Source: a virus (taxonomy: Duplodnaviria > Caudoviricetes). From it: a stretch of DNA of 64,000 bases. The stretch is from positions 64,001 to 128,000 of the IMG/VR virus record IMGVR_UViG_2595698455_000001. One strand, written 5' to 3'. The notes beneath the pieces were generated by a model. The model was not told the origin of the DNA. It did not search any database and saw nothing but the letters and a program-made list of their open reading frames with translations. The translations under genes and the position numbers were made by a program. Positions within the stretch are counted from its first letter, which is position 1. Each line of letters opens with the position of its first letter. Below, piece after piece: positions 1 through 64,000 of this stretch.

Positions 1-1995
1 ATCGTCGACAACGATGTCCAGGAACATGTTGAGGGCTTCAAGATACTCGTTGATCTTGCTATTGAGGAATGGAAGGTACAGGGCGATGATGCGCGCCTTG
101 GTCTGGTCATCCTTCAGGAAGAACAGAAGATGCTGTAAGTCCTGGAGTTCCTGATCCGCGTCCTCTCGACGCTGGTATAGATCCTCTAGTTCACTCTCAA
201 TAGAAGAGATGGCATTCTCCAGGTCGGCTGTAGGCGTCGGCTGTACAGCCAGTTTGCGCTCCAGATCGGCAATAGACGCCACGAGAGGAGCACGACGGGC
301 TTTCAGCTCGGCGATCTTATCATCAACGGCTTTAATCCCGCTGACGGCATTCTCTCGCGTCTGTTGCAACGACGCAGTGATGTCTTCAAAACGAACGTTC
401 AGCGCCTTGCGAATGTCAAGGATCTTCTGCTGGCATTCACGGTTCAAAGAGTTGCATTCAATCGTGGCGGCGTCATGGAACCCCTGAATGTCACGATGCA
501 GCTGCTTGATGTTGTCAACGATTTCGTCAGCCTGCTTGCGCATTGCATCCAATTCAGCATCGATCACCGCGATATCAGCAACCAGCTTGTCGTCCTGAGC
601 CTTGTGGTCATCAATCAGGGCGGTGACATCTGCAGTGACTTTATCCAGTTGATCCAGTTTCGCCTGTAATTCCTGAATCTGAGGATTGTATTCACTCTCA
701 ATCCGTGCTTTGGTATCGTCGGACACCAGCTGGGTACACGTCGGGCAAGTTCCCATGTCATGGAACCGTTTGATGGCCGACTGATGGCCATCCATTTCGG
801 TCTGGAACTTGATGCGGAAGTTCTCACCCTGTTGGCGGCGCTGGATAGCAGCGTTCAGAGCGTCAAGGTTTGCGTTGCGCTCGGTGACCAGGGTGTTCTT
901 GCTTTCAGCCACGGTATAGGCGCGGTCACGCAAGACCTGAAGATCATGTTCAGCAGTAGACACCTCGATGCGCTCATAATCATCGGCCTTGTCCTGCGCG
1001 GCGTCTTTCACAGACTGGATTCTGACTTCAAAATCTTTCTTGACAGCCTCGATCTCCACCATGGATTCTTCGTGCAGGCGGCTTTCCACCGTCTTCATTT
1101 CCTGGGTGGCTTCGAATTCTACAGCAGTGAGACGGGTTCGTTCTTCGTTCTGGGCGGTGATATCCGCATCCAGGGCTGTCAGGGCTTCCTGCTGCTGTAG
1201 GAGGATATCGGCTGACTGTTGCTGTATCAGGGCGTTGGATTGCTCGATCTGATGCAGCTGCGTCTTCTTGTTGGTGTGGTCAACAACTTTCAACGCACAC
1301 TCAGTAGAGATGCTGTCCAGTACGGCGTTGGCGTTCTTGATGGAAGCCTTGACATCTTCGTTCATCAGGCTGAAGAAACCCAAATCCCAGATAGTCTCCA
1401 CCATGGCGCGACGGTCGGCGGTGTACATCTCCGTGAATGGGATGAACTTCTCTTTACCCAGCACCAGAGAGTTCTCAAACATCTTCTGGTCCACACCGAT
1501 GAGGTTCACGATGTACTTGTTCATGTCGGCCTTGGCCGCTTCGTTATCGATCTGCAACCACTTGCCGTCCACCATCTGGTAGACTTCAACAAAGTCAGGC
1601 TTGATGCCACGGCGCACCTTCCATTCGCTCCCACGGCATGAGAATTCGACCTCACCCACACATTCCTTACGGCTCTGTGAGTTCACCAGGCCTGCCTTCT
1701 TCTCCTTCTTGCTGTACGTGTCGTTGTACAGTACGAAGAACAGGAGCCACACCAGCATGGTAGACTTACCCGCGCCGTTGTCATCAGAAGTGACGAGCGT
1801 AGCCGGATTGCGCTGGTAATCGATCTCCATGAACTGATTGCCAATGGAGCGGAAGTTCTTGGCGCGGCCTTTGTGGAAGGTCAGCTTGTGAGTGATGTTG
1901 TCACGCACTTCGAATGGCACATCAACCTGAACAGGAGCTTCAGCTTCCTGCAGGAGAGCACCAAACTTGGACAGGATATCTGTACTTTGGGTCAT
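1..1995 (-). CDS. 46: gp46 recombination endonuclease ATPase subunit (SbcC/Rad50-like), 3' end runs off the window
   Basis: Read manually from ATG at 1995: MTQSTDILSKFG...KNFRSIGNQFMEIDY...DDNGAGKSTML (Walker A), followed by a long coiled coil; directly downstream of gp47. Confidence 0.92.
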   Translation of the reverse strand, partial: MTQSTDILSKFGALLQEAEAPVQVDVPFEVRDNITHKLTFHKGRAKNFRSIGNQFMEIDYQRNPATLVTSDDNGAGKSTMLVWLLFFVLYNDTYSKKEKKAGLVNSQSRKECVGEVEFSCRGSEWKVRRGIKPDFVEVYQMVDGKWLQIDNEAAKADMNKYIVNLIGVDQKMFENSLVLGKEKFIPFTEMYTADRRAMVETIWDLGFFSLMNEDVKASIKNANAVLDSISTECALKVVDHTNKKTQLHQIEQSNALIQQQSADILLQQQEALTALDADITAQNEERTRLTAVEFEATQEMKTVESRLHEESMVEIEAVKKDFEVRIQSVKDAAQDKADDYERIEVSTAEHDLQVLRDRAYTVAESKNTLVTERNANLDALNAAIQRRQQGENFRIKFQTEMDGHQSAIKRFHDMGTCPTCTQLVSDDTKARIESEYNPQIQELQAKLDQLDKVTADVTALIDDHKAQDDKLVADIAVIDAELDAMRKQADEIVDNIKQLHRDIQGFHDAATIECNSLNRECQQKILDIRKALNVRFEDITASLQQTRENAVSGIKAVDDKIAELKARRAPLVASIADLERKLAVQPTPTADLENAISSIESELEDLYQRREDADQELQDLQHLLFFLKDDQTKARIIALYLPFLNSKINEYLEALNMFLDIVVDD

Positions 1996-1997
1996 GG

Positions 1998-3113
1998 TTA
2001 TGCGTCCAGTTTGTTCAGGCGTTGTTGGGCGGCGTTGTAGAAGTGCTCTGCCAGCTTGCAGACGTTCTCAGGCCGTTGGATGTTATTACCAGCGCGGATA
2101 TCCTTCTTTAGGACTTCCACTGCATCGGTTGCCACCATCTCTTCGGTGACCTCAACCTTCTCGGCTGCAACGGTAATCGTCCGGTCGATGAAGTTGTAGT
2201 CAATGCACTTGCAGCGCTTCATGGCATCACAGAACTTCTCATAATGCTTGGCATTGTCGCGGTTCTGTACGATTACCTTAACGATTTGCCCTTCAATACC
2301 CAAACCTGTGTTCAACCACTCAGGGTCGATCCAGTTGCCTTCATTGTCAGAAGACAGCTTGGTGTAATCATATTCCACATAGCGGAACAACGTCTGGTGC
2401 TCAGCGTTCGGGATGAAGACTTCGCCGCCGCGCATGTCATCTACATAGAAGCCACGGTTGGTGCCGTCTTTGTAGTCTTCCCAGTTCAGGTGATATGGAG
2501 TCCCAATATACTGAATGTTACCTTCCATCGAACGGGTATGGAAATGCCCTGTGTCGACCCGGTCAAACTTGGAAAGCAATGCAACGTCGATCTGACCGTG
2601 ATCACAAGTAGAGGACTGGTACATTTTGAACCCTGCCAGCTCCAGATGCGCAAAACAGTACTTGGCGTCTGTATCTTGTATCGCCTTAATAGACGCATCA
2701 TAGTTCTCCTTGTTGATCCAAGGCAGCAGCAGAGTCTTGACACCCTCGATCATCACTTCGGTCGGTTCGCTGTAGTAGCAGAACACATCTGGGTCCAGCT
2801 CGTTCAGATAGGACGGCCAGTTGATGCGGTTGGACTCTTCTAAGGTGATGTCATGGTTGCCCACGATGCCATTCCACTTGATGCCAGCGGCTTTCAGCGC
2901 CGGAGTTAGCTCATCCTTCAGCCAGTCTTTGTCGCGCCCGTACATGAATTTGCGGACGTCAAAAGTGTCGCCAAACTGCCAGACCTCTTTGATATCAGAG
3001 TCGACAAGTTCAGGGATGAAATAATTGATGAGGTAGTTCTTGATGAAGTCGCGAACGTATCGGGAACCATTACGGCTCCCGATATGCAGATCGCCAATTT
3101 TAGCAATCGCCAT
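1998..3113 (-). CDS. 47: gp47 recombination endonuclease nuclease subunit (Mre11/SbcD-like)
   Basis: Metallophosphoesterase motifs GDLHIG, GDTFD, GNHD, GHFH; between gp55 and gp46. Confidence 0.93.
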   Translation of the reverse strand: MAIAKIGDLHIGSRNGSRYVRDFIKNYLINYFIPELVDSDIKEVWQFGDTFDVRKFMYGRDKDWLKDELTPALKAAGIKWNGIVGNHDITLEESNRINWPSYLNELDPDVFCYYSEPTEVMIEGVKTLLLPWINKENYDASIKAIQDTDAKYCFAHLELAGFKMYQSSTCDHGQIDVALLSKFDRVDTGHFHTRSMEGNIQYIGTPYHLNWEDYKDGTNRGFYVDDMRGGEVFIPNAEHQTLFRYVEYDYTKLSSDNEGNWIDPEWLNTGLGIEGQIVKVIVQNRDNAKHYEKFCDAMKRCKCIDYNFIDRTITVAAEKVEVTEEMVATDAVEVLKKDIRAGNNIQRPENVCKLAEHFYNAAQQRLNKLDA

Positions 3114-3841
3114 TATTCTTTTTCCTCTTGGATTTCGTCCAGGTCAAATTGCGTTTTGCCAAAGTCTTGATCTGAATCATCTTCGGCCTGTGCTGTCATA
3201 GTATTCTTACCTTGTGCCATGTATTGAAGTATGCCTTTCGCAATCTTTTTAGTCGATTCGGCAGCACGGGCTGTTTCCACCTTCTCCCGCTCCTTCTGTC
3301 GCTGGCTTTCCTTCTTGTTCTCAAAGTTGCCGATGCGCTCACGGAAGTCCATACCAATCCCTGTGGCATCAACGAACGTCTCTTGCTGGAAGTCTGGGTC
3401 GTCTGCCAGGCCTGCGAACCCACCCGCCTCTTCAAATGAGCGCAATTTGATGTACGTGTGCTCTTCTTCGATGTTCAGCTTACGGGCGAATGATCGATCA
3501 GCGCACATGGTCACCCAAGAGAAGAAGTTGATCTTCCCTTTCTTTCCAATGTGACCGACGTCGAAGGTGTGGAGGTAACGCAGGATGTTGACGATTGCTT
3601 CAGAGACCATGTCTTCGCGGAAGGGATAATCACGATAGTTGTAGCGGGTGCTCATCTTGGTGATGATGCGCTGGACCTGCAGAGCGACATAGTTGGGGAT
3701 CTTTGGAAGCCTGGTGCCCTCGGCAAGTGCTTTCTTGCGAGCAGGGATCCAATCACGAAGGATACTGATGACACGCTCGTTATCTTCGTCCGTGAAATAT
3801 TTGACGACATTCTCGCCACGATCAACATAATTCATACCCAT
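3113..3841 (-). CDS. 55: gp55 late-transcription sigma factor
   Basis: NYVD...IPNYVA...RYNYRDYPFREDMVSEAIVNILRYLHTFD...FFSWVT matches the T4-like gp55 pattern; syntenic upstream of 47/46. Confidence 0.88.
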   Translation of the reverse strand: MGMNYVDRGENVVKYFTDEDNERVISILRDWIPARKKALAEGTRLPKIPNYVALQVQRIITKMSTRYNYRDYPFREDMVSEAIVNILRYLHTFDVGHIGKKGKINFFSWVTMCADRSFARKLNIEEEHTYIKLRSFEEAGGFAGLADDPDFQQETFVDATGIGMDFRERIGNFENKKESQRQKEREKVETARAAESTKKIAKGILQYMAQGKNTMTAQAEDDSDQDFGKTQFDLDEIQEEKE

Positions 3842-3852
3842 TGTGGGAACCC

Positions 3853-4380
3853 TCAGATACCGATAAATTCATCAAAAGATCCAACAACTTTCTTCACAGA
3901 GATCCTTTCATTCTCTATCAGGAAGTTGCTGTCGTTCTTGGCGGCGGTGGCCCAAGTGTCCGCGAGTTCGTTGCCTTCAACACCCGCATGACCTTTAACC
4001 CATTTTAGTTCAACTTCACAAATTGAACAAACGAGATCATAGATTCTGAACAGATCTTTGATGAGATCAACGTTCTTGTCTGGGAAGCCCTGATACTCCC
4101 ACTTCGCTCGCCATTCGGTGACGCTCTTGATGGTGTATTGGCTGTCGGACCAGATGCGGACGTCCGGTATGCTGCGCTCACCCTTTCCAGAGAATGCCCA
4201 CAGTAATTTCAATGCGTTAGTGACACCCAACAACTCGGCGATGTTGTTGGTGGACGGAGGAGGCAGGTGGCCGAAGAATACCTTCCATTGCATACCCGAC
4301 ATCGGCTTAATGGCAAATGCCCAGCCTGCGGCCTGGTTGGTCTTCGGGTTAGAACCCCCGTCAGAATAAATTTCTATCAT
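3853..4380 (-). CDS. rnhA: Ribonuclease HI (type 1)
   Basis: IYSDGG, TNNIAEL, IWSDSQY, KWVKGHAGVEGNELAD catalytic motifs; start moved to MIEIY at 4380. Confidence 0.9.
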   Translation of the reverse strand: MIEIYSDGGSNPKTNQAAGWAFAIKPMSGMQWKVFFGHLPPPSTNNIAELLGVTNALKLLWAFSGKGERSIPDVRIWSDSQYTIKSVTEWRAKWEYQGFPDKNVDLIKDLFRIYDLVCSICEVELKWVKGHAGVEGNELADTWATAAKNDSNFLIENERISVKKVVGSFDEFIGI

Positions 4381-4382
4381 GA

Positions 4383-4390
4383 TATAAATA
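4383..4390 (+). promoter_or_regulatory. T4-type late promoter TATAAATA
   Basis: Exact TATAAATA about 35 nt upstream of the ATG at 4426, with an AGAGGA SD-like sequence in between. Confidence 0.65.
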
Positions 4391-4425
4391 TCCCAAACTG
4401 GTTTTATAGAAAGAGGAATGAAACT

Positions 4426-5193
4426 ATGGCACCCCGCGCATATCGTTTCAGTCTCACCGCACCGCAGATTGAGCAACTGCTCTTGTCTATCAATGACGCT
4501 ATCAAGCTGACTGATATCGTCTATGATTACACTGCAGGTGGGACTGTTGGGCAGGTCGCTGCTGCGTCCGCCGTCAAAGACATGTGGCTCCGTCTCAACG
4601 AGATGGTGACTGGCGAAGGCCTCAAAGACGCCATCAACGCCGCAGAAGACAGCAACGTGTTCACCGACTATTATAAGTCTCTTCTGGATCGCGAAGGCTG
4701 GAAATTTATTGGATCTCCGGCCGATGAACTTGAGCGAGATGACATTGACACCACGAACTTCACAGGTGGCGAGGTCATTCTACTTCAGAAGAACACTTCA
4801 GGCAACCCTGAGTTCCAATACTGGAAGCGAACCCCTGTTGCAGGTGGTGATCCCACCTTTGCGTGGGCTTCGGTCTATGAAGGGAACTCCAATGACTCTT
4901 CCATTGAGATCCCTGTGGTTGGAACCAGCGTACTCAAGGACATCCCCAAGGCGCTCTTCCATATGATTGAGTTCCGAGTGCATGTCTACGATAAGACACT
5001 GGGCCATTGGCAGGACACTGACGGAAAGGTCGGGTATCGCGGCGAGGATCTGTTCTACAGCACGTACAACCATGTGCAGACCAAACCTCTCGCCACCATT
5101 GACTTCAGCCAAGATACGGATAGCATGACGGTTTCTGTGACATCACTGGAACCAAATGTCAAATGCCATCTGTCCTTCGTGGCGGGTTACTAA
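4426..5193 (+). CDS. Hypothetical late (probably virion) protein
   Basis: 255-aa ORF from MAPRAYRFS with a late promoter; N- and C-termini resemble the 59307..60518 protein. Confidence 0.7.
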   Translation: MAPRAYRFSLTAPQIEQLLLSINDAIKLTDIVYDYTAGGTVGQVAAASAVKDMWLRLNEMVTGEGLKDAINAAEDSNVFTDYYKSLLDREGWKFIGSPADELERDDIDTTNFTGGEVILLQKNTSGNPEFQYWKRTPVAGGDPTFAWASVYEGNSNDSSIEIPVVGTSVLKDIPKALFHMIEFRVHVYDKTLGHWQDTDGKVGYRGEDLFYSTYNHVQTKPLATIDFSQDTDSMTVSVTSLEPNVKCHLSFVAGY

Positions 5194-6908
5194 ACCTCGA
5201 ACACGGCATCAGTGAACCAAGCGGGGAAGAACTCTGGGTTGCGCATCATCAGTGATTCAAAAGAAGAATCAAGGATGTATGTCGCAGCCCAGTCATTCAC
5301 ACCCCTGACCGAACGTCCGCACATCTGAACGATACGCAGTACCGCCATCCTGAAGTACGCCGATGGGTCTACACTGTTAACGTGAGCCACCAGAGGATCA
5401 CCAAGGTAATCGTATGGCACCTTGATCAGGATCTGGAAGCGGCTGTAATCGCCCTTGAAGTCATACCCCTCTTCCATAGCCGGACTGGCGATGACACAAG
5501 GCGTCTTCGTCCTGAATGCCTGCTCCATGATATCCATCAGAGCCTTGCGAGTCCGAGGAACGTGAATCATATTCCTGTACTTGCTGAACTTCTGTAGAGC
5601 CAGGGCGCGGTCATAACTGACTGTGTGAATGATGCCAGACTGCCCATGGTGGAACGCGATGATTTCATCCACGTATTCGGCCAGCTTCTTCATCTCGTAG
5701 TCACCCATGTTCGCCGTCATCTTCATGATGGGCATGTAGTTGACCTTCCGGTTCTCTATCGGGATTGGGTTGCCGATTTGAATCTTGTGGTATTCACCCT
5801 CACGGATACCCAGAGAACGAGCATAGGACTCAATCCCACAGATCGTTGCCGACATGTGAACATGGTAGTCGCCCTTGCGGAATAGGCCGAACTGAGACAC
5901 ATCAGAGGCGATGACAGGCTTGAACTGAATCATGCCCTTGTCTTTCTCCTGAACGATGAAGGTGCTGGCATTGGTCTGCCCCATGATGCCGCAGTAGTCG
6001 CTGAGGTTGTGAAGAGTATCAATGATGTCGGACAGCTTCATCACCTGGGCTTCGGTCAGGCGCTCGTCTTCTACCAGTTCCTCAAGGGTTTCTAAAAGAG
6101 CTTCAACCTTGTCATGCAGGTCGTCAAATATCGCATGCATCTCACCTGTTAACGAGTACAGCTTGCCCAGCTCATAGTTTTCTGTGCGCCTGATGATATC
6201 CGTGATGGTCTCCACGATAGGCACTCCCTCAGGGATCGTTAGCAACCCCTTTACAGCATTTATACTGTATTCCATGATCGTGTGCTCTAGGAGCGTAGAG
6301 GGCATCTTATGGCACTCATCAAGGATCAGCATATCGGCGCGGTTTTCGGGCTTCATACAGATCGTCGTACACATCTCCACCATCATGGCGGCGTTGGTGC
6401 ATCGCAGGGAGGAGATGTCTGTCCAAAGACGACGAGCCTGAACATATGGGCAACGATTCTTGTTACAGTGCCCGTCGCGGCATGCCATACGGCATTGGAT
6501 GGCGTTGTAGTACAGGTCAGGGCTGATATGGCAACGATAGTTCTTCTTGCCCTTCAGGATATCTATCGCCACGGCTTTCTCTGCCGCATACTGATCCTGT
6601 AGACCTTTGGTCGGAGTGGTGATAGAAGTGCGGAACTGGCCATACGGATTGCGCTCAAGAACCAGATGGCGAAGCACATTATGAATGGTAGTACCGATCA
6701 GGGATTTACCCACACCAGTTGGAGCCTCGATGATCACGTGTTTGACCTTCTTGTTCAAGAGGGCGTCCACGGCTTCAACGATGCATTCCATCTGTCCTGG
6801 GTTGGCGGTGTCGTATGGGAAGAACTCAGCGGCAAGAGACTTGATGCGGTCTATGCTGACTGGTCCGACGCCATCAAGCGCCTTGGTGTATTGATTGAAT
6901 GCTGTCAC
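5190..6908 (-). CDS. DinG/Rad3-family SF2 helicase
   Basis: APTGVGKS Walker A, Cys cluster (Fe-S-like), ILDECH, EEGYDF, QMCGRSVR. Confidence 0.88.
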   Translation of the reverse strand: MTAFNQYTKALDGVGPVSIDRIKSLAAEFFPYDTANPGQMECIVEAVDALLNKKVKHVIIEAPTGVGKSLIGTTIHNVLRHLVLERNPYGQFRTSITTPTKGLQDQYAAEKAVAIDILKGKKNYRCHISPDLYYNAIQCRMACRDGHCNKNRCPYVQARRLWTDISSLRCTNAAMMVEMCTTICMKPENRADMLILDECHKMPSTLLEHTIMEYSINAVKGLLTIPEGVPIVETITDIIRRTENYELGKLYSLTGEMHAIFDDLHDKVEALLETLEELVEDERLTEAQVMKLSDIIDTLHNLSDYCGIMGQTNASTFIVQEKDKGMIQFKPVIASDVSQFGLFRKGDYHVHMSATICGIESYARSLGIREGEYHKIQIGNPIPIENRKVNYMPIMKMTANMGDYEMKKLAEYVDEIIAFHHGQSGIIHTVSYDRALALQKFSKYRNMIHVPRTRKALMDIMEQAFRTKTPCVIASPAMEEGYDFKGDYSRFQILIKVPYDYLGDPLVAHVNSVDPSAYFRMAVLRIVQMCGRSVRGVNDWAATYILDSSFESLMMRNPEFFPAWFTDAVFEV

Positions 6909-6960
6909 TTGCTTCCTCCTATGGGATTCGCCTATAGTTTACCCGATTCCCAGGAACGAA

Positions 6961-6993
6961 AAAGCCGGAGCATTGTACTCCGGCTTTCTCTTT
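6961..6993. terminator. Intrinsic terminator hairpin, possibly bidirectional
   Basis: AAAGCCGGAG-cattgta-CTCCGGCTTT with flanking A/T tracts. Confidence 0.7.
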
Positions 6994-7037
6994 TGTCACG
7001 CCCCTGCGTTGCAGAGACCGGACCGAACCAGGTTGAA

Positions 7038-7316
7038 TTACTTGCCGTTGGCAGCGTTCTTCAGACCTTCGCCCACTTTGAATTTCACAACGTTTTTGGC
7101 AGCGATGGTGATTGTCTGGCCGTTCAGAGGGTTGCGACCTTCGCGCTCTTCTTGTGCTTTCACTTCGAATGCACCGAAGCCGACCAGCTGGACAGATGCG
7201 CCTGCAGCAACTGCAGTTTTCACGCCGTCAATAAAGGATGCTACTACTTTCTCTGCTTCGCCTTTGGTGATGTTCTGGGTCGAAGCGATGTGGGCAACAA
7301 ATTCAGTACGATTCAT
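7038..7316 (-). CDS. hup: HU-family DNA-binding protein
   Basis: MNRTEFVAHIA...VQLVGFGAFEV...REGRNPLNGQTITIAAKNVVKFKVGEGLKNA. Confidence 0.93.
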   Translation of the reverse strand: MNRTEFVAHIASTQNITKGEAEKVVASFIDGVKTAVAAGASVQLVGFGAFEVKAQEEREGRNPLNGQTITIAAKNVVKFKVGEGLKNAANGK

Positions 7317-7371
7317 CTGGATTACTCCGTTGGGTTAATGTTTACTTTCATGTTCACTACAAGAGGACTAC

Positions 7372-7396
7372 AGTTTAACTAACAAATTTTATTGAA
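7372..7396 (-). promoter_or_regulatory. TTCAAT-N13-TAAACT promoter-like motif upstream of HU
   Basis: Same architecture recurs at 15658, 16740, 18794 and 21704. Confidence 0.6.
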
Positions 7397-7406
7397 TAAA
7401 GCGGAA

Positions 7407-7685
7407 TTATTGGGCGTTCCCTTTGGGGATTAACAATTCCATCTCTGCTCGGGTAACAACCGTTTCTACATGAACTTCATCTATCAGCATTTCGTTCAGA
7501 AGATCGTATCCCAAGACATGAGCATCATCGGCGTATGACTTACACAATTCAGATTCCAATGAAAGAACCCTCTGAACTGTGAGGCCGCCGGAAGAAAACG
7601 GAACCGGAAAGAAAACTGAATATTGCTTCGAGCTTTCATGCGAACTGAATCTAACCAGCAGGACATCACACCATACACCAGCCAT
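7407..7685 (-). CDS. Hypothetical protein
   Basis: 92-aa ORF with GGAGG SD, in an operon-like run. Confidence 0.65.
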   Translation of the reverse strand: MAGVWCDVLLVRFSSHESSKQYSVFFPVPFSSGGLTVQRVLSLESELCKSYADDAHVLGYDLLNEMLIDEVHVETVVTRAEMELLIPKGNAQ

Positions 7686-7686
7686 G

Positions 7687-7839
7687 TTACACCTCCACAG
7701 CGTGAGACTTCAGGAGTTCATCGACTGCTTTCTGCCCCATGTAATAGAACGGGATGCGCTGGTAGAACGCCCAAAGCAATAACTGAATAACAATGCGGGA
7801 ACGGGGTTTGGTCACAATGATCGGATAAGATTTTTCCAT
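7687..7839 (-). CDS. Small hypothetical protein
   Basis: MEKSYPII start preceded by a GAGAGACTATATATC leader. Confidence 0.55.
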   Translation of the reverse strand: MEKSYPIIVTKPRSRIVIQLLLWAFYQRIPFYYMGQKAVDELLKSHAVEV

Positions 7840-7897
7840 GATATATAGTCTCTCAAATGAAAAGGCGACTTTATGATAAGCCACCCGAGGTTATTGA

Positions 7898-8728
7898 TTA
7901 TTGGAAATCACCAACATACATGTTCAGCTTGTCATCCCAGTTCAGAACGACGCGGATCGTTCCGGCATCTCCGGGGAAGGTCAGCTTAGAGCACATGGCG
8001 CGGTTGACATAAGTCCCGCTCTGGTTGACATTATAGTCCTTCCCAGCACAGACGCCGAAACGTTTGAAGTCGCGGGTCACCATCATGTTCAGAGTTGTCC
8101 AAGGGAGTGCATCGCGCAGGGCTTTACACAGGATGATATTTCCATTCGGCCTGAAGGAGACAAACATCTCATTGGCGATGCGGTGGCGATGCGGTGGCTC
8201 GAGTTCACGCAGGGAGATGAATTCGGATCCCTTTACCTTTTCGGCCAATGCCTCCACTTCTACCGAATCTGGTTTGAACGATTCTACGACTTTGCTAGCC
8301 TTCTGAACAACAAGTTCGACTTTGCATTTTTCTGTGCAGTGTTCAGCATGATTGGTGTTCGCCAGAGATAGTTTGGTGGCGGGTATGATAATAGAACTTG
8401 CATCCGGTTTCGCCTTCGGCGCGTTGAGAGCCATGCGGAGCTGTAGGCGAGAGACCGGAGTTTCTTGAGGAATCTTGCCACTGAAGTCGGAAACGTTCAC
8501 CCAATCGCCCTGATCATTGCGCATGGCAACCAGAATCAATTTGTGAATGACGCCATGCATCTTGCTCTCCCGCATGTTGTCAGCATACCAGAGAGTCGCG
8601 CCCATCTCAAACTTCTCAGCAAAGATCACACGGGAGTCTTCGTGTATAAGCAATACCCGCGCCGCGTTTGGAGCGGAGGATTTATTCTTTTCGATAATCG
8701 CCGCAGCGATAGTTTTTGTCAAGAGCAT
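7898..8728 (-). CDS. Hypothetical protein
   Basis: About 276-aa ORF, AAGGA SD. Confidence 0.7.
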   Translation of the reverse strand: MLLTKTIAAAIIEKNKSSAPNAARVLLIHEDSRVIFAEKFEMGATLWYADNMRESKMHGVIHKLILVAMRNDQGDWVNVSDFSGKIPQETPVSRLQLRMALNAPKAKPDASSIIIPATKLSLANTNHAEHCTEKCKVELVVQKASKVVESFKPDSVEVEALAEKVKGSEFISLRELEPPHRHRIANEMFVSFRPNGNIILCKALRDALPWTTLNMMVTRDFKRFGVCAGKDYNVNQSGTYVNRAMCSKLTFPGDAGTIRVVLNWDDKLNMYVGDFQ

Positions 8729-8777
8729 CACGGAGTATTCCTTCAGTTTAATGTGGGGCTAAATTTTAACCCGAAAC

Positions 8778-9110
8778 CTATTTTTGAAACCCGACAAAGT
8801 CCTGAGCAATCCCACGACAATACATCAGATCTTTCTTCGTCTGTGGGCTATTATCGGCGGCGGTCAGCATCATGGGTAGGTCCAGAGCATTCTCAATCTC
8901 GTCCACGCTGAACAGATCCAGGCGCTTCATCTCACCCTCGAAGTCAGACAGAAGGATGGAAGTATCTTTGTCGTCTGGGTGGAATTGCTGGTACGTGTTC
9001 ATCCAGGCCACACACGTGTTCAGCTTAGACGGTGGTGCTGCATACGCGCCAGCAACGTAACCCACGACAACAGCCAGCAACAACAGGAGGACGATTTTGC
9101 GTGCCATCAT
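8778..9110 (-). CDS. Secreted/periplasmic hypothetical protein
   Basis: Signal peptide MARKIVLLLLLAVVVGYVAGAYA; two Cys. Confidence 0.7.
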   Translation of the reverse strand: MMARKIVLLLLLAVVVGYVAGAYAAPPSKLNTCVAWMNTYQQFHPDDKDTSILLSDFEGEMKRLDLFSVDEIENALDLPMMLTAADNSPQTKKDLMYCRGIAQDFVGFQK

Positions 9111-9793
9111 TCGTTCTCCTTCATCATATTGTCGCAGTCAACACGGGTCTGCTGGAGTTCGCGTGACATGCGAGGATCATCAAGATTCACGCTCAGGTCG
9201 GTGGCCAGATCTTTCAGGCCGTTCTGAACACGATCCTCAAAATAACGGTCATTCTCCACCAACCAGGCTCTGAGGCCGAGAGCGCGGGTGCGCCATTCTT
9301 TCTTCAAAGTGCGATCGGAGGTTTGTGTGGCGCTGTATTCGAAAACCTTGATGCACTGGTTGCCATCATTGATCAGGTTCAGGTGACGGCGGCCTATCTG
9401 CACACCCTTCTGCAATGCCGGAGAAGGAAGAGAACGGCACTCTCTCACCTTTATGCGACCTTGTGTGCCCATTCGGCCAGTCATGATCAAATCACCTGCC
9501 TCCATGCCGCCTCGATTAAATTCATCGTCATTTAGGTAGCCCTTGAGGTTATAGGCTCCCTGTTTGTAACGATTGAACTCAATCCCAGCATTGACCACAG
9601 CAGTGGAGATGTTGCCTGTGTTCCAGAGTTCGGCGAAGTTCTCTATTGAACCAGACTTATCGATGGCGACTGCCTGAGAAAACCCAGCACAGTAGGAAAG
9701 ATCAGACCACAGTTTGTCACCTGTGGAGTTCAGCTTGGCGGTGGCGGGTAATGCCAGACCAGCCAGCACAGCCCCGAGGATTAAACGTTTCAT
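9107..9793 (-). CDS. Secreted/periplasmic hypothetical protein
   Basis: Signal peptide MKRLILGAVLAGLALPATA, AAGGAG SD, four Cys. Confidence 0.72.
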   Translation of the reverse strand: MKRLILGAVLAGLALPATAKLNSTGDKLWSDLSYCAGFSQAVAIDKSGSIENFAELWNTGNISTAVVNAGIEFNRYKQGAYNLKGYLNDDEFNRGGMEAGDLIMTGRMGTQGRIKVRECRSLPSPALQKGVQIGRRHLNLINDGNQCIKVFEYSATQTSDRTLKKEWRTRALGLRAWLVENDRYFEDRVQNGLKDLATDLSVNLDDPRMSRELQQTRVDCDNMMKENE

Positions 9794-9821
9794 GGTGGTT
9801 CTCCTTATTTCATTGGATGAA

Positions 9822-9850
9822 ATGATAGGCGGCTCACCATGTTGAGTAAA
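9822..9850 (-). promoter_or_regulatory. Early sigma70-like promoter TTTACT-N17-TATCAT
   Basis: Consensus-like hexamers with 17-nt spacing; same -35 as at 12075 and 30269. Confidence 0.65.
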
Positions 9851-9877
9851 GGGTTTCAATAAACTATCGTATTCAGA

Positions 9878-10336
9878 TTAGTGCCGACTATCACTGACCG
9901 TCCGGTACTTCACACCCTTGAACTGCTTGGCAACCTTGACAAACTCCAGGGCAGGCATGTCCACTTTGTAGACCTTGAGGCGCTGGCGATCATCCATGTT
10001 CAGGGCAGCGACATAACGGTGGGAGCCGTCTACCACATAGTTGTCAGAAGACACCCAAACCCGACCCATGGGCTTCTTATTTCGAATGTTCTTCATGATC
10101 TTCCAGACCTTCATCTTGTTGATTTCGTTCTGGGTAAGACGGAGAGATCTGATTGGAACCTGTCCAGCATCGATGGTGATGCCAAGTTCCTCCAGGTAGT
10201 CATGGAACGCCTGCTGCTTGTCATCGTCGATTTGTGGCATCGAAGAACGAGAAAGCCCGAGGTTTCCAACAGGAATCCTCAGGCCGTTGATAATGTTCAA
10301 CCAGTCTATGAAGGAAGACATGAACATGAGATTCAC
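9878..10336 (-). CDS. ParB/Srx-like nuclease-domain protein
   Basis: LRLTQNEI...VWVSSDNYVVDGSHRYVAA motif. Confidence 0.7.
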   Translation of the reverse strand: MNLMFMSSFIDWLNIINGLRIPVGNLGLSRSSMPQIDDDKQQAFHDYLEELGITIDAGQVPIRSLRLTQNEINKMKVWKIMKNIRNKKPMGRVWVSSDNYVVDGSHRYVAALNMDDRQRLKVYKVDMPALEFVKVAKQFKGVKYRTVSDSRH

Positions 10337-10349
10337 CTCGGGATATGGA

Positions 10350-10592
10350 TTATCCCTTAGTTAGCCTCCCTGTCAATCTTTCCTTCCAGGTCAATTTCCG
10401 TTCTGTGAGTCGTTCTGTACTGTGAATTTCTAACAAACAGAATGCCCGACAATTGAAAGTGTCTCTGCCCTTTTCTGTTATACGGCGAGCCTCAAGTTCT
10501 GCGGCGTCACGGTACGTTGATCCCAGTTCATGAACTTCGAAACCTTTGCTATCATGGAACCACGTATGCACCACTGCGATGAATCTTGGCAT
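10350..10592 (-). CDS. Hypothetical protein
   Basis: 80-aa ORF with GAGG SD; C-terminal LTWKERLTGRL motif common in small phage proteins. Confidence 0.6.
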   Translation of the reverse strand: MPRFIAVVHTWFHDSKGFEVHELGSTYRDAAELEARRITEKGRDTFNCRAFCLLEIHSTERLTERKLTWKERLTGRLTKG

Positions 10593-10594
10593 GA

Positions 10595-10849
10595 TTACAC
10601 CTCGTCTTCTTCAGGTCCACCATCAATAAGGATACGAGCGGTGTCGAAACCTTCCCCGCCTGTGTTCAACAACTTGGTCAGGTCGTCAAGGGTATCGACA
10701 GGACCAAGATCGGCCTTGCGCAGAACGAACTCGAGAAGGCCGTAGAGCGCTGTTTTATACCGTTCATTGTCGATATCATTTTTGACTTTCATTAAGTCAA
10801 TAATTGCATCCGTCTCCCTGAAACCTGTTTCAACTTCGCTGCGCACCAT
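10595..10849 (-). CDS. Hypothetical protein (true start probably 10883, displaced by a +1 frameshift in an A6 run)
   Basis: ATG at 10883 overlaps the upstream stop; deleting one A gives MKKDEELALFSMVRSEV in frame. Confidence 0.6.
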   Translation of the reverse strand: MVRSEVETGFRETDAIIDLMKVKNDIDNERYKTALYGLLEFVLRKADLGPVDTLDDLTKLLNTGGEGFDTARILIDGGPEEDEV

Positions 10850-10879
10850 AGAGAACAGAGCGAGTTCTTCGTCCTTTTT

Positions 10880-11254
10880 TCATAACGTACCACCGACGGA
10901 GATCATGAACTCTTCTTCCATGGTCGTGACAGGGCGGCGGTTGCGGGTTTCAATCATAAACCCCCAGCCACCGTCAGTGACGTTGCCAAAGGTCTTGACA
11001 CCAAAGGTCTTAGTCCCGTTGGAGCAGGCATAGAAGTCCAGGATGAACGGGCTACCCTGATTGTCGATCCCACGGTTTACGCCGTCTGACACGCAGCGCT
11101 CAATCATCTTCCCATTCTTATACAGAACGAGGTCTTGGCCATACGCCTTGAAAGCATAAACGCCGTTGGTAGACACTCCGGTGATTACAGGAGGAGCGGA
11201 AACAGCAGCGAAGGAAGCGCCCAGCAGGGCAACGGCGAGGATTAACTTTTTCAT
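10880..11254 (-). CDS. Secreted hypothetical protein
   Basis: Signal peptide MKKLILAVALLGASFAAVSA; two Cys. Confidence 0.7.
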   Translation of the reverse strand: MKKLILAVALLGASFAAVSAPPVITGVSTNGVYAFKAYGQDLVLYKNGKMIERCVSDGVNRGIDNQGSPFILDFYACSNGTKTFGVKTFGNVTDGGWGFMIETRNRRPVTTMEEEFMISVGGTL

Positions 11255-11266
11255 GATATAGTCTCT

Positions 11267-11722
11267 TCAGAATTGGAATGATTGTTTCATAACGTTCACC
11301 ATGTAGGATGGGTCTACTGGTGTGCGGTTATACGTGATTTTGCCCATGCCATTCAGACGCTCGACAATGCGCTCGACATTCTCTTCGACTGCGGCCTGAG
11401 TCGGTTGGTAATCGTTAAGATAGATCGCGAGTTCCTGTCGATTGTCTGGCGTCACCTGATTGCGGAGCGAAGGATAGTTGACAGTATACCCACGGGAAAG
11501 CAGTTCGGCGACAAGCTGATCATAGCGCTCGATCAGATAAATGAGCTTGTCCCGGAAGAACAGCACATGACCTTCGTTGAGTTTGTACTGCTTCGGCGCA
11601 CCCTTGAGGTTGCGGCGCTTGCCGTTCACCACATTAAGAACGACAGGCGCGAGTTCAGTGTACTCGGCAAGGAGGTGCTGGTCACAAAGAGATTCAACGG
11701 GGATGACATTAATACGGGTCAT
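11267..11722 (-). CDS. denV: Endonuclease V, pyrimidine-dimer DNA glycosylase
   Basis: MTRINVIPVESLCDQHLLAEYTEL...YKLNEGHVLFFRDKLIYLIERY closely matches T4 DenV. Confidence 0.92.
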   Translation of the reverse strand: MTRINVIPVESLCDQHLLAEYTELAPVVLNVVNGKRRNLKGAPKQYKLNEGHVLFFRDKLIYLIERYDQLVAELLSRGYTVNYPSLRNQVTPDNRQELAIYLNDYQPTQAAVEENVERIVERLNGMGKITYNRTPVDPSYMVNVMKQSFQF

Positions 11723-11782
11723 GATATAGTTCCTGCAATTTCAAATAGACGGGGTAATCATACCCCGCCCAAAGTTATAGAA

Positions 11783-12022
11783 TTAACTGATATGCTTCAG
11801 AAGAGCGAAGAGGATCGCGGCCTTGGCCTTCACCTTGCCGACGACGCCAGTCTCGACATCGACTTCTTCGGCAACCCACTCTTTGCCCTTCTTGCTGATG
11901 ATAACATCGCGGCGTGACGCATAGACTTCTTTGGTCGCATACACACGACGGAACCCTTTAGCGCGGAGCAATCCCCAATTGCGGTCGATTTCTACTGAGG
12001 TTTCTACCATTTTGTTCTTCAT
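11783..12022 (-). CDS. Hypothetical protein
   Basis: 79-aa basic ORF downstream of an early promoter. Confidence 0.6.
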   Translation of the reverse strand: MKNKMVETSVEIDRNWGLLRAKGFRRVYATKEVYASRRDVIISKKGKEWVAEEVDVETGVVGKVKAKAAILFALLKHIS

Positions 12023-12074
12023 GATATAATCTTACCTTTCAACCTGGTGAACCCCATCGTTCGCCAGTTATTGA

Positions 12075-12103
12075 ATAATAGGACATTCTTTAGAGGAAGT
12101 AAA
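12075..12103 (-). promoter_or_regulatory. Early sigma70-like promoter TTTACT-N17-TATTAT
   Basis: Direct match; lies just after a terminator-like hairpin at about 12118-12142. Confidence 0.68.
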
Positions 12104-12145
12104 CCCCTAAAAGTAAAAATCCCCAACGTTTGTTGGGGACTTCTG

Positions 12146-12469
12146 TTATTTGCGCAGGGCAACCACGTACTCCGCGAGTTCACCCATGGTCGGGTCATCG
12201 CCTTTACTACCCAGCCAGCTGTCTAAGATGTCCACCTCAAACTCTTCTTCGAGGTCCATTACGATTTCGATGGCATCCAGTTCGTCACCGCCGAGGTCTT
12301 TCTTGGTGCGAAGGCCAGCCAGCTTGTCCAGTGCGTCTTCGTTTTGAGCCGCCACGTCATCCAGCAGTTTGCGCTTGTCTTCATCACGCCACATATCCAT
12401 ATTCAGATTGTCGGTGGCGTACTGAGCCAGATGGCGCATGACCTCAACATATGTTGGTTTGCTACTCAT
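12146..12469 (-). CDS. Acyl carrier protein-like protein lacking the phosphopantetheine serine
   Basis: DLGGDELDAIEIVMDLEEEFEVDI versus E. coli AcpP [24 protein letters not shown]. Confidence 0.82.
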   Translation of the reverse strand: MSSKPTYVEVMRHLAQYATDNLNMDMWRDEDKRKLLDDVAAQNEDALDKLAGLRTKKDLGGDELDAIEIVMDLEEEFEVDILDSWLGSKGDDPTMGELAEYVVALRK

Positions 12470-12511
12470 GTTCTTGCTCCCAAAATAAGGCGGGTTGCCC
12501 CGCCTGTTGGA

Positions 12512-14716
12512 TTAGATTTTGATCTCTTTCTCTGCCAATTCAGCAGTGACCTTGTACTTCACACCATCCACTTCGACTTCCATGGTGGACTCTTCCAGGT
12601 CGAGGTCGGTGAACCAGCCGTGGCCTGCAACGATGCCATACACCACTTTGGACAATTTCTTGTTCAGAGCACGGACTTCAGTGATGGCCGCCTTGGCCGC
12701 AGCGTCGATCCAGCTTTCGATCAGCTGTTTCTGTACGGCTTCAGGCACAGCAGTAATCGCCGGGGACTTCACAAATGCATCATACTCTTTCAGCGCATTG
12801 GCGATGAACATGTCACCAGCATTCAGGTTCTTCTTGTCGGCGATCTTCTTCTGCACCGCTGCGATAGACGGCAGGGAAGACGCCCCAGCGATCTTAACGT
12901 TCAGCTCACGGCTCATGTAGACATCCGTGGAGTCCTTCAGCTCGGTCTTCGGCGAGAAGCCATAATCGCGGATGCCAACACCAGACAGATATTCTGCGGC
13001 TTCAGCGCCGTACTGAATAGCCAGGCCTTTGGCATTGCCTTTACCAACCAGCTCATCGCGATAGAACTTCAGTACCTTCTGTTTGCCTTTCAGGGCTTCC
13101 AGGCGAACGTTGTCGGTAAAGAACTCGGCAGCACTGATGTTCTTAACCATCGCACGGTTGACCAGTGGTATGCTTTCCAGGTTCAGGATAAACACTTCCG
13201 GACCACCGAACACGTGTACGCCCATCTGGCACAGGTTGGTTACGACTTCAACATCGGCGTTGAACGGCAGGGTCTTCACGTTGATGATACCATCTTTGAC
13301 GATGGTATAGTTGCGCCACTGGAAGGTTTCCAGTTCTTCAGGCAGGCCAAACTTCTTCTGGGCGAACTCAGGCACCGCCACAGTGCCGTGCTGGATTGTA
13401 CGCACACTGATGTTCGGGCGCTCAGAGTTATAGACCAGGTCGCTGATAGGGACAAAGCCGAGGTCATCTGCAGGTTCAAACGACGGTGTCCACTCTTCGT
13501 GCTCGGCCAGCTTGAGAGCCAGGGCTTTACGCTCTTCTTTGGATTGAGCATTCGCGATCTCTTCCGCCAGCTTGTCTTCGGTGTCGTCCGCTTTCTGTAC
13601 AGTACCGCGACCAATGCTCTTGTAGGAGAACATCGGGTGTTTGGTGGCAACAGACACGCCAGCTTCGGCCAGGTACGTCAGCACATCAACAACAGTGGTC
13701 GCATCTTCAGCCGGGACCATATTGTAGTCGATACCGTCCACGCCGCGCAGCTGGTCGTCAACTATGGCCTGCGTCAAATCGACTTTGATGTTGGAGTAGT
13801 CTTGCTTGGTGAAACAGTTGCTGTACTGTTTGATGAAGCGAACGTCGCCCGTTTTCTTCAGTGCAGCCCACACCAGGTCGGCGTCCATGATGTGTACGCC
13901 GTAGAATGCCAGCACGTATGCCGCCTGGATGTCAGCCAGCGCATCAAGCTGGTCGATCATGTCGGGGTTGACAACCCACAGCTTCGTGACGCTCTCAGGG
14001 ATGCTCACGTGGCCGATAGGATGTCCTTCATCGTTCTGTTGGACAGCCAGAACAGTCGCCGCGCCGTTTTCAACATAAATTGCATGATCATACAGCAACG
14101 GAACGTCAACAACCACTTTTGGCGTGGATGACTTCAGCACGTTTTCTAGCTCAGTCTGATATTCAGTCTGGCCTTCGGCAAACACGTGAGTTGCGCCGGA
14201 ACGTTCAGACATCTGAGCCAGCAGTTCGCGGTTACAATACCAGCCGTATTCGATGAATGTAACGTTGTCGAATGCGGAAGGAAGTTTTTCGGCGGTGTCC
14301 AGGATTTCATTGGAACGCCAGCAGTTGTCATAACCATCGGTCATGAACGCCAGGTTGTTGACGTAGCCGGGTTTCTTCAGATCACGTGCGGTGTCCATCG
14401 CCAGTTTCAACGGCTCAACAAAGCCAGTACAGCCGGATGGTTGCAGGAAGCGATCGATGAGTTTGTTCAGCTCGCTCAGGTCAGACGCAGCACTGATCTG
14501 ACGACCTGCGAACACAGTACCAAAATCGCCACGGGATGAGAAGTACAGGAGGCTCACGGTGTCTTCCGGTTTCACCAGAGAAGGCAGGTTCTCCTTCAGG
14601 TGCTTACGGACTTCAGGGAGCGCCCGGTACATGGAACCGGAAATGTCCACAACGATTACATGGTTGGACGGAGCAACAGTCGCAACCGCATTCTTAAACT
14701 CCAGGGATTCAATCAT
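12512..14716 (-). CDS. von Willebrand factor A domain protein
   Basis: MIDAS VDISGSM ... T ... FMTDGYDN; about 734 aa, start MIESLEF. Confidence 0.85.
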   Translation of the reverse strand: MIESLEFKNAVATVAPSNHVIVVDISGSMYRALPEVRKHLKENLPSLVKPEDTVSLLYFSSRGDFGTVFAGRQISAASDLSELNKLIDRFLQPSGCTGFVEPLKLAMDTARDLKKPGYVNNLAFMTDGYDNCWRSNEILDTAEKLPSAFDNVTFIEYGWYCNRELLAQMSERSGATHVFAEGQTEYQTELENVLKSSTPKVVVDVPLLYDHAIYVENGAATVLAVQQNDEGHPIGHVSIPESVTKLWVVNPDMIDQLDALADIQAAYVLAFYGVHIMDADLVWAALKKTGDVRFIKQYSNCFTKQDYSNIKVDLTQAIVDDQLRGVDGIDYNMVPAEDATTVVDVLTYLAEAGVSVATKHPMFSYKSIGRGTVQKADDTEDKLAEEIANAQSKEERKALALKLAEHEEWTPSFEPADDLGFVPISDLVYNSERPNISVRTIQHGTVAVPEFAQKKFGLPEELETFQWRNYTIVKDGIINVKTLPFNADVEVVTNLCQMGVHVFGGPEVFILNLESIPLVNRAMVKNISAAEFFTDNVRLEALKGKQKVLKFYRDELVGKGNAKGLAIQYGAEAAEYLSGVGIRDYGFSPKTELKDSTDVYMSRELNVKIAGASSLPSIAAVQKKIADKKNLNAGDMFIANALKEYDAFVKSPAITAVPEAVQKQLIESWIDAAAKAAITEVRALNKKLSKVVYGIVAGHGWFTDLDLEESTMEVEVDGVKYKVTAELAEKEIKI

Positions 14717-15251
14717 CGTTATTGCCTTCTTCAGGGTTGTTATCGGCCTCACCTTCCGGCTTGGTCAGCATATGTTCAACGAATTCACGATACAGCTCAA
14801 TCTGGCTCATCAGTACATCCGTTGGATTAAAGCGGCGGTCGAGGTTGTCGACGCCCGCACGGTTAATTTGGTTGGTCATGACATTACCCCATTTAATCTC
14901 ATTTAACAAGACAACGCCCTGTTGGGATTTAATGGCGACCTTCACAGCATCGAGATGTTCTTTCTCGACTGTGATGATAAGAGTTATACAGGTTTTCTGT
15001 TTGCGCCAAGCCTTGAAATGAGAGACGAAAGACACGTCTTTCTCTTTCATACCGCTCTCGGACTGTACCGGGATGAACACGACACCAGACTCGATGACGA
15101 CTTCCGCATCATCGGGCATATCATCTGTGATGTCATCAATGTACTCACCATTGACCTTGATCGCATGATCATCATGCCAGGCATCCTTCACCCAGTAAGT
15201 GTCATCATGGTAATATTCTTTGAATTCCGCGCCTTTCATCTTCACAGACAT
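14709..15251 (-). CDS. Hypothetical protein, possibly a fusion of two ORFs (internal start at 14879)
   Basis: 180-aa ORF; internal GGGGT-aatgtc-ATG start gives a separate 56-aa protein. Confidence 0.6.
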   Translation of the reverse strand: MSVKMKGAEFKEYYHDDTYWVKDAWHDDHAIKVNGEYIDDITDDMPDDAEVVIESGVVFIPVQSESGMKEKDVSFVSHFKAWRKQKTCITLIITVEKEHLDAVKVAIKSQQGVVLLNEIKWGNVMTNQINRAGVDNLDRRFNPTDVLMSQIELYREFVEHMLTKPEGEADNNPEEGNNDD

Positions 15252-15293
15252 CAGGTTTCCCTCAAAACGGGGGAGTCTCCTCCCCTTCGGTTA

Positions 15294-15626
15294 TCAAATT
15301 TGTGATGCCAGTTCCATCACCAGAGGAGCGGCACGAACACGCGCTTCTTCCAGAGTTTGGGTGTTGAAGAACTTACCATCACGGTACACCAGCTGGTGCT
15401 GGTTGTCGGCGTCTTGTACCTGATCAAAGGTGATACCGTCAACCAACACTAGTTTACCCTGAGAGTCTTTAATGACTTTAAGGAAACCACGCGCAGACTT
15501 TTTAGTCCCGCCTTTGTCGGTCTTCGGCTCTTTGAAGATCTCACGGAATTCGCCGTTCACCTTACCAGCTGTTGCTTTCACCGCCGTCCCAGTGCTGTCG
15601 CGGGTGTTCAATTTCAAACGAAACAT
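15294..15626 (-). CDS. C-terminal fragment of nicotinamide phosphoribosyltransferase (NadV/NAMPT-like)
   Basis: TRDSTGTAVKATAGKVNGEFREIFKEPKTDKGGTKKSARGFLKV...LVYRDGKF...TLEEARVR resembles the NAMPT C-terminus; only 110 aa, with its own SD and promoter-like motif. Confidence 0.75.
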   Translation of the reverse strand: MFRLKLNTRDSTGTAVKATAGKVNGEFREIFKEPKTDKGGTKKSARGFLKVIKDSQGKLVLVDGITFDQVQDADNQHQLVYRDGKFFNTQTLEEARVRAAPLVMELASQI

Positions 15627-15657
15627 AATGTAGCCTCATGGTTTAGTGTACAGCTGT

Positions 15658-15682
15658 ATTATACTGTGGTGTACAAATTGAA
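15658..15682 (-). promoter_or_regulatory. TTCAAT-N13-TATAAT promoter-like motif
   Basis: Direct match upstream of the NadV fragment. Confidence 0.62.
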
Positions 15683-15849
15683 ACGCCCAGCAAATATACT
15701 AGGCGTCATTGTTATTGAAAGTATTTTACGATTTGGTGCTATCTGACTTCCAATGCTGGCGCTTGTAGTGGGTTGCCATCTCCATCGTGCCCGCATACTT
15801 TGTTTCACCACGGATGACAACAGCCACGGCCAGCTTATGGCGGAGCAGT

Positions 15850-16674
15850 TCATCCAGACCGGACTTTGACTTCAAAGGATTTCACGGCAGTTTCCAGATC
15901 ACGACCTTCCGACAGATCTTGCAGCAACGTGCCGATGACAGTATTTCGGATGCCTAAAGAACGTGCCACATTTTCACGTGTGCCTTCATACCAGTAGAAT
16001 CGTGCTTGCAGCTCTTCGGTCATCTGCGTCACGCGAGGATACAACTTGCGTTTGAAATCAAAGAAATTTTGTACCGTATGCTTGTGCTCGTCACCGCGAT
16101 ACAGAGAATTCTGATCGGATTAGTTCCAGAACGATCTCGGCTGACTCCAGAGTTAATTCTTCAGCCGAGCACGGAAGACTTCCACAGCAGGGCGAATTTC
16201 GCCCTTCTTAGAAGCAATGTCATCGCCGCGCAGAACGAATTTGCCGCGCAGGTCGGTGTGGAAGTGATTGTATGTGCGCACATTGCCGTCTTTCATTTCG
16301 TGATTAGACTCAACGCCGACTTTCTTGGTGTCGTTGAAATACACGTCGACGATTGCGTGTTGTTTAACATACGCAGACAGCGCCGCAGCGACAACATCGT
16401 ATTCGTTGCCCAGTTGAATACCGTCCCAAATGGTGACCAATTGGTAATCAGGAGTGATGGTGACCACGCCGCCGATGTTACGGATGAATTGTTTGCAGCA
16501 GGTGCAGTCATGCTCAGTACGTTCACGGTACAGCGGGTTGGTGCCAGCCGGGAATGACGCCAGATACAGATCCCAGAGAGCATCTTTATCAGCGCTGGTC
16601 ATGAACAGGCCAGTATTAGACATTGTTTTGAGGTTATTGTTAACGGCTACTGCGAAAGGCTTAAATTCTGACAT
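15850..16674 (-). pseudogene. Frameshifted, truncated conserved phage hypothetical gene
   Basis: HDCTCCKQFIRNIG N-terminal part; reading continues in other frames as EELTLESAEIVLELI / DQNSLYRGDEHK...IRNTVIGTLLQDLSEG...SFEVKV and then stops abruptly. Confidence 0.65.
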
Positions 16675-16739
16675 GATGTAGTCTTCCTGTTTCAGTTCAA
16701 ATTAGCGCCCCGATGGAGCGCATCGTTAAAGTGAGGTCA

Positions 16740-16764
16740 ATAATACGTTGAAAGAGTTATTGAA
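16740..16764 (-). promoter_or_regulatory. TTCAAT-N13-TATTAT promoter-like motif
   Basis: Direct match. Confidence 0.6.
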
Positions 16765-16784
16765 GAACCAAGTAATGCAGATCT

Positions 16785-17570
16785 TTATTCAGAAGAACCG
16801 TATCGTTCTATCCATTTAGGACATTTCAAAGGTTCCCACCCTTTATTGAAACGTTCGATAATGCTGTTTGTCGCATTAAAAGCCTTCAAATCCTTTGTTC
16901 CGTACACATGCATGAGGGCTTCCGCTCTTTTCATCGTCTTCAAAGATTGCATAAGCAAATCAGCTTTTGACCAATACGCATCATTTTCGGGGTTCCATTT
17001 CGCTTTCTCCCAAGGCAACTTCACCAACATACCTTTCTGGGCGTTTTCTTTCTGTTTGGATCGTTGTTCCGGTGTGAAAGAATTGGTTAAGTCCTTCCCA
17101 TAATTGGGATTGAGTTCCCCGAGTTTTGATTTTCTATAACCGGACACATCGGATATGCGTTTCCTTTTCGAAAGCCACTCGGCCTTTTGTTCCTCTGACA
17201 TACCACAATAGAATGAGTTCAACGCAGAACTGATCTTAGACTTTGTCGCTTCTTCGTGTTCAGTCATAGACAAATACACAGGATTACCGTCCCTATCACA
17301 CATGAATTTGTTCATAGAGAAAGGGCTTCTGTATGTCTTGGATATCAGTAAAGATTCCAGACGCAAAACTTCCTCGGTGGTGTCCGCAACAAAGACAATC
17401 TTTATGTCGAAATAATCTTTTCCGTGCTCTTCAATAATAGACTTTACGGTATTTGAAGAGGTATAGTATTTCACCCAGAAGTCGGCTGGGTTACACGTAT
17501 TAGAAAATCGACAACCGTAATAGAATCTTCCGTCTTTGGCTCGAACCCGATACACATACGGCTGTCTCAT
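16785..17570 (-). mobile_element. Free-standing GIY-YIG (Seg-like) homing endonuclease gene
   Basis: PYVYRVRAKDGRFYYGCR...YYTSS...E...N catalytic domain; NUMOD3-like GELNPNYGK; AT-richer than flanks. Confidence 0.82.
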
Positions 17571-17571
17571 A

Positions 17572-18762
17572 CTATTTCCTTATCATATCCAGAAGACTTC
17601 TTGATTTGGTAGAGGGTGTTCCTTCCCCATCATAACCTACCTTCCCGCGTGGTTTTTTGCCTTGGTTAACAGCTTCTACGCAACGAACATATTTTTGCAA
17701 CTCACATGCCATATTCTCGATGCTCATCACATTCATACACTGATCCCAAGGCTCTTCCGCAGACCAGAATTGCTCACGAACATATCCATATTGGGAATAC
17801 ACTGCGTCCTGGTTGTCCCGCAACCAGAATATGCATTCTTCGTGAGTCATGCCGTCTTTGTTCAGGAACATCAGGTCGATCCCAGCGCGACAGCCTGGAC
17901 CAGCAATAGTGAAATGGTTTTCGCTGAATGGGTAGCCGGGAATGTAAGTAAAATCCACCCAGATCTGATAAGCCAGGAATGGACCCAGACCTTCGATTTC
18001 GTCGTACATGGCCTGATAGACTTCATCTGGGGATTCACAATCCAACAGGCGCTCAAAGTAATCTGGATACTTGGTGACAAATGCTTTCAGAGAGCGGATA
18101 ACACGCATCGGCATGTATTGTTCCCAGCCTTCGATGGTATACTCACTAGGATTCTCTTCGACCAGATTCTTGGCGACCTTGTAATCCATCTCGTCCACAA
18201 TACCCTGACCAACACGATACACTTTCACCATCATCCCGCCGAAGCGCTGCTCCTTATGGTTGACGACCAGTTCAGGGAACGCCAGACACTGCTTCAGGCC
18301 GCCTGTGTTGAAGGCATTGGTGAACACCTTGCCACCATCGGCTTCGAACTTCTGTAGACGTTCACGGGTCACATCAAGGTTGATCTTGGCGAAGTCGGAG
18401 ATCGTCATCGCGCCGCCGATAGCCTGGATCGGATCCCAGAGGTTGAACATGCGGAACAACACGCAGTTGAACATCTTGTCTGGCATGGACAGAGCATCGT
18501 TGTTGACGATGTTGTTGATCAGGTTAAGAGACTGCCTGTCGTGCTCTCTACGGACATTACAAAACTTAACTTGCCGTAATATCGGATTGTCTGTCCAAGG
18601 AGCAGGAAGACCCTGAATGTCCTTTCTCACATGAATCTGATAACGATCATGCATCCATTCATAAGACCATTCCACAATTTGCTGGTCCAGAGTGGGGGTG
18701 GCGGATTTAATCTTCGTTTCGCGGACACCACAATAAGGGATGTCACGTGGTTTATCTTTCAT
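17572..18762 (-). CDS. aGPT-Pplase1-like (5-hmdU hypermodification-associated, glycosylase-fold) protein
   Basis: PWTDNPILRQVKFCNVRREHDRQS, LFRMFN, GLGPFLAYQIWVD, IAGPGCRAGID, IENMACELQKY. Confidence 0.75.
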   Translation of the reverse strand: MKDKPRDIPYCGVRETKIKSATPTLDQQIVEWSYEWMHDRYQIHVRKDIQGLPAPWTDNPILRQVKFCNVRREHDRQSLNLINNIVNNDALSMPDKMFNCVLFRMFNLWDPIQAIGGAMTISDFAKINLDVTRERLQKFEADGGKVFTNAFNTGGLKQCLAFPELVVNHKEQRFGGMMVKVYRVGQGIVDEMDYKVAKNLVEENPSEYTIEGWEQYMPMRVIRSLKAFVTKYPDYFERLLDCESPDEVYQAMYDEIEGLGPFLAYQIWVDFTYIPGYPFSENHFTIAGPGCRAGIDLMFLNKDGMTHEECIFWLRDNQDAVYSQYGYVREQFWSAEEPWDQCMNVMSIENMACELQKYVRCVEAVNQGKKPRGKVGYDGEGTPSTKSRSLLDMIRK

Positions 18763-18793
18763 GGTATCCTCACAGAATACGAAAACAGAGGCC

Positions 18794-18818
18794 ATTATAG
18801 CCTCTGCTGTTTAGTGAA
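18794..18818 (-). promoter_or_regulatory. TTCACT-N13-TATAAT promoter-like motif
   Basis: Direct match upstream of the aGPT-Pplase1-like gene. Confidence 0.6.
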
Positions 18819-18830
18819 TAACCGGATTTC

Positions 18831-19697
18831 TTAATCGATACGGGTCAGCTGTGTAATAGATGATTGCACTGGGCTGGTTACATAGATTCGGACATTGGCT
18901 TTCCATTCACCCCAGATCATCGGCAAAGCCGGGAAGTTGTCTTCGTTGAAAACAAACACAGGAATGTAGCTCTCAATCGTTTCGCCAGAGAATGCCTGGA
19001 AGCCCATCTTGGTGTATTCCACGATCTCGTCAATAAAATCGAACGGAGCGAAGGCAACACCAACGTGTTCGTTAGATCCGAGCTGGCCTGGAGTGGCCGT
19101 GCCAGTCAGAATGATTTCAGTGATCTGACGCTTAGGATTGCCAGTCAGCATATCAGAGAAGTCTGGCTCTTTGAATGCTGCCATGTTCTTCAGGAACTTG
19201 CCAGCCGGATACTCTTTCCCACCAACGGTGATCGTGTCAACCACTTTGATGCAAGCCTGTGGGAATTCACCTTGGATTTCCAGTTCGCCTTCGATGAACC
19301 CCAGGTCATAATAATATTGCAGAGCCGGACCAACTTCACCTTCGTTGCGAATGAACTTGCTCATGTTGGAGGCATAAACACGCTGCAAGCACTCGTCGCC
19401 GTCGAAACCAGTGATATGCGCCACACCATCGTTGACAGTGGTGATATCGCCCTGTGCGTCCATGATGTCTTTCATGACTTTATCCATGTCAACAACCTGA
19501 TCTACAACACGCGGCGACACAACCAGCTCTACTTTGACATCATGATCAAAATAGGCCGCTTCCAGCAGTTCACGGGTTTCTTCCAGCACCAGTTTCGCCT
19601 GATTGCGGATCTTGGTGAAATCGGGTGATGTAATATCGCCCTTTGCATTACCGAAAGCCAAATTCAGATTCACGTTTTTAGAAAATGTAGTTGTCAT
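18831..19697 (-). CDS. MazG-like all-alpha NTP pyrophosphohydrolase
   Basis: LVLEETRELLEA...DIMDAQGDI...VYASNMSK acidic motif. Confidence 0.72.
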   Translation of the reverse strand: MTTTFSKNVNLNLAFGNAKGDITSPDFTKIRNQAKLVLEETRELLEAAYFDHDVKVELVVSPRVVDQVVDMDKVMKDIMDAQGDITTVNDGVAHITGFDGDECLQRVYASNMSKFIRNEGEVGPALQYYYDLGFIEGELEIQGEFPQACIKVVDTITVGGKEYPAGKFLKNMAAFKEPDFSDMLTGNPKRQITEIILTGTATPGQLGSNEHVGVAFAPFDFIDEIVEYTKMGFQAFSGETIESYIPVFVFNEDNFPALPMIWGEWKANVRIYVTSPVQSSITQLTRID

Positions 19698-19713
19698 GAT
19701 TTAGCGACTCCAG

Positions 19714-20178
19714 TTATTCGCTTTTGGCCTTTGTAGGCCGGATAATGTATTTTGGAACCAGCTTCCATTCAGGAACCTGATCGTGTTTAACCACTTTAAT
19801 GCGTGACATATCGGCGGCTTCGGTGACCTGCTCAGGATGAATGACCTTCACCATGTTCCACTGCTCAAGCAGCTTGATAATACGATTCATTCGCAGGATG
19901 TCCTCACGGTTGAAGCCGTTGTAATGGCCATCCAGCATGAACAAATGCTTGAAGTGAACGATATAATACTTGCCATACTTATGAAGAATATGGCAAGTCT
20001 GATACAGAGTATTCAGCTCTTGGCGCGTGTTTACCCCAATTCGGCTCAGTGTTTCCTTGATCCCCAGGAAGATCCCTGGCCGATCTTGGTTCAATTGTAC
20101 TTCAACCATACAGTCAACGATGCTGGCCTCATCGTTGACGGCTGAAATGTTCAATATGTCTAGCGTATTGCGCGCCAT
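19714..20178 (-). CDS. regA: RegA translational repressor
   Basis: FLGIKETLSRIGV...TLYQTCHILHKYGKYYIVHFKHLFMLDG...WKLVPKY. Confidence 0.93.
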   Translation of the reverse strand: MARNTLDILNISAVNDEASIVDCMVEVQLNQDRPGIFLGIKETLSRIGVNTRQELNTLYQTCHILHKYGKYYIVHFKHLFMLDGHYNGFNREDILRMNRIIKLLEQWNMVKVIHPEQVTEAADMSRIKVVKHDQVPEWKLVPKYIIRPTKAKSE

Positions 20179-20207
20179 GACTCATTCCCCCTTTACAATA
20201 GTTTGAA

Positions 20208-20630
20208 CTACTTAGCCTTGCGCGGTTTCGCTTTGGCGTTCAGCTCAGTGCGTCCCATCTTCTCGCGTATCTCGGCCAGGACTTCCTTCGGCAAGAAACG
20301 GACGTACTCGGATGCCTTCTCCATGCTGATGTAGAAGTACTCGGAGAGCAACTTCACGTCAGGATCGATCGGACCTTTCTTGGACCATTTGTCGTAGCGT
20401 TTCCGCGCTGGGATGGAATGAAAGGCGTATGACCATTGCATCCATGGAGTGATAGCATGCAGCTTATTCATCTGCTGCGCAAACACCAGAGTATCTTTGC
20501 TCTGAGCGAGACCACGCCGCGTCATGAACGGGTCGAACCCTTTTTGCACTTCCGGATCATCGGTTTGCAGAAGGTTCTCTTTGCTGCTGTTCAGGGCAGA
20601 CAGATAATCGAACAATCCAGGTGCGGCCAT
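20208..20630 (-). CDS. 62: gp62 clamp loader small subunit
   Basis: LFDYLSALN...FDPFMTRRGLAQ...RKRYDKWSK; between 44 and regA. Confidence 0.85.
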   Translation of the reverse strand: MAAPGLFDYLSALNSSKENLLQTDDPEVQKGFDPFMTRRGLAQSKDTLVFAQQMNKLHAITPWMQWSYAFHSIPARKRYDKWSKKGPIDPDVKLLSEYFYISMEKASEYVRFLPKEVLAEIREKMGRTELNAKAKPRKAK

Positions 20631-20634
20631 AGTA

Positions 20635-21624
20635 TCACTTCCACTTGATGTTGAGCATGATGTTGGTCAGGAAGTACACGGCATGCAACCATACGTCCCC
20701 AACCTGACGGTGCTCAATTTGAGACTGACCACAGACACAGACCAGGTCGGGGATAGACTCAGTCTGTACAGCCATCGGCTTCTCTTTATCCTGCGGTACA
20801 CAGAACTGGAAGAATCGAGAATAGAAGTCTTCTGTGATGTAGTTCTGGTTGTCAGTCACCCACTGCTTCATGCCAGCCCAGTCATTGGCTTTCAGCATAG
20901 CAACCAGCGTACCGAGGTCAGCTGCTTTCAATACAGCCAGAGCGCGTTCGTCAATCTTGCCATAGGTGGTGACGTTGTCTTGCAGGGCACCCATGATGCG
21001 GCGGTTGTCAGGGAAATTGCGCTTGACGATGGCGGCTAGAACCTGAGGAACGAACTCAACACCTTCGGCGCGGAGGATTTCAACGCAACGCAGGCAGAAC
21101 TTGTTCTGAACTTCCAGTGCTTCCTGCTCGTTCCAGATAAAGTCAATTTCACGGCAACGAGAGCGCAGAGGTTCGTTCACACGTTGCTTGGCGTTGGTGG
21201 TCAAGATAAAGGAGCAGTTCTTGGAGACCTTCTCTACGATACCCTTCAGGGATTCCTGCGCCGCCATAGACAAGCGCTCCACTTCGTCGAGGATAACGAC
21301 TTTGCGACCGCCGAATACGCTCACGCCAGTAGAGTACTGAATCACACGATCACGGATAACATCAATGCTGTTGTCCAGGGATGCGTTGATCAACAGGGGT
21401 TGCTTACAACCGATCTCGTTACACACAGCCAGAGCAGAGGTGGTCTTGCCAGTACCAGGTCCGGGGGAGTAGAACAGCATCGAAGGGATGTTACCGTTGC
21501 CACTTGTGATATAGCCGTGGATTTTAGCGCGGACGTCCTGAGGGATGATGATCTCATCAAGGTTGTCAGGGCGGAAGCGGTTTTCCCATGCATACTGGTC
21601 TTTTACAATCGTGATATTGGACAT
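20635..21624 (-). CDS. 44: gp44 clamp loader large subunit (AAA+)
   Basis: WENRFRP, SPGPGTGKTT, ILDEVE, LRSRC. Confidence 0.93.
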   Translation of the reverse strand: MSNITIVKDQYAWENRFRPDNLDEIIIPQDVRAKIHGYITSGNGNIPSMLFYSPGPGTGKTTSALAVCNEIGCKQPLLINASLDNSIDVIRDRVIQYSTGVSVFGGRKVVILDEVERLSMAAQESLKGIVEKVSKNCSFILTTNAKQRVNEPLRSRCREIDFIWNEQEALEVQNKFCLRCVEILRAEGVEFVPQVLAAIVKRNFPDNRRIMGALQDNVTTYGKIDERALAVLKAADLGTLVAMLKANDWAGMKQWVTDNQNYITEDFYSRFFQFCVPQDKEKPMAVQTESIPDLVCVCGQSQIEHRQVGDVWLHAVYFLTNIMLNIKWK

Positions 21625-21728
21625 TATGAATTCCCATGATATAGTTTACAGAATAGAACCCAAGCACTGTCATTTCAAATGGGCGAGTCAGCCCCGCCCA
21701 CACATTATATTATCAGGCTGGAGATTGA

Positions 21729-22397
21729 TTACTCAATCTGTGCGCCGACGAAGTAATTGATCGTCGCATCGGAGGACTGGAAGTTCACCATCTGCAGCTC
21801 GGCACAGGCGCGCAGAGTGTAGTTGCCTTCGATCATCTTCAGGTTGGCAACGTCCAGCGGCATTACGAAGTCCGGCAGCGCGGTTTCACCCAGCTCAACA
21901 GTGTAGTTGTTGGAGTTATCCAGGGTAGTGGTGGTCGCAACCAGACGAGTTTTGCCACCCTGAGCAACCAGACGCACTGTCTTATGGCCGAGGGTAGAAC
22001 ATGCGCGGGTCAGTTCTTTCATCTTCTCGGGAGTGATGGTCGCTTCAAAGTCGACAGACGGCAGTTCAATGGTGTCAGCCGGAACGACAGTGAGTTCTTT
22101 CGCAGAACGCCAGAACTGTAGCTGGGAGCTTTCACCTTTCAGCAGGATGTAGTCCTGGTGGAATTCGGCTTTACCGCCTTTGAAGGAAGGCAGGCGCTGA
22201 ATGGCCAGCAGTTTGGTCAGGTCCAGGATCGGGAACTCAAACGGGAACTCTTCTTCGATCTGCGCAACAGCGATAACAGTAGATGAATCGTTGATGCTGC
22301 GCAGCATTTTGCCTGGTGTCAGAACGATAGATGGGTTGATGGTCTCAAAGTTGGCCAGCAACTGAAGTGTGCGTTCGGAGAGAGTGATCTCTTGCAT
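21729..22397 (-). CDS. 45: gp45 sliding clamp
   Basis: LSERTLQLLANFETINPSI...FPILDLTKLL...NLKMIEGNY; synteny 45-44-62-regA. Confidence 0.9.
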   Translation of the reverse strand: MQEITLSERTLQLLANFETINPSIVLTPGKMLRSINDSSTVIAVAQIEEEFPFEFPILDLTKLLAIQRLPSFKGGKAEFHQDYILLKGESSQLQFWRSAKELTVVPADTIELPSVDFEATITPEKMKELTRACSTLGHKTVRLVAQGGKTRLVATTTTLDNSNNYTVELGETALPDFVMPLDVANLKMIEGNYTLRACAELQMVNFQSSDATINYFVGAQIE

Positions 22398-22550
22398 TTG
22401 TATGTATCCTCAAAATATAGTGGGGTTCAAGTCATGTTTGACGCAATCTAGTATCGCTGTGTTGTGCTTATAGAACAAGTGGCAAATTGCGCTACGCGTT
22501 ATTAATAAATGCCTTCGGCATTTATGGACTTTATTAAAGATAATAATCTT

Positions 22551-22613
22551 TATTAATCCTATTCGCTTCGCTCATAACTGCTAATACTCGTTGCTCGTTA
22601 ACACTCACAACTC
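22551..22613. repeat. Conserved non-coding element, copy 1 (copy 2 at 63232-63330)
   Basis: TCGCTTCGCTC(A/G)TAAC block and TCGTTG(C/T)TCGTTAACACTCACAACTC block (25/26 identical) shared between the two loci. Confidence 0.85.
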
Positions 22614-22740
22614 GTATAATACCACGCCAGTGTTCAACAGGAAAGCAGTTTTTATTCAACATCAAAATTATTTTAATTTGGTCTAAACATGGGCGCGAAA
22701 TAATATGTATGTCATGTTAACCAACACACGAGAGTAATAT

Positions 22741-23118
22741 ATGAAACAGTTCGTAGGATTATATGCGGTCGGATGCAGTAAGCCAGACGCCATCCTCACC
22801 GCAGGGCAGTTCGTTACAGGCACACCAGTCTACCTTGCTCAGCTGGCGTCAGACAAGAACTTACCATCGGAGCCACGATTTGTCCCTCTGGGTTTGATGA
22901 CAGGCCTGAAAGTTGGTCTGTATGTCGGTGTCGTGACGTTTGAAAACGGTATCGAAGCGAAGGTGCTGCCATTCAAATTGGGTAGCGAACAAATGCTGAA
23001 GGACACGATCAGTGAACACCTGAACGCACAGTGTCTGGCTTCTCTGGACAAATTGTTCGGTGCGGCGGACGAAGAAGGCGAGGCAACCCCCGCCTATGTG
23101 AACCAAGATCAATCGTGA
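22741..23118 (+). CDS. Hypothetical protein
   Basis: 125-aa ORF, GAGAG SD, divergent from gp45. Confidence 0.65.
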   Translation: MKQFVGLYAVGCSKPDAILTAGQFVTGTPVYLAQLASDKNLPSEPRFVPLGLMTGLKVGLYVGVVTFENGIEAKVLPFKLGSEQMLKDTISEHLNAQCLASLDKLFGAADEEGEATPAYVNQDQS

Positions 23119-23438
23119 TTACCCAGCGCCACCTTCATGAACTCCACGGGGTGGCGCTCCGTCAGGTAGAACTTGTAACGCTCATGAGAGTGCCTGATAG
23201 CGTGGTTCGTGCTTGCGTTGTACGACACATCATCCACTAAATCCCATATCCATGCGACGTCCTTAGAGGAGTGCTGACGCATCAGACGACCCAGTGTCTG
23301 TATGACGCGGATATACGACTTGCTCGGGTGCGCCAGAACAAGGTGATGCAGCTTCTTCCAAGATATCCCGGTGCTGAAAGTTCCGTATGTGGCAAGCACC
23401 GTGATATCTTCCGCCTTATTAATTTTAGTCGGTTTCAT
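23109..23438 (-). CDS. uvsW: UvsW helicase, C-terminal fragment
   Basis: EDITVLATYGTFSTGIS (motif V) and IQTLGRLMR (motif VI); ATG overlaps the HNH stop (ATGA) behind an AGGGGTAGG SD. Confidence 0.85.
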   Translation of the reverse strand: MKPTKINKAEDITVLATYGTFSTGISWKKLHHLVLAHPSKSYIRVIQTLGRLMRQHSSKDVAWIWDLVDDVSYNASTNHAIRHSHERYKFYLTERHPVEFMKVALGNHD

Positions 23439-24379
23439 TTCCTACCCCTGTTGGATGCTAGTTTTCCTTCTACCCACCCAACAGGAATTTCATTGGGGTG
23501 TATGAATTTACTATTTAAACCGTTGTTGTACCATCTCCAGCCTTGTGACAGTTTCAGGAGTTTTGTTTCTTCTCTCTTCTTTTTGATGTCTTCTTTATTC
23601 TCCCACATAGTTTTGCTGGCTTTACTTCTTGTTTCTTTGAACTCTGTGGTGGACATGGCCTCTTGTCTCTTAGTGTTCACCAGTTCCACATACTCTGGGT
23701 CTTTCCATAAATTTATCGCACGTTCTTTGTGTTTGGCAACGGTGACGCCAGTGGAATTGGACTCTCGCAAACCATTGATCATCCTTTCTCTAATTTCGGG
23801 GTCTTTCCAGTTTCCCTTGGATATTTGCGAGAAACGTTCCTTTGCTTCTGCCGTGTTGGCTCTCGCTATCAAAATAGACCTTAACTTTTCACCCACCTCC
23901 GTGTTCCACATACTCACAAAGAATTTTGACCAACGTCGGCGTTCATATGGGCTAGAACGTTTCTCCTTTGAAATGGAACCCATCATCTTCCTGTATTCCG
24001 GGTCCTCCCAAAGAGCTTTCATAAGAGAAGACTTTATTGCCCGGTTGTTCTGGATGGTTGTTTGGTCTTCATATCCAAACTCCGACATCAAGACATAAGC
24101 CATTACAGCCGCCCTTGTGCGTGTGGCTTTTGCCAATATCTTGTGAGCTATGAAATGTGCTCTTGGTGACAACAGTGCCAAGTTCCAGGTATGAATGCTT
24201 AGATTTTTGAATTGTGGAAAATCCTTCGCTTGGAGAATATGGTGACGTTCTTTTGTATCACCAACTGCCTGGAAATTTCGGACAAAATTGATATACCTGT
24301 TCACCCAAAATTCATCGGATTTTGGGAGCGCCAACAAGTATTCTCTGATCTTTTTGTCGTTGTTTAATCCAGTTGTCAT
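23435..24379 (-). mobile_element. HNH (MobE-like) homing endonuclease gene inserted within uvsW
   Basis: ERHHIL...NLALLSPRAHFIAHKIL; three WxDPE(Y/I) repeats; C-terminal WYNNG...IPVGWVEG; GAGGA SD. Confidence 0.85.
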
Positions 24380-25703
24380 CAACGTCGTCCTCTTCAGTTA
24401 CGAACATGGCTACTTTGGTTTCCCCATTCGACAACAGAACCTTTTCGTTGTCACCAACCATTATTGATATGTTACCAAACTCCAATGTTATTATCTTTTC
24501 CGACTCTATTAAACTACCTATCTTAAGTCTGTCTTCCACAGCGACATCCCCGTTGATGACAAACACATTGGGCTTGACAGCGCTCAGCATCTCATACACG
24601 ACCATCATGTGGGCGTCGATACGCTCGAACATGATCGCCACGTTCCCTTTCAGGTTAATAGCCATCTTGGCTATCAGTTCGTTGCGGGATTGGTGTGTGA
24701 TGAGATACTCTATTTCCTTGGCGTAATCCCCGTCCAGACCGACAGCATCCGCTGAAGTGTGCTTCAGCTGGATCATCTTCACCTTGATGTCGGTGGCATA
24801 CCCAAGGTTGATAAGGTCGCGAGCCGTGATGATCTTGTGGTACGCCCCGAAGTGGGCTACAACCTGCAGCCCTGCGACCTTCGTGTTTGCCAGAGTACCC
24901 GTAACGCCCAGACGCTGGTCGGCATAGATGCAGTTGTTCAGGATGTAGGACAGCTTCTCAGACTTGGAGGTGTGCACTTCATCCACCACGATATCACCGA
25001 ACTGGTGGAACCACTCCTTCGGCTGATCCTGAATCCCCTGCCACGTACTGATGACGATTGGCTTACTGATCTGTTTGGTCGCACCTTCAAAGATCAGCTG
25101 AGTATTGACAACAGGCTTCCAATCACTGCCATGTGCGTACTCTTCAAAGTTGTCGTACAGCTGAGTAACCAGGTGAATCGACGGCACCACGATAAGCGTC
25201 CTCAGATTGCTTTCGAGAGCTTCTCTGCGCTGCCTGTAGTACCGCGCCATGACGTACAGAACAAAGGACTTACCAGCACTCGTGGCCAGTTCACAGACGC
25301 ATCTGGTTTGGCGCATAGCCTTGGCGATCGTATCGAACTGGTAATCACGGGTTTCGGCGTCGATGTACTCGTGATTTTCGGTGCGGATCTTTGGATGCAG
25401 GCTGTTGATAAATTCACGGATCTCTTCATCAGGGATGTCCTGGATGTACTTCAGAGCCGGATCCAGTTCGATGGTGTATTTGTTGTTCTTACAGAACTTG
25501 AACACCTCGAACAGAAGTCCGATATCGATCAGGCCGGAAGATTTGGTGAACAAGCGAACAACCCCGTCCCATTTAGAGAAGGGGTTGGGAACGAAGTTTG
25601 GATCTTCAAATTTGAAGTAGTCATTCAGCTCTTCCCTGATAGAAAGATCTGCGATGCAACGCATGCGGACTTCGTTAACCTTAACAATCTGAATGTCTGC
25701 CAT
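24312..25703 (-). CDS. uvsW: UvsW helicase, N-terminal fragment with an intein-like C-terminal extension
   Basis: LATSAGKS, VDEVH, GVTGT, VFVINGDV; helicase similarity ends near 24500 and about 60 foreign residues follow. Confidence 0.9.
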   Translation of the reverse strand: MADIQIVKVNEVRMRCIADLSIREELNDYFKFEDPNFVPNPFSKWDGVVRLFTKSSGLIDIGLLFEVFKFCKNNKYTIELDPALKYIQDIPDEEIREFINSLHPKIRTENHEYIDAETRDYQFDTIAKAMRQTRCVCELATSAGKSFVLYVMARYYRQRREALESNLRTLIVVPSIHLVTQLYDNFEEYAHGSDWKPVVNTQLIFEGATKQISKPIVISTWQGIQDQPKEWFHQFGDIVVDEVHTSKSEKLSYILNNCIYADQRLGVTGTLANTKVAGLQVVAHFGAYHKIITARDLINLGYATDIKVKMIQLKHTSADAVGLDGDYAKEIEYLITHQSRNELIAKMAINLKGNVAIMFERIDAHMMVVYEMLSAVKPNVFVINGDVAVEDRLKIGSLIESEKIITLEFGNISIMVGDNEKVLLSNGETKVAMFVTEEDDVDDNWIKQRQKDQRILVGAPKIR

Positions 25704-25731
25704 ACAAAATCTCCCAAGATATATGGGATAT

Positions 25732-26478
25732 TTAGCGGTTCTCCCAGACTCCGTTCTGTTCTTTGTCCATTCGATGATACAGTCGAACGCGCTCAAACAT
25801 CTTTGTCAGGATGTCGTCACGATTGAACTCAATGACAGTGGGTAGAGGAGAAGACTCGTTGGCGATTACATTGATGAGGCGGGTGATCTTGACACCGAAC
25901 ATCTGCTGGAACATGACCGAATATAAGCACAGCTGGATACTGTAATCCTCGATCATTCCCCGCGTCTTCATGATGTTCGATGTCTTGAAGTCGATGATGG
26001 CAGGCTTGCCCTCATAAACCCCGATAAGGTCCACTCGACCTGCGAGACCAAGCACCTCGCTATATAATGGGATCTCCTGAGCATAGATCTTGGTCATCTT
26101 GTTCAGATAGGGGAACAGCTGCTTGAACATGAACATGTATTCGCCAGCCGCTTCCAAAACTTCTTTCATTGGGCGGTTCTTCAAATACAATTCACATGCA
26201 AGATGCAGCTTCTCCCCACGATCCGCGCAACGCATGGTCTCAAGGTCGGCGGCCTCCGTGCCCAGCTTCTCCCTCCAAGCATCAAGCCATTCATGGTCAC
26301 CAGTTCGCCCCAGCATAGTCGTGACAGACGTCAGCTTGACACCAGTTGGTGACACATAATGACGACCGTTCTCCGTCGTCACACACTCCAGTTCCTTATG
26401 AGGAAGTTCGTACTGCTGGAATGTGTAATGACGATTTTCGAAGTCGTTCAGCTTGCGTAGAGCCTGGAGAGATGCCAT
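25732..26478 (-). CDS. PD-(D/E)XK exonuclease
   Basis: SVTTML, RGEKLH, QEIPLYS...LAGRVDLI...IIDFKTS...QLCLY. Confidence 0.85.
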   Translation of the reverse strand: MASLQALRKLNDFENRHYTFQQYELPHKELECVTTENGRHYVSPTGVKLTSVTTMLGRTGDHEWLDAWREKLGTEAADLETMRCADRGEKLHLACELYLKNRPMKEVLEAAGEYMFMFKQLFPYLNKMTKIYAQEIPLYSEVLGLAGRVDLIGVYEGKPAIIDFKTSNIMKTRGMIEDYSIQLCLYSVMFQQMFGVKITRLINVIANESSPLPTVIEFNRDDILTKMFERVRLYHRMDKEQNGVWENR

Positions 26479-26933
26479 TACATTCCTCCGTCCATGTATT
26501 TTCTCCAATCAATGGCGTTCTTCACTTCATATCCGAGCTTGTTCAGGCGATCCAAACATGTCTCGATGAACTTGACCTTTGCCTTCTGCTCTTGAAGCAG
26601 GACAGACAGTTCTACATAGTCTTCGTCGGCTTTGACCCAAGCGTCTAAATCAGACTTCAGTGGGCGAACCTTCAGTGGTCGCTCGGCATAGATGTTAGGC
26701 GGTAACTCCCCTGCATAGTAGCGGCGCAGGTAAAGATCGATCTGGCGGAATCGCCCGTTGAGGAATTCAAGATAACGCCCCTCACGCAGGTAATGGCGCT
26801 GCACTGCCATCCAAGAGCGCCCGATCTTCAATGAGATTTGGTCGAGGTTGTGATCTTCCGGATCCACTGTAACCAGCGGCTCCAGTTCATCCATGATGTC
26901 CTCGGTTGCCATTGTCTGTAGTTGTTCTTTCAT
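26478..26933 (-). CDS. uvsY: UvsY recombination mediator
   Basis: YYAG...LKSDLDAWVKADEDY...GYEVKNAIDWRKY. Confidence 0.85.
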   Translation of the reverse strand: MKEQLQTMATEDIMDELEPLVTVDPEDHNLDQISLKIGRSWMAVQRHYLREGRYLEFLNGRFRQIDLYLRRYYAGELPPNIYAERPLKVRPLKSDLDAWVKADEDYVELSVLLQEQKAKVKFIETCLDRLNKLGYEVKNAIDWRKYMDGGM

Positions 26934-26975
26934 AAAATATCCCAGCTTGTCAATGTCATGGAATTATACTGCATC

Positions 26976-27476
26976 TCACGGGTTAGGAACAACTTCTTTG
27001 GTGGCCAGCTGAGGAACCATCTGCTGGAACTTGAAGGTCACCGTCGTCACCAGCTGAGGTACTGCCGCATCTACATCGACCAACACGTTGTCAAGAGCAG
27101 TCGGGCGTGCGTCTTCCAGCACCAGAGTCAGGCCAATTGGGCGGTTCAGGTTGTCCAACAGCTCAATCACGATGTCCTTGCTGACAGGCATGTCCAGCCC
27201 GACATTGGACTTGATCCAGTTGTGTATCTGAAGCCACGACTTCCAGTCCTCATCTATAACGAAAGTAAATACGATGGGATCATATGTTAAACGTTCCGAC
27301 GGTATGGACACAAGCACATCGCCTGGAGATGGGCCATCGATGCCCTCTGAATAGAGACCAGGAATACTGAAGTCGTGAATATTGCGGGACACAAGCGTTA
27401 AGTCGCCGATTGATAAGCGCCATTTATCAGACGCCGCGAAGTTAGGGTTTTCGTTCTTGAATTGTACGTCAGACAT
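26976..27476 (-). CDS. 3: gp3 tail tube terminator / tail completion protein
   Basis: FSIPG...IPSERLTYDPIVFTFVIDEDWKSWLQIHNWI...TVTFKF; start MSDVQF. Confidence 0.8.
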   Translation of the reverse strand: MSDVQFKNENPNFAASDKWRLSIGDLTLVSRNIHDFSIPGLYSEGIDGPSPGDVLVSIPSERLTYDPIVFTFVIDEDWKSWLQIHNWIKSNVGLDMPVSKDIVIELLDNLNRPIGLTLVLEDARPTALDNVLVDVDAAVPQLVTTVTFKFQQMVPQLATKEVVPNP

Positions 27477-27513
27477 AATAGCACCTTTTGCTGTGGAGAT
27501 ACTTGTGACCCTG

Positions 27514-28155
27514 ATGCGCGGGATCAATAGAATGATGTTGGCATGTGCGGCGCTCCTGCTTGTGAGCTGTCGCATCTTTGTCACGCCAATCATTTCTGTT
27601 TCCGAACTCTGGAACCCAGAAGTGCGCACATTGCCTGTCACGATATCGGCTGATGTTCAGACCTGCAACAAAGGAATCCTTGATGGGATCGTCCAAGAGT
27701 TCCAGACGTTCCAAAAACTGATACCGCTGGGTTGCTTCGAGGAGAACACCAACACCCTCAAGCCTTACTGGGAGACTACCATTCCCCTGCTTCGAAAGGG
27801 TGATGAGGGGAAGATACCTTACCTGTCAGCCAGTATTTATTACTCCCAGAACAACAGCATCATCATCACATTCAACCCATCGTTCTATGCAAAGCTGAAG
27901 CAACACACTGTAGGTCGCCTTGATGTCAACTCTGAACTCACTGTGACATTCAAAATCGTGAATGACTCGGCCAAGCCTGTGAGGATAGCAACACAGGGTG
28001 TGTTCGTGAACGGGGAAGCAGTTGGGAATGAAATGAACATATTTGAGGTGAAGCCGGAAGGAACGATATGGATCAGGCTGAGCAACGTTGGGGTGAACTC
28101 CCTACTGTTGGATGGGATTGAACCAGTGGGAGTTCTTCCGGCTAGATCAAGATGA
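27514..28155 (+). CDS. Putative lipoprotein
   Basis: MRGINRMMLACAALLLVS-C lipobox-like signal; on the opposite strand to its neighbours. Confidence 0.65.
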   Translation: MRGINRMMLACAALLLVSCRIFVTPIISVSELWNPEVRTLPVTISADVQTCNKGILDGIVQEFQTFQKLIPLGCFEENTNTLKPYWETTIPLLRKGDEGKIPYLSASIYYSQNNSIIITFNPSFYAKLKQHTVGRLDVNSELTVTFKIVNDSAKPVRIATQGVFVNGEAVGNEMNIFEVKPEGTIWIRLSNVGVNSLLLDGIEPVGVLPARSR

Positions 28156-28884
28156 TCATTTCAGGGCGTTCTTCAGATTATCGGAACCGATGCTGTTGAT
28201 GACGCCTCCGGCGCAGATGTCTTTCGCCCACTCTGAGATTACGTTGGCAAAAGAGAAGTTCAGACATTTGCCAATCATGTCTTGGATGTGGGCCAACTCT
28301 GCTGCAATACCGTTCGTGATGTCTTGAGCAACAGCGGCTACTGATGCCACGGCAGTGTTGATCGCCTGGGTAACTTCGGCGGCCAGCGCCTGAATAGCAG
28401 CCAGACCAGCACTTACCCCCTGAGCCACCAATTCAGCCAGCTCATTCATCTTGTCTGTGACGGTTGTAAGGACGCTCTGCATGGTGTTGAGCCATTGCTT
28501 GCCAAGGTTCTGGATAACTCCAAACGCATTGTTGATCAGATCGCAGTTGTTTGGTTCTCGGTCGATAGACTTCAGGCCGGACTTGTACGACACAGATGTG
28601 CCAATGCGGGAATATGCCTCGTTCACTGACTGGTCGCCATAGTTGTTCAAAGTGGTGATGCTGGCGTTGGCTGAGTTGAACATCGCCGTCGATTCATTGA
28701 GTTTGGCTGTCGTTAACCCACCTGCCGTCAGAGCGTTTTGGATCTGCGTATTTCCGGTGTTAGCTAATCCGGCTGTAGTCGCCTTGCCACTGGTGATTAA
28801 TCCCTGTGAGGTGCTGCTGAGGGACGGGAGAGGATTGGTAAAGGCGTTGCCCTGAGATAGGGCGTCATAGATCTGTGCGTTCAT
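28156..28884 (-). CDS. Hypothetical late (virion?) protein, Ala/Asn/Thr-rich helical
   Basis: 242-aa ORF preceded by a CTAAATACCCC late promoter at 28912-28918. Confidence 0.72.
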   Translation of the reverse strand: MNAQIYDALSQGNAFTNPLPSLSSTSQGLITSGKATTAGLANTGNTQIQNALTAGGLTTAKLNESTAMFNSANASITTLNNYGDQSVNEAYSRIGTSVSYKSGLKSIDREPNNCDLINNAFGVIQNLGKQWLNTMQSVLTTVTDKMNELAELVAQGVSAGLAAIQALAAEVTQAINTAVASVAAVAQDITNGIAAELAHIQDMIGKCLNFSFANVISEWAKDICAGGVINSIGSDNLKNALK

Positions 28885-28921
28885 AAGAAAATACCCCCAT
28901 GGATGATGGGGTATTTAGGGA

Positions 28922-29089
28922 TCAGGGTAGTTTGTAAACGAAGTTTGACCAGAACTTGCGAGCAAACTTCTTGATATAGACCATTCGGGTGGCATATTCC
29001 CCATCCTTCAGGTCATTGTAGGTCTCAAATCCCACTGCGCCCAGGAAGTAAGCCGTGAAGATATAGCAGAACAGATTGATGACGAACAT
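28922..29089 (-). CDS. Small membrane protein (55 aa)
   Basis: Manual read MFVINLFCYIFTAYFLGAVGFETYNDL...NFVYKLP; GGAG SD; below the ORF-track cutoff. Confidence 0.6.
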   Translation of the reverse strand: MFVINLFCYIFTAYFLGAVGFETYNDLKDGEYATRMVYIKKFARKFWSNFVYKLP

Positions 29090-29129
29090 GATGTGTCTCC
29101 GCTGTGTGAACTCAAATATTTATGACAGG

Positions 29130-29552
29130 TTACAAAAGGCGCTTGGTTTTAGGCTTGCCTATCAGTGTGATGTCCACAGGGAGGCCAGCTTTCTTGCAAC
29201 GGTTGATCATATCCAGAGTGCCAGTAGACGAGCCGTCCCACATTGCAATCGGATAAACTTCCAACTTGGTCTGATGCGCCAACTGCAATGCCTTGTCTAA
29301 CATGTCCTGGTTGCGCTTGTTGCCCATCCCGTTCCCATACTTTTCATAATAGCTTGGAGGGATTGGCATAGGGGTGACATCAACATAATTGATTTCAGCC
29401 CAATCACGGCAAATGGTATCGACGCCAGAGGCTTCACCCTCAATCAACGTATAGACTTCATGAGGATCCAATAATTCATCCAGCTTGGCGAATACCTTAT
29501 CCCGCTCGGTAATTGAGCGGGAACCTGTGATGAGTACGATATATTTCTTCAT
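29130..29552 (-). CDS. SLOG-superfamily (YspA/DUF2493-like) protein
   Basis: VLITGSRS...LIEGEASGVDTICRDWAE...KRNQDML...WDGSSTGTLDMI. Confidence 0.75.
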   Translation of the reverse strand: MKKYIVLITGSRSITERDKVFAKLDELLDPHEVYTLIEGEASGVDTICRDWAEINYVDVTPMPIPPSYYEKYGNGMGNKRNQDMLDKALQLAHQTKLEVYPIAMWDGSSTGTLDMINRCKKAGLPVDITLIGKPKTKRLL

Positions 29553-29557
29553 GGAAC

Positions 29558-29878
29558 TCACAGCGCCCCAAGATTGCCGATGACATACAGGGAGCACAGA
29601 GGAGTGCCTGACGAACGCGGTTCTATCGTCATCCCGCTCAGGCGGATCAGTTCCAGCAAACCGTCGGTGGTCTGATACGCGCGTGTCGAACCGTTCGGAC
29701 GGTATAGCTCCAACTCGGTTCTGCCTTCCTTTAATGCATTACGGATGCGGGTGAACACACTGTGGCCGCCGAACTTCTGCTTCAGAATGTCCAGTTTGGT
29801 GGTCAGGCGACGGCGAGGTTTGCGAGCGCGTGGGTTCTCTTTCGCGACTGCTTCTAAAATTGGGATGCTGTTGGCCAT
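29558..29878 (-). CDS. Hypothetical basic protein
   Basis: MANSIPIL start with GAGGA SD. Confidence 0.65.
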   Translation of the reverse strand: MANSIPILEAVAKENPRARKPRRRLTTKLDILKQKFGGHSVFTRIRNALKEGRTELELYRPNGSTRAYQTTDGLLELIRLSGMTIEPRSSGTPLCSLYVIGNLGAL

Positions 29879-29937
29879 GATAAAGTCCTCTATTTGTAGG
29901 GGATAGGGTATGCGGTTAACATACCCCATTCAAAGGT

Positions 29938-30219
29938 TTAGAACAAATGCTCACCTTCTACATGGTATGCTAACACGCCGTCAGAACATTCAAAATACAT
30001 GTTATCGTATTCCCACAGAGCAGTGATTTCCTCACCCTGGCAAACTACTGAAAACTTCGGCTGGCTGGTCATAACCGGAAATTTTTCAGGGGAAGAGATT
30101 GGGGTGAATTTGGCATTTCTGACGACCATACCAACAATTTGCTGCAATGTTACTTTGTAACGAGAGTGAGTGATAGTGCCAGCATTCAGGGCTTCGGTCA
30201 ATTGCGCTTTAGTTGTCAT
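29938..30219 (-). CDS. Hypothetical early protein
   Basis: AAGGAACTATATCATG leader; early promoter upstream. Confidence 0.65.
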   Translation of the reverse strand: MTTKAQLTEALNAGTITHSRYKVTLQQIVGMVVRNAKFTPISSPEKFPVMTSQPKFSVVCQGEEITALWEYDNMYFECSDGVLAYHVEGEHLF

Positions 30220-30268
30220 GATATAGTTCCTTCATTTCAGAGTCAGTGTTGTGCTGCTTATGGAATGA

Positions 30269-30296
30269 AGTATACGGGGTTTATTGAAGAAGTAAA
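30269..30296 (-). promoter_or_regulatory. Early sigma70-like promoter TTTACT-N16-TATACT
   Basis: Direct match. Confidence 0.6.
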
Positions 30297-30322
30297 CCCC
30301 GTTTATTGAATAAATTTAAAAT

Positions 30323-30558
30323 TTATTTGAAGCGGTCGGGAAGGGTGTCGTGCAGTTCAGCTGACATAACCAGGAACTTGCCATCTTTGGTCGGGAAGCA
30401 ATAGTCCTTTTTCACGATCTTCAGGTGCTCTGCGGTAGCCCGAACACACTCATCGGTGATATCGGTCTTTTTGCCAACCCACATGGACTTGACTGTGTCC
30501 AGAGTACCCTGATAAATGGTTCCACCAACGGGCTTGCGCCGATAGTTTTGATTCTCAT
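30323..30558 (-). pseudogene. Small hypothetical gene with a single-base frameshift
   Basis: MRIKTIGASP then, after one missing base at about 30527, GGTIYQGTLDTVKSMWVGKKTDITDECV...LPDRFK*. Confidence 0.6.
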
Positions 30559-30566
30559 GATCAACC

Positions 30567-31007
30567 TCAGTTAATACGGAACAGATGTGGATAACCGCCA
30601 GGATGACCCTGACCCGTAACGAACACGTCGAACTTCGAACCCTTGATCAGACCAGGCAGATTACCAGAGTCTAGTAGTTCGCGGATCTGGTCCATCGCCA
30701 GCATCCAGTTCTTGGCAGGTTCGGCTTCAGCTTCACCGCGATTGAGGACGAGTTCGCCTTCAGAATAATACTTCCCGCTGTCCTTCATGTAATACAGCTT
30801 GATGTGGATGTACTGAGGGGACGGGACCAAGCGCCAACCATCGTCAATCAGATCCTGGCGATCATTGTCCAGGGACTGATAATCGATATCACCAGATGCC
30901 AGGCCATAGCTGCGCATGTAGCGGAACTTCTCAACGCGATCTTTCACGTCGGAGATGAAGAACTCCTTCGTGGCTGGACTGATAAAAATGTATTTCTCTT
31001 TTGACAT
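30567..31007 (-). CDS. Hypothetical protein
   Basis: MSKEKYIF start, AAGGAA SD; YMKDSGKYYSEG...LPGL. Confidence 0.7.
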   Translation of the reverse strand: MSKEKYIFISPATKEFFISDVKDRVEKFRYMRSYGLASGDIDYQSLDNDRQDLIDDGWRLVPSPQYIHIKLYYMKDSGKYYSEGELVLNRGEAEAEPAKNWMLAMDQIRELLDSGNLPGLIKGSKFDVFVTGQGHPGGYPHLFRIN

Positions 31008-31161
31008 GATGTGGTTCCTTTCTTTCAAAGAATGATGTGTTCGTCGATATCGGACTGCGTTGCAATCTCCCCAGCGGACGTTGTTCTCGGTTGTGATGAA
31101 AACACGGTTCAGGTGAGAGGCTGGCACGTACACTAATGTGTTATTACTTCTTCTAAAGTTT

Positions 31162-31335
31162 TCATTCTGTTTCCTTAATTTTAGCGGTTATTGCTTCCAA
31201 TGGGGTTTGGCCTGAAGAATAGGCTTCACGCCATTCGGCTCGATTGAAAGTCGCGGTATTATATTTGGAAACCCGCATCAATTCGTTGTGCCATTCATAA
31301 AATGTGGAATTTTTGTTGGTCATGGCTGTAATCAT
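31162..31335 (-). CDS. Small hypothetical protein (57 aa)
   Basis: Manual read MITAMTNKNSTFYEWHNELM...WREAYSSGQTPLEAI; GAGG SD. Confidence 0.55.
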   Translation of the reverse strand: MITAMTNKNSTFYEWHNELMRVSKYNTATFNRAEWREAYSSGQTPLEAITAKIKETE

Positions 31336-31431
31336 GTATTCGCCTCAATTTTGATAATGCGAGAATTTTAACATGTAAACAACTGTATATTAAATCAATG
31401 TATTGAATAACACAAGTATAAATATGGACAA

Positions 31432-32907
31432 TTAACGGTCTAATCGGTATTTGATCAATCCACAATTCCAAATCCTGACCAGCCCGGCTTCGGTTGCTAA
31501 CTGGCTTTCTGTTTTGCCTTCTACGTCATACCCCATCCGAGCAAATGAATCCTTTCTGAAACCGAACTTGTGCTCACGCATAAATGTACCAGGCTTGTGA
31601 TATTTGTAATCCGGCTTCTGTACTTCCTCTTCTGTGAACCCGTGGGATAGGTAAATGTTCGACAGTCTGCTTACGACACACCTGTCGCCAAAAGAATAGA
31701 TTGGGATACCAACAAATTCCCTTCTGAAGTGTGATAGAAGTTTACCGAACGCCCCATGACACTCATTAGAGGCAAATCTGACTAATTCCAGGCCATCTTT
31801 CCTTTTGGTAAACAACATCACAGCCTGTATCACACCAGCCTTATCAATTAGCGATAAGTGGTGGGTGGACGATACGGAACCTTGTATATGATGGGCGTCT
31901 AGAAACTCCCTCACACCGCTCATATTGCCCCAAACAACTTTATGTTGGCGAGCGTATGAGACAGGTGTTTTAATGCCGAGTTTTGCCTTCAGGAGGGATC
32001 TAACCACATCCTGTTTCTCAACCCATTCGTCTTCCCAAATATGAATCAACTGGATACCCTGAGATTCACACATTTCAGTCTTTTCCAGATGATATCGCTT
32101 CTCTTTAAAAACTTCTGAATGCCAATATAGCCCGTTAAATTCTATGGCAAGTTTGTGTCCCGGGCAATAGATATCCAGTTGTTTGCCGGACAATACATTG
32201 TAATCAGAAACCGTGTTCACTACTCCCATTGAGGTGAGAAACTGGGATATTTCTTTTTCATAAGAAGATTTCTTATGTCTGACAGAACCATTGTTGGACA
32301 GCGCACGTTTCAGTATGGCTGAGTTTTTCATGGGGTTATCAACCCCATAACGTTCCTGTAATGTTATTAACGTCTTCTCCCTCACACCCGGTAGTTGTAG
32401 GGTAGAGCTACTCCCATATTTGGATATGTTTGAATTCTCTATAACCTTCCGGCCAACCCCACCTTTACACATAGAAACTTGATAACATTCTTCAGAACAA
32501 TATGTTCTGTAATCTTTATCATTGATGTAAAAGTTGGTTTCCCTGGAACATACAGGACAAGACTTCGCGTTTCTATTGTGTAACCACGCCGTGATTTTAC
32601 AAGCCAGGTCTTGTAGGGTGTTATGGGCGTTGGCGAATAATAAGAGGTCCACCTTGATGTGCTTCATCAGCAGTTCGGATTTGCATTTCTGTATATCCAA
32701 CTTACCGTTCTTAGTGAACATATGCTTATGGAAAAATTGACGATATGAGTCTTCATCCGAAAGACACATTGCATCAGCAACAAATTCTGGGGTTAGATTT
32801 TTCATTGTGTTACTAGAAAATGTTTTACAACTGTCCGAACAAAATTTCTTATCTTTCCTGGCAGCTTTAAACTGTTCATGGCAGATGCTGCAGATTACCT
32901 GATACAT
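31432..32907 (-). mobile_element. Hef/Vsr-like endonuclease with zinc fingers, YG repeats and a C-terminal Mom-like GNAT domain
   Basis: CxxC...FCSxxC fingers; LDIYCPGHKLAIEFNGLYWHSE...LIHIWEDEW; LELVRF...YSFGDR...NIYLSHGF; AT-rich; paralog of 39128. Confidence 0.78.
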
Positions 32908-32962
32908 AATTGATCTCCGTTGTATGGTATCTAGTATAACCCGTTTAATGTCATGAACAAAT

Positions 32963-32986
32963 AAAAACCCCGCCGAAGCGGGGTTT
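32963..32986 (-). terminator. gp23 terminator with UUCG tetraloop
   Basis: Minus strand AAACCCCGC-TTCG-GCGGGGTTTTT. Confidence 0.8.
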
Positions 32987-33014
32987 GTTAGGACGTAAGC
33001 CATTGTTTTAATTA

Positions 33015-34337
33015 TTAAAACAGGCCTTTTATGAGTCCCTTACGGAAATACGGGTTGCTGTCCTGAGCGATACCATCAGCAGTCACATAAACCTGCGGAT
33101 CCTGGTTCGCTGGGATCTGAACGAACGGGTTGGCACAAATCCCGTAGCGTGTCTTGAACGCCATACGTGGGCTGAAGGTGGTTTCACCCTGGGTGCGGTA
33201 CATTTCCAGCGGTACATACGGCGCGAAGAAGATACCAGCATCCAGCGCGGTCGCGCCTTTGTATGCCAGGGTGATGTACTCTGCTACTGCATACGGGTCG
33301 ATGTAGACACGCATACCGTTAGACAGAACACCAGCGAAGGTCTGGCCGGTTGGGTCGATCGCCAGCTTGGTGTTTTCCTGCAGCGCCGGAGCGTAATCCA
33401 GCATGCCGGACATCGCCAGGGCAGATGCTACGTTCGGAGAACACAGAACACGGTTGCCTTTACCACGACGGGTGTCAACACCGATGCCGTTCGCTTCAAC
33501 TTCCAGCATGAAAGTCATGTACTTCCATTTTTCCAGCGCCCAACGACCGGAGATGTCGGTGGAGATATCTACAACGCCGTTCGCGCCGAATTTTTTGAAG
33601 CGTACAGCACTGAAGTTCATGGTGCGGATAAACTCACGGTTCATCTCGGCCTGAATTTCAGTTACCATCACGTCGGACAGGATGCTGTCAACGTCTTCGC
33701 CGTGGATCGCCATCATGTCCTGGCGCAGTTCGTGGCTGTAGTCAGCGTACAGGCCGCGAGACTTCGCAGTCACGGTTGCTTTCTGAACGGTGATACCAAC
33801 ACGCGCCCAAGGGTTGGTGGTAGTACCCAGAAGTTCAGCGTCGGTGGTTGGCATACCTTTACCGATGGTGGTCACGCCAGCGCCGGAACCTTCGATCTCA
33901 GCCTGAGTAAAGCCAGATGGGTCACCAGCCTGTACAGTACCGTCACCAGAGTAGCCAGAATCAGCTTCCTGCATGAACAGTTCTTTACGGGACTGTTGGG
34001 TGTTGGAACCGTCGGCGATGCCCTGACGAGCACGCAGAGCAAAGATCTGACCATCAGGACCAGACAGCGGCTGAACACCGAAGAAGTCCATCGCGATGTT
34101 GATTGGAGCCAGACGTTTCGCCATGTCGATCAGGACTGGCTGCCATTTGCCCACGGAGTTGTTTACAGAACCAGGAGCGTCAGATTCGCCCAGGTTTTTG
34201 GCGTTCCACTCAGCCTGGTTTTCCAGGAGGCGGACAGCCACGTTTTCGGCAGACAGAGGCTGAATCTGTTCGGATTCTTTCTGAAGAACAGGCAGCCACT
34301 CTTTGCGCATTTCTTCGGTTACAAGTTTCTTAGCCAT
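33015..34337 (-). CDS. 23: gp23 major capsid protein
   Basis: GVQPLSGPDGQIFALR, TAKSRGL, EIQAEMNRE, DAGIFFAPYVPL, FKTRYG. Confidence 0.96.
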   Translation of the reverse strand: MAKKLVTEEMRKEWLPVLQKESEQIQPLSAENVAVRLLENQAEWNAKNLGESDAPGSVNNSVGKWQPVLIDMAKRLAPINIAMDFFGVQPLSGPDGQIFALRARQGIADGSNTQQSRKELFMQEADSGYSGDGTVQAGDPSGFTQAEIEGSGAGVTTIGKGMPTTDAELLGTTTNPWARVGITVQKATVTAKSRGLYADYSHELRQDMMAIHGEDVDSILSDVMVTEIQAEMNREFIRTMNFSAVRFKKFGANGVVDISTDISGRWALEKWKYMTFMLEVEANGIGVDTRRGKGNRVLCSPNVASALAMSGMLDYAPALQENTKLAIDPTGQTFAGVLSNGMRVYIDPYAVAEYITLAYKGATALDAGIFFAPYVPLEMYRTQGETTFSPRMAFKTRYGICANPFVQIPANQDPQVYVTADGIAQDSNPYFRKGLIKGLF

Positions 34338-34428
34338 GATGCTCATTCCTTACATTGATATTCAGTTAAGTTGAAATTACTTAGTAGTTCAAAATCAAGC
34401 CCCCTTTCGAGGGCTGTGGCTGCTAAAA

Positions 34429-35301
34429 TTAGCCGTTGATGCCGTATTTCGCACGATACGCTTCGCGCTGGCGACGAATAGATTCTTTCAGCTCTTTACC
34501 AGCTTCGTCTTCATCATCGTCGTCTTTGTCGTCATCGCCTTCTTTCTTAGGCTTTTTGCCTTCATCGACTTTGTCTTTGTCGCCTTTGTTGTCTTTATTG
34601 TCGTCGTCGCCGTCTTTGCCGCCGACCTTATCCTGGAAGTCGTCGTCATCACCTTCTTTCTTGGCGGACTTGCCTTCTACCAGATTACGGAAGGTGTGAA
34701 CACGAGAAGCGAATTCGCTTTCAGTGGTGAATTGCACCGCTTCCAGCAGATTGACAACAGTTTCTTTCTTGGTGTCAACCATACCTTCACAGATACGGGA
34801 GATCACAGAGTCACGCAGAGTCGCATTCGCGGCTTCTTTGATCTGGCGGTTTTCGCTTTCTGCTGCAGCCGCACGTTGTTCAGCTTCAGACAGACGACGA
34901 GTCAGCGCAGCGATCTGGCCGTTTTCGTCGGTAGCAAAGTTGATGCCAGCTTCTTTCAGAACGCCAGTCAGGCCAGTCAGCAGGTTTTCAGCTGCTTCAC
35001 GCTTGATCTGAGCATCGATTGCAGGAGCGTTGGTGTTAGCCCACTCTTCTACAACGGCGTTCAGGAAGCTGTCAACCTTAGTCGCGATTTCCATCACGTG
35101 AGACTCTTTCAGCTGAGCAATCTCAGACTGATGAGCTTCAACCAGACGCAGGCGCTCTTCGTTGCCAGCTTGTTCGGTTTCTTGAATAGCGGTCAGGCGA
35201 GCGGCTTCTACTTTAGATTCCAGCAGACCAGACACTTTATCCAGGAAGTCGGTGCTGAGGCCGTTAACGCCCTCAAACAGTTTTTGCAATTCAGGTTTCA
35301 T
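34429..35301 (-). CDS. 22: gp22 prohead scaffold protein
   Basis: Acidic coiled coil, VDSFLNAVVEEW; between 21 and 23; late promoter at 35329-35335. Confidence 0.85.
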   Translation of the reverse strand: MKPELQKLFEGVNGLSTDFLDKVSGLLESKVEAARLTAIQETEQAGNEERLRLVEAHQSEIAQLKESHVMEIATKVDSFLNAVVEEWANTNAPAIDAQIKREAAENLLTGLTGVLKEAGINFATDENGQIAALTRRLSEAEQRAAAAESENRQIKEAANATLRDSVISRICEGMVDTKKETVVNLLEAVQFTTESEFASRVHTFRNLVEGKSAKKEGDDDDFQDKVGGKDGDDDNKDNKGDKDKVDEGKKPKKEGDDDKDDDDEDEAGKELKESIRRQREAYRAKYGING

Positions 35302-35346
35302 GATTGTTTCCTTCTGAACGATTTTCAGTATTTAGTGAGGCTGAAT

Positions 35347-36012
35347 TCAGCCCAGATGTCTCAATGCGATATCGAGGCGGCGCAGGAAGTCGTCTTCGAA
35401 CTGCACATTGGTTTTCACCAACGAATCGACCACTTGCCCTTTGATGTCTTTAGGAACCCAGATTCCTGAAGATTCATCAAGCTGCCATTCAACAGATTCG
35501 CTCACAGCCTTTACATAACAAACTTGTCCAGAAGGACGGTCGACTGCATCAACAGCAGTGAGCATAAAGCCAGGTTGAACGTCGTCATAACCGTTCACCG
35601 ACTTGGTCTCACCAAGGCCACGTGTAGACACGGCCAAGTTGAAGTCTGCTTCGGCCAGAGCACGAATGATCTGACCTTTTGGTGTATTTAGCACACGCGC
35701 TCGACCGATTGCATTTGTACCCTCCCAACGGAGGCTCTCGGTCTTCAGCGCAGCTTCAGCGATATCTGGGAAAGGGTAGTCGGGATGTTTGAGTTCACCG
35801 ATTGCGCGACGATCCTGAACATACTCTTTGTCATATGCTTCGACAGCTGGCATGCCCACTTTCTGGAGATCGTAGTTGCGTCCATTACGGTTCACCTGAT
35901 TACACATCACGAATGGACCTTCGATGAACATAGCCTTGCCCCCAGTGGAGGTTGTGCTTTCACCGATTTGGAGGTCTTTCCCTATCGCCGTGATCTCACG
36001 CAACAGTTTCAT
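35347..36012 (-). CDS. 21: gp21 prohead protease
   Basis: FIEGPF...NRNGRNY...AIGELKHP...NTPKG...VSTRGLG...DAVDRPS. Confidence 0.92.
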   Translation of the reverse strand: MKLLREITAIGKDLQIGESTTSTGGKAMFIEGPFVMCNQVNRNGRNYDLQKVGMPAVEAYDKEYVQDRRAIGELKHPDYPFPDIAEAALKTESLRWEGTNAIGRARVLNTPKGQIIRALAEADFNLAVSTRGLGETKSVNGYDDVQPGFMLTAVDAVDRPSGQVCYVKAVSESVEWQLDESSGIWVPKDIKGQVVDSLVKTNVQFEDDFLRRLDIALRHLG

Positions 36013-36022
36013 CATTCGCTCC

Positions 36023-36328
36023 TTAACTCAGCCCCATCATACGACGGAACTTCATCGCTTTCTTCTTACGACGCTCAATCTTGCGATTGTAGCCCATACC
36101 CATGCGTTTCTTGGCTCGTACCGCTTTACGGTTGCCCAACTTGCGAGTACGGCGCTCACTGGCGACCATAACCTCACAACGGGAACCGTCAGCAGACAGC
36201 TTGAAACCAGGAGCACACTGCAGACGGCGGCGGCGTTTACCTTTTGCATTCACCTTGTCAATGACTTTCTGCTCGTCCATGCGGGAAGCCAGGAAATCAG
36301 CGAATGTAGCAACTTCTTCGATTTCCAT
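36023..36328 (-). CDS. Prohead core protein (gp68-like)
   Basis: Very basic C-terminus RRKKKAMKFRRMMGL; position upstream of 21. Confidence 0.7.
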   Translation of the reverse strand: MEIEEVATFADFLASRMDEQKVIDKVNAKGKRRRRLQCAPGFKLSADGSRCEVMVASERRTRKLGNRKAVRAKKRMGMGYNRKIERRKKKAMKFRRMMGLS

Positions 36329-36338
36329 GATGTGCTCC

Positions 36339-36506
36339 TCATTCGTCTTCGGCAGGAGACATGTCTTGACTCAGAGAGTTCATGACATATGCAGTGCCCT
36401 GTTGGACGAGTTCCTGGGCGCGAGCAGACAGTTCAGTTTGACATTCTGCAACAGCAGCATCGGTGTCACCAGCGATGATTGCTCTTACCAGATCGATAGC
36501 AGCCAT
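36339..36506 (-). CDS. Small prohead core protein (gp67-like position)
   Basis: Manual read MAAIDLVRAIIAGDTDAAVAECQTELSARA...; GAGGA SD, CTAAGTA late-promoter-like site. Confidence 0.6.
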   Translation of the reverse strand: MAAIDLVRAIIAGDTDAAVAECQTELSARAQELVQQGTAYVMNSLSQDMSPAEDE

Positions 36507-36544
36507 GATCATATCCTCTCAAATGTTTTCTATACTTAGTCGAA

Positions 36545-38236
36545 TTATTCTTCACCACCAGGCTGGATTGGCGCTGGGATGACGTTAGGTCTGAATTTCA
36601 GTGGGCTGACTTCCCCGCCGCCGAAGCCGCCGGATTCATCTGCCTGCACTTCAGGATATTTGCCTTCTTTCTTCTCTTTGGCGATCTTCTCTTGCTGATC
36701 TTTAATGTCTTCGTCAGACATACGCAGCAGATTGCGCTGAGCATAATCGATAGAGAACAGGGTGCCAATGTACGGTTCGATCTGGCCAAGAGCAGACATG
36801 CGTTGCGCCAGGATTTCGTTTTCCTGCTGCTCACGGATGAAGCTGTCAGATGTGAACTCGAACTTGACAAACGGCTTGATCTTTTCGTTCCAATCAGTCT
36901 GGTCAGTGATGTTCTTCAGGATCAACTGACGGCGAAGAAGTTCAAGGAAGAATCCTGAATAACGACGACGCAAGCCTGCGCAGAATTTATTGAAGCGCAG
37001 TTCTTCCTGAGTGATTTCAGCAAGGTTGGAACCACCGATGTTGATAGAACCTTCCTCTTGGAGACGGCTCTTAGGGATCATCAGAGCCTCATAGAGCTTC
37101 TCACGGAAGTATACCACATGATCCATTTGACCCAGCTGATCGCCACCGCCTACGTTGGAGATCTCCGTTGCGTTATTCCCTTCACGACGTGGCAACCAGT
37201 AGTCTTCGGCGATACCCATCAGATGAGTGTTGCCTGCCACTTTACCAGTGGTGCGGTCATACGCCAGACGGTTCTTGAATTTACCCATCATCGCCTGCAT
37301 ATACTCTTCCGCAGACTTCTTGCCCAGAGTACCCACGTCGAGATAGAACGCTCGCTTCTCTGGAGCACGCGTGATGGCGTAGATGACCGTCGCATCCTCA
37401 GTTGTAACGAGGTTGTTCAGGGGACGGATAGCAGGGTTCAGCAGGCCTGGGATCACACCGTTGGACAATGGATCTTCACCGCTGTCGATATAGACGATGC
37501 TTTCCTCATCGAATACTAGTTCCTGCTGTGACGGCTGGAAGTTCTGCGAAGTACCAGACTGGCCAGTGAACTGATTGCGGTTGTAGTTCGGGTTGTAGTA
37601 GTATTGAAGTTTGACTTCTCCAATTACCTCGATACCGTCGCGAACTTCTTTCTTCACGATGTATACAGGGCGGATACAGCGCGAATCCAGCATCACCAGT
37701 TTGGCAATACCGCCTTTCTTGTTCTTTGGATCCACGACAACATGATAAGCCTGACGACCTTCTACATACCAACGACGAATCTTCTGGTATGCGGTGTTAT
37801 CGAAGTCCATGAGCTGGAGGACTTCTTTGAAGGCATCGCTGATCTTCTCTTTCAGGGCGTCATTGATCCCCTCAACCTTCTCTAGATTGATGGTGACGGG
37901 TGTCTCATCCTCTTCACAGGTGACGACGTCGTTCACGATGATGTCGACAGCCTTACGGATCTCAGGTTGCTGAGCCATAGACTGGTATTCTTCGACGACT
38001 TGTTTGACGCTGAGCAGTTCACTCTCAACTCCTACGAAATTGAATGTGTTGGCACCGCCCTGCAAGATGATAGAACCATCCTGAGCATCGTCCAGCGCAA
38101 CAACAGTCGCTTTAGAAAGCAACTTCTCTTCTTGGTTCGTCACCAGTTTGTCGGTGTCTACTGGGGCTTCAATCTTCCCGCCAGTACCGAACAGACCGAA
38201 GAACCCGTTTCCGAATGCACCATTACCGAATGCCAT
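36545..38236 (-). CDS. 20: gp20 portal protein
   Basis: WYVEGR, EDATVIYAITRAPEKRAFYLDVG, EDYWLPRREG, ITQEELRF. Confidence 0.95.
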   Translation of the reverse strand: MAFGNGAFGNGFFGLFGTGGKIEAPVDTDKLVTNQEEKLLSKATVVALDDAQDGSIILQGGANTFNFVGVESELLSVKQVVEEYQSMAQQPEIRKAVDIIVNDVVTCEEDETPVTINLEKVEGINDALKEKISDAFKEVLQLMDFDNTAYQKIRRWYVEGRQAYHVVVDPKNKKGGIAKLVMLDSRCIRPVYIVKKEVRDGIEVIGEVKLQYYYNPNYNRNQFTGQSGTSQNFQPSQQELVFDEESIVYIDSGEDPLSNGVIPGLLNPAIRPLNNLVTTEDATVIYAITRAPEKRAFYLDVGTLGKKSAEEYMQAMMGKFKNRLAYDRTTGKVAGNTHLMGIAEDYWLPRREGNNATEISNVGGGDQLGQMDHVVYFREKLYEALMIPKSRLQEEGSINIGGSNLAEITQEELRFNKFCAGLRRRYSGFFLELLRRQLILKNITDQTDWNEKIKPFVKFEFTSDSFIREQQENEILAQRMSALGQIEPYIGTLFSIDYAQRNLLRMSDEDIKDQQEKIAKEKKEGKYPEVQADESGGFGGGEVSPLKFRPNVIPAPIQPGGEE

Positions 38237-38303
38237 GATTAAGTCCTCAACATTTTCTTGTAATTAGTGAGGGGGAATAAAGATTCCCCCAGCACTGAGG
38301 ACA

Positions 38304-38837
38304 TTAAAGAGATCGGTCAGAGATGGCCTGGAAGTAACGCAGGTCAACAGTGAACTGAGTATATGAGTCCATCGCGGACATATCCAGTTCCAGCTGGCCG
38401 AGGTTCTGAGGCCAAGTGCCCTGCAGAGTCCAGGTTTTGGTGACGTTGTCGTTCGCGTCCAGCAACTCCATGATCACGTCACGGAAGTAGTCGTCAGCGT
38501 TAGCGCTCGCACGGTTGTTATTGCTGCCGTTGATGTACTGCTGCCAGACCTCAAAGGCGTTATATGGACCGTTCTCTACCACGTTGATGAAGGTGATAGG
38601 CAGCGCTTCAAAGCGACGGTCACCAGGGAATGGAAGTTCACGACCACCCCAAGGCACAAGTATTTCCCCGAGCTGGCCTGTTGGTGTATTTGTGGTGACC
38701 GCCAACAGCGAAACATCACGGATAGTATCGCTGCCAGCCACGAAGGAAGGGAAGTTAACAGTCACACGCCAACGGTGTTGGCGCTGAACGCCACCCCCGC
38801 GTGACATAGCTGCTCTGAATTCATTAACTGTACTCAT
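38304..38837 (-). CDS. 19: gp19 tail tube protein
   Basis: VPWGGRELPFPGDRRF...WPQNLGQLELD...FTVDLRY. Confidence 0.9.
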   Translation of the reverse strand: MSTVNEFRAAMSRGGGVQRQHRWRVTVNFPSFVAGSDTIRDVSLLAVTTNTPTGQLGEILVPWGGRELPFPGDRRFEALPITFINVVENGPYNAFEVWQQYINGSNNNRASANADDYFRDVIMELLDANDNVTKTWTLQGTWPQNLGQLELDMSAMDSYTQFTVDLRYFQAISDRSL

Positions 38838-39127
38838 AATCATTCTCCAAAATGTGGTTAGACAATTCTAATTAGCTGCCAACCAGTGGTCTTTAATCTT
38901 AAATCTGTGGCTCTCTTCCTTTGGTATATCCCAACTTCAGGAATTGGTCCAGAATCTATATGGCTGTTGGTAATCATTTCAATGACCTCTCTTGTATCGG
39001 GTATTTATTCCCCGAGAACCCATTGAAATGCCCTCCGAAGAGGGCATGGTCGTTCTCCTCTGAATAGTGTAAATATTTAGTTCTGAAATAAATGGGGTTA
39101 AAATATTCTAAAGTGAGGATATTTATT

Positions 39128-40918
39128 ATGCCATTCCCTGATAAAAACTGTTCATGTTGTCACAAACCATTCACCCCGACAAGGAAAGCTGCTTTGTATT
39201 GTGGTGATGACTGTAAATCATTCATGCTGGGAACGATGAAACGCAATCCGGGTTTGTTGGATGACATCCCAACTAACGAATCTGAGTGCCGCGTTTGGGT
39301 CGATAGTAAACTCAGGAAGAAAGATGGTTCGCTGAACTACAAACTCATTTCCCACCACCTACTCATGGCGCAGACAGGGCTTGATATTGTTGGTTACGTG
39401 GTAAAGCACAACGACCTTCTTGAAGAACCCCAAGCAATAACTGCTTGGCTATATGATATTCAGAAGTCTTGTTGTATCACTTGTGGTTCTGACGTAGGTT
39501 TGGAAATGGAAGTCAAACCACCGAGATACAAAAAGTTTTGTTCTGAAGAGTGTCAACGCGAATCAATGAAGATAGGAGGCGCAGAACGGGACAATTTAGA
39601 CAACTCCCTATCAGAGAAATATGGCGTAGCCAACATATTCCAACTGGAAAAGATAAAACAAAAGTCCCGGGAAACTGTCCTTAAGAAATATGGGGTCGAC
39701 CACCCTATGAAGTCTGATGTTATAAAGGACAGAGTGGCTGCTTCCGTCATGGAACGCTATGGCGTATCACACGTCATGAAAGTGCCAGAAGTGAGGGAAA
39801 GGGTGATTGAGACTTGGAGGAAGATCTATGGTGTGGATCATCCAATGTTCCTCAATTCCATTATAGAAAAGAGAAAGAAAACATGCGTCTTAAAATATGG
39901 GGTTGATTATCCGTTGAAGGTAAAGGCTATATGGGATAGAAGCCAGGCCAATACCAGGATCATTTCAAAAGAAAAATACGGCGTACCTCACTATTTCTCT
40001 TCTGAAGAATATAGGAACTCTTTCACATACCCCAGCAGCCAAAGCCAAAGCCAAACGCAACCAGAAATAGAAATATGTTCATACCTGGATTCATTGGGTG
40101 TTATTTGCGAATCTGGTAATTTCTCTATCTTGAAAGGCAAAATGTTCGACGGGAGGGTGACCACACGCCAGATAGACATATACTGCCCAGAACATAAGTT
40201 GGCAATAGAATTCAATGGGCTGTACTGGCATTCAGAGAAATATCGATACAAAGACTACCATCTTGAAAAGACCATGTACTGTGAAGCCCAGGGTATTCAG
40301 TTAATCCACATCTGGGAAGATGAGTGGCGTGACAAACAGGAAGTGGTTAAATCACTCCTTAAAGCAAAATTGGGGATAGGGAAACCGTTGTCGTACGCTC
40401 GCCAACATACCATTGTGGAAGGATCCTATAGAGCGTCCAAGGACTTCCTCGACCGATTTCATATACAAGGTAGTGCAGTGGCAACAGATTACATACACCT
40501 TGTAGACAAAACGGGGAACATTCAAGCAGTGATGCTGTTTACCAAACGGGTGCATGGTATTGAACTGGTGAGATTTGCTTCTAACGGTTGCCATGGTGCA
40601 TTCTCGCGCTTGTTGAAATATTATATCCCTCGACATCGGGGAGAGGTAGTATATTCTTTTGGAGATCGCTGTGTTGTCAGTCGTTTGAATAACGTTTATC
40701 TTAATAACGGGTTTATAGAGAAGGAAATCCTTCTACCTGATTACAAGTATGTGACCCCCGATTATCACCAACGAGTCCATAAATTCAGTTTTAGGAAAGA
40801 CAAATTTAGAGAACTCGGTTACGACATAGAAGGTAAAACAGAGGATATGCTGTCGTCAGAAGCTGGCTTGACGCGTATTTGGGGGTGTGGTCTGATACGT
40901 TACGAATTGGTAAAATAA
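39128..40918 (+). mobile_element. Hef/Vsr-like endonuclease with zinc fingers, six YGV repeats and a C-terminal Mom-like GNAT domain
   Basis: IDIYCPEHKLAIEFNGLYWHSE; KYGVDHPMK-type 23-aa repeats; IELVRF...YSFGDR...NVYLNNGF; antisense insertion between 18 and 19. Confidence 0.78.
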
Positions 40919-40941
40919 AAACCCCGCCAAAGCGGGGTTTG
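40916..40941. terminator. Bidirectional terminator between convergent gp18 and endonuclease genes
   Basis: AAAAACCCCGC-CAAA-GCGGGGTTT. Confidence 0.75.
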
Positions 40942-40944
40942 TTA

Positions 40945-42843
40945 TCAGGAGGCCGCGACGATACCACCACCAGTTTCGACTTCGCTAAATTCCATATCTG
41001 GGCGAACGGCGGCGAAATCAAGATACACCCAGTTAATGCTGTATTCAGGCTTGAGCCAGATACCCGCAACCATCTGGTTCGCAGCGATGATATCGGCAGT
41101 GTTGTTGTCTGCATCACACTTGACAGTACCGTCATAGATCGCGCCCATGTTGGTCAGCTGACGCAGATACGGACGCACCGCGTTGCTGAACAGGCTGCGA
41201 GTGAACTCATCGTTGTTCTCACCAAGGTAGTATTTGGCGATTGCAGCGATGTTCTGCTCGGCCATGATGAACAGGCCACGAACGTTGATGCGGTCGAACG
41301 CAGATGGGCGGGTCAGGCCAGTCTTGTCCCCGTACAGCACGATGCCTTCGTTGGAGAAAGTGACGATGCTGTTGATCTGGTTGCGGTACAGGACAGCACG
41401 CTCATCAGAAGACGCAGACCACGCCATGCGGTTGTAGTTGTTGTATTTGCCACGGTTGTGGAACGCTGGAGACTTGTAGATACCAGCCAGCTCAATGCTG
41501 CGTGCCCAAACACCCGCCGTACCACCACATGCAGGGATCCAACGCATCTTGTCGTTGTACTTGTCGTACACATACGCCCAGTTGTCGTCCATGAAGAAGT
41601 AGGAGGAGTCGCGCACCAGACTTTCACGCCAGGCCACAACATCATCCATCTCACGACCACGGTTGCCAACAACGTTATCTCGCAGTGGAGAAACGAAGGA
41701 CACGGTGTCTTTGCGCTCGGTAGACAGGTCGATGATGGCCTGCTGCTCGATGAGTTCTTCACAGTATGCGAACACTGGCTTGGCAGCGTATGCTTCTGCG
41801 TTGTTCAGAACTTCGATGGCCGCCACACGGTTCACGTCGTAATCGTCAACACCACCTTCCAGCTCGGTCACGCCAGCCGCCAGAGTATCGGTGAAGACAT
41901 ACACCCAGTTGGACGTGTCGTTGATCACATCTTTGAAGTATGCGTTCGCGCCGTCGGATTTCTTAGAACCCTGGGTCTGTTGCATCAGTTCATACTTCTC
42001 GATAATGGAGCCGGAAGTACCAACAGTGGTCACAACGTTGCCGATGGTGATACCTTTGGAGGCTTCAACCGACACAACAACTGCAGTTTGTGGACCGATA
42101 GCAACACGAGTGAAAGTCACAGTGTTGGACTTGGCCACCACATTGGTGAACTTGTTGGTCAGAGCCGCCAGATCAGTACCCAGCTGAGTAGCGATATCGG
42201 CCGCTGTGTCACCAGTCAGGAAGTCGTAAGCCACGCCATCAACAGTGATGTTACCATCAGCCGTCGCAGTACCAGACAGGGAGATACGCTCAACCTGACC
42301 GACAGCACCGGAAGAGTTGGTGATGCGACCCACTTTGTCCAGAACGACGATGTGATACTCACCAGCCTGTGGAGAATAGGCGAAGTTGTTGCGGAATTCC
42401 CAAGTCGGGAAAGACGCTGCATCACAAATGTTCACTGCCACATCGTTGCCCAGAGAGCCAGGATAACGGCCAGTCCAGGTGATAGATGCAGATGGGCTTG
42501 CTGATTCAAAGTCCAGCTTGTTCTTGATGGTGATCGCCGTCTGTCCTTTGGTCACAGAGTTCTTGGCCAGAGGACCGACAACACGGGTGACCCATGCCAT
42601 AGAACTATAGGACAGGAAGTCCGCCACGACCAGGAAGTCGACAGCAGTGTCATCGTTAGGTTTGAAGAATTTCTTCACCAGACCAGTCTCACCACCAGTA
42701 ACCAACACAGGGAGTTCAACTTCACCCCACTGGAATTTACCGACGGTCGCGCCCTGAACAACAACGGACGGAGACGTCTGAAGCGTGGCATCACGCTCCG
42801 TCCACTGTACGGACGGCGCAACGCTGAAGCTTGTAGTTGCCAT
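40945..42843 (-). CDS. 18: gp18 tail sheath protein
   Basis: SPSVVVQGATVGKFQWG, YDKYNDKMRW, LYGDKTG...SAFDRINVRGLF, KPEYSINWVYLDF. Confidence 0.95.
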   Translation of the reverse strand: MATTSFSVAPSVQWTERDATLQTSPSVVVQGATVGKFQWGEVELPVLVTGGETGLVKKFFKPNDDTAVDFLVVADFLSYSSMAWVTRVVGPLAKNSVTKGQTAITIKNKLDFESASPSASITWTGRYPGSLGNDVAVNICDAASFPTWEFRNNFAYSPQAGEYHIVVLDKVGRITNSSGAVGQVERISLSGTATADGNITVDGVAYDFLTGDTAADIATQLGTDLAALTNKFTNVVAKSNTVTFTRVAIGPQTAVVVSVEASKGITIGNVVTTVGTSGSIIEKYELMQQTQGSKKSDGANAYFKDVINDTSNWVYVFTDTLAAGVTELEGGVDDYDVNRVAAIEVLNNAEAYAAKPVFAYCEELIEQQAIIDLSTERKDTVSFVSPLRDNVVGNRGREMDDVVAWRESLVRDSSYFFMDDNWAYVYDKYNDKMRWIPACGGTAGVWARSIELAGIYKSPAFHNRGKYNNYNRMAWSASSDERAVLYRNQINSIVTFSNEGIVLYGDKTGLTRPSAFDRINVRGLFIMAEQNIAAIAKYYLGENNDEFTRSLFSNAVRPYLRQLTNMGAIYDGTVKCDADNNTADIIAANQMVAGIWLKPEYSINWVYLDFAAVRPDMEFSEVETGGGIVAAS

Positions 42844-42895
42844 AATCTTATTCCTTCTCGGTAGAGTTTCGCTCAATTTGAAAGATATTTAGTGA

Positions 42896-45097
42896 TCACC
42901 GTCCGAGCCATTCTTCCATGGACATGCCAGATCGTTCGTCATAAACCTGCACGCCACTAAATCCTGGCACATTCTCCACAGAGTGTGGATCAGGAGCCGA
43001 CAACACACCGCCGAAAGGCATCATCTGTGATTCTTCCATTGCAGACAAGCGGCCTCTCATGTCGACAGAGATACTGGAGTTGGTGAGGTCACTAAACCAT
43101 TCTTGTTTCACCGCCCATGCATACAGCACAAGAGGCATTACACAGTCATCATGACAACCATCATCGGCTTCATACCTTGTCCCAGTCCATACGAATGTAC
43201 TGAGTTCATCTATCGTGTCTTGGTCGTCAACAACCAGCATCTCCCTTTCGATCAGGGCTTTCAGGTTAGCACAGCCGTTTGTGCGTACCTTCTTGTTGGT
43301 GTTGATACCAGGTTCAGGACGCCGCCCACCGATTCGCTTACCAGTCCCCTTGGCGTCTGTGGTTGTGAATATGATCTCAGGATATTCAATTTCCTGATAG
43401 AGTATCATGATCACCTGACCGCCGACGTCGTTGTTGGTTTCAACCAGCATCGGACACGTGCCATACTTCTCGCCCATGTCTGCAATCGTGTATGCGTACA
43501 TCATCGGAGGTATCGTGTTGTTTCGATATTTGGCCGCGATCTTATGAGGGTACTCTGTGATGTCGATGATAGTCAACACCGAGTAGTCCCCCTCCACACC
43601 CTTGCCTGTATCCGCGATCCCCATGTAGATGTGCTTCGGATCGTAGTCGTGATAGATCTTGGTGAACTCGTTTGGCTCTTCGTAGAGCTTCGAGGTCATC
43701 TTGTCCAGACACTTGGCTGGGATAAGTGAACCGACCGACCCACGGAACTTGATGCCAAATTCCTGATCGAAGCGTGCATCCCCCAGCTTCGCCCTCTGTT
43801 TGGATTCCCAGTTTGGATCCTTGGTGTATGTTGGTACACGGTTCCATGGGACTTCGGTGAGATTGAAGTCGTTGTACTGAGGGTGCTCTGGATTCGCCTT
43901 GGTGACGATGTCGTAGAACAATCCGCGCTGACCTTTTGGTGTACTTGTCAGGATACAACGTGAAGTCTCTGCAGATGCAATTGCAGGGAATGTTGACTCC
44001 CAGAATTCAAAGTCGTTTTCAATGAACGCCACTTCGTCCACATACAGGAGCGATACAGATCGACCACGGATGGAGTCAGAGGATGTCGCATAAGCATAGA
44101 TCTTCGATCCGTTTTCGAACTCGATGAGCGTGGAGCCGAACTTCTCACAACCCTGCTGGAGGAAGAATGGCAAATCCTGGTATGCCTTGCGAATACGGTC
44201 CAGGATTTCAATCGCCTGCTTCTCTTTGTTCGCCAGTACTGCGATCTCTTTGTCGGAGTGGAACATTGCATACCAGAGAAGGAACGCCGCCACGACAGTC
44301 GTGTTATGACTGAGGAAGCCGTTGGTGTAGTAGCGCTGGTCACTGGATTTCACCTGTAGGTCATACATGTGGTGCATCTTACCAGTCTGCCAGACCTCAA
44401 CGACTTCTTCTAGACCTTCTTCGGTCATCAGCTGCGAACCAGCCACCAGATCCTTTGCGAACACTTCTTTCATGTTCTGATTGAAGAACATGTGATCATC
44501 GGCTACGTTGATACGACGACCACTGGAAGTGACGACAACATACTCTTGATACTGCTTGGTCTTGTGTGCTGCGATAACCGGAACCCAGCCGATATCACAG
44601 CGAACGAAATAACGCTTGCCGAAGCGGCTGTCTACGAACTTATCGTGTTTGCCAAAGGCATTCAGTGGCTCAGCGTGATTCGGTCCCTCGAAGCGGCTGT
44701 GAAGCTCCTCGATGGTGACTTTAAACTCTTCTTGGCTGACTGTGTCGTATACCTCAACGATACTGTCGCCTTTCACACACTTACCTGACTGACGCGCCTG
44801 GACAACAGCGTTGAAGCGGTGATCCTGGAAGTCATGGAACAACTGCTTCTGATAGTCGTGCATATCGAAGAGGATGAAGCCTTTATCGATGGTCGTGATC
44901 TTGTAGTAGTTGGCAGCGAAGTAATGAGCATCCATCGCGCATTCTACGAATTCGTCTTCTTGCTCATCCGTCAACATCAACTGAACACGAGGGGCGCGCA
45001 CAGACGGCTTGCGCATGAACGTTTGGTCCATACGCAATTTGACGTCTGGTATTTTAAAACCGGTTTTCTCTGGTGCCCAATCTATCTCATATGCCAT
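42896..45097 (-). CDS. 17: gp17 terminase large subunit containing a mini-intein
   Basis: RQSGK|TT Walker A split by the intein; LYVDEVAF, TSTPKG, HDDCVM. Confidence 0.95.
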   Translation of the reverse strand: MAYEIDWAPEKTGFKIPDVKLRMDQTFMRKPSVRAPRVQLMLTDEQEDEFVECAMDAHYFAANYYKITTIDKGFILFDMHDYQKQLFHDFQDHRFNAVVQARQSGKCVKGDSIVEVYDTVSQEEFKVTIEELHSRFEGPNHAEPLNAFGKHDKFVDSRFGKRYFVRCDIGWVPVIAAHKTKQYQEYVVVTSSGRRINVADDHMFFNQNMKEVFAKDLVAGSQLMTEEGLEEVVEVWQTGKMHHMYDLQVKSSDQRYYTNGFLSHNTTVVAAFLLWYAMFHSDKEIAVLANKEKQAIEILDRIRKAYQDLPFFLQQGCEKFGSTLIEFENGSKIYAYATSSDSIRGRSVSLLYVDEVAFIENDFEFWESTFPAIASAETSRCILTSTPKGQRGLFYDIVTKANPEHPQYNDFNLTEVPWNRVPTYTKDPNWESKQRAKLGDARFDQEFGIKFRGSVGSLIPAKCLDKMTSKLYEEPNEFTKIYHDYDPKHIYMGIADTGKGVEGDYSVLTIIDITEYPHKIAAKYRNNTIPPMMYAYTIADMGEKYGTCPMLVETNNDVGGQVIMILYQEIEYPEIIFTTTDAKGTGKRIGGRRPEPGINTNKKVRTNGCANLKALIEREMLVVDDQDTIDELSTFVWTGTRYEADDGCHDDCVMPLVLYAWAVKQEWFSDLTNSSISVDMRGRLSAMEESQMMPFGGVLSAPDPHSVENVPGFSGVQVYDERSGMSMEEWLGR
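44303..44779 (-). mobile_element. Mini-intein (159 aa, no endonuclease domain) in the terminase Walker A
   Basis: Starts CVKGDSIV; block B INVADDH; block F MYDLQV; ends GFLSHN followed by Thr+1. Confidence 0.92.
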
Positions 45098-45971
45098 GAT
45101 GACTTCTCCACTCTAGCCATTTAGGACATACGGAAGGAACCCAACCATTCTGGAATCTTTTGGTTATGGGTTGTATAGAATTTATTTTTTTATAACGTTC
45201 ATCACCAAATACTTGACGACAAAGACAAATCCCCGTTACCCCATTCCTCCATGCTTCGTATATCAGATCGGATTTCAGATAGAAAGGAATATTTTGTTCG
45301 TTAAATCTGTTCATTTCCCAAGGCATCAAACTAGATTTCCTTTCTCTCATGAGTTTCTTACTTTCTTCGGAATGGGTTCTTCCATAGAAAGGATTCAACT
45401 CTCCGGTATTCTGACTGGAATTGGATGCAGAAATTTTGTCTCGCGTTTCTTGAGAAACAACAGCGCCAGAACGAGGGTGCCCTCTTTCTTTCCATGTTTT
45501 CTTCAACGATACCGAAGATTTTAATCTCTGCTCTGCACTGATTACCAGCCCCTTATTTCTTTCGGAAAGTTTCTTCCTGGTACTTTCCCTAAACATAGGG
45601 TTATCTACCTTCATCCTTTCAGATGTCAGTACAGACAATTCAGAATAGAATGCAATTTTCGATTCTTGGTATAATCTGGAAGTACGAATAATCCCATTCG
45701 AGTTTCGCATGCAATTAAAGGCGAACAACATTTCTCTCGTTTTGGTTATTTTCCAAAGCAACAGATGACATACGAAATGCGCTTTGGATGATAATCGGAT
45801 AAGATTTTTTGGATCTTCTCTGAAGGACGGATACAAAGATTTTGGAAGAATATGGTGAACTTCTCCCTGGTCGTTCACCACACCCTTCGCTAAAACCTTA
45901 ACATATCTATTGATAAGTGTATCCTCGGGATAATCTCTCCTGAGGATATCAATTAGATTCTGATACGCCAT
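45087..45971 (-). mobile_element. Free-standing HNH (MobE-like) homing endonuclease gene between gp16 and gp17
   Basis: EVHHILPKS...NLIRLSSKAHFVCHLLL; NUMOD3-like GELNPFYGRTHSEESK; overlaps both neighbours. Confidence 0.85.
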
Positions 45972-46650
45972 TGTCTTCACCTTCTTCCTTCGGTTCCACA
46001 GGTTGTTCAGCCTGAACGTCTATCACTTCTTCGTTCGGCTTAACCTTGGACTGAGTACGCTCGTCAGCACGCTTCTTGGCATCCTCGATTGTCTTGAGTA
46101 GATCACGAGAAGAACGCGCCTGTTTCCCGACTGTAACCTTGGTTGCACCATCTGGAGATGTGGTGACCTCGACAGTCGTGTCATCTGTTGGAGGTGGCTC
46201 TTTGTCGCCTGTGACCGCCTTGATGGTCTTCTGGTTCTCCATCAGGTCTTTGTTCAGGCCGCGCATGAGTTCGCCCAACTCCTTGAAGACTGTGAACGCC
46301 CGAGGTGCTTCTGTGGTCGTTGCGAGTTTGGCCGCCTGTCCCATCATGAACATCGTGGCTTCCTGCATCGCATAAGTCGTATCACGGATGCGCTTGTAAT
46401 CCGTGGTGGCGTCCGTGTCATCAAAGTCGGGGACTTTAGAATCCTTGGACTTCAGCTCTTCAGGGTCCAATGAAGGAGGGAAGACAACAGGCTCATACCC
46501 TGCAGGCTTTTCACCCAGCCACTCACCAGTAGCGGGATCATAATCTTTCCCAGCCACAGGCGCGGTCTTCTCCATCACTTCCTGAGCGACCTCATCCCGC
46601 GCTTGGATAGCGCCGAGGGTAGTCAACAGGCGTTCTGACATAGCACTCAT
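45949..46650 (-). CDS. 16: gp16 terminase small subunit
   Basis: DYKRIRD...TEAPRAFTVFKEL...SSRDLLK; synteny 15-16-17. Confidence 0.82.
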   Translation of the reverse strand: MSAMSERLLTTLGAIQARDEVAQEVMEKTAPVAGKDYDPATGEWLGEKPAGYEPVVFPPSLDPEELKSKDSKVPDFDDTDATTDYKRIRDTTYAMQEATMFMMGQAAKLATTTEAPRAFTVFKELGELMRGLNKDLMENQKTIKAVTGDKEPPPTDDTTVEVTTSPDGATKVTVGKQARSSRDLLKTIEDAKKRADERTQSKVKPNEEVIDVQAEQPVEPKEEGEDNGVSESN

Positions 46651-46652
46651 AA

Positions 46653-47348
46653 TCAATCTCCAGGATGATGTACACCGTCTTTATCGACGCGGAACCACTC
46701 TGGTAGTTCCGACCACGGCGTTTTCAAATCATTAGACATTTCGATAATTATCTCTTTGATCCCGTTCGGATCCCCACCACCGCCGTTGTCCACCCAATAG
46801 TCATAGCCATAGATGAAACCACTGACCACAAAGGTGAAAGTACAATCTACGTGCGGTGATTCAGAAGCGTCTCCTTCCCAGTTGTCCGACATCTGGTGAC
46901 CTGTCAACTGCAGCTTAATCTTCTGATCTTGCTGCAGTGTGTCGTTGTCCTTGATAGCACAGTCCAGAGATGGTGTGAACACAGAATAGATCTGTTCCAG
47001 CACCTGGAGCATCTCAACCAACTTCTTCGTTCGGATGTTGTACTCAAAATCGATATTGATGGGGATGCGCTGCTTCGCCCCTGCTGTCGGTGTGCTCTGG
47101 CGATTATGGAATGACTTTGTCACGCTCTTGTTTGGTTCGAATTGCCCAAAACTGAACGTCGCAAACGGCAGCATGTTGGACGGCACGTTACGATTGAGGT
47201 CATTGCGTCGCCCGATGGCCATATGCAATGGGACTTCCATAAGACCGCGCTCTGTGTCCACCTTCAGATCAGACATGATGGTGGCGAACAGATTGATATA
47301 TTTCAGCAGCGACTCATGGTAGAAGTAATTTTCAAATGGTCTGGCCAT
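46653..47348 (-). CDS. 15: gp15 tail sheath stabilizer / terminator
   Basis: YFYHESLLKYINLFATIMSD...EVPL...QVLEQIYSVFTP...GFIYG. Confidence 0.85.
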   Translation of the reverse strand: MARPFENYFYHESLLKYINLFATIMSDLKVDTERGLMEVPLHMAIGRRNDLNRNVPSNMLPFATFSFGQFEPNKSVTKSFHNRQSTPTAGAKQRIPINIDFEYNIRTKKLVEMLQVLEQIYSVFTPSLDCAIKDNDTLQQDQKIKLQLTGHQMSDNWEGDASESPHVDCTFTFVVSGFIYGYDYWVDNGGGGDPNGIKEIIIEMSNDLKTPWSELPEWFRVDKDGVHHPGD

Positions 47349-47350
47349 GA

Positions 47351-48001
47351 TTATTCTCCAAAGTCGATCTTCATCTTGTCTACTGCAAGCCCATGCTCAA
47401 GCACATCCGCCAAAGCATTGTCGGTCTTCATCGAAGAATCCTTGTACACATCCGGTTCGTTCTCTTCGTCCAGGATGGACAGGCGTTTGTCGATATCGTC
47501 GATCTCTGGCACCCCAGTATCGAAGTTTTCGTTGCCGTACTGGAACAACGTGCATGGCAGAGAGAACGTATACCATTTACCGAATTGCATGAAGTCTTCG
47601 TCATTGTTCGGGTTGTTGACCTTGAAAATCTTGTTCGCCAGCGGTAGGTAGATCAAATCACCTTCCTGGGGCTGTTGTTCTAGGCCGACACCGTTGCCAA
47701 TCACTTCTGCAAAGCGGCGACGAGAGATAGAGAACGTGACCTCGTCCTGTAGCTGAATGCCCCCGAACTTCTCCCACATCTGGGTGTTGAAGCCCTGGTA
47801 GTCCTGCATGTACGCTTCGATGTCGAACGCCTGATCGAATCTGTGGTTAGCATCGTTGGTGACAGGAAATTTTTCAACGATGGAACGTGGTATATACTTG
47901 ATGTCTATCCCACGCAACTCAATCATTTCCTGCACCAGGTCATCAATCAGCTTTTGAGTGCCGTTGTGTCCGGTGTAATTGAAGTATCGAGAAGTAGCCA
48001 T
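47351..48001 (-). CDS. 14: gp14 neck protein
   Basis: QKLIDDLVQEMIELRGIDIKYIPR...PQEGDLIYLP...FQYGNENFDTG. Confidence 0.88.
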   Translation of the reverse strand: MATSRYFNYTGHNGTQKLIDDLVQEMIELRGIDIKYIPRSIVEKFPVTNDANHRFDQAFDIEAYMQDYQGFNTQMWEKFGGIQLQDEVTFSISRRRFAEVIGNGVGLEQQPQEGDLIYLPLANKIFKVNNPNNDEDFMQFGKWYTFSLPCTLFQYGNENFDTGVPEIDDIDKRLSILDEENEPDVYKDSSMKTDNALADVLEHGLAVDKMKIDFGE

Positions 48002-48059
48002 AATATTTTCCTCAAGATTTAAATATATTTAGTTGAATTTGTTTTTAAGGTGAATCAAT

Positions 48060-48767
48060 ATGATCGTCTTGACAGAAGAAATTGCTTCTAAGAGAATCAA
48101 CTCATATGCTTCTTCTAAAGGTGGAATATTTCACGGATTTGTCGGTGGTAAATTTGTCACCAACCAAACTAAGTGTATTTTGTTTTGTGAATCAGGCCAT
48201 GAATGGCACTCAGCAACTTACGTGAATTTGATAAACAAAGGGAGTTGGTGCCCTTCATGTCGTGGAAACAAGAAAATCTCAAATGAAGAAGCTAAAGTCA
48301 GGTTATCAGAGTATGCCGTAAGCAACGGTGGTAAATTCATAAATTTCATTGGCGGGAAGTACAGGGACAATGTGACAATTTGTGTCATGGAATGTTCTGA
48401 AACACACAGGTGGGAATCCAGGTACGGTAATTTAGTCAACAGCCGAAGTTGGTGCCCGTATTACGCAGAATCGGGTTACAATTATTCTAAGGAAGGTTTC
48501 TTATATATCCTAGTCAACGACGAAGGTTGTATGAAAGTAGGAATAACCAACTCGCCTAAGAAACGCATAAATTGTTTAAGAAGCACTACCCCATTTGACT
48601 TCAACGTTCTGGAAATATTCAATTCAACCGACGGATTATTTGTTTCCAGGTTGGAAAGAATTTCTCATAGAATGTGTAAAAGTGCGGGGTATAAGGATTT
48701 TGACGGTGCGACTGAATGGTTTGTATACGATGGGTCAGTCGTAGATTTTATCAGAAAGAATTTTTGA
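48060..48767 (+). mobile_element. Endonuclease gene with N-terminal zinc-ribbon repeats and a C-terminal GIY-YIG (T5orf172-like) domain
   Basis: CESGHEW...WCPSC repeated (second copy degenerate, WCPYY); FLYIL...MKVGITN..KRI...E...DGATEWF; AT-rich, antisense. Confidence 0.78.
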
Positions 48768-48835
48768 AGTGGCCATATCAATACCCTCAATTTTGAAGGT
48801 ATTTAGTCGAAGTTTATTCTTTTGAGGAATAGCTC

Positions 48836-49060
48836 ATGCAAGTGGAAGACATCAAAGAAACACGCGATGGTCGTCGAGTTCGTATTATCTGCATCGATGC
48901 GAAAATCGCAGACGGGGCATATGACATCGTTGGCTTAATCAAGGAGCCAAACGGCACCGATTTCATCGAATGGTGGGATAGCAAGAACATCAGTGATTCT
49001 GGGAAGTATATCCTGGCCGGGGACAGGTCTCATATCAGTGACCACGACCTCAAGCTGTAA
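48836..49060 (+). CDS. Hypothetical protein
   Basis: GAGGA SD; TRDGRRVRIICID motif; terminator at about 49063-49087. Confidence 0.65.
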   Translation: MQVEDIKETRDGRRVRIICIDAKIADGAYDIVGLIKEPNGTDFIEWWDSKNISDSGKYILAGDRSHISDHDLKL

Positions 49061-49088
49061 AAGAAAGCCGGGATAACCCGGCTTTCTG

Positions 49089-49841
49089 TTATCCCATGTA
49101 GAAGTCGATAGGGTACTGCTGTCCAGTGCGCAGTTCTTCCTCCAACCGCTCGATCTCCGCTTCGGCCTCACTGAACATAGTATCACCATCCAGCTCGATA
49201 CCGCCAGGGAGACGGATGCCTCTTGCCTTCTTCAGCACTTCTGCCCAACGGCGTTTGACCAGCGCGGTTGCATATGCCTTCAGCCACATGTCATTCCATG
49301 CTTCTTCATTGCCTTCTACCTCTGGGTCTATGTTCTGGAAACATTTGAACGCCAGAGCCTCGTCCTTCGTCAGGGCGAATTGAGGATAGAGTTTGCGCTG
49401 GAATTTCTTGTACACGAAGGTGCGCTTCACGTTCAGCACACTGGTGATGTCAGACAGACGCTGCTGCATGGACACGTAGTCGATCAGGCGGATAGACACC
49501 AGCGCCGACTTCGGCACCAACATCGCTTGTGCCATCTGCCACTGAGGAGTTGCCCAGTTGCCGATAGATTCGATTGGTGGTCCTGGAATGACTTCGGTGA
49601 CGTCGTCGATATCTTTGGGGAATTCGATATAACCATTGGTAATGGTTTCTTCTGTCACTTGGTGAACAAAGAACGCGTCTTGGCTACCATCGCGATGATA
49701 TTCCCAGAATTTCTGCAGAGCGTCATCCACGGCATCCGATACCTGTGTTGGGTCAAGGTTGATCTGAATTACAGGTGCCCCCAATTTCTTGAGAATGTAA
49801 TTCATAAAGCCTTTACGGTCTGTGATTGAATTAACGGCCAT
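49089..49841 (-). CDS. 13: gp13 neck protein
   Basis: YILKKLGAPVIQINL...FWEYHRDG...WLKAYATALVKRRW...LPGGIELDG. Confidence 0.9.
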   Translation of the reverse strand: MAVNSITDRKGFMNYILKKLGAPVIQINLDPTQVSDAVDDALQKFWEYHRDGSQDAFFVHQVTEETITNGYIEFPKDIDDVTEVIPGPPIESIGNWATPQWQMAQAMLVPKSALVSIRLIDYVSMQQRLSDITSVLNVKRTFVYKKFQRKLYPQFALTKDEALAFKCFQNIDPEVEGNEEAWNDMWLKAYATALVKRRWAEVLKKARGIRLPGGIELDGDTMFSEAEAEIERLEEELRTGQQYPIDFYMG

Positions 49842-50169
49842 TGCCATTCCTTTTGTTGCTCTGAAGATCGGCGACGGTGATACGCAGGGTGCGAACGTCG
49901 TCGGACAGACTGCTGCTATTGAGTTTTAGCTCAGCAACGTTCTGCTTGACGTAGTTGACGTCTGTGTTCAACACGGCAATCTTCTCACTCATATCGTTCA
50001 CCTTGGTGAGGATTTGGTCGACCTTGTTGGAGTCACGCTCAATCACATCAAGACGGTTCTCAAATTTGCCCATCATCCAAACAACAGAGCCGACAGAGAC
50101 TATCGCTGCCGTCAGCACTCCTGTGAGGATGGCTTTCACATCAATGATATTATTCGTCGACGTTGTCAT
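49831..50169 (-). CDS. Membrane-anchored coiled-coil protein
   Basis: One hydrophobic segment (AILTGVLTAAIVSVGSVVW) followed by heptad repeats. Confidence 0.65.
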   Translation of the reverse strand: MTTSTNNIIDVKAILTGVLTAAIVSVGSVVWMMGKFENRLDVIERDSNKVDQILTKVNDMSEKIAVLNTDVNYVKQNVAELKLNSSSLSDDVRTLRITVADLQSNKRNGNGR

Positions 50170-50401
50170 CTTGGCCTCCTGTAGGGATTTCGATCCCGAG
50201 GTGCTCCGCCATGAGTTGTACCGTCGCTGTCAGTTGATCTATCTGCGCTGCCTGCGCTGCAATAGTCCTGTCCTTTTCTTCCTGATTTCGACGGGCGTTC
50301 AGAGCCGCTAAACCAGCAGCACTGTCTGTGCAGATGATAGCCCCAGGGCAAGAGCTACTTCTCATCATCGATGCATGCCCCTGTACTTTTACACCACGCA
50401 T
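50150..50401 (-). CDS. Hypothetical protein
   Basis: 83 aa, GAGGA SD, C-terminal coiled coil. Confidence 0.65.
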   Translation of the reverse strand: MRGVKVQGHASMMRSSSCPGAIICTDSAAGLAALNARRNQEEKDRTIAAQAAQIDQLTATVQLMAEHLGIEIPTGGQDDNVDE

Positions 50402-50451
50402 GATAATATCCTCTGTTGATGGCGGGGTTGCCCCCGCCTTGATAATACTAC

Positions 50452-53400
50452 TTATGCCAGAGCGATCAAACGGAAATCTTTGAACGATGGCGGTGCTGTA
50501 CGGTTGCCTCTCACCAGCAGGCGGATCTTCAGGCCAACAAACGGATTGGTGCTGTCCACAGTCTTGTCGTATTCGTATTCGAAGAATGTAGAACCGTCAT
50601 TGACCAGAGGGGATGTCGGTGTCACAGTTTCCCATGCCACACTATCCATCTCCTGACCTGCACGCAGCAGTTTAACCTGCACAGTCATTGAAGACTGAGA
50701 AGGCAGCATTGCGCCGAAGTACTGTTTCAGAGTAGTGCAAGGGTTATCGAAGCCGATATCCTTGGTCACGTAGCTGAACACGTCTTCAAACGGATCCACA
50801 CCATAGGTGTTGAATATGATAGTGAAGTCATCACCATCGATCATCGGAGCCGTGTACACGTTGCTTTCATTGCGCGTCATGGTTGCCCGCACCTGGAAGT
50901 CACCCACTTGGCGATAGATTCCTTCCGTCGGCAGCGGCACGTCCGTATCAGATTCGAACTCAGCCCAATCAGAGAATGAGTTAGAGGTCGCATCGCGGTA
51001 GCGGTATTCCAGTTTCAACACAGAACCTTCCAGAGCTGAATTGGTCACACTTGCATAGAACATGTCGACCAAGTAGTTGCCCAGGAAAGAAGCCGCCTCG
51101 CCGCCAATCTGGCCGTCAGAGTCTGCGCTAGAACTCAGCACAACTTTGAACGTCGTGAACGTCGCATCAGTCACTGTATGCTGGATGTTCAGCTGCTCTG
51201 GAGTAAACCCACAACCTCCTGTCAGACCGGACAATGTCACCGTTTCACCCGCAGTCAGGCCATGCCCTGGAGCGTACACAGTGACAGTTGAAGAACCATT
51301 GACACAGTTCACAGCGTTCAGACCCAGAGGACGAGTCTTCGGACCGACTTTAGCATCGAAGGTTACTATGTTGTCGCCAGCACCGAAGTTGCAGCGATAC
51401 ACACGGAACTTCATATCAGCAGTCTGGTTCGGAGTCCAGGTCGTACCGTTGGAAGATGTGAAGAATACGCCAGTGTACGGCTGCTTGGCGATGAACTCGT
51501 TGGTCAGCAAGTTCTTTTTACCCATCTCTGCGATGTATGCATTGTAGTCCTGAGTGTTGGCCAGGAGAACAATCGCGAACTCAGTCTGAGCCTGCAGATA
51601 CACAGGATAATCAAACTTGAACATCGTCGGTACAGAAGAGTCTGTGGAGGTGAAAACTTCTGATGGGTTCAATGTCTTACGAGTAACCACTGTCGTCGCT
51701 GGCAGACCATTGCTCATCTCACGGATTTCCAGAGTGATCGGGATATCGCGAGACTTGGTGGAGAAGAACACTTCAATGCCTTCGATGTATTCGCCGCCGA
51801 TGTTGGTGGCAACCATGAAGGATTGAGCAATCGGGTCATTCCACTTCGCGACTTCAACCGTTTCCGTTTTGTTTTCGGTAGACTTGGTTGCAGTGTAGCC
51901 CAGCACACGAGTGTTGACATAAGTCTTCTGGATGCCCTGTTTCTTACCAAAGGACTTGTGAACGGCCTCGGCATTGGTCAGGGTGTCATCAGCAGATTTG
52001 CTGTCTACAGGACTGTCAGTCAGACGGAACACGTTATCACCCGTGTTGAACTTGATAGTCTCGTTCTGAGGAACTGCAAACACGCCTTTGATGTTGCCAT
52101 TGGCATCAGTGTTCAACGCACCGCCCAGTGTCCCGCCGTTTGGAGTACAGTACGGACTGACATCACGCCCAGAGAAGAACGGATATACACGAGTAAACGG
52201 ACGCAGACCTGTGGCTTCGAAGTTGATGTTCGTTTTGCGCATGTATGGGATAACCTGCGTTTCAACGATCTGTTCGCCAGTCAGGGTAGTGGTCGTCTTG
52301 TCGGTGTACGTGTACGTGGTGACGTCACGGGTGGACACAGTCGTGCGGTAGCGATAGCCCCACCATACACCGCCTGCGCCATGTGGTTCCCACACACGCT
52401 CAGACACAGACACAGTACGCCATGTGCCATACACAGAACCCTCTTTGATCGCACCACGGGTGTTGATCGTTTCGTTGATCACACGTGGAGCAACATAGTA
52501 GTTCTCAAACCAGTAGTCAGTAGTCGGGTTCAGTTTCAGGAAACCTTCCCAGTTGAATACTGCATACGGGTTCACGTTGATGGTCGTGGTCGCATAGTCC
52601 TGACGTACAGAGATCTCACGGGTGTAGTTACACACAACCATTCCATCCTGAACGTTGTTCCAGCCGACTGGCGTCAGGTCAATCGCGTTCTGCTGAACAA
52701 ACGGGCGCAGGCGACCATTATCAGTATCGATGGACCCCATCCAGTCTGGAGACAGGTCGTCGATCAGACGGAAGTCTTTGAATGGATCGGCAGCGATACC
52801 ATTTTTGAAGCGCGGGTTGCCAGTGATCGGGTCGAACACCTGCTGAGTCATAGCCGAGGATTCCAGCTGAGACAGCGAGGTGTAGTATTCGACGTTGGAG
52901 ATACGGGTCTCCAATTTGCCGATATCGCGCATCGTGTAGCGGCGGTTGTCGATAGTGCGGATCTGGATGTCATCGATGTTAGCTGTGTAAGGCGGGATCA
53001 TCAATTCGTACAGGCGCATGCCGTTGTCTGGGATTGCAGGCGAAGCCAGATTGTTGGAGCTCACGCCACGCGCTACGTTGAACACGCCATTGTCTGCCAG
53101 GTACACAGCATCGATGCGAGGCAGATAATATTCTGCGTCTAGGATGATCGCGGTGTTCGGACGAACCATATCGGTGTCAGAAGCGCCGCTGGTGATCTTA
53201 GGACGGAAGTCCAGGCTATCAGCCAATCCATACACCGTACCAGAACTGGATGAAACATAGTTCGGGATGTCCTGGTAATCGATAGACGAATAGGAGTCCG
53301 CTGTGAAGAAATCACCGGAGCTGTGAGCAAAATACTGATACACCACCGTGAACGTCCCTGAAATGACCCCAGTGCCCGATAACAGGTTAGAACGGTAGTA

Positions 53401-55290
53401 TGCAGCATCACGCTGGCCGCCGTCCAGAGTGAAGTTCGAGGTGACGTCAGCGCCACTTGAGTTCTTCACACTGACCAGCTTGTAGCCGTCATGGTTGCCA
53501 AGCTGTATGCTGGCCGCCGAAGTGAACGTCACGGTCTCAGTCACTTCAGTCACGGTCTTGGTTTTGATAGTCGCTGTCGTGCGTACCATCAACGCCAAGA
53601 GGTTGATAGACTGGTTGGCAAAGCCTGCACCCAGGGAAATTTGCAGAGCCGAACCAACAGGAGTACCAGTCAGGGACAGACCTGAAGATACATCGAACTG
53701 AGCTGCAGTACCATCTGCCTTCGCCGCCGAATACAAAGAGAATTCAGGACTGAAGCTGTACCCCAGAGGAGCAGAGATAGAGCCTGCGCCAGCAGAGTTC
53801 AGAGTGATCTTGTTAGAACGCAGAACAGTGTAGTTGATATCGATGGTCCCAGTAGGCGCGAGGGTCTTCACGCCGAACACAGGCAGAGGGAAGATCAGGT
53901 CAATCGCCGAACTCTGGCTAAACTGGTTGGATTCCAGATCGCAAGAGAACATTGTTGTACCGCTTTCTTCGTATGCAACCTTGGTTACAGCACCCATGTC
54001 ACCAGTCACAACCAGATCTCGCATATACAGACGGAATTCAGTGCCAGAGCGCTCCGCTGAAATCAACAGCGCTGTGGCCTGGGTTACGCTTGAGGCGTTC
54101 AGGAACTTGTAGCGGATCGTGCGAGAGATGACTGGAACCCCTTTGGAGTTCTTGGACACCAGGTAGTTGCCTGTGGAAACCGCCACAGGGTTGTTGTTCA
54201 ATATGTCGGTGTCACGAGCCTTGTCTATGGTGACCAGTTCTTCACCGAGATTCTCGATTCGACGGCCTCGTACATAGGAAATCCCTGGCTTCATAACAGC
54301 CACGAATTTGCTTTCGTCCCCGCCTTCGCCAGCAGTGTAGACCCCACCGTTGTTGTTCTCTTTCAGGTGCTCGCGCAGGTCGATCTGATGAGTAGAGACG
54401 TTGTAATCCCCGTTGGTCTCATAGGTACGCTGTGCCATACTGTCTTCGAGGATGTTGTACGTGGACTGAGTCACCATGGACTGAATGCGACCATCCTTCA
54501 CCTTCGCTAGTTCAACGAAGTTGGACACTTCTTCGTTATAATCGAAGCGGGACAATACCAGGTCCACGCGGAAACGATGCGCGCCGGGGGCTTTAGAGTT
54601 TGGGGTTCCCTGAGCATTGGAGAACAGACTTTCGTCTTCTACTTCAGTGACGATGGTCTCTGTTACTTTGAAGCCCACGCGGTGCGAAGTGGAGTTGGAT
54701 GTCTTGTCCACAATCAGAGTCGCTGGCTCAACATCCAGGAACATGCCACGGACGAAGTAAACGCCTTTGGTCATGCGAGCAACGATAGAACCGCCGACAG
54801 TCGCAGCAATGCCATAACCGATACGAATGAAGTTATCGTTCACGTCGTATGTGTTGAAATACAGATTGTCACTAACACCAAAGCCGTCAGAGGAACCGCT
54901 TTCAGTCATCTCCAGAATGGCATACATCGTGTCGGGTTCTGAAACATAGCGCTCCAGGGACAGTACACGCGCCTTGGCGTTGTTGTCTTTACCCAGGACG
55001 TACAGTTCTGCGATGTTTTCCAGGTCGGTGAACTCAGTACCGCCAGCCAGAGTGAACTTCATGGACACTGCAGTGTTGGTGATCGTCAGGCCACCTGGGA
55101 TAACCATGGAACCGTCTTTGAATAGATGATTGCCAAGTTTCTCCAGTTGGTCCTGGAAGATGGTCTGCATCTGGTTTAGTTCACGCGTCTGAACTTTGAT
55201 AGGTGCCGGACGGAATAAGATGCGCGAAAACCGCTTCTCTGGATTCCAGTCATCCCAGTACGGGCGGCGGTTGAGGTTCATTTCTTGCAT
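50452..55290 (-). CDS. VrlC-like large virion/baseplate protein
   Basis: 1612 aa; NLNRRPYWDD...VQTRELNQMQ...APGAHR...YYLPRID...YTMRDIGKLETRI; typical Ackermannviridae position after the tailspikes. Confidence 0.85.
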   Translation of the reverse strand: MQEMNLNRRPYWDDWNPEKRFSRILFRPAPIKVQTRELNQMQTIFQDQLEKLGNHLFKDGSMVIPGGLTITNTAVSMKFTLAGGTEFTDLENIAELYVLGKDNNAKARVLSLERYVSEPDTMYAILEMTESGSSDGFGVSDNLYFNTYDVNDNFIRIGYGIAATVGGSIVARMTKGVYFVRGMFLDVEPATLIVDKTSNSTSHRVGFKVTETIVTEVEDESLFSNAQGTPNSKAPGAHRFRVDLVLSRFDYNEEVSNFVELAKVKDGRIQSMVTQSTYNILEDSMAQRTYETNGDYNVSTHQIDLREHLKENNNGGVYTAGEGGDESKFVAVMKPGISYVRGRRIENLGEELVTIDKARDTDILNNNPVAVSTGNYLVSKNSKGVPVISRTIRYKFLNASSVTQATALLISAERSGTEFRLYMRDLVVTGDMGAVTKVAYEESGTTMFSCDLESNQFSQSSAIDLIFPLPVFGVKTLAPTGTIDINYTVLRSNKITLNSAGAGSISAPLGYSFSPEFSLYSAAKADGTAAQFDVSSGLSLTGTPVGSALQISLGAGFANQSINLLALMVRTTATIKTKTVTEVTETVTFTSAASIQLGNHDGYKLVSVKNSSGADVTSNFTLDGGQRDAAYYRSNLLSGTGVISGTFTVVYQYFAHSSGDFFTADSYSSIDYQDIPNYVSSSSGTVYGLADSLDFRPKITSGASDTDMVRPNTAIILDAEYYLPRIDAVYLADNGVFNVARGVSSNNLASPAIPDNGMRLYELMIPPYTANIDDIQIRTIDNRRYTMRDIGKLETRISNVEYYTSLSQLESSAMTQQVFDPITGNPRFKNGIAADPFKDFRLIDDLSPDWMGSIDTDNGRLRPFVQQNAIDLTPVGWNNVQDGMVVCNYTREISVRQDYATTTINVNPYAVFNWEGFLKLNPTTDYWFENYYVAPRVINETINTRGAIKEGSVYGTWRTVSVSERVWEPHGAGGVWWGYRYRTTVSTRDVTTYTYTDKTTTTLTGEQIVETQVIPYMRKTNINFEATGLRPFTRVYPFFSGRDVSPYCTPNGGTLGGALNTDANGNIKGVFAVPQNETIKFNTGDNVFRLTDSPVDSKSADDTLTNAEAVHKSFGKKQGIQKTYVNTRVLGYTATKSTENKTETVEVAKWNDPIAQSFMVATNIGGEYIEGIEVFFSTKSRDIPITLEIREMSNGLPATTVVTRKTLNPSEVFTSTDSSVPTMFKFDYPVYLQAQTEFAIVLLANTQDYNAYIAEMGKKNLLTNEFIAKQPYTGVFFTSSNGTTWTPNQTADMKFRVYRCNFGAGDNIVTFDAKVGPKTRPLGLNAVNCVNGSSTVTVYAPGHGLTAGETVTLSGLTGGCGFTPEQLNIQHTVTDATFTTFKVVLSSSADSDGQIGGEAASFLGNYLVDMFYASVTNSALEGSVLKLEYRYRDATSNSFSDWAEFESDTDVPLPTEGIYRQVGDFQVRATMTRNESNVYTAPMIDGDDFTIIFNTYGVDPFEDVFSYVTKDIGFDNPCTTLKQYFGAMLPSQSSMTVQVKLLRAGQEMDSVAWETVTPTSPLVNDGSTFFEYEYDKTVDSTNPFVGLKIRLLVRGNRTAPPSFKDFRLIALA

Positions 55291-55373
55291 TTAATACCTC
55301 CAAATGTTGTTGTATTATTTAGTTGTTGCACCCCCAAATGTTATTTGGGTGGGGATTACACCCCACCCGTCTA

Positions 55374-57020
55374 TCACCCCAATTTGTACCAGGACCAACT
55401 AGGACCAGCGCTATACACGAGTGTTATGGTGTCCATTGGGAGTAATATTACGGTGCCGTTTGTTATACCGAGAGTACCCCCATTTCTGAGAATAGCACTA
55501 ACAGTGCCACCCCCAATTGTAACGACAACAACACGCCCCGTCGTGTTTGTGACTGAAGACCCGGATGCAGGTAATCCTGGTGTGGTGATATCCAATTGAT
55601 CATTCTGGAATTTTACACCCACTGCATTATTGGGATCTACCAACCCATCGACCTGAGAAACATTTGGATTGATTATCAAGAACCGGTTTGTTGAGCCAAC
55701 TGGCGCTTGAGCCAAAAATTGTGTCCACAAACTGAACTGACAACCGATAAATGTATGTCCGCCAGAAGTCGGCACTCCGTTATACAATGCGATGTTAATA
55801 TTTTCAAAATCGCAACCGATAAAATTATTCGTGAATGACACGCCATCAAGGAATGACACGCCATAGCTCGCATTTCCAAAACTACAAGACACATAGGTTG
55901 TAAACCCAACTTGTCGAACAACAAGCGCACGCCCCACATTAACACCAGTACCGGTTGCATAACAATTGGCGCGCACATTAATTAACGAGCATTGGACACC
56001 GTATTCTAAACTCAGGGCCACAACATTGTTATCACCAATGCTGCTGCTGTTTAGAAACGCCAAATCCTCAAGGCGTGCCACATTCAAAGGATCCACAAAA
56101 TTAGTGTTCCCGATTTGACACAAGATCCCAGCGTGTGATGAACGAACACTCATCCCTTCCCAAACAAAATCATACCAATCTGCGGTCGACTTGATAATTA
56201 ATTGAGTAACACCTGCAGCTGCGTTAGGAAACCTCAACTCTGTTCTGCTCACGCCCGCACCATATATTTTTATACCAGGCGCATCCATGTTTAATGTAAC
56301 GGGGCTGGAGAAGTTATACACATGGGGAAGAAATTTTATTGGACGACCACTTGATAATGACTCGGTTAACACACGTTGTATTGCATTGTCATAAGTTGTT
56401 TCTCCAGAAAATAAATAATCGTCTATAACGAGATCGGCGTGGTTATTAAGTTTTGTGGTGCTTATTTTAAGAGTAGATAAATCATTTTGCACGTTTCCAT
56501 CCGCTGAACCGATAACACCAGCGCCTGCCGAACTGAACAAATTTTCTCTCAAAGAAGGATCATAAATTTTTATCCAAGTGGTAGGAGAAATACCACCACT
56601 TGCCTCTGGTGAAGAACCAAGAGGTACAATTTTAGGGAATGTGCCACCCCATCGATATTTACCATCATCGTGGGTGAGTAATTCATTTTTTACGCCAAGT
56701 GTGCCACCAACTGTGAATGTGCCACCAACTGTGACAAATTCACCACGCAAAACAGCCAGTGCCCCCAAATCGACAGTCCCCCCATTATGAGTGAGAATGG
56801 CATTTGTTAAGGAGATGAAGACGGAGTCGGAAGGTAAGTCGGAAGGTAAAGCATAAGAACGCTCTGTGTTCTTATCGTAGATTACTTTATACCCAGATAA
56901 AGATACGCCCGCTTTGGCATACAATACCTCAGACTTCTTACACCCGAATTTGCGGGCGATGGAATCCTTGTTAGTCTCTTTTGAAACAGAACCTTTCGGC
57001 TGTGAGAATTGCGAGTTCAT
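55374..57020 (-). CDS. Tailspike protein (TSP1/3-type head-binding domain plus beta-helix receptor-binding domain)
   Basis: MNSQFSQPKGSVSKETNKDSIARKFGCKKSEV N-terminus; DNAIQR...IYGAG beta-helix entry; AT-rich. Confidence 0.88.
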   Translation of the reverse strand: MNSQFSQPKGSVSKETNKDSIARKFGCKKSEVLYAKAGVSLSGYKVIYDKNTERSYALPSDLPSDSVFISLTNAILTHNGGTVDLGALAVLRGEFVTVGGTFTVGGTLGVKNELLTHDDGKYRWGGTFPKIVPLGSSPEASGGISPTTWIKIYDPSLRENLFSSAGAGVIGSADGNVQNDLSTLKISTTKLNNHADLVIDDYLFSGETTYDNAIQRVLTESLSSGRPIKFLPHVYNFSSPVTLNMDAPGIKIYGAGVSRTELRFPNAAAGVTQLIIKSTADWYDFVWEGMSVRSSHAGILCQIGNTNFVDPLNVARLEDLAFLNSSSIGDNNVVALSLEYGVQCSLINVRANCYATGTGVNVGRALVVRQVGFTTYVSCSFGNASYGVSFLDGVSFTNNFIGCDFENINIALYNGVPTSGGHTFIGCQFSLWTQFLAQAPVGSTNRFLIINPNVSQVDGLVDPNNAVGVKFQNDQLDITTPGLPASGSSVTNTTGRVVVVTIGGGTVSAILRNGGTLGITNGTVILLPMDTITLVYSAGPSWSWYKLG

Positions 57021-57074
57021 GAAGAATCTCCTGTCGTTACTTATGAAGAATATATGTTTATGATGAAGAAAGAA

Positions 57075-57689
57075 CTAAACGGCGTATCTCAGCACCAATG
57101 CGATATTTTTACCAGAAATATCTGCATTGGTGACGTCTGTGCCTGTTTGTGTGAGGAATCGAATCAAATTTTCTCCTCCTTTCACAACGGCAAGCCCAAT
57201 AATGGAGTCGTTTAACACAGGACATATTCCAGAATATGTAATCTCTGGAAGACCAATAGATGGAAGACCTGAAATTACGGCTAAACGCGTATCTGATGTT
57301 GTTGGGTATAGAACATTCAACCACACCGTGACAGTATTCCCATCGCGAATATATTTCTGAGCACCTATTGTGGTCAAAGTTGCCGAAAGGCCGGAGGCGT
57401 CCGCAGGCTCAAACACACCAACAGTCTGATCTTCTGGTGAAATGATCTTATCAAACAAACAATACACAACATCACCATTTCCAAGAGCATGGTCGAGATG
57501 GATGGAATTACCATCAATTTCATAATTGTTGACAGGGACTTGTACACCACCATTAATGGTGACAAACCCTGTCAGGGGAAAGAAGGGCAACGAGATTGAC
57601 TCCTCTCCACCTGTTGCTGTATACGTGAAAGGAATCTGATGCGGAGCAGTGACTACGGCTCCAAATATACTTTCAATGTTTCTAGACAT
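57075..57689 (-). CDS. Truncated TSP2-like adaptor protein
   Basis: MSRNIESIFGAVVTAPHQIPFTY...DVVYCLFDKIISPED XD-type N-terminus; only 204 aa, no beta-helix. Confidence 0.75.
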   Translation of the reverse strand: MSRNIESIFGAVVTAPHQIPFTYTATGGEESISLPFFPLTGFVTINGGVQVPVNNYEIDGNSIHLDHALGNGDVVYCLFDKIISPEDQTVGVFEPADASGLSATLTTIGAQKYIRDGNTVTVWLNVLYPTTSDTRLAVISGLPSIGLPEITYSGICPVLNDSIIGLAVVKGGENLIRFLTQTGTDVTNADISGKNIALVLRYAV

Positions 57690-57739
57690 TTGTTTAATAC
57701 CCCATAAAGGATCGCCAATATGGGGTATTTAGTGAATAT

Positions 57740-59254
57740 TTACCGCCATGCCGTAATAACGACAGGAATATCACCGGTCCCACTGTCTACTATCTGTCCT
57801 GTGGTGGTATCGATTACTCGTACATTAAAGCCAGTGGATGAGTATGTATCTGCATAAACAACATATTTCCACGTGTTTGGTACAACACTCGCGTGAAAGT
57901 CTGATTGAATAATGACTTTACTCGCGAAGAAACCGATGTTTATGAAAATACCTGGGGTGATGTTTGTTATTCCAACATAATCTGGGGCAAACCCAGTATA
58001 GGGGATAAGGGAGACAACGACGTTACCTGGCACATAAGTCAGACTGGAGCCTGTAACATCACTGATTGTAGATCCCGTTGGGATACCAGAGGGAATTCTC
58101 CAATATTTCTGCGCAACCACATCGAATAACACCGTCTTACTGTCAAGTTTGGCGGACCTATTGCTACTAAGAATCACCTGGGAAACGGGTACGTTCGCAG
58201 CTCGAGCAACTTCATTCGGAGTGTGATCTATCTGGTTGTATAGTGTTGGGTCACCGTTAACAACAATTACCACCTCATCGCCCATGTCCAGCTCATGGGC
58301 TAACGTGATTACTTTGGTTGTAAATTCGTATTGAAATCCCAAATTCTTATGTTGGCGGACACCGTTTATGAATATTTCGGACACGTCTTCGGCATCTACA
58401 TCTAGAGTAATGGTGGTTTCACCGCCAATTGCGGAGCCAGAGTTATAAACCCATGTAATGACTGTCCCACTTCCAGAACCACTTCCAGAACCCAATTGAA
58501 TGGGAACATACTGAATTATCTGGAGTTCTGAACCAGAAGAGATGGGCGGGCTGAAATCAACATTGAACCCATCCAGAGAATACTTGGATTCCGTCAGACG
58601 CTTGCCGTCAACATATACGTCAACAATGGACGGTTGAGACGTCAGGGTGACTTGCGTAGTGTCAAATGAAACAGTTTCTGTAAAAATCATACGACTGTAC
58701 ACACGACCCTGGCCGAGACCGACACCTGCAGTCACAATCCACCCACGTACATCTCCGGACCAGGTAAATGTCGCAGAAACACTATCCGTGGACAATGTCA
58801 TCGACTCAGTTGAACCGTACATTGGGTGGCCATTTGGATCGATGGTCAGAGGATATAGGGAGAACTTCCCGTACAAATCACAGACCGTAACAGAATCGCC
58901 AACGCGAGTAGGGGAAGGAAACACCACCGTAGAGACGCCCGTGGAGTTGTCTACCAGATAGCCTTTCCCTTCAGCGAGAGTTGCCGTAGAGGCATGCGGA
59001 AGGGCTTCCCAGCGGATACCACCGCCACCCAGCGGCAACCATCCACCATTTTCGTAGAAGCCCTCAAATTTGTCGGAGTCAGCATTATAGCGAATAGAAG
59101 ACGGGAGGCCAGCGCTAGTATTACCCTCAGGCAAAGTCAGGACAGCATCCGGCCCGTGTTCAATCGTGCCTGTGTTGAGGATACCGGCCAAAGTAGACTG
59201 CTCTTCAGCCCCCAGGCCGAGAGGGAAAACAGGCTGTGTTGGTTTGTTAGCCAT
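57740..59254 (-). CDS. TSP4-like baseplate-anchoring hub protein without a catalytic beta-helix
   Basis: MANKPTQPVFPLGL anchor, XD-like domains, GSGSGSG linker, EVARAANV tandem domain; ends at 504 aa. Confidence 0.8.
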   Translation of the reverse strand: MANKPTQPVFPLGLGAEEQSTLAGILNTGTIEHGPDAVLTLPEGNTSAGLPSSIRYNADSDKFEGFYENGGWLPLGGGGIRWEALPHASTATLAEGKGYLVDNSTGVSTVVFPSPTRVGDSVTVCDLYGKFSLYPLTIDPNGHPMYGSTESMTLSTDSVSATFTWSGDVRGWIVTAGVGLGQGRVYSRMIFTETVSFDTTQVTLTSQPSIVDVYVDGKRLTESKYSLDGFNVDFSPPISSGSELQIIQYVPIQLGSGSGSGSGTVITWVYNSGSAIGGETTITLDVDAEDVSEIFINGVRQHKNLGFQYEFTTKVITLAHELDMGDEVVIVVNGDPTLYNQIDHTPNEVARAANVPVSQVILSSNRSAKLDSKTVLFDVVAQKYWRIPSGIPTGSTISDVTGSSLTYVPGNVVVSLIPYTGFAPDYVGITNITPGIFINIGFFASKVIIQSDFHASVVPNTWKYVVYADTYSSTGFNVRVIDTTTGQIVDSGTGDIPVVITAWR

Positions 59255-59306
59255 TTCAAATACCCCTAAATGTGTTCATGTCATCTAGGGGTATTTAGTT
59301 TTCACT

Positions 59307-60518
59307 TTAGAAAGAAGCGACCAGATTGTAGTCAACGGAGCAAGCTGTCGTCGTGTTCGCATTGGTTATCGTCAGACGAAGTTTTGAAGACACTACAGAA
59401 CCTGCGAATGTCACCGTACCGGAAGTGGACTTCTGCACCAGCAACTCTGACTTGATAGTCCCGTCGCGAGTGATTGTCACGCGATACGTGTCCACGACGT
59501 TTCCCGTACCCCATTGTGCGCTGATCAACACCTGGCAAAGGTTCACCAAGTCGAAGTCCGGCAATGCAGAGTTACCCGAAGCGGCGACAATGATACTGCT
59601 TGGGTTGGTCTTCCCAATCTTTACACGGGCAGCAATATCCGCGTCCAGACTCGTCATTTTGGCATTGTAGGTCGCTGTGTTGACCTTCCCTGCCAGAGTG
59701 GTGTTGATCGTACTGATATCGCCCTGAATGCTGCTAATAGAACTATCAAGTGAGGTCATCTTCGTATTGTACGTGCTGACGTTGACTTTGTTGTTTGTCA
59801 GATCTAAGATGCTGGCGTCCAGGCTTGACATCTTCGTGTTGTAAACAGAGGTGTTGACCTTCGATGCCAAAGTGTTGTTCACAGTATTGAACTGTGTCTG
59901 TACATCCGACATATCGGCGTCGTAATCAACAATCTTCAGATAAGCGTTGAAACGCACATCATTGAAGATAGAAGTCACAAACACAGACGTGTCGTATTTC
60001 ACAGTGCCTGCCCCGCTCACCATGAGAAGAGTCGACGGGACACCAGAACCAGAGTACGTAGTAAGGTTGGTCCCATCGAAGGCGAGGGAATTGTAACCGT
60101 TGGGTAGTAGTTGGATCTTCAGACCAGAATTCACTCCAGCAGTGTCCTCACTCACCCCATGTTTGCGGAGCATGGAGAGGTTAACGCCATCAGTCGATGA
60201 AGTTGGCTCATCCGTGATGGACAGTTTCTTTCCAGCCGGAACGGTCAGGCCGCCATTGGCAGTCAGTAACGCAGCAAAAGTCTTGCTCCCGTTGATCGTT
60301 TGTTCACCACCGTCGGTACGGATCACTTTGTTATTCAGCGTGTCGTAGATATCATCCACAGAACGCTTCAGCTCATACGTCAGATGAGCAGACGGAGGGA
60401 ACAACGGGTCATCAACGGCGAAATCGTTGATAACATCGTTCTTGCTTACTTTGCCGTCAACAGAACCAAGAATTGCATCAATCTGCTGACCTGTATATTG
60501 ACTCAGGAAATCGGCCAT
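59307..60518 (-). CDS. Virion fibre-like protein with internal repeats
   Basis: Three KVNxxxYNxKMxSLD repeats in a coiled-coil stretch; lies between baseplate and TSP genes. Confidence 0.72.
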   Translation of the reverse strand: MADFLSQYTGQQIDAILGSVDGKVSKNDVINDFAVDDPLFPPSAHLTYELKRSVDDIYDTLNNKVIRTDGGEQTINGSKTFAALLTANGGLTVPAGKKLSITDEPTSSTDGVNLSMLRKHGVSEDTAGVNSGLKIQLLPNGYNSLAFDGTNLTTYSGSGVPSTLLMVSGAGTVKYDTSVFVTSIFNDVRFNAYLKIVDYDADMSDVQTQFNTVNNTLASKVNTSVYNTKMSSLDASILDLTNNKVNVSTYNTKMTSLDSSISSIQGDISTINTTLAGKVNTATYNAKMTSLDADIAARVKIGKTNPSSIIVAASGNSALPDFDLVNLCQVLISAQWGTGNVVDTYRVTITRDGTIKSELLVQKSTSGTVTFAGSVVSSKLRLTITNANTTTACSVDYNLVASF

Positions 60519-60520
60519 TT

Positions 60521-61375
60521 TTAACTCCTCGAACTTTCCAGGAATACGGTAAACCCAGCAGGATGGAAATGCTGACGGAAGACGCGCTCAAACACGCCCT
60601 CAAAATCAGATACGTCGCCAGGGACTCTTATCACGTAAGTGAATTCATCATAGTAATAGTCATCGCGCATTCCAGTTGCGCCATCACATTCAAAGTTATC
60701 ATCCAGGCCGCCGATCTCTTCCTTTGGATAGTATACAGACACAGGACATCCAAAGTAAATCCAGAAGAACAGTTCGATAGCTTTCTTTGTGCCACGAATA
60801 CGATATATGTGCTTGAGCAATTTCAACCAGCGCACATGGTCCAGAGTTCGGCGTCGGATCCCCGCCACAAACACAGAGAACGTGTCGCCGTCTGAAGTCA
60901 CCAAAGAGTCTGATCCATTAGGCACGAAGTGGCCAAACTCAAGGAAGTTCTTATCCACCGTTCTTTGGAAACCGAAATCATCATACCAGTCGTCGATGCG
61001 TTCATTCTTGTCTTCCATGGACAACAAAGGCCGACCATCAACATCCAAGAGATCCTCAGCATCCAGCGCCATCATCTCTTCAAACGTGCGCGACAGGAAC
61101 TTGTCTTCCAGGAAGTCTTTGGCCTCAGTGCCAGGAGTCTTCCGCTTCTTGATGTCGATCAGCTGTACGAGAGGTGAATCTTCGGTATTCGGATTCACCC
61201 AAGCCTCTGGGTCTGCAAGGTAAGACAAGATCTCTTCTTCAGTGAACCCCTGTTGGCGATACAGCCAATTGAAGAACGTGTCCATGAACTCAATGAACGC
61301 AGGGAATTCGTTCTGGTAGAACAACGGGGTTTCATACTTCACCCCATTGTGTCCGTTATTAAGATCTTTGGACAT
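60521..61375 (-). CDS. Baseplate wedge subunit (gp7-like)
   Basis: FIEFMDTFFNWL...IYRIRGTKKAIELFFWIYFG...DDYYYDEFTY...HPAGF. Confidence 0.75.
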   Translation of the reverse strand: MSKDLNNGHNGVKYETPLFYQNEFPAFIEFMDTFFNWLYRQQGFTEEEILSYLADPEAWVNPNTEDSPLVQLIDIKKRKTPGTEAKDFLEDKFLSRTFEEMMALDAEDLLDVDGRPLLSMEDKNERIDDWYDDFGFQRTVDKNFLEFGHFVPNGSDSLVTSDGDTFSVFVAGIRRRTLDHVRWLKLLKHIYRIRGTKKAIELFFWIYFGCPVSVYYPKEEIGGLDDNFECDGATGMRDDYYYDEFTYVIRVPGDVSDFEGVFERVFRQHFHPAGFTVFLESSRS

Positions 61376-63137
61376 AACGCACCTCCGGCAGGACAGTTAC
61401 TGCGCCAATGCGCAATACCTGGTTCTGCACCGCCTGCAGGTTCTGATTCAGACCATCAGGTGACACCACGATAGTCACACCCTCGGCATTGTAGTTTGAG
61501 ACAGTGATCTGTTGTAATTCCACCACGCCATTCACATAATCCACAGTACCAACCGCCTGCACCAGATACTCTTTCGTCGTATCTGTTGTGCTGACCTTGT
61601 ACATATTCAACACACCACTGACGTCTCGTATGTAGTATGTGAAATCCACCTCAGCCGGAAGCGGCTTGAAACCACTGATGCGCACAGAACCAGCGGCGAT
61701 AGACCTGTCAAAGTCAAACGTGAAACTGTCTAGAACCCCATAGTCCGGCTTGAAATGGCGCTTGTACTTCACGGATGCGATGTTGGACGCAATAGAACGG
61801 TCCATCTTTGTGATGGCTTCTTGCAGCTGCTCTTTATCGAACAACTCTTCGAACCCTTCAAGGTTAGATGCACCCCAATTGACAACACCGCTTGAAACAA
61901 CGACCTTGAGTTGTTCTTCATTGAACGCAGTGGATGTCGGATCCCAGAACACGGTTGTGGTCACATCGATGTAAGTGATGTCAGCATCGACAATCTTTGG
62001 CGTGATGGTCCCAACGTTATACTTGTCTAACGTCGCCACGATATCTGCCTTCTCAGCGTCCGAAAGCGTCTCGCCAGTAGTAGGGATGACAGCAATGTAC
62101 ACGTATCCGGAGTCGGGAGGAGAGAGCGTATCTCCGCCATATGCCTTAGCACGTGACACATTAGAGAACAGACGCTCTGTCAGTACAGCATAATCCATCT
62201 CAGCAACAGCCGCGCCCTCAGCCTGGTACGCCAGTGGTGCAAGGCGCTTCGTGTCTTCAATGCTTTCTGGGGCGGCACCGCCTGATGAGCGCTCTGACAC
62301 CAGTTCAACGTCCACGAGGTTGAAGCCACCGATAGATGAAGCAGAAGACAAAGAGGTGATGTCGTTGCCATCTTCACCAGATGTCTCTAGATACTGCAGA
62401 TAGACGACGTTTCCGTCTTCGACGCGTTTGCATATGTACCCATCACCGAATTCAAAGGTGTACATCCCATCCAGACCAAGTTCCACAAAGTAGAGCTGGG
62501 CGTATTGGCTCAGGTCGAACGGACTGACATAACGGGAATATGTGCTAGTCTCATCTGCTGTGTCAGAGGCCGCTACCTGTACCACCATATGGTTGATGTC
62601 AACAGTTGAAGACGGGATCACATAGGAAGAGATCGCGCTACCCTCAACATCATATGATTTGTACAGCCAGTTGCCCTGAACGAGCTTCAGGTTTTCAAAT
62701 TTGTAGGAACCATCAACCAGCGTCGCACTAACAGGAGTGTCTACAGTGAAGTTGTAGGACTTGCCGTCCTTCGCTCCAATGAACATCGCCCGACGATCTA
62801 TCACGATGGTATCGGGGGCTGTGCTGGCGTCGTATGGAGTGACTGTCACGTTGGCGTACAGGAATGATGCCTTGTAGTTGTCAGGGGTATACGAAAGGAA
62901 CCCCGCCGCGAGGCCGACGTTGGATCGCTGTTGTGCCGAATGAAGGTGGCTCTCACCATTCAGCATGTTTTGCATGTACCCGACGGCGTTGGCATCCGAG
63001 GCCAAGATACGAATGATAGCACTGAGGCCGGAACCTTCGAAGTTGTAATCTTTGAAGGTCGGGTCTGCTTTCATTCGCTTCTTGAGAAGGAACTCGAAAG
63101 TCCTGACGTCGAGTGAGGGAACTGTTTGTGTAGCCAT
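61359..63137 (-). CDS. 6: gp6 baseplate wedge subunit
   Basis: FKDYNFEGSGLS...FGDG...GGAAPESIEDTKRLAP...AVAEMDY...GTVDYVNG. Confidence 0.9.
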   Translation of the reverse strand: MATQTVPSLDVRTFEFLLKKRMKADPTFKDYNFEGSGLSAIIRILASDANAVGYMQNMLNGESHLHSAQQRSNVGLAAGFLSYTPDNYKASFLYANVTVTPYDASTAPDTIVIDRRAMFIGAKDGKSYNFTVDTPVSATLVDGSYKFENLKLVQGNWLYKSYDVEGSAISSYVIPSSTVDINHMVVQVAASDTADETSTYSRYVSPFDLSQYAQLYFVELGLDGMYTFEFGDGYICKRVEDGNVVYLQYLETSGEDGNDITSLSSASSIGGFNLVDVELVSERSSGGAAPESIEDTKRLAPLAYQAEGAAVAEMDYAVLTERLFSNVSRAKAYGGDTLSPPDSGYVYIAVIPTTGETLSDAEKADIVATLDKYNVGTITPKIVDADITYIDVTTTVFWDPTSTAFNEEQLKVVVSSGVVNWGASNLEGFEELFDKEQLQEAITKMDRSIASNIASVKYKRHFKPDYGVLDSFTFDFDRSIAAGSVRISGFKPLPAEVDFTYYIRDVSGVLNMYKVSTTDTTKEYLVQAVGTVDYVNGVVELQQITVSNYNAEGVTIVVSPDGLNQNLQAVQNQVLRIGAVTVLPEVRYVQRS

Positions 63138-63231
63138 GTTAATCTCCATCACCTGAGCTTGAATATGGTGTTGAAGATATTTAGCCGGAGCGGATTGAAA
63201 TGGCTTCCTCGCGCTCGCGATATATCGATTA

Positions 63232-63330
63232 TATTAACCTACTCGCTTCGCTCGTAACACCGCCTTGACAGGCAGTCCCATTCCGCAGCCATGGAGGCTG
63301 CTTTTCGTTGTTCGTTAACACTCACAACTC
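63232..63330. repeat. Conserved non-coding element, copy 2 (copy 1 at 22551-22613)
   Basis: Blocks at 63243-63258 and 63305-63330 match 22563-22578 and 22588-22613. Confidence 0.85.
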
Positions 63331-63469
63331 AAAGGGCACAACAATACGATACAGTTTGTTGGGGGTGTAGAAAAGTAGTTTTTACCTATCAATTAAGCAC
63401 GCTGGATATTATTTTCAATAATAGTGAAATATGCTATGTTAGCATTTATTTGATAGTGGGAAATATATT

Positions 63470-63745
63470 ATGAACAACACATTACTAATCAAGAACGTGA
63501 AATCTCTTCTGTTAACTGAGAGATTACCCAACTTTAGTGGTTCTTCTCAATCTTTGTTCGATCACGGGTTTCTTGTTAAGGAATATGAATACGATGACGA
63601 ACAAGTACGTTTTGAATGGGCTGCGTTTTACCATCCCATTTTAAATATAAGCGTTAAACTCATCCCCAATAAATTTTTTGGGTGCAGATTTTCCGATATA
63701 GAAGATCCTGACAAACTACTAAGCGAGCAGCCTCATGCACATTAA
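63470..63745 (+). CDS. Hypothetical protein
   Basis: 91-aa AT-rich ORF divergent from gp6. Confidence 0.55.
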   Translation: MNNTLLIKNVKSLLLTERLPNFSGSSQSLFDHGFLVKEYEYDDEQVRFEWAAFYHPILNISVKLIPNKFFGCRFSDIEDPDKLLSEQPHAH

Positions 63746-64000
63746 CACTGCTGTCACCAAACACATCATTCCTTTATTAGAAAAATATGAAGGGAAGAAA
63801 TTAAACGATATTCCGTTCCAACAGATAGCGGAAGAAATTAAACGGCTGACAAAGAAAGAAGCCAATTTCCACCGTGTTCTTTCATCTGGGGTTGAACTCG
63901 CGAAATCGGATCTTCGTAATGCTTCCACGTTCTCTTTCAACATTGTCGCAACTTCGAATTTGGTGTCCGAGTTAACTCGATCATCACAAGTCCGTCGTGA
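63735..64000 (+). CDS. Hypothetical protein, partial (runs off the window)
   Basis: Manual read MHINTAVTKHIIPLLEKYEGK..., open to the window end. Confidence 0.55.
   Translation, partial: MHINTAVTKHIIPLLEKYEGKKLNDIPFQQIAEEIKRLTKKEANFHRVLSSGVELAKSDLRNASTFSFNIVATSNLVSELTRSSQVRR

Follow-up and report, generated by a model that had tools for sequence, protein, structure and literature searches.

What use could a large tailed phage of the Salmonella/E. coli type have for a protein that keeps the surface by which an acyl carrier protein (ACP) is recognized by its partners, if the Ser to which phosphopantetheine is attached has been lost? This question is raised by an open reading frame (ORF) at positions 12146..12469 (minus strand) of the window, i.e., the whole 64,000-nucleotide stretch of DNA analyzed here, which corresponds to bases 64001-128000 of a virus record of 152,427 bp with an estimated completeness of ~97%. 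The region around the gene is ~90% identical to Agtrevirus-type Ackermannviridae, such as EspM4VN (Enterobacter) and ChubbyThor and Ag3 (both Shigella). A previous sequence-only reading had regarded the 107-residue product as an ACP mimic that cannot work as a carrier. The present analysis demonstrates that the Ackermannviridae protein is a real and conserved non-carrier ACP, a variant of a known fold family; among the possible binding partners considered below, a client of the host AcpP is ranked first and a neighboring phage vWA-domain protein is the main rival.

Fold and Recognition Surface of the ACP-Like Protein

Judged from the agreement of profile, PDB, and model matches, the ORF encodes a protein that by structure is a member of the ACP superfamily. 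It matched the Pfam PP-binding profile PF00550 above the threshold (22.6 bits, cut-off 20.8, E 1.3e-4) and, along its entire length (residues 1-107 on profile positions 1-108), the phage family phrog_4154, named 'acyl carrier protein' (E 2.2e-57). Scores for PF14573 (25.9 bits) and for the NCBIfam AcpP equivalog TIGR00517 (29.5 bits) were below the respective cut-offs of 32 and 70.45. A phmmer search of PDB sequences retrieved 97 distinct ACP-type chains at E<=10, the best of which (E 1.6e-5) places its DSLD opposite the DELD of the phage protein. Similarly, BLASTP against E. coli K-12 AcpP revealed 16/27 identical residues over the motif and helix II (E 1e-08), with the AcpP attachment Ser opposite Glu63. 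The AcpP motif quoted in the sequence-only reading agrees with the K-12 genome record, and its statements that the ORF is homologous to ACPs, that the acidic helix II is kept, that Ser is replaced by Glu, and that an extra segment precedes the motif were all borne out.

Three segments of the protein can be distinguished. Residues 58-83 (12221..12298, minus strand), which include the DxL motif, the acidic helix II, and the next loop, constitute the predicted partner-recognition surface and the most conserved block; residues 58-81 read DLGGDELDAIEIVMDLEEEFEVDI. Within it, codon 63 (GAA, 12281..12283, minus strand) specifies Glu at the phosphopantetheine-attachment position, as supported by both the alignment and homologue counts. 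Residues 23-53 (12311..12403, minus strand) form a helical insertion in the loop between helix I and helix II, the least conserved block, of which ~27 residues are without counterpart in canonical ACPs according to both the alignment and the structural comparison by VIA, where 75-84 of the 107 residues could be aligned with whole ACP chains. Finally, residues 85-94 (12188..12217, minus strand) form a W-x-G-x-x-x-D-D-P-T loop in the 23-sequence alignment of homologues (A1).

The AlphaFold2 model, which was built with 23 homologues, is helical, with a pLDDT of 76.3. All 50 matches listed by VIA were carrier proteins (72-86 residues aligned), with 3ce7 as the best match (Z 7.8, rmsd 2.5 A, 82 residues aligned). 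The top Foldseek matches were likewise all ACPs (E>=0.18). The ESM Atlas, with only unnamed clusters and a viral ACP cluster at 0.91, was not informative. As VIA Z scores below 8 may reflect a common helical arrangement, assignment to the ACP fold rests on structure and sequence jointly. Compared with E. coli AcpP (b1094, PF00550), the phage protein has the same four-helix fold (VIA Z 7.0-7.6, 75-77 residues aligned), and all acidic residues of helix II are kept (D62, D65, E68, E74, E75, E76, and D83 match acidic residues of AcpP), so that the helix II recognition surface is retained; it differs in having Glu or Asp for Ser, the loop-1 insertion, a longer W-G-DDPT loop, and a phage genome devoid of carrier-pathway genes.

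Loss of the Attachment Ser as a Family Trait

Homologues of the ACP-like gene were detected by tblastn in 252 phage records, all of which (252/252) have a full-length intact ORF at >=80% coverage. A pool of 63 sequences (the window protein, 44 cluster representatives, and 18 copies from viral contigs) contained 59 distinct full-length Ackermannviridae homologues; Glu occupies position 63 in 49 of these and Asp in the other 10, whereas Ser never occurs there. Asp63 is typical for Kuttervirus-sized contigs (L010 and L013-L019). Whether Glu is conserved had been suggested as a check by the sequence-only reading: an acidic residue is indeed a family trait, but Glu is not exclusive, which fits a need for a carboxylate and not for Glu specifically. 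With Glu or Asp in 59 of 59 distinct homologues, a private mutation or a sequencing error was rejected, as was the idea that homologues mostly retain Ser. Three more divergent homologues, from Ackermannviridae-sized contigs, also have Glu at the Ser position, two of which are ORFs of ~90 residues without the loop-1 insertion (L021 and L022) and one an ORF of ~100-120 residues (L023); the insertion is absent from Serratia-phage-3M-type homologues. Single-protein scans of viral contigs with two distant relatives (P0040 and P0042) yielded no loci.

Replacement of the attachment Ser by a carboxylate implies that neither phosphopantetheine nor an acyl chain can be received. The PP-binding domain is present as a single copy in the 152-kb phage record, in which ACPS-type transferase (PF01648), AMP-binding (PF00501), and ketosynthase (PF00109) domains were not detected at E<=1; the control genomes matched all three families. 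ACP enzymes exist in the host but cannot use a Ser-less protein. It may still be argued that the protein does act as a carrier, a different residue being modified, or that it is a functionless, decaying acpP relic, since many records annotate it as 'acyl carrier protein' and T94 is conserved (57 Thr and 2 Ser among 59 distinct homologues). However, T94 is a helix-IV cap that is conserved at >=90% in ordinary ACPs too, the Ser/Thr-rich columns 6 and 19 are variable, no family-specific Ser, Thr, or Cys acceptor column was present in the homologue alignment, and the phage has no transferase, which together led to rejection of an alternative attachment residue. Decay into a pseudogene was rejected as well, because the ORF is intact in all 252 records and surface residues are invariant. 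Both versions of this explanation are disfavored and barely credible, and the view of the sequence-only reading that the protein is not a working carrier could be upheld.

Judged from sequence comparison, the phage protein is therefore a conserved non-carrier ACP. As it does not have the defining functional feature of the group, it should not be filed as an acyl carrier protein, and it probably works by binding something and not by shuttling fatty acids.

Selection on the Helix II Surface

The pattern of conservation may indicate what kind of binding is involved. In A1, D62, L64, D65, I67, E68, E74, E76, and D83 are invariant, and E63, M71, E75, and I81 are conserved at >=90%; G60-G61 is also invariant, and a second invariant cluster consists of W85, G87, D91, D92, P93, T94, G96, and E97. 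Mean pairwise identity is 0.72 over the motif and helix II (residues 54-83) and 0.39 over the fast-evolving loop-1 insertion (residues 23-53). Divergence of the whole protein is also much faster than that of its vWA-domain neighbor: phage CRW-SP2 and the window share 39% identity in the ACP-like protein vs 80% in the vWA protein, and the corresponding values for Kuttervirus-type contigs are 58-63% and 83-84%. The acidic residues of helix II are those by which AcpP contacts its client proteins. Retention of the helix II block while the remainder diverges thus suggests that the selected surface is the one that ACP clients read; however, helix II is conserved in all ACPs, and fold constraint or inheritance could explain part of its conservation.

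A less specific use of the same residues would be that of a generic polyanion, either a DNA mimic with anti-restriction activity or a buffer of divalent cations, for which the ACP fold would be nothing more than a charge scaffold. The protein is indeed acidic (pI 4.26, 27 Asp+Glu vs 13 Lys+Arg in 107 residues) and carries an additional carboxylate beside D62. But E. coli AcpP is equally acidic (pI 4.05), so that acidity is not specific; in addition, conservation follows the exact helix II pattern and not overall charge, and the fold search matches, as listed, are carrier proteins only. Such a role appears very unlikely.

Comparison with Known ACPs

Loss of the attachment Ser in a protein that is retained under selection has a precedent. 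According to a study of mitochondrial ACPs (mACPs), the Plasmodium falciparum protein, in which Ser is replaced by Phe, is free of phosphopantetheine and binds the Isd11-Nfs1 complex; the replacing residue lies within the interface, and acidic ACP residues pair with basic residues of the partner (PMC8547962). The same study mentions Cys or Gly at the Ser position of Toxoplasma mACP homologues and reports Ser-less ACPs only from Apicomplexa and Vitrella (PMC8547962). By analogy, the phosphopantetheine-free Plasmodium mACP may be regarded as the nearest functional precedent for the phage protein, and the top VIA match (3ce7) is described as a 'toxoplasma specific mitochondrial ACP'. Nevertheless, the apicomplexan proteins are eukaryotic, have a hydrophobic replacement in P. 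falciparum, and serve an LYR partner, Isd11, of the Fe-S machinery, whereas the phage protein has a carboxylate; it would thus work like an apicomplexan mACP without being a member of that group. A second comparison is offered by the apo-ACP of E. coli, which also has no prosthetic group and whose reported inhibition of glycerol-3-phosphate acyltransferase, stronger than that by holo-ACP, corresponds to the mechanism proposed below, although it is a transient host intermediate that AcpS can convert, whereas the phage protein is fixed in an unmodifiable state and carries extra segments.

Ordinary phage ACPs are small viral PP-binding proteins as well (the query matched phrog_5934 at E 1.6e-09, and BFVD entries from Olleya phage Harreka_1 and Caulobacter phage phiCbK had TM scores of 0.56-0.71). 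They differ from the Ackermannviridae family, which never has Ser, in that Ser was found in 80/80 of the best 80 among 448 viral relatives matching G[AG]D[SED]LDx[IVM]E; the ranking favors likeness to a Ser-type query, so that this count shows Ser to be usual in phage ACPs and says nothing about the rarity of alternatives. A Ser-less phage ACP was not found described in the literature searched, which excluded many subscription-journal papers, and the Ackermannviridae literature found mentions the ACP-like protein only in annotations or through a single spectral hit. The Ser-less ACP of phages therefore appears to be previously unremarked, its records being annotated as 'acyl carrier protein'.

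Genomic Context and a Possible Phage Partner

The ACP-like gene (minus strand) sits among early/middle-type genes. Its neighbors include a denV-type glycosylase (11267..11722), a 79-residue phrog_804 protein encoded downstream, a MazG-like pyrophosphatase, and a 5-hmdU DNA kinase. Directly upstream lies the gene for a 734-residue protein of phrog_2426 with an N-terminal vWA domain (12512..14716, minus strand), for which a GTG at 14752 is an alternative start. This protein represents a candidate phage partner, a serious alternative to a host target that the sequence-only reading had left out of account. Its model (pLDDT 84) resembles proteins composed of a vWA domain and a beta-sandwich (4fx5, ITIH1, and the ArnB/Sec23-24 type); neither these matches nor a PDB profile search, which retrieved vWA domains only, provided a link to ACP. 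Some records label the phrog_2426 vWA protein 'minor tail protein', and it was retrieved just once in a virion proteomics study.

Acidic ligand residues complete the metal coordination of the MIDAS in integrin-type vWA domains. It is conceivable that the ACP-like protein serves the vWA protein as a subunit or regulator and that its exposed carboxylate pair D62-E/D63, which follows a flexible Gly-Gly and lies at the helix II tip, would play this role. Of 23 ACP-like loci, 22 have a vWA homologue upstream in the same orientation, also in genera whose vWA proteins are only 50-56% identical, and the remaining locus (L020) belongs to a 20-kb contig that is unrelated; 45-50 nt separate the two genes at 18 of the 23 loci. 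The MIDAS-type residues (D24-x-S26-x-S28, T97, and D127) do not vary among 25 vWA homologues, tolerance of both Glu and Asp at position 63 is what would be expected of a metal ligand, and the Gly-Gly pair (G60-G61) does not vary. On the other hand, the vWA family, which was found in 486 phage records, extends to RB43-like T4-type phages (47-49% identity) and, at 32% identity, to Alishewanella phage Slicko01; in RB43 and Slicko01, no ACP-like gene lies beside the vWA gene and the PP-binding domain was detected in 0/2 records at E<=1. The unequal rates of evolution seen in CRW-SP2 are not in favor of a tight pair either; synteny is kept throughout this phage family, which makes adjacency alone weak evidence; and a VWA-like neighbor (DUF2201, L057) was present at only 1 of 22 loci of other Ser-less ACP-like genes.

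The two genes are also separated by a conserved terminator-like element, a GC-rich hairpin followed by a T-run (12488..12505, minus strand), whose stem sequences differ between the window, L002-type, and CRW-SP2-type loci while pairing is kept (compared in L002-L019 and L064). A second terminator-like hairpin followed by TTTTTACTTTT (12120..12139, minus strand) lies just past the stop codon of the ACP-like gene and is conserved in relatives; a sigma-70-like sequence, TTTACT-17-TATTAT (12103..12075, minus strand), comes after it. No promoter of its own was detected for the ACP-like gene at the locus. The hairpin between the genes weighs against a partnership with the vWA protein, which we hold to be unlikely on balance.

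Several further features of the region concern the genes upstream. An ORF of 180 residues (14709..15251, minus strand) combines phrog_4254 (residues 1-115) and phrog_8656 (residues 125-180), which are separate genes elsewhere; the alternative GTG start of the vWA gene falls within its terminal part. A 110-residue C-terminal remnant of NAMPT (positions 438-547 of 547 of phrog_12872) is encoded at 15294..15626 (minus strand). Relatives such as EspM4VN have a full NAMPT and a ribose-phosphate pyrophosphokinase here, which implies that the window phage appears to have lost the NAD-salvage pair. A GIY-YIG/SegE-like homing endonuclease is encoded at 16785..17570 (minus strand), within 16153..17570; the 173-residue ORF beside it matches only positions 1-173 of 673 of phrog_1735, which suggests disruption or truncation of a gene through insertion of the homing endonuclease.

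Host AcpP Clients as Possible Targets

AcpP is among the most connected enterobacterial proteins. The explanation that we rank first is that the ACP-like protein binds to a client of the host AcpP at the site where ACP docks; this is a tentative assignment, somewhat short of an even chance, and it is placed ahead of the others because the preserved surface is one that host clients have evolved to read. The tight linkage to the vWA/MIDAS gene (22 of 23 loci) would be explained just as well by a partner from the phage itself.

AcpP docks via its acidic helix II on basic patches of its clients, and the phage protein, which keeps this surface, would compete with AcpP for the docking site of at least one client during infection. 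The carboxylate at position 63 might be placed where the phosphate of the prosthetic group would lie, and the client thus occupied might be blocked or locked in one state. Candidate clients would be PlsB (glycerol-3-phosphate acyltransferase), Fab and Lpx enzymes, AcpS, SpoT, MukB, and IscS; a decoy acting on lipid or lipid A synthesis, MukBEF, or the stringent response had been put forward as a possibility by the sequence-only reading as well. The loop-1 insertion may stabilize the fold in the absence of an acyl chain, or add specificity. A Ser-less ACP could be considered, in effect, a permanent apo-ACP.

In a review, overproduction of ACP is described to stop growth through inhibition of glycerol-3-phosphate acyltransferase, with apo-ACP as the stronger inhibitor (PMC3896788). 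The same source reports that SpoT does not bind apo-ACP (PMC3896788), which suggests that some clients may be out of reach for a protein without Ser, and that host AcpP makes up 0.25% of soluble protein (PMC3896788), so that a competitor would need high expression or a higher affinity. Another study lists FabF/B/H, FabD, FabG, AcpS, PlsB, Aas, YbgC, IscS, MukB, and SpoT among proteins co-purifying with AcpP and describes the AcpP mutant S36T as non-functional (PMC3340395). In addition, the FlashPPI preprint contains a computational prediction that a phage ACP, not named there, binds host FabZ (10.64898/2026.03.01.708874). That the gene follows a terminator-like hairpin, and that a separate promoter was not detected for it, counts against competition with host AcpP.

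If the ACP-like protein does engage a host client, the phage would possess a copy of the AcpP docking face that cannot be loaded, that is, a natural and specific probe or inhibitor of the AcpP hub, and a factor of a new type for host takeover or counter-defence. Ackermannviridae are widely used for biocontrol of Salmonella, E. coli, and Klebsiella.

Ser-Less ACP-Like Proteins beyond Ackermannviridae

Many ACP-like proteins with D-[ED]-L-D were found outside the Ackermannviridae family by a profile search and a metagenome scan, both of which were built from Glu/Asp-type sequences and are therefore silent on the frequency of this class. The free-standing type has 72-100 residues. Signal-peptide- or lipobox-like N-termini were recognized in P0085, P0095, P0098, P0107, P0123, and P0176, in all of which Ser is replaced by Glu or Asp, and at the loci L031/L032, L034/L037, L039, L044, L046, L048, L049, and L050; judging by these N-termini, the proteins are apparently exported. 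The metagenome scan returned generic D[ED]L-type ACP-like proteins only and did not find the contexts of P0039-P0047. The neighborhoods of 22 other Ser-less ACP-like genes were heterogeneous, and no common partner was present among the 104 neighboring proteins scanned.

Other members of this set are C-terminal fusions. One of them was found in a metagenomic locus (L038:2642-3514, plus strand), where a protein of 290 residues consists of a TIR_2 domain (43.7 bits), a Lys/Glu-rich coiled-coil linker, and a C-terminal ACP-like domain with Glu; it is followed by a gene for an 873-residue WD40-repeat protein (L038:4018-6639, plus strand). ACP-like modules with Glu thus occur in immune-type architectures. 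This arrangement bears on the idea that the phage protein is a decoy not for metabolism but for an immune or toxin protein of the host, which would employ or sense AcpP, be switched on by it, or respond to disturbance of its clients. Fast divergence outside helix II is common for genes involved in host interaction, and NAD-salvage genes (NAMPT and Prs) and a MazG-like pyrophosphatase are located nearby in relatives, both of which would agree with a decoy. However, only one TIR fusion is at hand and its relationship to the phage protein is not close, an ACP-dependent defence system was not found in the literature searched, and PADLOC models gave no match for the ACP-like, vWA, and downstream 79-residue proteins, though this library holds defence and not anti-defence proteins. 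A decoy of this kind seems decidedly unlikely.

A more far-reaching combination of the host-client explanation with the wider class can be formulated. Ackermannviridae would carry the first viral 'dead ACP', a fixed decoy mimicking the holo form by a carboxylate in place of the phosphoserine linkage and jamming the AcpP hub, i.e., lipid synthesis through PlsB or Fab/Lpx enzymes, SpoT-dependent ppGpp control, or MukBEF. At the same time, this protein would be one tip of an unrecognized class of ACP-like binding modules with Glu or Asp for Ser, to which exported bacterial lipoproteins and the TIR fusion would belong and which would at present be hidden under the automatic name 'acyl carrier protein'. 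As a whole, this picture is doubtful.

The consequences for annotation are more immediate. At least 252 phage records carry the gene, many of them under the name 'acyl carrier protein', and the NCBIfam cut-offs for 'acyl carrier protein' are passed by Ser-less proteins of the wider set (P0123, L046, L048, L038, and L031), so that exported relatives of this type would be misnamed automatically. Given these 252 records and the Ser-less relatives of bacterial lipoprotein type that pass ACP cut-offs, interpretations of such genes as 'auxiliary metabolic genes' are probably wrong. The phage and bacterial cases also widen the view, published in PMC8547962, that Ser-less ACPs are limited to Apicomplexa and Vitrella.

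Two loci of the wider class have neighbors of a familiar kind. A Glu-type ACP-like gene lies near ClpS-like and NAPRTase-family genes at L063:51-3019, and another near the gene for the VWA-like DUF2201 protein at L057:3512-6261. Each is a single case that echoes the NAMPT-vWA-ACP-like gene order of Ackermannviridae, a resemblance that may be due to chance.

Follow-up and report, generated by a model that had tools for sequence, protein, structure and literature searches.

The uvsW helicase gene of this Agtrevirus-like phage, which is of a cultivable enterobacterial lineage, lies in the window (the whole 64,000-nucleotide stretch analyzed) as three packed minus-strand open reading frames (ORFs): an N-fragment, a predicted HNH endonuclease, and a C-fragment. 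We propose with fair confidence that the gene was split by a mobile cassette of ~1.19 kb (~24543-23357) spread by its HNH enzyme, and that UvsW acts as two polypeptides aided by an intein-derived C-terminal extension (CTE) of the N-fragment. Some near-identical phages carry the cassette and others lack it. As judged from its conservation, the extra ~49 residues of the N-fragment are a protein module and not read-through. The split uvsW with its tails belongs to a large conserved cassette family rather than being a one-off decay product, a point absent from the initial annotation of this DNA.

That annotation had described uvsW as lying in two ORFs with an HNH gene tightly packed between them, which the ORF list and the sequence bear out, and the peptides that it quoted match the sequence (Table 1). 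The first 68 nt of the middle ORF overlap the N-fragment ORF, so that its start lies inside the latter; the ORF listing opens it one codon upstream of the ATG, at TTG 24382. The ATG of the C-fragment overlaps the stop of the HNH ORF in an ATGA, and there are zero noncoding bases between the three ORFs. Together, the two fragments are colinear with the intact 502-aa alleles of a UvsW-type SF2 helicase. The N-fragment matches Pfam ResIII (6e-17), DEAD (9.8e-12), and UvsW_N (1.8e-7) as well as the T4 UvsW structure 2OCA (E=6.4e-48). The C-fragment is matched over its full length by phrog_17901 'DNA helicase' (1e-77) and further by phrog_9690, phrog_16, and, only below its cut-off, Helicase_C; tblastn puts the identity of its helicase part to intact alleles at 89%. 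An mRNA hairpin whose loop contains the motif V codons TAC GGA ACT TTC (MFE, -27.8 kcal/mol; z, -2.17; 5 of 200 shuffles fold equally well) also turned up as a chance miRNA match in the Rfam scan.

Table 1. Features of the split uvsW locus (positions in the window)
Feature	Position	Strand	Basis or details
N-fragment ORF, 463 aa	25703-24312	-	ATG 25703; stop TGA 24314-24312
Helicase part of N-fragment (residues 1-400: N-terminal domain, RecA1, first half of RecA2)	24504-25703	-	Pfam, 2OCA, intact alleles
Diverged N-side exon flank	24504-24543	-	EspM4VN identity ends at 24544; insert-free contig rejoins at 24547
CTE module (residues 401-449), predicted Hint-like small beta domain, no catalytic residues	24357-24503	-	Conservation, codons, AF2, VIA
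Window-lineage tail of N-fragment (residues 450-463 plus stop)	24312-24356	-	In 5' end of HNH ORF, other frame
Middle ORF, 314 aa	24379-23435	-	ATG 24379; stop 23437-23435
Predicted HNH-type homing endonuclease gene, free-standing; WxDPE(Y/I) helices recur in its C-terminal half	23435-24379	-	PHROG families
C-fragment ORF, 109 aa	23438-23109	-	ATG 23438-23436; stop 23111-23109
Start codon and 9-residue leader MKPTKINKA of C-fragment	23412-23438	-	Sequence
Diverged C-side exon flank	23357-23411	-	Insert-free contig and EspM4VN alignment
mRNA hairpin, 8+7-bp stem, 21-nt loop	23360-23410	-	RNA folding of the strand
Helicase part of C-fragment (strand before motif V, motifs V and VI, C-terminus)	23109-23411	-	phrog_17901, phrog_9690, alignment

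The limits of the insertion come from close relatives. In the alignment to uninterrupted alleles that the initial annotation had proposed, uvsW is one whole gene in EspM4VN, CAU_YEP3, and SW16-7; these intact-gene relatives are ~90% identical, and the intact gene also occurs in the sister phages Ag3, SKML-39, and others. None of the 171 phage records matching the region reached a coverage of 80%. In the window, ~1.19 kb of lower-GC DNA (G+C of 0.34 to 0.48 versus 0.49 to 0.58 in the flanks) stands in place of 103 nt. High identity to EspM4VN stops at 24544 and returns near 23357, with an identical 11-nt GAAGATATCAC at 23411-23401 inside the diverged stretch. A public contig of 152,906 nt is insert-free and joins 23357 to 24547 via 103 other letters, and a second one (26,265 nt) continues through the insert. 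The N-side flank is probably donor derived and was brought along with the cassette, and the C-side flank encodes ITVLATYGTFSTGISW where relatives have ITLLASYGTMQQGVSI. As in MobA/MobE-type systems, a free-standing homing endonuclease gene interrupts a gene that close relatives have whole, and the order of the parts is also like that of MobA/MobE: a diverged flank, the in-frame CTE, the HNH gene, a start codon with the N-terminal extension (NTE) MKPTKINKA, and a second diverged flank. The presence or absence of the cassette and its diverged flanks are consistent with homing.

The middle ORF matches PHROG families of HNH or homing endonucleases (phrog_10820, 3.7e-108; phrog_655, 2.6e-13; phrog_12434, 2.8e-10), from which the HNH assignment is taken, the Pfam search having given no HNH family match; an HH...N...H...H pattern at residues 46 to 79 was spotted by eye only. 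This endonuclease is homologous to same-slot ORFs of other cassette members (23 to 39% identity), and the phage, IMG/VR, and JGI collections held no close relative of it. Across relatives, the slot contains HNH-like ORFs, GIY-YIG ORFs, other ORFs, or nothing, and a Pfam scan of 28 slot ORFs found SegE_GIY-YIG in 6 and GIY-YIG in 3. Many relatives, but not the window, carry tiny frame-breaking gaps of 1 to 11 nt at the likely target of the endonuclease. Their frame breaks fall in two different places, correlating with endonuclease type, and many relatives have the leader frame interrupted immediately ahead of motif V.

The CTE is under purifying selection. All 90 IMG/VR pattern matches carry the module (each at E<=2e-14 against the module HMM), none of these 90 copies has an in-frame stop within it, and codon entropy is 1.01, 0.83, and 1.40 at codon positions 1, 2, and 3, the third being the most variable. 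Between the window and phage K361, the module is 47% identical (23/49) and the helicase body 38% (152/397); close relatives show somewhat faster change in the module (2 to 7 of 49 positions) than in the body (14 to 18 of 400). Its invariant positions are L, G, K, T, D, D, and W. A search of 1.84 billion representative proteins returned 12 matches, 8 of which are the module at the C-terminus of helicase pieces. The module was also found in 58 Vibrio phage records, where the two uvsW ORFs abut with no endonuclease between them. On the other side of the break, the M-K-P of the leader is invariant in 17/17 aligned C-fragments and likewise in K361 and K469. Both tails of the cassette are conserved and persist even in members that lack the endonuclease. 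K361 and K469 do not have the last 14 N-fragment residues, their ORF ending 4 codons past the WI motif, and among close relatives these residues differ at 2 to 3 positions.

The module is predicted to adopt a partial Hint (intein) fold corresponding to about half of an N-intein. AlphaFold (AF2) modeled it alone with a pLDDT of 92.4, and the same strands recur inside a 180-residue model of the N-part, in which residues 172 to 180, within the window-lineage tail, have a pLDDT of <50. With the predicted model of 53 residues as the query, a VIA-align search of 48,161 chains gave 37 chains at Z>=2, of which 29, including all of the top 27, are Hint folds (inteins or other Hint domains); the best match has a Z of 5.3, which is below the tool's own safe level, and an rmsd of 3.3 over 49 to 52 residues. 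The module aligns to residues 48 to 98 of the Npu DnaE N-intein chain 4lx3_A, i.e., the second half of the N-intein, which we take to be the region holding block B. The initial annotation had called the tail Hint-like but noncatalytic and likened it to the block-B region, and both descriptions agree with these models. Its proposed block-A echo in SLIESEKIITLEFG does not, since the fold match puts that strand in the second half of the N-intein and not at its start, and the likeness to the terminase intein of the window was not borne out by hhalign (probability of 0.09%). The comparison with Hint domains that it had suggested is favored by the VIA-align ranking but not by Foldseek significance: among Foldseek matches with at least 39 aligned columns, inteins have the top TM (0.61 to 0.66) and the lowest rmsd (1.4 to 2.5), and no Foldseek match of any kind reaches E<=0.001. 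ESM Atlas neighbors of the module include Hint families, and Pfam Hom_end_hint matches 1 of 42 module members at E=0.0036, a marginal result close to the chance expectation of 0.15 such matches. The Pfam search of the window's own tail gave no match, to a Hint family or otherwise, nor did the module profile match any PDB sequence. A weak structural match of the module to the T4 topoisomerase chain 8yo3_C (Foldseek E=1.3; VIA Z of 2.1) is the sole link to that enzyme that emerged.

N-inteins are marked by a Cys, Ser, or Thr (or a class-specific equivalent) at position 1 and a block-B Thr-x-x-His, and C-inteins by blocks F and G, a terminal Asn, and a +1 nucleophile. The module has neither a conserved Cys/Ser/Thr at its start nor a conserved His, and splicing is unlikely because no catalytic residue is conserved in it. 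As noted initially, the C-fragment starts without block F/G or a terminal Asn: its leader has only 9 residues, therefore no room for these blocks, and helicase sequence follows directly, with no conserved adjoining +1 Cys/Ser/Thr. Going by the fold models, the tail probably helps the UvsW pieces to assemble and does not splice them.

We propose that UvsW would be made as two polypeptides, the C-fragment being translationally coupled to the HNH ORF via the ATGA, and that these would reconstitute the interrupted RecA2 domain noncovalently. Docking or activity would be aided by the intein-derived CTE and perhaps also by the MKP leader, which is invariant, and in coinfections the HNH enzyme would spread the cassette as a unit to uvsW alleles that are still intact. 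Nevertheless, a docking clasp may be the wrong function for the CTE, because the Aeh1 NrdA halves are described as binding each other without tails (PMC3045599). The tails could instead be needed for UvsW activity by repairing what the split had damaged, be it an interface, an oligomeric state, or contact with a partner, which we regard as unlikely, though deserving attention. It would follow the Aeh1 precedent, in which, according to the parts of that paper used here, tail-less NrdA-a and NrdA-b still form a heterodimer but dimerization and activity are lost (PMC3045599), and the module is predicted to fold as a self-contained domain without the C-fragment. However, the present results fit a clasp equally well, and intein ancestry speaks for a role in pairing, given that the two halves of a split intein associate (PMC3045599).

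A self-splicing intron, of group I or another type, that removes the interval to give one mRNA and one UvsW, with the extension and the MKP leader incidental, is very improbable. The U/G boundaries of the initial annotation would give an in-frame junction, and such splicing would render the leader-frame breaks of the relatives harmless, but one fixed 3' splice site leaves unexplained why these breaks lie at two endonuclease-type-linked places. In the proposed covariance scan, Rfam 15 over 22900-25900 returned at E<=10 only the chance miRNA match, with no intron family or core, and no intron family reached the gathering score in 14 related loci. Moreover, the interval in the Vibrio phages is only ~200 nt, all coding, the extension evolves as protein, and M-K-P with its ATG is invariant. 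Just as little credence goes to the insertion having inactivated uvsW, with the tails as meaningless read-through and the fragments decaying. The final 14 N-fragment residues do look incidental, but both fragments remain intact, with sequences near those of functional alleles, the 463-aa N-fragment is retained in at least 7 further variants and the 109-aa C-fragment in 2, the module and the leader are conserved in hosts as distant as Vibrio, and the C-parts of relatives show many synonymous-only differences. That tail and leader still trans-splice the helicase halves by unusual chemistry is hardly credible: the predicted partial Hint fold would suit it, and in some relatives the same helicase has a canonical split intein elsewhere (P0015 begins with a Pfam Intein_splicing C-terminal match), but the module is only about half an N-intein with no conserved starting nucleophile or block-B His, the leader offers no terminal Asn or conserved +1 residue, and Pfam detects the true intein piece in P0015 and nothing in the module.

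A full-text literature search found no paper on an endonuclease-split uvsW with a half-intein tail. The closest known systems to the two-polypeptide cassette that we favor are the T4 MobA and Aeh1 MobE split-gene cassettes with tails. In the sections of the source considered here, the T4-type MobA element comprises gene 39, mobA, and gene 60 with CTE, NTE, a divergent homology region, and a 50-nt bypass, and the MobA-split topoisomerase always has conserved CTE and NTE tails (Manning & Atkins, bioRxiv 10.1101/2022.08.31.505936). As with MobA so described, a free-standing endonuclease cassette splits an essential DNA metabolism gene at one fixed site, with conserved C- and N-terminal extensions and diverged flanks, and both split and tails persist when the endonuclease is lost or gives way to one of an unrelated family. 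A small coding gap adjoins the presumed endonuclease site in the window's relatives only, and measures 1 to 11 nt versus 50 nt in MobA. The host gene differs (uvsW versus topoisomerase), the window has no coding gap, and the uvsW CTE has a predicted partial Hint fold, whereas those sections of the MobA paper report none for its tails.

As in Aeh1 nrdA-a/mobE/nrdA-b, the disrupted gene encodes an enzyme, is uninterrupted in relatives, and has been split by an endonuclease assigned to the HNH (Mob) type (PMC3045599, PMC2988022), lower-GC tails stand on both new ends, and the endonuclease ORF overlaps the downstream fragment. From the portions of these papers drawn on, Aeh1 has neither RNA nor protein splicing, as is predicted for uvsW, and the tails of its split NrdA are essential for activity, with a degenerate intein origin suggested by the authors (Crona et al. 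2011, PMC3045599). Unlike the Aeh1 tails, a single case without a database match there, the uvsW tail recurs as a module throughout its family and has a confidently predicted fold; the function of the former was shown experimentally, whereas the uvsW case is known from sequence and models. The order of an N-fragment with an intein-like end, an endonuclease, and a C-fragment is also that of the fractured genes of Dassa et al. (2009, PMC2677866), likewise phage DNA metabolism genes with, in the passages used, a slot attracting endonucleases. Their inteins are complete and reported to splice, unlike the approximately half N-intein seen here, which has no recognizable C-intein or catalytic residue; the text of PMC2677866 has 0 occurrences of UvsW. 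Finally, T4 SegE is listed as a free-standing GIY-YIG endonuclease beside uvsW and targeting it (table of PMC2988022), making uvsW a known homing target, in keeping with the 6 slot ORFs of relatives that match Pfam SegE_GIY-YIG. SegE as listed is intergenic and leaves uvsW unsplit, unlike the HNH-type enzyme of the window.

More tentatively, and with the odds somewhat against it, the uvsW cassette might represent a widespread third way, besides introns and inteins, for a homing endonuclease to reside within an essential gene, with a splicing-dead half-intein kept for docking. The gaps of the relatives would then shield the target and be crossed by +1 slippage or short stop-hops, as counterparts of the gene 60 bypass, the window being the gap-free state. 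If translated through, these frame-breaking gaps would add to the very few natural cases of translational bypass. The cassette-free sister phages (EspM4VN, Ag3, SKML-39) and the cultured, endonuclease-less split Vibrio phages make the case testable. Split-protein design could make use of a docking pair that is small, orthogonal, and able to fold by itself. If the module truly docks the halves, an intein can decay into a noncatalytic assembly domain, and this would give a structural answer to how endonuclease-split enzymes are reassembled, a question open since the work on Aeh1 NrdA and T4 topoisomerase.

The uvsW gene of the window lies in two ORFs with an endonuclease gene in the slot between them (Table), and the initial annotation, which had described this tightly packed arrangement, agrees with both the ORF listing and the sequence: the middle ORF starts inside the N-fragment ORF by 68 nt, and its stop shares ATGA with the C-fragment ATG. 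The N-fragment is the N-terminal four-fifths of the UvsW helicase (Pfam ResIII, 6e-17; DEAD, 9.8e-12; UvsW_N, 1.8e-7) and matches the T4 UvsW structure 2OCA in phmmer (E=6.4e-48), while the C-fragment is the rest, matching phrog_17901 across its entire length (1e-77) and phrog_9690 (8.5e-31). PHROGs assigns the middle ORF to HNH or homing endonuclease families (phrog_10820, 3.7e-108; phrog_655, 2.6e-13; phrog_12434, 2.8e-10), and none of the Pfam HNH models matched it. The break falls within the RecA2 domain, just 5' of the strand leading into motif V.

Table. Coordinates of the split uvsW locus, of other features of the window, and of related loci (L-numbers, IMG/VR records and Vibrio phages)
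Feature	Coordinates	Strand	Basis or remark
uvsW N-fragment ORF, 463 aa	ATG 25703, stop 24314-24312	-	ORF listing and sequence
Predicted Hint-like module	24357-24503	-	N-fragment residues 401-449
HNH or homing endonuclease ORF, 314 aa	ATG 24379, stop 23437-23435	-	PHROG matches
C-terminal half of the HNH ORF	23435-24100		WxDPE(Y/I)-type helix repeats
uvsW C-fragment ORF, 109 aa	ATG 23438, stop 23111-23109	-	PHROG matches
mRNA hairpin, 8+7 bp	23360-23410	-	z -2.17
Mini-intein, 159 residues	44303-44779	-	in large terminase ORF (42899-45112)
Split uvsW, Vibrio phage K361	L006:1146-2908
Split uvsW, Vibrio phage K469	L009:1807-3563
Slot ORFs, 262-284 aa	L028:1193-1978, L030:5585-6403, L086:3316-4167		N-termini alike by eye
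Slot ORF, 385 aa	L022:7012-8166
Loci with 1, 4, 6, 7 or 11-nt insertions	L012, L014, L016, L021, L023, L025, L027, L028, L033, L034, L036, L039, L041, L046, L055, L056, L061, L064, L065, L067, L070, L081, L083, L084, L089

The uvsW region is 89-93% identical to that of Agtrevirus-type Ackermannviridae (EspM4VN, Ag3, SKML-39, and MK-13, among others), with matches that are always two-piece and cover 58-60% of the query; none of the 171 records covers at least 80% of it. Alignment to uninterrupted uvsW alleles showed the relatives whole and the window split, a single uninterrupted gene being present in all three relatives inspected. Against EspM4VN, high identity ends at 24544 and returns near 23357, with 11 identical nt at 23411-23401, and a public contig of 152,906 nt joins 23357 to 24547 via 103 other letters. 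Thus, ~1.19 kb substitutes for 103 nt. The replaced stretch includes diverged helicase coding flanks of ~40 nt and ~55 nt that are unlike the resident type, motif V reading GTFSTGIS in the window versus GTMQQGVS in the relatives, and the G+C content of the insert is 0.34-0.48 versus 0.49-0.58 in its flanks. As judged from the sequence, such a low-G+C replacement with donor flanks is characteristic of homing cassettes. The insert is also present in a 26,265-nt contig from a different run. Distant-mode blastn found no close relatives of the insert in the phage collection, and the HNH protein search retrieved distant relatives only (22 phage records, all below 60% identity, together with one IMG/VR locus and one JGI metagenome locus, both distant).

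The extension at the end of the N-fragment is shared well beyond the window. Seven other 463-aa N-fragments from public assemblies carry it, 86-93% identical over query residues 395-463 (eight matches among 19 candidates, one being the window's own cluster). In Vibrio phage K361, found by tblastn with the C-fragment, uvsW is split at the same place and the two ORFs abut via ATGA without an endonuclease, an arrangement repeated in K469. Identity to the window is 23/49 in the module versus 152/397 in the helicase body for K361 and 20/47 versus 158/395 for K469; both C-fragments begin MKPTK, and the module was found in 58 Vibrio phage records. K361 and K469 are cultured phages and well suited to clean tests of the tails. 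An exhaustive phmmer search of 1.84 billion representative proteins with the 67-residue tail gave 12 matches at E<=0.001, namely one self-like fragment, three repeat proteins, and eight helicase pieces that all end in the module, four full-length ones among them with Pfam UvsW_N. The long repeat proteins (P0010-P0012, of which P0010 and P0012 were inspected) owe their scores to sums over 9-10 short stretches and were set aside as compositional.

The seven invariant residues served to design a degenerate DNA pattern, with which 90 stretches were recovered from IMG/VR, encoding 51 distinct peptides; all 90 reach a stop within ~20 codons and match the module HMM at E<=2e-14, a score that rests on the remaining positions, the seven residues being fixed by construction. 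Among these IMG/VR peptides, mean column entropy at codon positions 1/2/3 of the module is 1.01/0.83/1.40, and the maximum at position 3 argues that the module is coding sequence under purifying selection. In the window, the module is confined to N-fragment residues 401-449; the 14 residues that follow lie over the HNH ORF, are missing from the Vibrio phages, and are modeled with pLDDT below 50. The uvsW copy of the module is the only one in the phage's own genome.

From a 42-sequence alignment, AlphaFold2 predicted for the 53-residue module four strands (residues 8-13, 16-21, 25-28, and 33-35) and a helix (47-52), with a mean pLDDT of 92.4 and a pTM of 0.69, and these elements recur in a 180-residue model that combines the RecA2 N-half with the tail (pLDDT 85.7). 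The proposed likeness to Hint domains held in part in Foldseek: no PDB match reached E<=0.001, but among rows with at least 39 aligned columns the best TM scores (0.61-0.66) and lowest rmsd values (1.4-2.5) belong to inteins (RecA, VidaL, and Ssp SICLOPPS), with weaker intein rows for MchDnaB-1, Ssp DnaB, and NrdJ-1. VIA-align, which is independent of Foldseek, compared the module model with 48,161 chains and returned 37 with Z>=2, 29 of them Hint folds, the top 27 all being inteins or other Hint domains. PI-PfuI and Npu DnaE lead its list, aligned over 49-52 residues with Z 5.3 and rmsd 3.3. In the Npu DnaE N-intein chain the module covers residues 48-98 of 101, the second half of the N-intein, and the match ends near what we take to be the canonical split and endonuclease-insertion point. 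Feature neighbors in the ESM Atlas, at 0.78-0.84 and to be read as leads only, include Hint-type Pfam families in five of the nine matches listed, and Pfam Hom_end_hint matched one of the 42 module sequences (E=0.0036). On the window tail Pfam gave only Amidase_5 (E=0.16), and neither the tail (phmmer) nor the module profile had any match at E<=10 among PDB sequences. The resemblance that the initial annotation saw to the terminase intein of the window was not recovered by hhalign with the module profile (probability 0.09%). That mini-intein has Cys at position 1 and a His-Asn end followed by Thr. The lowest-E Foldseek row was the central domain of T4 topoisomerase II (8yo3 chain C, residues 476-535), a classic MobA-split protein with tails, which we considered too weak as a structural relative (E=1.3, rmsd 7.8, VIA-align Z 2.1). 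Modest Z scores, a small model, and uniformly negative sequence-profile tests speak against a relationship of the module to the Hint fold, which altogether we regard as probable.

An intein-like fold raises the question of protein splicing. Seven module positions are invariant (L, G, K, T, D, D, and W) and an F is nearly so; no nucleophile is conserved at the module start among the aligned sequences, nor is there a His at the position that we take to be block B. Across 17 C-fragments, M-K-P alone is invariant in the leader, which has nine residues in the window (MKPTKINKA), and none shows Asn or a nucleophile pair after it. The extension had indeed been described as devoid of the catalytic His and the C-fragment start as devoid of a terminal Asn. 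Because the module lacks a conserved nucleophile or His and the leader lacks Asn or a nucleophile pair, splicing of the UvsW protein is unlikely. Elsewhere in the helicase, a canonical split intein seems to cause a second fracture in the phages encoding P0015 and P0019, two of the tail matches, since the P0015 N-terminus has a C-terminal Pfam Intein_splicing match (E=2.6e-4, below the family cut-off) and that of P0019, for which Pfam gave no match, resembles it by eye. N-fragment ORFs of 254-267 aa in loci such as L021, L022, and L036 lead us to suspect a second cut further upstream there, as in P0015 and P0019.

Group I RNA splicing, offered initially as the alternative, is not supported: no intron family was found over 22900-25900 (Rfam 15, permissive filters, E<=10), the sole match being a chance miRNA (15.2 bits versus a gathering score of 60), and 14 related loci gave nothing at the gathering score. 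As the C-fragment has its own start and the extension is under protein-level selection, we consider RNA splicing of uvsW excluded by argument. A decayed duplicate of the post-break helicase segment, suggested by a phmmer alignment running on to 2OCA residue 427 and by some residues lined up in MAFFT, was rejected as alignment over-extension because local alignment of the extension to the window C-fragment and to the intact C-part scored 19, below the shuffle means of 21.9 and 22.8 (84% and 89% of 2,000 shuffles scoring as well), and because AlphaFold2 places the IITLEF strand within the small domain of the extension.

The interval between N-fragment stop and C-fragment start in relatives ranges from -1 to ~2,000 nt. 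Some slot ORFs are homologous to the window HNH (23-39% identity); others are GIY-YIG enzymes (among 28 ORFs scanned, Pfam SegE_GIY-YIG in six and GIY-YIG in three), and elsewhere the slot holds two further ORF types without family or is empty. The slot ORFs of L028, L030, L086, and L022, for which motif check and family tally gave no nuclease family or motif, may be further endonuclease types. The GIY-YIG-like slot ORFs of L039, L041, L055, and L070 have C-terminal parts that align with the helix repeats of the window HNH ORF; DNA-binding modules seem common to unrelated nuclease folds.

While the window itself is uninterrupted, the frame of the leader is broken within the motif V coding site in many IMG/VR members, either by 4, 6, 7, or 11 extra nt directly after the ASY codons, always starting TGA or TAG, or by one additional T or C after GTF. 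At 45 distinct junctions, classed by motif regexes except for five that were assigned by eye on the printed sequence, the break position goes with the endonuclease type: 13 of 16 junctions with an HNH-like ORF are broken, all after ASY; 11 of 14 with a GIY-YIG-like ORF, 10 of them after GTF; four of 11 with an empty slot, after ASY; and one of four with other ORF types, after ASY (by eye). Reassignment of the in-frame stops was dismissed, as long ORFs of these loci terminate at TAG and TGA. The C-part 3' of the break is open to its natural stop, and same-break pairs differ mostly synonymously (synonymous/non-synonymous, 32/12 for L021 versus L061, 19/0 for L061 versus L064, and 34/16 for L046 versus L083), which argues that it is translated in the shifted frame under purifying selection. 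The gaps may be sites of +1 slippage or short stop-hops, by programmed frameshift or bypass, that also disrupt the target of the resident endonuclease, and may thereby confer immunity on the target site. Short stop-hops have been seen in synthetic constructs, according to the available text of PMC5009743, and T4 gene 60, whose bypass protects against MobA nicking in the available preprint text (bioRxiv 10.1101/2022.08.31.505936), would provide a parallel to these gaps of the relatives. The window hairpin, with TAC GGA ACT TTC codons in its loop, occupies the same spot as the frame-breaking insertions, and EspM4VN has a shorter, 7-bp inverted repeat there (by eye, printed sequence).

MobA and bypass as one mobile cassette were reportedly first demonstrated in work cited in the preprint of Manning and Atkins. 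In the topoisomerase genes, conserved C- and N-terminal tails persist while MobA is swapped for GIY-YIG or VSR enzymes or lost, as told in the available text (bioRxiv 10.1101/2022.08.31.505936), which is the same behavior of constant tails and exchangeable endonuclease as in the uvsW cassette. A full-text literature search of main texts found no publication describing a uvsW gene that is split and bears intein-like tails and no paper combining "uvsW" and "split intein"; UvsW is absent from the available text of Dassa et al. 2009 (PMC2677866) on fractured genes.

We propose a model that builds on the anatomy, mobility signature, conservation, and predicted fold shown above, and whose further steps we infer. 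All three ORFs would be read from one transcript, no promoter- or terminator-like excess being found (two and one sites over 22900-25900, at or below shuffle expectation), and C-fragment translation would be coupled to that of the HNH ORF. RecA2 would then be reconstituted from the two chains, with the putatively intein-derived module helping them to assemble and the MKP leader perhaps contributing a further strand. Docking by the module is the weakest link of this model, since the available text on Aeh1 NrdA (PMC3045599), whose authors proposed a degenerate intein origin for its tails, reports these as essential for activity but not required for binding of the two halves. In co-infecting relatives, the HNH enzyme would cut intact uvsW, whereupon the whole cassette and its flanks would be copied in. 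We class the window locus as a case of endonuclease split-gene cassettes with tails, and the comparison of slots argues that module and leader are its constant parts and the endonuclease an exchangeable passenger.

Follow-up and report, generated by a model that had tools for sequence, protein, structure and literature searches.

A Hef-like homing endonuclease gene in a 152-kb phage encodes a GNAT domain distantly related to Mom

Mom of phage Mu is a stand-alone enzyme of 231 to 241 aa without a nuclease. It modifies N6-adenine in a Gly-tRNAGly-dependent manner, with Gly-tRNAGly rather than CoA reported as the donor (PMC13219725; a 2023 preprint and a 2026 paper). Mu Mom forms a tight dimer, is active only when dimerized, and gives DNA broad protection (PMC13219725). 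R151 is essential, Y59 is important, the alanine mutant of S124 is dead, and R111 is thought to touch the substrate base (PMC13219725, PMC7261163). GNATs that use or modify tRNA exist (PMC13219725).

I-Bth0305I is the prototype of the EDxHD family (PDB 3r3p). It is intron encoded and contains a modular N-terminal DNA-binding region of NUMOD/HTH modules, then a Vsr-fold nuclease (residues 167 to 266) with which the protein ends (PMC3239194). Terminase introns of Bastillevirinae contain members of phrog_559 (PMC11878797). A review describes Hef of phage U5 as a homing endonuclease with nrdB as its cleavage target, and that description mentions no modification (PMC2988022). In the ViI-related phage LIMEstone1, a Hef-like gene is described as adjoining the tail tube gene (PMC3296691).

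Fusions of nucleases to Mom domains were predicted in jumbo phages by Iyer 2021, where they are read as restriction-modification. That paper credits PA5oct with five such "momylating enzymes" fused to REase-fold nucleases, and the term homing endonuclease has 0 occurrences in it (PMC7824862). The fusion that the earlier note on this DNA pointed out is therefore not an overlooked idea but one already in print as a prediction. We found no experimental test of a nuclease-Mom fusion in the literature searched.

Type IIG/IIC enzymes likewise combine DNA recognition, a nuclease, and a base-modifying domain in one polypeptide. They use SAM-dependent methyltransferase domains, recognize short sites, and serve cell defence. 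The protein described here differs from them in that its GNAT domain is joined to long modular binding arrays, and its gene has the behavior of a mobile phage element.

We analyzed a window of 64,000 nucleotides (the whole stretch of DNA under study) from a 152-kb phage genome. It contained the following features.

31432 to 33003, minus strand: second copy of the endonuclease gene, a 523-aa ORF (tblastn 41% identity over the full length; phrog_3339, E 3.9e-164)
38304 to 38843, minus strand: tail tube gene, gp19-like (phrog_45, E 8.7e-56)
39128 to 40918, plus strand: Hef-like homing endonuclease gene (ORF, GAGGA, phrog_3339, GC dip)
39149 to 39214, plus strand: first CxxC...Cx3C zinc-ribbon-like motif, with C8, C11, C25, and C29 (motif positions)
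39470 to 39553, plus strand: second zinc-ribbon-like motif, with C116, C119, C138, and C142 (motif positions; weak zf-FLZ match)
39614 to 40018, plus strand: six tandem "KYGV" repeats (DUF7487) with a period of ~23 aa (Pfam DUF7487, E 1.6e-25)
40049 to 40381, plus strand: Vsr-like (EDxHD family) nuclease domain, residues ~308 to 418 (fold match, conserved residues)
40400 to 40915, plus strand: Mom-family-like GNAT domain, residues ~425 to 596 (model, hhalign, Foldseek, VIA-align)
40919 to 40940, no strand assigned: candidate G+C-rich hairpin, terminator-like on the minus strand with a weaker T-run on the plus strand (consensus match)
40945 to 42876, minus strand: tail sheath gene, gp18-like (phrog_23, E 5.4e-112)

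The endonuclease gene encodes 596 aa (plus a stop). The frame is open from 39092 to 40918 on the plus strand, and a start at the in-frame ATG at 39092 would lengthen the product by 12 aa. The ATG at 39128, which the earlier note had taken as the start, is the likely one because GAGGA (39115 to 39119) lies 8 nt 5' of it and the product is close in length to the closest homologues (591 to 594 aa). The whole protein matches phrog_3339, "homing endonuclease," at E 4.8e-195. It is a three-part Hef-like (Vsr/EDxHD) homing endonuclease, and this copy is an ordinary member of a widespread family. We rejected a pseudogene or chance ORF on the strength of the four intact paralogues and the strong conservation.

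The gene does lie between gp18 and gp19, as first proposed; the flanks are the tail tube and tail sheath genes. It is a free-standing mobile insert between conserved structural genes, because it is on the strand opposite to both, its GC content is 0.41 to 0.44 against ~0.50 to 0.55 in the flanks, the contents of the gap vary in relatives (RPN242 has a GIY-YIG gene there, and LHE287 has two small ORFs), and the genome contains four intact copies. The second copy in the window immediately follows the major head protein gene on its downstream side. It retains the GNAT invariants and has G in place of S493.

The N-terminal part contains the two zinc-ribbon-like motifs, whose cysteines are conserved across the four copies of the genome, and the DUF7487 repeats, which begin at residues 165, 188, 211, 234, 257, and 284. 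There are six repeats here and 4, 2, and 4 in the paralogues. The repeats are presumed to form a modular DNA-binding array. DNA binding by this region is suggested by its position and by its interchange in relatives with zinc-finger, HTH, and NUMOD arrays. The arrays of relatives consist of DUF7487, DUF4379 zinc fingers, HTH arrays, NUMOD, or ROS/MucR, and among the relatives scanned with Pfam the Mom-like domain is always tethered to such a variable array.

The nuclease strings quoted earlier (IDIY, AIEFNGLYWHSE, and IWEDEW) are found in the translation. In VIA-align searches the modeled domain matched I-Bth0305I (3r3p; Z 9.9, rmsd 2.7, 95 of 97 residues aligned at 24% identity), Vsr (1cw0; Z 9.4, rmsd 2.0, 99 aligned), and 3hrl (Z 9.2). 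A phmmer comparison with 3r3p gave E 0.04 and aligned H368 with the residue mutated in that crystal (H213A). The putative EDxHD acidic and histidine residues D350, E361, H368, H378, and D398 are all present and are kept in 133 to 140 of 142 relatives (D350, 140; E361, 138; H368, 140; D398, 133). The arrangement of an N-terminal DNA-binding region followed by the nuclease is that of I-Bth0305I, but zinc ribbons and DUF7487 repeats replace the NUMOD/HTH modules and a GNAT domain follows. Since I-Bth0305I is active and has no domain after the nuclease (PMC3239194), the GNAT domain would be an added function rather than structural support needed by the nuclease.

The C-terminal domain adopts a GNAT fold in the model and is distantly related to Mom, its closest named relative. 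An AlphaFold2 model of residues 300 to 596, built with an alignment, had a pLDDT of 96.1 and a pTM of 0.91. A single-sequence prediction of residues 302 to 596 had a pLDDT of 34.3 and was discarded. Residues 126 to 297 of the model matched many GNATs in VIA-align (Z 9 to 10.2, 122 to 134 aligned residues), including, at equal Z, the protein N-acetyltransferases RimI and Naa10/50. The Mom crystal structure 8bv8 ranked third in Foldseek (E 2.3e-4). The GNAT fold that the earlier note had read from the letters is thus borne out by the model. At the fold level Mom is no closer than other GNATs, because 8bv8 is not among the best 50 VIA-align matches of the model; the specific link to Mom is the sequence profile. 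In the viral structure library BFVD, the top matches include a PA5oct "putative homing endonuclease" (E 1.2e-27, TMq 0.86), and the first named non-Hef match is Mom of phage FSL SP-031 (E 3e-7).

The C-terminal strings FHIQG, IQAVMLF, IELVRFAS, GAFSRLLKY, YSFGDR, and NVYLNNGF are all in the translation. The Mom motifs that the earlier note listed (HY, LVGVLQW, MELNRM, QSFAD, and GVVYQASNF) are all in Mu Mom as translated from NC_000929. The claimed match in motif order and spacing also stood: hhalign of the C-domain family (142 sequences) against Mom (113 homologues) gave a probability of 90.5% and E 1.3e-6 over 110 columns, spanning Mom residues 35 to 168 with the motifs in register. In two controls, one with the Mom profile reversed and one with the nuclease-domain profile in place of the C-domain, the result was 0.7% and E 0.08 each time. 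In global mode the probability was 46%, and the region after the GNAT core aligned unconvincingly. BLASTP of the C-domain directly against Mu Mom gave no match (E 2.8). The isolated C-domain had no match in Pfam or NCBIfam even at E 10, and the whole protein had no match to PF25680 (Mom) or any GNAT Pfam model at E up to 10. In a Pfam scan of 89 relatives (a list of 78 among its inputs), 12 matched PF25680 at E ≤ 0.01, 3 of the 89 exceeded its gathering score (27.1 bits), and 5 matched the classical GNAT models Acetyltransf_1/7/10 at E ≤ 0.01. The family is best described as a sister family of PF25680 and not a member, because this protein and all but 3 of the 89 relatives fall short of the gathering score and the link is at the profile-profile level.

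The hhalign register places the codons for Mom active-site positions (Mom residues from PMC13219725 and PMC7261163) within 40460 to 40699, plus strand, as follows.

40460 to 40462, plus strand: H445, at Mom H58
40571 to 40573, plus strand: R482, at Mom R111
40604 to 40606, plus strand: S493, at Mom S124
40664 to 40666, plus strand: D513, at Mom D149
40697 to 40699, plus strand: Y524, at Mom Y159

This protein therefore retains the Mom residue at five of the seven active-site positions. The columns at H58, R111, and Y159 are invariant (142 of 142 relatives), 136 of 142 retain the residue at D149, and that at S124 is S or T in 110 of 142 and G or A in 28, the second copy in the window among them. 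The other two positions are not common to both proteins. At Y59 the residue here is I446 (I, M, L, or V in 141 of 142); at R151 it is C515, with R in only 41 of 142, and R514 adjoins it. Six columns of the GNAT part are invariant in 142 of 142 (H445, R482, G490, Y524, Y539, and E572), and none are in the nuclease part. The aligned GNAT core has four invariant columns, of which three are Mom active-site residues (hypergeometric p ~6e-4, a value not independent of the alignment). Nuclease motifs are lost in 3 of 172 representatives (P0034, P0124, and P0088), all of which keep every GNAT invariant.

The GNAT domain, like that of Mu Mom, contains an insertion between beta6 and beta7. It is ~45 residues long (residues ~536 to 581) and contains short helices, and its basic and aromatic residues are highly conserved (Y539, Y541, R549, H551, K552, R556, and E572). 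It is at the same topological place as the essential HTH-like insertion of Mom, to which global hhalign aligned it unconvincingly.

The C-domain was found in 141 phage records and in 5,133 representatives of 50%-identity protein clusters. The nuclease plus GNAT module was found at 971 places in 397 phage records, with up to 12 per Campylobacter phage genome. Its annotations did not go beyond "homing endonuclease," "HNH endonuclease," or "hypothetical." The C-domain or the module matches records for the "Hef-like homing endonuclease" of Acj9, vB_SdyM_006, PTm1, AR9, and PA5oct. The Mom-like domain is the standard C terminus of Hef-like endonucleases and is not special to this phage. The Hef and Hef-like enzymes of T4-related, ViI-related, Campylobacter, and jumbo phages belong to the same family by phrog_3339 and share its intergenic lifestyle. 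Nothing essential differs; the number and type of N-terminal DNA-binding repeats vary. The earlier note had drawn attention to the thymidine hypermodification of the phage family. This link carries no weight because the phages that carry the C-domain span many hosts and lineages.

The "momylating enzymes" of Iyer 2021 are apparently the same family. PA5oct-like records contain five places matching the module, and the five described in that paper are probably the same ones, to judge by the counts (PMC7824862). The copy described here differs from those fusions in that it is in a 152-kb, non-jumbo phage. As far as our searches show, the homing endonuclease literature (Hef, EDxHD) and that of DNA-modification genomics (Mom-REase) deal with the same proteins and have no contact.

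A coupled cleavage and modification role for the Hef-like protein is a reasonable prediction because of the GNAT fold, the kinship to Mom, and the five of seven active-site positions kept. We tentatively favor a homing endonuclease with a catalytically competent Mom-type domain that transfers acyl or aminoacyl groups to DNA near the enzyme's own target; this is quite possible, though short of probable. Competence is suggested by the six invariant GNAT columns, against none in the nuclease part, and by their retention in the three representatives with lost nuclease motifs. The N-terminal array would anchor the protein to a long specific site in or near a conserved neighboring gene of an insert-free related phage. 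The nuclease would cut there, and recombinational repair would copy the gene in (homing). In the DNA that the protein holds, its Mom-type domain would flip out a base and acylate or aminoacylate that base. The donor may be an aminoacyl-tRNA, as for Mom, or acyl-CoA, as for classical GNATs. An acyl-CoA pocket in the model would not settle the chemistry, because Mom is reported to use Gly-tRNAGly, and any Mom-type activity of the Hef-like C-domain is hypothetical. The modification would be local, at the enzyme's own site, rather than genome-wide; permanent tethering to variable arrays and the several differently armed copies per genome suggest this. The mark may provide self-immunity to the carrier allele, block simple religation, or serve as a label. 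Modification in trans during mixed infection would not separate carrier from target DNA, which is a counterpoint to self-immunity. The unconvincing alignment of the beta6-beta7 insertion to that of Mom, and the thymidine hypermodification with no modified adenine in bulk analyses of ViI-like phage DNA, also speak against the favored reading.

The strongest alternative is that the Mom-like domain is not an enzyme but a DNA-binding, base-flipping, or dimerizing module that pairs two Vsr-type nickase domains and transfers nothing. We consider this somewhat unlikely. The missing equivalents of Y59 and R151 and the G or A at the S124 column in 28 of 142 relatives are counterpoints to a transferase and fit such a module, as does the score of this protein below every GNAT and Mom Pfam model. 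A dimerizing GNAT would be useful to the nuclease, since Mom is a tight dimer that needs dimerization for activity and I-Bth0305I is a homodimer (PMC13219725, PMC3239194). Hef of U5 is described as cleaving nrdB, and that description mentions no modification (PMC2988022). However, the invariant residues are pocket residues, for which a dimer interface as such would have no use, a GNAT domain is not required by related EDxHD enzymes, and the retention of GNAT invariants in members with decayed nuclease motifs would be puzzling if the domain served the nuclease alone. Invariant pocket residues could also serve base-flipping recognition without chemistry. If no modification takes place, the family would be an enzyme fold reused as a DNA reader.

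The earlier note had proposed a selfish restriction-modification element. In a classical form, the Mom domain would modify adenines across the phage genome and the nuclease would degrade unmodified DNA of the host or of superinfecting phages. This is the published prediction for jumbo phages in Iyer 2021 (PMC7824862), and it agrees with the active-site conservation, with the broad DNA protection by Mu Mom (PMC13219725), and with an early promoter annotated just upstream of the AR9 copy. Hef, however, is reported to target one gene (PMC2988022). Genome-wide restriction-modification would need neither many copies nor variable DNA-binding arrays, whereas the copies number four to twelve per genome, are armed differently, and carry long modular site-specific arrays. 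Presence or absence at hot spots also used by GIY-YIG genes is the behavior of homing genes. To our knowledge, bulk nucleoside analyses of ViI-like phage DNA have found thymidine hypermodification and no modified adenine. We regard classical restriction-modification as improbable; copy number and variable N-terminal arrays fit site-directed homing genes instead.

An action of the GNAT domain on a host or phage protein or on charged tRNA (as in TacT/AtaT toxins), with the fusion serving delivery or regulation, is very improbable: the equal-Z matches to RimI and Naa10/50, the 5 of 89 relatives that match Acetyltransf_1/7/10, and the known GNATs that use or modify tRNA (PMC13219725) would allow it, but the nearest named sequence family is Mom (12 of 89 relatives), R111, thought to touch the substrate base in Mom, is invariant, and the fusion partners of the domain are always modules that bind or cut DNA.

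The preferred reading of a homing endonuclease that modifies DNA at its own site has a wider form. Hef-like endonucleases may be a large unrecognized class of bifunctional homing elements that hypermodify DNA site specifically, transferring a bulky group from a charged tRNA or acyl-CoA to one base at their own recognition site. This wider claim is doubtful at present. If it is true, the mark would immunize the carrier allele or make the break irreparable except by recombination. The nuclease-decayed relatives would then be domesticated sequence-specific DNA modifiers. The family would supply new enzymes for sequence-directed DNA modification and would add a new twist to the ways in which selfish nucleases escape or make use of the cuts they introduce. 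Given the Gly-tRNA chemistry of Mom, assays that ask whether these nucleases write a DNA mark now exist.

A scan for sigma-70-type promoters around the endonuclease gene found 8, against 4.9 ± 2.3 in shuffles, and is not above them. The candidate hairpin sits between the convergent endonuclease and tail sheath genes.

The gene at 39128-40918 encodes an endonuclease with a Mom-like C-terminal domain (C-domain), which confirms the observation in the earlier note. The coordinates also proved correct. A GAGGA precedes the ATG at 39128, and the product from that ATG (596 aa) is close in length to its nearest homologues (591-594 aa). The placement between gp18 and gp19 agrees with the flanking tail sheath and tail tube genes identified here. 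The gene is on the plus strand, and both neighbors are on the minus strand. Its GC content is 0.41-0.44, versus about 0.50-0.55 in the flanks.

38304-38843, minus strand, tail tube gene, neighbor of the endonuclease gene
39092-40918, plus strand, Hef-like endonuclease ORF (ATG at 39128, GAGGA 8 nt upstream, 596-aa product)
40919-40940, G+C-rich hairpin between the endonuclease gene and the convergent sheath gene
40945-42876, minus strand, tail sheath gene, neighbor, convergent with the endonuclease gene
31432-33003, minus strand, further copy of the same three-part gene, 3' of the major head gene
G000:C1:~17736-19379 and ~132351-133958 (phage record, beyond the window), both plus strand, further copies of the same three-part gene

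Window 39026-39050, in the gap separating the start of the tail tube gene from the divergent endonuclease gene, contains an inverted repeat with perfect 8-bp arms (ATGCCCTC cgaa GAGGGCAT). DNA matches came from Escherichia and Salmonella phages; the relative RPN242 is classed in the Ackermannviridae.

The N-terminal part contains DUF7487 repeats (Pfam, E 1.6e-25). Within the N-terminal 300 residues, a CxxC...Cx3C motif occurs twice and a 'KYGV' repeat occurs six times, with a period of 23 residues. The Pfam nuclease models REase_MTES_1575 and DUF559 match the protein below threshold, and its PHROGs match is phrog_3339 'homing endonuclease' (E 4.8e-195). Residues 300-596 were modeled confidently with AlphaFold2 from a 142-sequence alignment (pLDDT 96.1, pTM 0.91). 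Model residues 9-119 resemble the I-Bth0305I catalytic domain (Z 9.9) and E. coli Vsr (Z 9.4). The protein has the conserved nuclease residues D350, E361, H368, H378, and D398, each kept in 133-140 of 142 relatives; in the alignment with I-Bth0305I, H368 falls opposite its catalytic H213. The EDxHD paper (PMC3239194) ties Hef-type enzymes to the Vsr fold; I-Bth0305I ends with its nuclease domain, and a further domain goes unmentioned there. Hef of phage U5 cleaves nrdB, according to a review (PMC2988022). Positions 306-599 of 607 in the phrog_559 profile align to residues 309-594 of the window protein. Since that profile spans both the Vsr-type nuclease and the Mom-like domain, its label, 'HNH endonuclease', is misleading.

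The GNAT fold proposed for the C-domain is borne out by model residues 126-297, which resemble many GNAT acetyltransferases (Z 9-10). No Pfam or NCBIfam model matches this region, and pairwise BLASTP of the C-domain against Mu Mom gave no match. The Mom family is now in Pfam as PF25680. Among 89 scanned relatives (the 11 weakest homologue-search matches and 78 from the top of the C-domain protein search), PF25680 matches 12 at E<=0.01 and 3 above the gathering score, and classical GNAT models match 5. When the C-domain family was compared profile to profile with 113 Mom homologues, 110 columns aligned at 90.5% probability (E 1.3e-6). The controls, a reversed Mom profile and a nuclease-domain profile, gave 0.7% and E 0.08 each. 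This alignment backs the Mom-type motif order noted earlier, and every Mom motif then quoted was found in the Mu Mom translation of NC_000929. Foldseek placed 8bv8, the crystal structure of Mom, third. In a viral structure library, the first named outgroup was a Mom (E 3e-7), after 27 Hef-like or unnamed proteins. A language-model atlas grouped the C-domain among viral clusters with GNAT or Mom annotations. At the pure fold level other GNATs are at least as close to the C-domain as Mom is, so we treat it as a sister family of Mom inside the GNAT superfamily, outside PF25680. Viral proteins of ~180-220 aa resembling a lone GNAT domain occur in atlas protein clusters and in BFVD (A0A7T3KDC2, A0A8S5UCR1, A0A8D4GM20). 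Such proteins could be enzymes in their own right, products of split genes, or fragments from gene calling.

The Mom active site, from mutagenesis and a crystal structure, contains H58, Y59, R111, S124, D149, R151, and Y159; R111, S124, and R151 are essential (PMC7261163, PMC13219725).

Mom active-site residues and their counterparts in the window protein. The register is from the profile-profile alignment, and columns were counted over 142 relatives.
H58: H445; H in 142/142
Y59: I446; I/M/L/V in 141/142
R111: R482; R in 142/142
S124: S493; S/T in 110/142, G or A in 28/142
D149: D513; D in 136/142
R151: C515, adjoined by R514; R in 41/142
Y159: Y524; Y in 142/142

The two-domain alignment (142 sequences) has six invariant columns, and all of them lie in the GNAT part. 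The beta6-beta7 insertion, about 45 residues, carries more near-invariant basic and aromatic residues. Mom has an essential HTH-like insertion at the same place (PMC13219725); the profile alignment gave no convincing support for homology of the two.

The C-domain search retrieved 5133 representatives of 50%-identity clusters (E<=1e-3). The nuclease domain was also matched in 162 of 172 examined carriers, and the C-domain is almost always C-terminal. The window's C-domain is matched in 141 phage records. The nuclease+GNAT module of the Bacillus phage AR9 copy matches 971 places in 397 phage records. A PA5oct-like genome has 5 such places and a Campylobacter phage genome has 11-12; many of the places carry the label 'Hef-like homing endonuclease'. 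The AR9 copy itself (L004 2344-4088) adjoins a virion RNA polymerase subunit gene and has an early promoter annotated just upstream. Early expression would follow if that annotation is correct. N-terminal arrays interchange freely among relatives (DUF7487, DUF4379 zinc fingers, DUF723/CapR, HTH arrays, NUMOD, ROS/MucR). The phage record (152,427 bases) contains four intact copies with 6, 4, 2, and 4 repeats. The three further copies differ in N-terminal repeat number and, across the nuclease+GNAT part, share 62-64% identity; one is flanked by a baseplate tail-tube-cap gene on one side and a baseplate wedge gene on the other. In RPN242 the gp18/gp19 gap is occupied by a GIY-YIG endonuclease gene, and in LHE287 it contains two small ORFs. 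In LIMEstone1, a Hef-like gene is reported to adjoin the tail tube gene (PMC3296691). Copy number, array swapping, and gap variability are the behavior of free-standing homing endonuclease genes.

In the window protein, read as a homing endonuclease, the Mom-type domain may have stayed enzymatically active and work on DNA bound by the same protein. We give this slightly under an even chance. It is suggested because conservation in the whole protein is highest at the pocket residues and because the EDxHD nuclease of I-Bth0305I works without such a domain. It is also suggested by three representatives (P0034, P0124, and P0088) that have lost nuclease motifs (the D of IDIY, E..NG, and in P0034 also the H of YWHS) and kept every GNAT invariant. 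They are possibly derivatives that have been domesticated or are decaying. Modification would be local, at DNA near the protein's own site, since tethered site-specific arrays and several differently armed copies per genome argue against genome-wide modification. The loss of Y59 and R151, the variability of S124, and the absence of a direct family match for the window protein count against an enzymatic domain. A trans-acting mark would also not distinguish carrier from target DNA in mixed infection. The Mom donor is given as Gly-tRNAGly (PMC13219725); an earlier study made the case for acetyl-CoA and iron (PMC7261163). Some relatives look like CoA-type GNATs.

The earlier note read the fusion as a possible selfish restriction-modification element. 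The kinship with GNATs and Mom partly supports this coupling of cleavage and modification, but the idea was partly anticipated. Iyer et al. (PMC7824862) read a nuclease+Mom fusion as protective momylation plus restriction and counted five such enzymes in PA5oct. The PA5oct copies and the window gene apparently belong to one family, so the fusion is already in print as a prediction. Our literature search found no test of the fusion and no paper joining 'Hef' with GNAT or Mom; earlier statements may exist beyond the literature covered. The family is known and widespread, and the window copy adds an ordinary new member to it. In the closest records, the gene is labeled 'homing endonuclease' or 'hypothetical protein'.
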